A stretch of DNA of 11,427 bases. Origin: an archaeon (GTDB lineage: Archaea > SpSt-1190 > DYHY01). Of this stretch, positions 1 through 11,427 are shown one piece after another; within the stretch, counting starts at the first letter, position 1, and every line of letters begins with the position of its first letter. Both the position numbers and the translations under genes were made by a program. The notes under the pieces were generated by a model. The model saw only the letters and a program-made list of their open reading frames with translations. It was not told the DNA's origin and searched no databases. The stretch spans positions 1-11,427 of the forward strand of contig JBBIPP010000014.1 of assembly GCA_037442745.1 (NCBI GenBank). The letters run 5' to 3'.

Positions 1-215
1 CGGCTCCGCCTCGCGTTCCCGAGAGACTTCACTGATGTTCAGCCTCCTCGTCCGCCAAACTTTACGAAAGTTTGACCAAAAAGGGCGTTTGTCGCAAACG
101 CCTTGGCTTTTACGTGAATGTTTTGTTATAGACAAAAGGCGTCGTTGCAACTCCTTCATTGTAAACTTCGCTCATTCAGAGATTTCGCAAATCCCTATTC
201 TTTCTTCAGCCTCCT
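1..215. repeat. Non-coding cluster of short stem-loops (REP-like palindromic array)
   Basis: CAAACTTT-ACG-AAAGTTTG (56-74), GGCGTTTG-TCG-CAAACGCC (84-102), TTTTGT-TATAG-ACAAAA (121-137), palindrome GTTGCAAC (144-151) and GATTT-CGC-AAATC (181-193). The 11-bp direct repeat TTCAGCCTCCT occurs at 38-48 and 205-215. Confidence 0.6.
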
Positions 216-317
216 AGTTCAAGGCTCGCTCCCAATCTTCGGAACCCGGACTTTGCTTGCCGGCTCGGCCGCTTACTAGGAAACAATTATAGCTCCCCTT
301 TCCTGAAATGTTCCGGT

Positions 318-681
318 ATGGACTATCAGATAATCCCCCTAAACAGCGCGTTCTCAGCTGCCAATTCCGTTCTCTCTTTCGTCTACGCTTTCTCGGCCCT
401 GAAATCCGCGACAATTCTCTCCGACAAAAAGTCTCTCGCCAGGATGAAGGCTGGGTATTTCCTCTCAATAGAAAAAACAGTCATTTCCTGGAAGCTGATT
501 TTTGCGGCAAGCGCGGTTTTCTTCCTCCAATATTTCGCGACAACCCTCTTCCTCCTTGGAGTCTATCAATCCCGACATTCTACGTCCTCCTAGGGATGTA
601 TGTACTGGAGGCAGTCTTCATTCTCCTTCTTGCGGCAGCCTTGTCCCCAACTATCTTATAATAAGGAAATATTCCGGATAG
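318..681 (+). pseudogene. Frameshifted small integral membrane protein (about 3 TM segments), family unknown
   Basis: ATG318 frame gives hydrophobic segments to ...LFLLGVYQS. A -1 shift near 565-575 continues IPTFYVLLGMYVLEAVFILLLAAALS. A probable second -1 shift near 645-650 gives NYLIIRKYSG-TAG(679-681), ending 6 nt before the pirin ATG. Confidence 0.55.
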
Positions 682-687
682 GGAATT

Positions 688-1395
688 ATGGAGAATATCC
701 GGGCGGACTCGCGCTTTTCACGGAAGGCTTCCTCACTTTAGACATACAATCTGTTCTCAATTGGGGAATACGGCTAACAGAAGAACAATTCGTTCGGGAC
801 CTCTAGGTCTTCAACGACGACTTTATCTTCCCGTGAACAGGTTTTCCCTTCCGCCCAAATGCGAATTTCTAGATATTGACAATTGTTGCGGACGGAGCCC
901 TAACGCACTCTGATTCGGAGGGGAATTCGAGACAATATCGGCCGGAAACTCCCAAAGAATGTCCGCCTGAACGGGAATTGTCCACTATGAATTCAACCTC
1001 CCGGAAAAGCCCGTTCGCCTCTTCCAAATATTGTTCTCCCCTCTAAAGAAGAACGTCCAGCAAGCCTACAAGACTGGAAATGGGGTTTTCTGGAAGAATT
1101 CGCTCGCCCCTTGCACGGTTCCGGAAGCGGAACTTTCCTCCGGGAGGAAAAAGGAGAAATCCAAAATCTCCTTGAACGCGAACGCGCGCATTTTCGCCCT
1201 AGAGCTCTCCTCCGGAAAAACCCTTTCCCTCGGAAAAACCCTGACTGGACGGACTTTTGTCCATCTGTTCTCGGGAAAGGCGTCAATAGGAAATCTTGCG
1301 CTTTCCCCCTGAGACCGGGCAAGGATAACTGGGGAGGAGAACATTCCGATTAGTTGGCTCCCTGCGCGCCCAAGGCAATAATAATCAATCTTTGA
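688..1395 (+). pseudogene. Pirin-family (YhhW-like bicupin, quercetin 2,3-dioxygenase-like) pseudogene
   Basis: Reconstructed across frames: MENIRADSRF..L*TYNLFSIGEYG*QKNNSFGT / VFNDDFIFP*TGFPFRPNANF*ILTIVADGALTHSDSEGN / ETISAGNSQRMSA*TGIVHYEFNLPEKPVRLFQILF..ISLNANARIFALEL..FVHLFSGKASIGNLALSP*DRARITGE / KAIIINL*. This matches the recalled pirin motifs LRVxNDD, PGxGFxxHPH, LxHxDSxGN, QxMSAGTGIxHSEFN, QIW and GDxA. Six premature stops (739, 775, 834, 870, 968, 1310) and three frameshifts (~805, ~928, ~1355-1370). About 235 codons, the expected size. Confidence 0.88.
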
Positions 1396-1410
1396 ATTTC
1401 ATCCAAGAAT

Positions 1411-1525
1411 AAAAAATGCTCTGGTGCCAGTGCTATCGCACGGATCTCGGCCGATTCCTCGACGACTGTCGGGATTTCCCCACCGGATTTCGCTCGCATT
1501 ATTGTTCGCTCAATAACCCGAATTT
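1411..1525 (-). repeat. Interrupted degenerate copy of the tRNA-Gly 3' end (T-arm, acceptor strand, CCA, trailer)
   Basis: 1418-1427 equals 1567-1576 (GCTCTGGTGC). 1464-1477 matches 1577-1590 at 13/14. 1515-1525 matches 1592-1602 at 10/11. The blocks are colinear and separated by inserts at 1428-1463 and 1478-1514. Confidence 0.7.
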
Positions 1526-1544
1526 TCCTTTTCCCCGAAAGCTG

Positions 1545-1565
1545 TTTTCTTTCCGAAAGAAAAAA
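1545..1565 (-). terminator. Putative tRNA-Gly terminator (T-tract within an 8-bp hairpin)
   Basis: On the minus strand TTTTTT follows the CCA by 5 nt. TTTTCTTT-CCG-AAAGAAAA inverted repeat at 1545-1563. Confidence 0.45.
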
Positions 1566-1570
1566 GGCTC

Positions 1571-1648
1571 TGGTGCGACGGTCGGGATTTGAACCCGAGT
1601 TTGTGCGTTGGCAACGCACGATCCTAGACCAGGCTAGATGACCGTCGC
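1571..1648 (-). tRNA. tRNA-Gly (anticodon GCC), CCA encoded, no intron
   Basis: Reverse complement folds with acceptor GCGACGG/CCGTCGC, anticodon arm GTGCG-TTGCCAA-CGCAC, T-arm TCGGG-TTCAAAT-CCCGA and 3' ACCA. TATA-like TTAAAAA at 1680-1674. Confidence 0.97.
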
Positions 1649-1811
1649 TTGGTTTTTCCGTAATTTGAGGAGGTTTTTAACTCTATCCTCGGAAAAACTT
1701 TTCAATAAAACCAGGTTGAGCGAAGCGAAATCCGTGGCAATTAATATAGAGCCACGGACTAGATGACCGTCGCTTGGTTTTTCCGTAATTTGAGGAGGTT
1801 TTTAACTCTAT
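1634..1811. repeat. Perfect 53-bp direct repeat (1634-1686 and 1759-1811) containing the tRNA-Gly promoter and its first 15 nt
   Basis: CTAGATGACCGTCGCTTGGTTTTTCCGTAATTTGAGGAGGTTTTTAACTCTAT occurs twice. The 72-bp spacer contains the hairpin TCCGTGGC-N12-GCCACGGA (1731-1758). Confidence 0.95.
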
Positions 1812-1847
1812 TTTTGCAGAGAGACCTTTCTGATAGAACCTACTTGA

Positions 1848-1925
1848 CCGGTGTCGATAGCGACCCGACAAGGGGAAAATCGTGCCGATAAAGCTGGCAC
1901 CAGAGCTCGTTTTCCTTCCAGAAAA
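1848..1925 (+). repeat. Inverted degenerate copy of the tRNA-Gly 3' end, related to 1411-1486
   Basis: CTGGCACCAGAGC (1894-1906) is the exact reverse complement of 1418-1430. Colinear similarity continues through TATCG/CACG, TGTCGGG (CCCGACA at 1864-1870) and CACCGG (1848-1853). 1907-1925 resembles the tRNA trailer. Confidence 0.6.
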
Positions 1926-1932
1926 AAGCCCC

Positions 1933-2289
1933 CTATCCAAAGATAGAAACGCACTTGCCCTGCAAGCAGTCGACTCCTGCCACTGCCCTGCACTTGTAGA
2001 CGCAGTCGCTCTCATAGCCTTCGACAATCCTCTGAATCTCGTTCGCCCTGTCCTTCCGGACAGCAAGACCGCATCCGAACGGGCATTTCGAACCAATTGA
2101 AATGCAGTCGTTTTTGGATGAACAGGCCTTTGCGGAACTTAGCTTTTCAGATATTTCCTCAGGGGTTTTTGGTTCTGGCGCCTTGAAAAAATATCCTGAA
2201 AGAAGAAAAATCCCAAGCAAAACGAGAACTCCGATAGAGACGATTTTCCCGTCAATTTCCATTTTATTTGCCAATTTTGCTTCTGTCAT
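1933..2289 (-). CDS. Small membrane-anchored or secreted Cys-rich hypothetical protein
   Basis: 118 aa with an N-terminal hydrophobic stretch (IVSIGVLVLLGIFLLSGYFF) and then 8 Cys (CSSKNDC..KCPFGC..DCVYKC..DCLQGKC). An alternative start at MEIDGK is possible. Confidence 0.8.
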   Translation of the reverse strand: MTEAKLANKMEIDGKIVSIGVLVLLGIFLLSGYFFKAPEPKTPEEISEKLSSAKACSSKNDCISIGSKCPFGCGLAVRKDRANEIQRIVEGYESDCVYKCRAVAGVDCLQGKCVSIFG

Positions 2290-2627
2290 TTATTAATTCC
2301 TGCCCCTTTTCATCCAAACAAGTTCCTTTTGCTACTCCTCTGCTCTGCCGAAAGGGACAATTCCGTCCAATCCCCTGGAACAATTTTATCCAACAAAAGT
2401 ATTTAACAACACTATTCGAAAAAACGCTCCACCAAAATGGAGACTGCTGAAGGAAAAGAAGTTTTCTCGTCCTTTAGCTTGAGCTCAATTATTTTTCTTG
2501 GTGGCACCCTCGCCCGGATTATTTGAACCGGGTCTATAGGACCGCCTGAATTGTGACAATAAGGACGGACCTCCAAAATTGCAGGATTTTTGTGTTTTTT
2601 CGAAAAACAAAAAAGTGAAAATAAAAA

Positions 2628-2942
2628 ATGAAAACAACAATATATGGAATGATTGATAACCAGAACGGTTTCAGATACTCCACCGACCAATTGCGTGGAC
2701 TAAGAAGATACGGAAGGGCAATAGTTGGAGGTTCCCCCCATTTGTGGAAAAGTTTTGTAGGAAGAGCATATGCGAATAGCTCTGGGGCAAGTGGTTCCGG
2801 GAGTTCCGATTCTGCTCCTGCTCCGGCTACCAAAACAGTTGCCGAAGTTGACCTTGTTTCGGGGAATGTGACTCTGTATGAAGTTGCTGTCGAGCCGGAG
2901 ACGTTAGAAAAAGTTTCTTTAGGGGTTGTTGTGACGCCATGA
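2628..2942 (+). CDS. Hypothetical protein with a central Ser/Gly/Ala-rich linker
   Basis: 104 aa ORF after an A-rich leader. Its stop overlaps the next ATG (ATGA). No family recognised. Confidence 0.55.
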   Translation: MKTTIYGMIDNQNGFRYSTDQLRGLRRYGRAIVGGSPHLWKSFVGRAYANSSGASGSGSSDSAPAPATKTVAEVDLVSGNVTLYEVAVEPETLEKVSLGVVVTP

Positions 2943-3202
2943 GTTCAATCCTCACAGCGCGTTGGCAATTCACCGCATATTCAGAGGAAGAGGCAAGCGC
3001 GTTAGGGGTGACTCCCAGAGATGCTCCTGTAGTTGGCGCATCCGACCTTGCCAATAATTATTCTCCCGCGAAATTCGGAGAGCATGAGGAGGTTGTCGCA
3101 TATGTCCCCTTGGTTGATCTAGCCCCTCCCGGGCCTGCTGTATATGTTCCAGTAAAGGCGGGCGCTCCCGAGAGGTTTTCCTCCGAGCTATTTGGGGTGT
3201 AG
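2939..3202 (+). CDS. Hypothetical protein, translationally coupled to 2628-2942
   Basis: 87 aa, ATGA overlap with the upstream ORF, protein-like composition, ends before the SRP RNA 3' end. No family recognised. Confidence 0.5.
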   Translation: MSSILTARWQFTAYSEEEASALGVTPRDAPVVGASDLANNYSPAKFGEHEEVVAYVPLVDLAPPGPAVYVPVKAGAPERFSSELFGV

Positions 3203-3269
3203 GGAAAAAAAGCCAGTGCATATTTAGCGAAATTGTACTTGATCAGGCTCTGCTGGACTTGAGTTTCAG

Positions 3270-3552
3270 TGCCAGCATCCGGCTTTGATGAAGGGGAACG
3301 TGGGTATACAAAACCCTTACCTCCATTCCGCAACCCCAAGGACGCTCAATGGAGAACCTATGGTTGCTTCCTTCCGGATCTGGCCCATTCAGTTTCCACA
3401 GGCTCCGTTGGGACGAAACTTCGCTGTTGGGGGTGTGTGCAGGGACCCAAATTCCACCCAAACCTAGTACCGGCTTGTTCAGCCTGCCGTAAAGCCCGTT
3501 TGCAGTCCCCCTTTCAGGTTCAGGTCAGGGCTAGCGACCCGCCTAGCTGGCA
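3270..3552 (-). ncRNA. ffs: Archaeal signal recognition particle (7S) RNA
   Basis: The minus strand contains the helix-8 signature GGGCCAGATCCGGAAGGAAGCAACC (~3362-3386). Terminal helix 1 TGCCAGC/GCTGGCA closes about 283 nt. TATA-like TTAAAAA lies 22-28 nt upstream. Confidence 0.9.
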
Positions 3553-3573
3553 AGATGTGAGAATGCCTCAATG

Positions 3574-3593
3574 TTTTTAAGTTTTTTTATAAA
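3574..3593. promoter_or_regulatory. Back-to-back TATA boxes for SRP RNA (-) and dph2 (+)
   Basis: TTAAAAA on minus at 3580-3574. TTTATAAA on plus at 3586-3593, 26 nt before the dph2 ATG, consistent with a leaderless mRNA. Confidence 0.6.
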
Positions 3594-3619
3594 CAGCCGA
3601 TTTCCGGATTATTGCAACA

Positions 3620-4585
3620 ATGCCAAAGGAGGGCCTCGAACTGCTTCCGAAAATCCGCTCAGTTATTGCCAAATCCAGGGCGAAAAGAATTCTAATACAC
3701 CTCCCCGCAGGCCTCTCCCATCTTGCATTCGAGCTAGAGTCGGGGAGGCCCAAAGGAAAATCATTGGTTTTCTGGAGCGAGGGGTGCTACGGCGCCTGCG
3801 ACATTCCTCACATTCAGGCCAAGTTCTTCAAATGCTCTCTGATAGTCTCAGTCGGCCACTCCCCGATGCGTCACTGGAACAAATTGGCTGTCAAGACAAT
3901 TTTCGTCGAATATTTCAAGGGAAAGCCGGAGGATTTGAAGCTACCGGAAATCCCCGGGAAAAGAATTGCCATAGTTTCTTCAAACCAGTTCCTCAATCTC
4001 CTGCCTGAGGCGAAAAAACAGCTGAAAGAAATTGGGAAAATCCCCCTTGTCGGGAAATCAGGGGCGATGTGTTCAGTCGACGGTCAGGTTACCGGATGCG
4101 ACTTTGTATCAGCAGTCCAGTTCAGGAAGAGGGCGGATTCCGTCCTGATTCTTGGGGAAGGAAGCTTCCATTCAGGAGGCTTGGCTGAGGCTGTCGGAAT
4201 CCCTTGCTATCAGGTCGACCCTGCCGAAGGGGTTCTTCGGAAACTAGAGCCAGATTTGAAGAGGAAAAACCGCCTAAACTTTCTCTACTGGAGGGAAGTT
4301 TTCGGAATACTGGTATCAGCAAAGCCGGGGCAAGAGCACTTGTCCCTTGCTTTCTCTGTAAAGGAAAAGCTCGAGAATCTTGGGAAGAAGGCAATAATTC
4401 TTGCTGGGGACACTTTTTCGCCGATGACAATAGGGAATTTTCCGGAAATAGAGGTTCTGATAACCTGCGCCTGCCCAAGAATTGCCGACGATTCCGAGAA
4501 CTATTCCCTTCCAATACTCTCGGCCGAGGAAGTTTTGAAAAGCTTGGCTATATCGGAGAAAAATGACAAGTTCTTCTCTCAGTAA
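3620..4585 (+). CDS. dph2: Diphthamide biosynthesis enzyme Dph2 (non-canonical radical SAM, 2-(3-amino-3-carboxypropyl)histidine synthase)
   Basis: 321 aa. The three Fe-S Cys motifs CYGACD, GQVTGC and ACPRI are present, as are VGHS, FHxxG and GILVSAKPGQ. Confidence 0.93.
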   Translation: MPKEGLELLPKIRSVIAKSRAKRILIHLPAGLSHLAFELESGRPKGKSLVFWSEGCYGACDIPHIQAKFFKCSLIVSVGHSPMRHWNKLAVKTIFVEYFKGKPEDLKLPEIPGKRIAIVSSNQFLNLLPEAKKQLKEIGKIPLVGKSGAMCSVDGQVTGCDFVSAVQFRKRADSVLILGEGSFHSGGLAEAVGIPCYQVDPAEGVLRKLEPDLKRKNRLNFLYWREVFGILVSAKPGQEHLSLAFSVKEKLENLGKKAIILAGDTFSPMTIGNFPEIEVLITCACPRIADDSENYSLPILSAEEVLKSLAISEKNDKFFSQ

Positions 4586-5259
4586 ATTCCCTTCTCACCA
4601 ATTGAGAATTCAAGAGTTCTCCCCTCTGGAAGGCTCCTCGATTTGATTATTGTCGCCCTCCTCTTTCCCGGAGCTTCCAGCTTTTCAAGGAGCACTATTG
4701 TCTTCGGGAGATAGGACATTACGTTTCCACCGGCAATTCCTGTTTTCCCGTCCTTTTTCCTATATGTGTGGCCAGTGACAATTACAGGGATTTTCTTCCC
4801 AATTGAGAGCCTGTTTAGTTCCAATAGCTGTGCCGAGAGCCGGATATTTGCTTCCCTTGCAGTAGAGTCCCTGAGAAGTAGCCGATAGTTTCCGACAATT
4901 GAATCGACAATTGCCGCTGAAAGGCCTCTCTGCCGTGCAAGAGCGAGTATTGCCTCCTCCTGGCTTCTGAAATCATGCGCCCGCCTGAGAAGGACGTTTT
5001 TCAATTGGGATTTTCCGTCAAGTTGGATAATTCTCTCGGCCGAGAGCCCGCCCTCCGTGTCAATATATGCGACTTTTCCCCCCTTTCTCAGGACTGAGAT
5101 TGTCAGAAGGGCTGAAATGAGGGTTTTCCCGCTTCCCGCTTCCCCGACAATTGCGGTAAAGCCTTCCCGCTCAAAGCCCCCGCCAAGGAATTTGTCGAAA
5201 GAAGGGGATATTCCAACCCGTTCAATTGGCCACAGTTCAGTTTCAGCCATCTTCCTCAC
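4579..5259 (-). CDS. radB: DNA repair and recombination protein RadB (RecA-superfamily paralog)
   Basis: 226 aa RecA core without an N-terminal domain: FDKFLGGG, Walker A GEAGSGKT, YIDTEGGLSAERI, Walker B AAIVDS. The start may be ATG 5250. Its stop overlaps the dph2 stop convergently (4579-4585). Confidence 0.88.
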   Translation of the reverse strand: MRKMAETELWPIERVGISPSFDKFLGGGFEREGFTAIVGEAGSGKTLISALLTISVLRKGGKVAYIDTEGGLSAERIIQLDGKSQLKNVLLRRAHDFRSQEEAILALARQRGLSAAIVDSIVGNYRLLLRDSTAREANIRLSAQLLELNRLSIGKKIPVIVTGHTYRKKDGKTGIAGGNVMSYLPKTIVLLEKLEAPGKRRATIIKSRSLPEGRTLEFSIGEKGIY

Positions 5260-5276
5260 AGCCCCCTGTTCCTAGG

Positions 5277-5324
5277 TTTAATAAAAACCACCATTCTTTT
5301 TATACTAAAAGAACGCCACCAATC
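5277..5324. promoter_or_regulatory. Divergent radB/cdc48 promoter region with a palindrome over the putative cdc48 TATA box
   Basis: TTTTTATTAAA on minus (~5287-5277) and TTTTTATA on plus (5297-5304). Inverted repeat TTCTTTT-N6-AAAAGAA at 5294-5313. Confidence 0.45.
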
Positions 5325-5349
5325 CAATCGAGGAAGTGAGTTCCGAAAA

Positions 5350-7680
5350 ATGCCGGGAGAATCAAAGAATCCAAACAATAACGGCTCTGACAAGGGCAAT
5401 TCGGGGCCAAAGGCGGAGGTCAAAGTCGCTGAAATTCCGACTGGACGGCAAGACGATGTCGGCCGCGGGATTGTCCGAATAGAATCGAGGACAATGCGGG
5501 CAATCGGCGTCTCTCCCGGGGAAGCAATTGAAATTGAGGGGACTAGGAAATCTGTCGCAGTTGTTGACAACGCATACCCATCGGACATTGGTCTTGGGAT
5601 AATCCGGATGGACGGCCTCACTAGGCGGAATGTCGGGACAAGCGTCGGGGAAGCTGTTTTTATCAGGCGCGCCCAGGCAACTGACGCGAAAAAGATTACA
5701 ATTGCCCCTGCGCAGTCGGGGATGATGGTCGAACTCCCTCCGAAAACCCTCTCAGCAGTTCTTATGGGGAGATCAGTCGTAAAGGGCGACATAATCCAAT
5801 TGAAGGGAATAACTTCTAGGAGCCGGGGCTGGAACAATCCATTCGACGAGGTAATGGACATATTCGACCAGAACGCGTTTTTCGGATTGGGAGAACTGAA
5901 GTTCGTTGTAACGAACACAACCCCTTCAGGGGTTGTGAGAATTACCGAGGCAACCGAACTAGACGCCCTCTCTGAGCCGACAGAAGTTTCAGAGGAAAGG
6001 ATTCCCGAGGTCACTTACGAGGACATTGGCGGGTTGGGAGATGAGGTGAGAAAGGTCAGGGAAATGATAGAGCTTCCTCTGAAGCATCCTGAGCTCTTCG
6101 ACCACCTGGGGATTTCCCCGCCGAAAGGAGTTCTTCTCTACGGTCCGCCCGGAACCGGTAAGACGCTTTTGGCAAAGGCAGTAGCGAACGAGACGAACGC
6201 GCACTTTGTCATAATTAACGGGCCTGAAGTAATGAGCAAGTTCGTCGGGGAAGCGGAGAAGAAAGTTAGGGACGTCTTTGAGGAGGCGACAGGAAACGCT
6301 CCGGCAATAATTTTCATTGACGAAATTGACGCAATTGCCACGAAGAGGGACGAGAGTCAGGGAGCCGAAGGGCGCGTTGTCGCGCAACTATTGGCTTCAA
6401 TGGACGGGATGAACAAGCGGGGGCAGGTAATGGTAATTGCGGCAACGAACAGGCCGAACGCACTCGACCCTGCCCTGAGAAGGACTGGAAGGTTTGACAG
6501 GGAAATTGAGATGGGCGTTCCGACAAGGCAGGGAAGGAAGGAGGTCCTCCTCATCCATACGAGGAACATGCCTCTCTCAAAAGACGTCAACCTTGACAAA
6601 ATTGCCGACACTACCCACGGTTATGTTGGCGCTGATTTGGAAGGGCTCTGCAAGGAAGCCGCAATGAACGCGCTCAGGCGGAATCTCCCGAATTTCAACA
6701 TGACTGACGACGAGGTAATCTCAAAAGAAGTCCTCGATAAATTGGAAGTGACAATGGACGACTTCAACGATGGCAAGAAAATGATAGAGCCTTCCGCAAT
6801 GAGGGAAGTAATGGTGGAGATTCCGAACGTAAAATGGGCTGACATCGGCTCCCTTGATAATGTAAAGGAGGAACTGAAAGAGTCCGTTGAATGGCCTCTC
6901 AAGAACAGGGAAATGTTTTCCAGAATGGGAATAAAACCGCCCAAGGGAATTGTCCTATACGGTCCGCCGGGAACTGGAAAGACCCTCCTTGCGAAAGCCG
7001 TTGCAAACGAAAGCGAGGCGAATTTCATATCAGTAAAGGGTCCTGAGGTTCTCTCGAAATGGGTCGGAGAGTCTGAGAAGGCAATTAGGGAGATTTTCAG
7101 GAGAGCCCGGCAGGTTGCTCCCTGCATAATCTTCTTCGACGAAATCGACTCTATTGCTCAAATCAGGGGAACTGAGACTGGAGGAGCAAAAGTGGGAGAG
7201 AGGATAGTGAACCAGCTCCTGACAGAAATGGATGGCCTAGAGGAACTCCGTGACGTTATTGTGATTGCGGCGACTAACAGGCCGGACCTTGTTGACGCTG
7301 GATTGATGCGTGCTGGAAGGTTCGACCGCCACATTTATGTCCATGTTCCGGCAGAGGAAGACAGACTGAAAATTCTTGAAATCCACACGAAAGGGATGCC
7401 AATTGCAAAGGAAGTTGACCTGAAGGAAATTGCGAAAAGGACTGAGAACTATACAGGAGCGGATCTCTCGGGAATCTGCAGGGAAGCCGCAATGTTTGCG
7501 CTCAGAGACGACCAGAAGGCGACCGAGGTAAAGGCAAGCCACTTTGAGAAAGCTCTTGAAAAGGTGGGACCGACGGTGACTGACGACATAAAGAGGTTCT
7601 ACGAGAAGGTCCAGGACAATTTCAAGGCGGCCGCATTCAAGCAGAAAAGCAAGGGAGAGTATGATCCGTTCACAAGGTGA
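5350..7680 (+). CDS. cdc48: CDC48/VAT family AAA+ ATPase
   Basis: 776 aa. N-domain ([20 protein letters not shown]) and two AAA modules, each with GPPGTGKT, a DEID Walker B and an AATNRP..D..R.GRFDR second region of homology. Confidence 0.97.
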
Positions 7681-8828
7681 GTGCAAGAATATTTCGCCTG
7701 TGAACACTTTTCTCTTGCTCCGGACTTTATCCGATAACTGAAGGTAAAAGACTTCGGCAGGCATCAGCTAAAGCCCTATTTCACTTACTAGGGACAGCCA
7801 ACTGAATTAAAAGGGACTTGCCTTTTTCTTCCAGATGGCGGATTGGACTTGAGGAAAAATTGAGATATTCCTGTTTTCTTGAGGAAATCCCCTCTCCTGT
7901 GGAAAAACATCCCCCGATTCTCTCCCCAAAACAGCGTTCAGGCAAGGAAAAGAGAGCCCCGACAGCAGTCCAGACTGAAGAATTCTCCAGCTTTCCCCTG
8001 TCTAACGGGTTCTCAGTTTCAGATTTTCAGGTCATTGTTCCTGAAACGGGAAATGGCAGGCCATTCTTCCGCACTATTGCCGAAAAAGAATGGTTGGGCA
8101 AAAGAGGGAGGCTTCACAGAGCAGAATATTCCCTTCCGGACAACTTTGCAGAGTCCGAAGGGAAAGTTTCCTACAGGACAATATGCTTTTCCGGATATAC
8201 TGACTTTCTTCCCGAACCCTAAAAATACTCTCCGAACAATCAATTGAGCCGACTCTTGGGAACTATCCAAGCAAGGGCTACAAAGTCGCCCAATGCCAAT
8301 AATGTCTTGCCGGAAATGAGAAGAATTTGCTCAAGACTGAGACGCTCTCCTATTCCCAATACGGCGACCTCCTATCATTCGAGGTTGACGGCAAGGCGAT
8401 TCCTGACAATTCCCAAACTGACAAGGCGCAGGCCAAGTATTTTCAATCAAGGCGGAAAGTGAACTCTTCAGAAGTTCTCAAGAAACTCTCAAGAACATTC
8501 TCCCGGGAATTGGAAATAGCCCAGATACTGGAACTCGGGAATACAAGGCTCAAATTAACTGAATTATGAAGCAATGGCTTTGTTTAACGGGATTGGCCCC
8601 AATTCAAGCGAACCAGTCCCCCTTCCGGGAAATTGACAAGAGATTCCTTCGGGCTCGCAAATTCAGCATCAATAGGTCTTCGGCTAGCGTCCGTTGCAAG
8701 AGGATTTTCCGAATATGCCGAAATCTTCCCGGGAACCCTTGGGAGCTCCTGAAGCAGTTGTCCTAGCGTCAGGAAGTGTTGCCGAATATTCCGGGGAACA
8801 ATTCTTTCCTATTCGGGAGCGCATTTGA
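7681..8828 (+). pseudogene. Probable decayed gene of unknown family (about 380 codons, end approximate)
   Basis: A GTG directly after the cdc48 stop begins a protein-like path through successive frames: VQEYF..FIR*LKVKDFG..FTY*GQPTELKG..RKN*DIPVFL / EEIPSP..FLPEP / LKILSEQSIEPTLGNYPSKGYKVAQCQ*CLAG..LKLTE / ..AVVLASGSVAEYSGEQFF. Stops at 7735, 7789, 7861 and 8300. No long ORF on either strand. Confidence 0.5.
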
Positions 8829-8889
8829 TGGGGCCTGGAATTTTCGCCTCCTGAAACAGGGAAACTTGAAAGCCGCCGGAAAAACTGGC

Positions 8890-11049
8890 CTATGGCATTA
8901 CCCTTTCAGCTTCCTCGTCAACCTTTCCGGTGACGGCGTCAACAACAATCCTTCTCTTCTTGCTTGTTCGGAAGACCCAGTATGGATAGTAGCAGAGGGA
9001 AGTTGACGATATTCTTATCGAGTTCCCAAAAAGGCTTGTGACAATTTTTTCGGAATCAGTTTCAGTCAAATCCGGCTCAAGAACCCTTCCTTCCGGAAAA
9101 ACCCTCTCCCCCGAAATGTCAATTTTCGGAATTACCAAGGGAACAGTCCTCTTCGCTTTCGCCGAATAGAGTATTTCCCCGTCTTTCCCTCTCTTCGACG
9201 TGACAACAAGCCTTTCTTCAATAAGCCTGTTCAGGTATTTCTTGGCAATCCGCTCGTCAAGCCGGAGGCGCTCGACAATCCGCCTTATCTCTGACTGCTC
9301 GTTTAGGAACAAAAGGAGCTCCCTTTCCGCAGGGGAGAGGTCAATTACTTCCGTGACTCCCCTGGATTTCCCGTTCTTGATGAGGATTTCCCCAATGAAC
9401 CCGTCCACATAGACAATCCCGGACTCTCTAGTTGCGGGGTTTTTCGCCTGGATTTGCCAGAACGGGTAATAGACCTTTTCCTTTTGGAGGAAATGCTCGG
9501 CTGTCACAAAGAAGAGAATTCTCCGGAGGACTTTTTTCGCCTCCTTTGCAGCGCTGTCTGAATCGATTTTGGCGGGAATTGAGAATATTCTCTCCTTCCT
9601 CTTTGCCGAGGAAACGTCCTCAACTGGCGCAGGAATTGGGGATTTCGCCGAAAGCTGGCTTTCCCTCTCCTTTGCCCTTCTCTCAAGGAGTTCCTTTGGT
9701 ATTTTCCGTTCAAGGGCCAATGCGCTTCGCCCCTCGTGCTGAGTTCTTCTTGGCCGAATTGTCATTACGAACGCCCGAGTTGAGCCCTCCTCCCTGTCGG
9801 CAACGAGAGCCTCCCCAAGGGGAAGGGAGCGGATGAACGAGATGTCCTCCATTTTCTTGTCAACATTCTTCGGAACTCGCCGAAAAACGCTTTTAATATC
9901 GTCATAGAAAACTAGCTTGTGGGAAATCAGGAGATCCAATTGGGAGAGGACTTGGGAATCAATTGCTGAAGGCTGCTGTGTTGCGAGAACAATTGAGCAT
10001 CCGGGCCTTCTCCCCTGCTTTACATATTCGACAATTGCCTCAGAAGCGGCAGTCCTCCTGCTGTTGGGAATTAGCGTGTGCGCCTCGTCAATCACAAGCC
10101 AGGTTGGCGGAACTGTTGTTGTCACCTGCCCCAAAGATTCCCCACGTGCGGCAGTTTTCCTTATTTCAAGTACTTTTCTAGCAATAATTCCGACAACAAG
10201 GGCTGAGACACCCTCTTCAAGGAAGGAGACATCAATTACTGTGACTTTGCCAGCCGAGCTTATCTCGTCAATCGGGGTCGCTCTGTCGGAGAGCACTCCC
10301 CATTCCTTTGCGGATTCAAGGCGGGAAATCAGGCCCCTCCGGGTGACTTTTGAGAATCCCTTGACCTTGCTTGTGAGGTCATCGTCCTCCTCCAGGATTT
10401 TCGCAAGTTCAGATATTGTGTGGCTTGCTCCCCCGGAAACGTTCTTTCCGGCTTTTGCAATTGCTCTCTCAAGAGCCAATGCAGCCGGGTCGAACCTCTC
10501 CATTCCGAAAGTCAGGCACCAGTCATCAACTGTCAAATCAGCGGTTTTCAGGGAGAAGACGCCGTCATATGTTTCCTTTGGAGCCTTGCTCTGGGCTCCT
10601 TCAGGTATTAGGACTGACACATTCTCAAGGCCGTCCTGGGTGAGGCCCCATTCCTTCAGGCGGGAGACCTCCTTTTCCTGGGAATTCGCCTTCTTTATGC
10701 TCCAAAAAACCCCAACAGGGTCAATTACAATTACCCCGACATTCCTGTTCTTTCTTGCAAGCTCTTCCAATATTACCCCGACAGTATAGCTTTTTCCTGA
10801 GCCTCGGGCCCCGCATATGAAGACAACGTGTGGGAAAATCGAGTCTAGGAGGACTTTGGAATTCTTGTATTTGCCCTCATCCCCCACTTTTCCGAGGAAG
10901 AGAGCCCCTTCCAAAGCGAACTTCTCCAAAGCCTCCTTTCCCCGCCCAATATGCGCGTTTCCGGCCTTGTCTGTAAGGAGAGAGAGCTCGCTTATTTCGG
11001 ATTGGCTTGAAGAAGAGGGACTAATCCCCCCCTTTCCTCTTTCTGGCAC
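8890..11049 (-). CDS. HerA/FtsK-superfamily (DUF87-type) ATPase with a C-terminal repeat-wHTH-repeat extension
   Basis: 719 aa. PHVVFICGARGSGKS (Walker A), IVIDPVG, WLVIDEAH (Walker B), GRRPG arginine finger and LATQQPS. GTG start with an upstream GGTG. Confidence 0.88.
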   Translation of the reverse strand: MPERGKGGISPSSSSQSEISELSLLTDKAGNAHIGRGKEALEKFALEGALFLGKVGDEGKYKNSKVLLDSIFPHVVFICGARGSGKSYTVGVILEELARKNRNVGVIVIDPVGVFWSIKKANSQEKEVSRLKEWGLTQDGLENVSVLIPEGAQSKAPKETYDGVFSLKTADLTVDDWCLTFGMERFDPAALALERAIAKAGKNVSGGASHTISELAKILEEDDDLTSKVKGFSKVTRRGLISRLESAKEWGVLSDRATPIDEISSAGKVTVIDVSFLEEGVSALVVGIIARKVLEIRKTAARGESLGQVTTTVPPTWLVIDEAHTLIPNSRRTAASEAIVEYVKQGRRPGCSIVLATQQPSAIDSQVLSQLDLLISHKLVFYDDIKSVFRRVPKNVDKKMEDISFIRSLPLGEALVADREEGSTRAFVMTIRPRRTQHEGRSALALERKIPKELLERRAKERESQLSAKSPIPAPVEDVSSAKRKERIFSIPAKIDSDSAAKEAKKVLRRILFFVTAEHFLQKEKVYYPFWQIQAKNPATRESGIVYVDGFIGEILIKNGKSRGVTEVIDLSPAERELLLFLNEQSEIRRIVERLRLDERIAKKYLNRLIEERLVVTSKRGKDGEILYSAKAKRTVPLVIPKIDISGERVFPEGRVLEPDLTETDSEKIVTSLFGNSIRISSTSLCYYPYWVFRTSKKRRIVVDAVTGKVDEEAERVMP

Positions 11050-11072
11050 GTTTTGAACACCAAAATTCCTAC

Positions 11073-11111
11073 TATAAATAAAGTTTGCAGGCCCCGGCGA
11101 ATGTTTATAAA
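11073..11111. promoter_or_regulatory. Divergent TATA boxes for the HerA-like gene (-) and tRNA-Phe (+)
   Basis: TTTATTTATA on minus at 11082-11073. TTTATAAA on plus at 11104-11111, 25 nt before the tRNA. Confidence 0.6.
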
Positions 11112-11136
11112 GAACTTTTCGGCTATTTTATTTCAA

Positions 11137-11213
11137 GGGTCCGTAGCTCAGACTGGGAGAGCGGCAGACTGAAGATCTGTAGGTCAAGGGTTCAAATCCC
11201 TTCGGACCCACCA
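11137..11213 (+). tRNA. tRNA-Phe (anticodon GAA), CCA encoded, no intron
   Basis: Acceptor GGGTCCG/CGGACCC, D-arm GCTC/GAGC, anticodon arm GCAGA-CTGAAGA-TCTGT, T-arm AAGGG-TTCAAAT-CCCTT and 3' ACCA. Confidence 0.98.
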
Positions 11214-11248
11214 GTTTCGGATAACTTGTTTAACTTCCGAAACTGGTG
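11209..11248. repeat. 13-bp perfect inverted repeat overlapping the tRNA-Phe CCA end
   Basis: CACCAGTTTCGGA (11209-11221) and TCCGAAACTGGTG (11236-11248), with a 14-nt loop. Confidence 0.85.
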
Positions 11249-11324
11249 ACTTCACTAATACTTCATTCAGCCACCCTACCTTGTCCTCAGATTTCGCCTC
11301 CGGGCTCAACCTTCCGCCAAGGCT

Positions 11325-11427
11325 CCAGACATCCCTCCGGTCGGCCTTCTGATCCCCTCCCTTACCCAGACCTCCCTCCGGTCGGCCTTCTGATCCCCTC
11401 CCTTACCCAGACCTCCCTCCGGTCGGC
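11325..11427. repeat. 41-bp tandem repeat, 2.5 copies, truncated by the window end
   Basis: Unit CCAGACCTCCCTCCGGTCGGCCTTCTGATCCCCTCCCTTAC starts at 11325, 11366 and 11407. One mismatch (A11331). No spacers. Confidence 0.95.

Follow-up and report, generated by a model that had tools for sequence, protein, structure and literature searches.

Why would an archaeal glycine tRNA gene be surrounded by interrupted partial copies of its own ends? tRNA genes are classic landing sites of mobile DNA, and archaeal tRNA genes are known for split, permuted and interrupted states. In an 11,427-nt stretch of archaeal DNA (hereafter the window), a first-pass annotation had described a downstream copy of the 3' end of tRNA-Gly split by two inserts (piece i), an upstream copy of its promoter and first 15 nt followed by a hairpin-containing insert (piece ii), and an inverted 3'-end copy (piece iii), and had proposed that a short palindromic element repeatedly invades this tRNA, the gene being restored by duplication. 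The features of the locus are as follows.

318 to 1395, + strand: pirin-like gene, apparently broken (tblastx matches in three frames; 82% to metagenome contig L036 by blastn)
1418 to 1427, - strand: piece (i), 3'-tip copy made of GCACCA and 4 flanking nt (direct and inverted repeats)
1428 to 1462, + strand: piece (i), insert in the acceptor strand, read from the sequence as a full copy of the element here named H1E
1463 to 1477, - strand: piece (i), copy of tRNA nt 57-71 (direct repeat, 93%), in which a single mismatch would disrupt pair 6:67
1463 to 1814, no strand assigned: segment inverted relative to relatives (blastn), holding piece (ii), the tRNA and most of piece (i)
1478 to 1514, + strand: piece (i), T-loop insert at 56/57, an H1E core preceded by a remnant of hairpin H1 (inverted repeat)
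1515 to 1525, - strand: piece (i), copy of tRNA nt ~46-55, the 5' strand of the T stem plus TT (direct repeat, 91%)
1571 to 1648, - strand: intact tRNA-Gly(GCC) gene with encoded CCA (ARAGORN; Rfam RF00005 at 54.4 bits)
1634 to 1686, - strand: repeat copy A, the first 15 nt of the tRNA together with the 38 nt before it (53-nt perfect repeat)
1700 to 1713, - strand: last part of piece (ii), TGG and then a run of Ts, a candidate terminator by sequence reading
1714 to 1757, - strand: H1E copy within piece (ii) (by folding), with hairpin H1 at 1732-1757 and the core at 1714-1733
1759 to 1811, - strand: repeat copy B, with which piece (ii) begins, a promoter-like 38 nt plus tRNA nt 1-15 (1759-1773), 100% identical to copy A
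1848 to 1925, + strand: piece (iii), inverted 3'-end copy (inverted repeats; alignment to piece i)
1933 to 2289, - strand: 118-aa ORF, conserved right-hand neighbor of the locus (ORF list; colinear with L036)

The tRNA gene itself is whole. Its internal 46 nt were found exactly, by pattern search, in two metagenome contigs (L036 and L037), and blastn aligned a copy from a sister species (G001) at 84% over 114 columns, corresponding to tRNA nt 1-69 plus 42 nt upstream. In this genome (G000), each of the Gly isoacceptors GCC, CCC and UCC has an uninterrupted gene, and tRNA-Gly production does not need the pieces. A TTAAAAA TATA-like box can be seen by eye in copy A, ~26-32 nt before the gene. 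The working tRNA-Gly(GCC) gene has no interruption in four out of four genomes seen; its invasion by the element, followed by restoration through duplication, would be conjecture.

The pieces were aligned locally to the tRNA with its flanks, and scores were compared with those of 300 dinucleotide shuffles. Piece (ii) scored 109 (17.5 ± 2.9 in shuffles) and piece (i) 30.0 (16.0 ± 2.4), values that none of the 300 shuffles reached in either case. A repeat search of the window bore out the perfect upstream copy of the promoter and first 15 nt, 1634-1686 being identical to 1759-1811 over 53 nt (100%). Piece (i) is indeed an interrupted 3'-end copy, since its colinear blocks (1397-1427 with 1546-1576 at 77%, 1463-1477 with 1576-1590 at 93%, and 1515-1525 with 1592-1602 at 91%) leave gaps exactly at the claimed inserts. 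Piece (iii) is weak on its own against the tRNA (22.5 versus 15.8 ± 2.6, reached by 8 of 300 shuffles), but the sequence that it was said to share with piece (i) is real (score of 34 versus 15.8 ± 2.8, with a shuffle maximum of 28). It contains a degenerate H1E at ~1866-1896 and a 3' tip, GCACCAGAGC, at 1897-1906; the inverted arms 1411-1438 and 1886-1913 are 79% identical, and its orientation and flank are those of the downstream copy in a relative, with which it is colinear (L036 from position 1661). Together, the pieces span only tRNA nt 1-15 and ~46-76, nt 22-43 with the anticodon being absent.

Every insert in these tRNA-end copies is the same composite element, H1E, of ~36-45 nt: a CCGTG..CACGG hairpin (H1), then a core consisting of GGAYYTCG, a small variable hairpin and CTCRR. 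H1E-like sequences lie at 1428-1462 (+), 1478-1514 (+) and 1714-1757 (-), with a degenerate one within 1866-1896, in two orientations and at three insertion points in the tRNA-end copies (15/16, 56/57 and ~71/72). The short palindromic element proposed earlier is thus recognizable at the pieces, the working gene itself being uninterrupted. In piece (ii), H1 at 1732-1757 is CCGTGGC, a 12-nt loop and GCCACGG, and the core, at 1714-1733, has the - strand sequence GGATTTCG-CTTCG-CTCAACC. The T-loop insert of piece (i) has a core at 1485-1513 (+) that reads GGATTTCG...CTCAA, and an inverted-repeat search matched 1484-1494 with 1724-1734 at 100%. The insert at 1428-1462 (+), a hairpin followed by GGATCTCG...CTCGA, resembles both the insert of piece (iii) and that of a separate downstream copy in L036/L037. 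The 22-nt core of piece (ii) recurs identically upstream of tRNA-Gly(UCC) on contig C9. After the core of piece (ii) comes CCTGGT, which had been taken for the next nucleotides of the D-loop. This match lends no support: its two Cs are found after every core (CTCAACC), and relatives read CCCGGT or CCTAGT. H1E is not present in the introns of this genome's tRNA genes, and among Rfam covariance models only tRNA reaches its gathering score.

Comparison of four related sequences revealed the same modules, in the same order, in the sister species and in the two metagenome contigs. The T-loop insert of piece (i) occupies the same position in L036/L037, with a 30-nt variant in the sister genome, and a hot-spring metagenome contig spans 1463-1512 with five differences. 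In three species, piece (ii) retains its hairpin stem, core, promoter-like box and T run, while loop and spacers drift. The H1 loop differs in sequence and length (12, 10 and 6 nt in this genome, L036/L037 and the sister genome, respectively); the stem persists through changes of its top pairs (GC, C, CC or TC), whose partners match. The small hairpin in the core is usually still a hairpin, though neither its sequence nor its length is constant. A TATA-like box lies 24-34 nt upstream of piece (ii) in all of these sequences, even in the sister species where the promoter of piece (ii) is not a copy of the tRNA promoter, and the T run after the core is likewise common to them. A pattern for the piece (ii) junction had no match in a metagenome scan and matched the sister genome only among genome contigs; a class-wide search allowing two mismatches gave, beyond these two genomes, one match in a third (G003), in coding sequence, and 17 matches in three others (G006, G008 and G015). 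The module arrangement, common to three species, is old and not the product of repeated recent hits at this tRNA.

What is particular to this genome is an inversion. Aligned by blastn, positions 87-1169 of L036 correspond to 318-1395 of the window (+), 1176-1535 to 1814-1463 in inverted orientation (87%), and 1661-2490 to 1870-2688 (+). Two inverted H1E-bearing 3'-tip copies bound the inverted segment, as would be the case if such modules had recombined with each other or one had inserted replicatively. In relatives, the pirin gene lies upstream of piece (ii), on the tRNA strand; in the sister genome, where the order is pirin, piece (ii), tRNA, its ORF is intact (238 aa, Pfam Pirin 3.2e-27). 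No Pfam family matched the 118-aa ORF on the right.

tRNA-Gly(GCC) is not alone in this genome. The first-pass annotation had missed this, as well as the inversion and the hairpins that downstream modules at other tRNA genes tend to form. A search of the flanks of all tRNA genes, suggested by the first-pass annotation, revealed the H1E family beside many others in this genome and in two related ones. A copy of the gene's own 3' end (at least 10 nt of the last 16) occurs within 300 nt downstream of 17 of the 46 tRNA genes, with 0.23 expected, and a copy of its own 5' end (first 21 nt) upstream of seven, with 0.12 expected; the expectations were obtained by pairing tRNAs with the wrong flanks (1982 mismatched pairs). 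None of the 46 has its 3' end copied upstream or its 5' end copied downstream. Most 3' copies begin 13-15 or 18-21 nt before the gene end, after a CTCRR-type motif; genome-wide, their starts fall 13-21 nt before the gene end and they extend 0-12 nt past it. At 28 loci, the interval between gene and copy is 32-136 nt, with no element genes inside, and a T-rich stretch often separates the two. Perfect tandem arrays are found at Lys, Ile and Arg tRNA genes, with at least four units at an Arg gene of another genus, and the modules at the same tRNA differ between species; both observations point to rapid turnover. Few genomes of this lineage have been sequenced, and in it own-end copies fused to one conserved hairpin element stand beside many tRNA genes, form arrays and turn over between species; at the locus studied here, the tRNA-Gly gene has been flipped. 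The tandem units are not CRISPR arrays, since the real CRISPR has a 36-nt type V-A repeat on other contigs, and a 67-nt array on contig C13 is a duplicated gene end plus hairpin. Full-text literature searches found no description of tRNA-end/hairpin modules of this sort.

As seen by eye, the right arm of downstream modules copies the tRNA end, and the left arm reads as the reverse complement of that copy. When the first downstream modules were folded with RNAfold, at least 7 nt of the 3' copy paired with the upstream arm in 19 out of 28, and at least 6 nt in 22 out of 28. Own arms pair better than mismatched ones (mean of -13.3 versus -10.2 kcal/mol; 28 own versus 710 crossed pairs; Mann-Whitney p = 7.5e-5), in a test that rests on modules defined by their 3' copies. 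A relaxed core pattern, whose 103 matches included many chance ones in genes, diluted this test and was set aside.

The core motif is enriched only in three related genomes of one family. GATTTCG-N6-26-CTCAACC has 8, 16 and 9 matches in G000, G001 and G003, against 0-3 per genome in 197 other archaea, and reversed-pattern controls gave none in the three. The core is unchanged across genera, and nearly all cores lie on the same strand as the tRNA. Cores are also found away from tRNA genes, and at the 3' end of a protein gene. In the sister genome, two loci with no tRNA gene nearby (L041 and L048) carry a core-bearing insert between direct repeats of local sequence, and another non-tRNA site (L045) has a complex insertion of ~330 nt relative to G000. 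In viral contigs, there were two exact core matches, which we read as chance since both lie inside a coding region, with no tRNA nearby.

What might produce such a pattern? The reading that we prefer, tentatively and with slightly less than even confidence, is a lineage-specific short repeat whose spread, at the DNA level, goes together with the duplication of tRNA ends. What settles beside a tRNA gene would be an element or a recombination site, accompanied by a duplicate of the gene's 5' or 3' end, and this duplicate would keep the working gene whole. The modules would later undergo tandem amplification, recombination and decay. At tRNA-Gly, the arrangement of piece (ii), tRNA, piece (i) and a further 3' copy would be older than the split of at least three species, and the 352-nt cassette at 1463-1814 would have been inverted later, in this genome, between the two inverted H1E-bearing 3'-tip copies. 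We infer the mobility of H1E, the order of events and the mechanism of its spread. If the modules are DNA-level parasites, they offer a live example of how tRNA fragments, insertions at intron-like positions and rearrangements arise.

The machinery for such a spread was sought in this genome, which is 94.5% complete. It has no match to Y1 transposase (PF01797) or TnpB-type proteins (PF07282) and no reverse transcriptase over the cut-off, and its only Cas1 adjoins Cas12a, Cas4 and CRISPR arrays. No integrase lies in the window, as had been noted; the genome has one, of the tyrosine type, directly after tRNA-Cys on another contig, plus one fragment. Comparison with the sister genome found no clean empty/filled site pair at a tRNA gene, the tRNA flanks being too diverged. 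Simple insertion is no explanation for the arm pairing, in which the left arm is the reverse complement of a tRNA-end copy. Fold-back/template-switch, Helitron/IS91-like ends, integron attC and tRNA reverse transcription each fail, on paper, at least one feature. The features at issue are the conserved center with variable arms, the duplications, and the copies that include unprocessed flank.

Known families of short repeats offer partial parallels. REP/BIME, MITEs and IS200/IS605 palindrome-associated elements are short hairpin repeats without genes, mostly extragenic after gene ends and sometimes clustered, and they have the same arms in every copy. Here, in contrast, the arms copy the neighboring tRNA and only the center is constant; moreover, IS200/IS605-type miniature elements need a Y1 transposase (often with TnpB), neither of which is matched in this genome. 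Casposon/Cas1 insertion involves a Cas1 outside CRISPR-Cas and target duplications of 14-15 bp at the tRNA 3' end; here, the duplications often start 13-15 nt before the gene end, their lengths vary, and the only Cas1 is the CRISPR-associated one.

Alternatively, the modules could be genes or cis-elements for small structured RNAs, a possibility that we consider somewhat less likely. Piece (ii) would then specify a 65-90-nt RNA made of the first 15 nt of the tRNA, H1 and the core. The downstream modules would form hairpins that end in NCCA, with a stem mimicking the acceptor/T stem and the core as loop; they could serve in tRNA 3' processing or termination, as T-loop guides, or as acceptor-arm mimics or decoys. 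That piece (ii) keeps its stem, core, box and T run while its loop drifts is less what debris would show than what selection on a small transcription unit would. Box and T run persist beside an unrelated promoter sequence in the sister species, the H1 top pairs change together with their partners, and the variable hairpin of the core usually survives. The strand bias of the cores, the pairing of the 3' copy with the upstream arm and the advantage of own over mismatched arms fit as well, although an inverted DNA duplication equally predicts hairpin arms. There is also a precedent: in Methanopyrus kandleri, according to the part of the paper that treats it (PMC5217627), a lineage-specific palindrome lies ~10 bp downstream of about half of the tRNA genes and is suggested by the authors to be a 3'-maturation signal. 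It is alike in being a lineage-specific hairpin just after many tRNA genes, but that palindrome is fixed, is not fused to tRNA-end copies and, in that part of the paper, is not reported in arrays, whereas the modules here are fused and arrayed. Modules present at some tRNA genes only (17 of 46 for 3' copies of at least 10 nt, seven of 46 for 5' copies) and differing between species do not suit a small-RNA function well, nor does the T-rich stretch often found between tRNA and module; the perfect tandem arrays suggest turnover rather than fixed function. Clear Rfam matches within 1-3700, at E values up to 5, are to tRNA and SRP RNA only.

A more specific form, which we regard as doubtful, is a system of tRNA-matched small RNAs acting as guides, mimics or decoys of the cognate tRNA, with a hairpin stem copying the acceptor/T stem and a loop complementing the T-loop flanks. 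The core can be read as the complement of these flanks (GGTT and AAATCC), the small hairpin lying opposite C56. Such RNAs might act in T-loop modification or processing, or might protect the tRNA or its gene from tRNA-targeting enzymes or integrating elements, and upstream 5' pieces such as piece (ii) would be their partners. The resemblance to guide RNAs is limited to the complementarity of the core on both sides of the T-loop: inspection of the piece and modules by eye revealed no C/D boxes and no K-turn, and the upper hairpin has 2-6 pairs. If RNAs they are, they would form a new class of tRNA-matched small RNA.

We give similarly little weight to the possibility that the pieces are att remnants of repeated classical integration by integrase-type viruses or plasmids, the elements having been deleted later and the core being what would be the conserved arm of their attP. 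At tRNA integration sites, the identity block usually starts at a set position within the tRNA and continues through the gene end; the 3' copies here do likewise, starting inside the T-loop or just past it and reaching 0-12 nt beyond the gene end. The same-strand 3' copies downstream or 5' copies upstream of an intact gene are also shared with att duplicates of archaeal and bacterial viruses and plasmids, in which identity extends from the crossover point to the gene end. Such duplicates bound an integrase-bearing element, whereas the direct repeats here bound 72 nt and ~45 nt with no ORF, and the intervals at the 28 loci hold no element genes. Unlike att duplicates, the copies contain, or are joined to, a conserved 36-45-nt hairpin element and occur in perfect tandem arrays; at other tRNA genes, the sequence upstream of a 3' copy tends to pair with it, forming a hairpin around the element with arms that look palindromic around the core by eye. 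The tyrosine integrase does lie immediately behind tRNA-Cys, a gene preceded by a 20-nt copy of its 5' end. A search of the whole genome for a further copy, 11 nt or longer, of the 3' end of this tRNA found none. This integrase would be the one to account for 17 of 46 affected tRNA genes in a 1.1-Mb genome; viral contigs hold no relative of it, and the core also occurs away from tRNA genes. Published cases give the idea some backing. Partial tRNA fragments in Aeropyrum have been ascribed to integrations, in the portion of the paper that covers them (PMC3218864). In a Caldiarchaeum population, as described in the relevant part of Sugahara et al. 2012 (PMC3293823), a 5' tRNA fragment lies 1.8 kb off across a recombinase-bearing insertion sequence, the full gene has introns, and a model attributes both fragments and new introns to integration and recombination of that element. 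A 5' fragment upstream of a full copy, with intervening sequence gained along with a mobile element, is the likeness to our locus; unlike in that account (PMC3293823), the spacing here is 125 nt and contains no gene, the full tRNA gene has no interruption, and the genome has such copies at many of its tRNA genes.

A split, permuted or multi-intron tRNA, with the pieces as its exons and splicing endonuclease and ligase to join them, is highly improbable, and this reading, offered earlier as an alternative, is largely refuted. Non-canonical introns of archaeal tRNAs occur in D-loop, T-loop and acceptor regions, as do the inserts here, and the insert of piece (ii) complements the T-loop insert of piece (i) (11 nt perfect, more with a bulge), which resembles the leader/trailer pairing of split tRNAs; this complementarity is much weaker in the sister species. 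All three Gly isoacceptor genes are uninterrupted, the anticodon region lies in no piece, and piece (i) has the mismatch at pair 6:67. A scan for bulge-helix-bulge motifs with a home-made script, which recovers four of five ARAGORN introns with flanking helices of 5-12 pairs, found nothing at 15/16 and 71/72 and only a background-like 2+2-pair match near 56/57. Split and tri-split tRNAs of Nanoarchaeum, Caldivirga and Desulfurococcales are alike in their separate 5' and 3' pieces, promoter-like sequences and complementary tails, and unlike in that here a complete gene stands beside the pieces, the anticodon part is missing and there is no splicing motif (as far as the relevant part of PMC3218864 describes them).

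Finally, an artefact of metagenome assembly deserves hardly any credence: repeats of this kind do break assemblies, contigs of the sister genome end inside tRNA-Gly and scaffold gaps follow several arrays, but the same modules occur in two metagenome contigs and a second genome, and independent k-mer contigs (Logan) from two samples of one study, one of them possibly the source, agree on the joins of the locus and reproduce every one within 1200-2400. Because such pieces mimic tRNA fragments and break assemblies, annotators should recognize the pattern. In both samples, the 53-mer is a node of its own in the graph, with roughly threefold depth, and the 132-nt piece between its two copies is bridged in the sample contigs. 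A third study has short contig pieces matching piece (i), the tRNA and the 53-nt repeat.

Every block that the first-pass annotation had described around tRNA-Gly(GCC) was recovered by a repeat finder in G000, an archaeal metagenome-assembled genome (1.14 Mb, 20 contigs; the window is bases 1-11,427 of contig C14) whose phylum is represented by only 17 species genomes in the searched collection. A perfect 53-nt repeat (1634-1686 and 1759-1811) holds tRNA nt 1-15 plus 38 nt upstream; its first unit is that of the tRNA gene itself, and its second belongs to the upstream copy of the 5' end and promoter (ii). The downstream copy of the 3' end (i) consists of three colinear blocks with identities of 77%, 93% and 91% and two inserts between them, and in the inverted arms 1411-1438 pairs with 1886-1913, the latter in the inverted 3'-end copy (iii). 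In the shuffled control proposed in that annotation, none of 300 dinucleotide shuffles reached the score of (i) or of (ii) aligned to the tRNA and its flanks; the score of (iii) was matched in 8 of 300. Aligned to each other, (i) and (iii) scored 34, whereas such shuffles averaged 15.8 and peaked at 28.

The inserts of (i), (ii) and (iii) are a single element, the composite repeat H1E, in which a hairpin, H1 (CCGTG..CACGG), is followed by a core (GGAYYTCG, a small hairpin, CTCRR). The tRNA gene and the H1E copies are:

1428-1462, plus strand: H1E
1478-1514, plus strand: H1E
1571-1648, minus strand: tRNA-Gly(GCC) with encoded CCA
1714-1757, minus strand: H1E
about 1866-1896: H1E, degenerate

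Read on the tRNA strand, (ii) has four parts:

Part 1: tRNA nt 1-15, then T
Part 2: H1 hairpin, CCGTGGC, 12-nt loop, GCCACGG
Part 3: core, GGATTTCG-CTTCG-CTCAACC
Part 4: TGG, then a T run

In the T-loop of (i), the insert is the core of (ii) in reversed orientation with H1 truncated; the acceptor strand of (i), like (iii), carries a diverged full copy of H1 plus core. The CCTGGT once taken for a further D-loop match in (ii) loses weight because CC invariably trails the core and relatives read CCCGGT or CCTAGT.

In the sister species genome G001, (ii) is present upstream of the same tRNA-Gly; its upstream sequence differs, yet a T/A-rich box lies at promoter distance, its H1 has a stem of 6 pairs and a 6-nt loop, and its core holds an additional 29-nt hairpin. 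Downstream, in a locus that is split where contigs end inside tRNA-Gly, tandem 111-nt units each carry a T-loop-interrupted 3' copy and are followed by two more 3' copies. Two near-identical metagenome contigs of relatives, L036 and L037, each span the entire locus: the pirin gene comes first, then (ii), the tRNA and (i), and after a spacer of about 100 nt a separate 3'-tip copy and then the 118-aa ORF; their (i) has the T-loop insert only, and their separate 3'-tip copy is interrupted by a reverse H1E. One contig fragment from hot-spring data includes the insert in the T-loop of (i), at 5 differences, and runs on into an acceptor end without interruption. Since such modules, i.e., tRNA-end copies fused to a core- or H1-type element, are present in relatives, the arrangement is older than these species. 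Comparison of G000 with L036/L037 shows a conserved H1 stem and 18-nt core and a diverged H1 loop and spacers. In each species, the copied 15 nt match its own tRNA with 0-1 mismatch.

Comparison by blastn showed that L036 87-1169 and 1661-2490 correspond to window 318-1395 and 1870-2688 in forward orientation, and L036 1176-1535 to window 1814-1463, inverted, at 87% identity. The order in G001 agrees with L036, and therefore a 352-nt cassette at 1463-1814, containing the tRNA together with (ii) and most of (i), has flipped in G000. Its boundaries, a 3'-tip copy plus H1E on the left (1418-1462) and (iii) on the right, are mutually inverted copies, and (iii) is oriented and flanked like the separate 3'-tip copy in the relatives. 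This geometry is consistent with recombination between inverted modules or with intramolecular replicative insertion, a choice that would be a matter of inference. The neighboring pirin-like gene (318-1395, plus strand) appears broken, by frameshifts or assembly indels, because it matches an intact 238-aa G001 ORF in three different frames.

We then counted own-end copies at 46 tRNA genes of G000 (one long ARAGORN call excluded). At least 10 nt of a gene's own last 16 nt recur within 300 nt downstream at 17 of 46 (0.23 expected, from 1982 mismatched pairs), and the own first 21 nt are copied upstream at 7 (0.12 expected). The opposite placements (3' end upstream, 5' end downstream) occur at 0 of 46, and reverse-complement copies number at most 1. 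Most 3' copies start at a point 13-15 or 18-21 nt short of the gene end, and a CTCAA/CTCGG/CTCAG-type motif precedes most of them. After the 5' copies comes either H1 or another GC-rich type of hairpin. Tandem arrays follow these tRNA genes:

Lys-CTT: perfect array, 59-nt units
Ile-GAT: perfect array, 47 nt
Arg-TCT: perfect array, 83 nt
tRNA-Phe(GAA), the window's own, 11137-11213, plus strand: tandem array

Within 11137-11427, tRNA-Phe is followed by three core-like motifs. The first is at 11259-11272, the second is an exact core (11290-11311), and the third is a tandem repeat of 41 nt (11325-11427; 2.5 copies, 98%) whose unit ends are a near-copy of the tRNA-Phe 3' end and which extends into a 100-N scaffold gap.

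The core pattern GATTTCG-N6-26-CTCAACC occurs 8 times in G000, 16 in G001 and 9 in G003, a related genome of a different genus that is G+C richer by eye; reversed-pattern controls gave 0 in all three, and 197 other archaeal genomes have 0-3 matches each. G001 and G003 show the same architecture after Glu, Arg, Leu, Met, Pro and Ile genes, with one array of at least 4 units. Elsewhere, a module downstream of a tRNA gene has as its right arm an exact tRNA copy from about nt 62 to the end; the left arm is by eye its imperfect reverse complement, discriminator included, and between them lies the core, containing a small GC hairpin variable in length and sequence. Of 28 first modules, 19 had at least 7 nt of the 3' copy paired to the upstream arm by RNAfold. 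Pairing was stronger between own arms (-13.3 kcal/mol) than between mismatched arms (-10.2 kcal/mol; p = 7.5e-5). One way to describe the core is as GGTTCAAATCC reverse-complemented, with the base opposite C56 exchanged for CG-hairpin-CTC, a description rather than an origin.

The best reading, which we hold tentatively, is that the modules are continually regenerated at the DNA level, because they turn over rapidly while the core is unchanged across genera, because at two loci away from tRNA genes a core-bearing insert lies between local direct repeats, and because mutually inverted module copies bound the inversion. Some process would thus keep remaking them in DNA. No Y1 transposase, TnpB-type domain or reverse transcriptase scored above cut-off in G000, nothing relevant was found in viral contigs, and Cas1 is part of a type V-A CRISPR-Cas locus. 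That locus (C3 96817-102691 and the end of C9) encodes a 1239-aa Cas12a-like ORF, Cas4 and Cas1, with arrays whose 36-nt repeat ends in AATTTCTACTATTGTAGAT. The main rival, possible but less probable, is that the modules, (ii) especially, may be small-RNA genes or cis-acting RNA elements, as suggested by a promoter-like box, stem, core and T run kept in three species. Classical att scars are improbable. G000 has one integrase, after tRNA-Cys: the gene of this 426-aa tyrosine integrase (C12 40791-42216) starts 72 nt past tRNA-Cys, which has a 20-nt copy of its own 5' end 106 nt upstream; a second copy of the tRNA-Cys 3' end was not found.

A split or intron-bearing tRNA-Gly is very unlikely and was rejected: all three Gly isoacceptors are uninterrupted genes, nt 22-43 are absent from every piece, and (i) is mismatched at pair 6:67. 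A self-written bulge-helix-bulge scan, which found 5-12 pairs in the flanking helices of the 4 introns it recovered out of 5 predicted by ARAGORN, gave nothing or a 2+2-pair background match at the insert junctions. Upstream of tRNA-Gln(TTG) in G000, contig C15 16425-16560 holds a copy of tRNA nt 1-36, a 34-nt core-bearing insert and nt 37-44; the insert is at the anticodon loop, which puts the element where a canonical intron would lie, in a truncated copy of the gene. An assembly artefact is scarcely credible, as all joins recur in k-mer contigs from two samples of one study (one sample may be the source), where the 53-mer forms its own node at about threefold depth.

A full-text literature search found no description of such modules. 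The nearest items are a Caldiarchaeum model in which a mobile element disrupts a tRNA gene (PMC3293823), split tRNAs and partial tRNA fragments attributed to integrations (PMC3218864), and a palindrome after about half of the tRNA genes of Methanopyrus kandleri (PMC5217627).

Another motif, CCGTTGACGGG (in one case CCGTTCACGGG), occurs 5 times in G000, always on the same strand as a tRNA gene that lies no more than 153 nt away:

C7 17141
C7 17263
C8 21541
C9 7068
C12 40720

A GTCCGTT..AACGGAC hairpin and a TTTGATNAAACTTTCNTAAAGTTT block often come after this motif, and one such block stands immediately before a tRNA gene (Ala-GGC). The window also encodes a full-length archaeal SRP RNA (3269-3553, minus strand; model positions 1-317), which is divergent since its 60.7 bits fall below the gathering score of 96.5. 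Finally, C13 31829-32008 is a perfect 67-nt tandem repeat (2.7 copies) whose unit joins an H1-type hairpin to the final 30 nt of a protein gene that by eye has a thioredoxin-reductase-like C-terminus, and therefore duplication of a gene end with a hairpin is not confined to tRNA genes.
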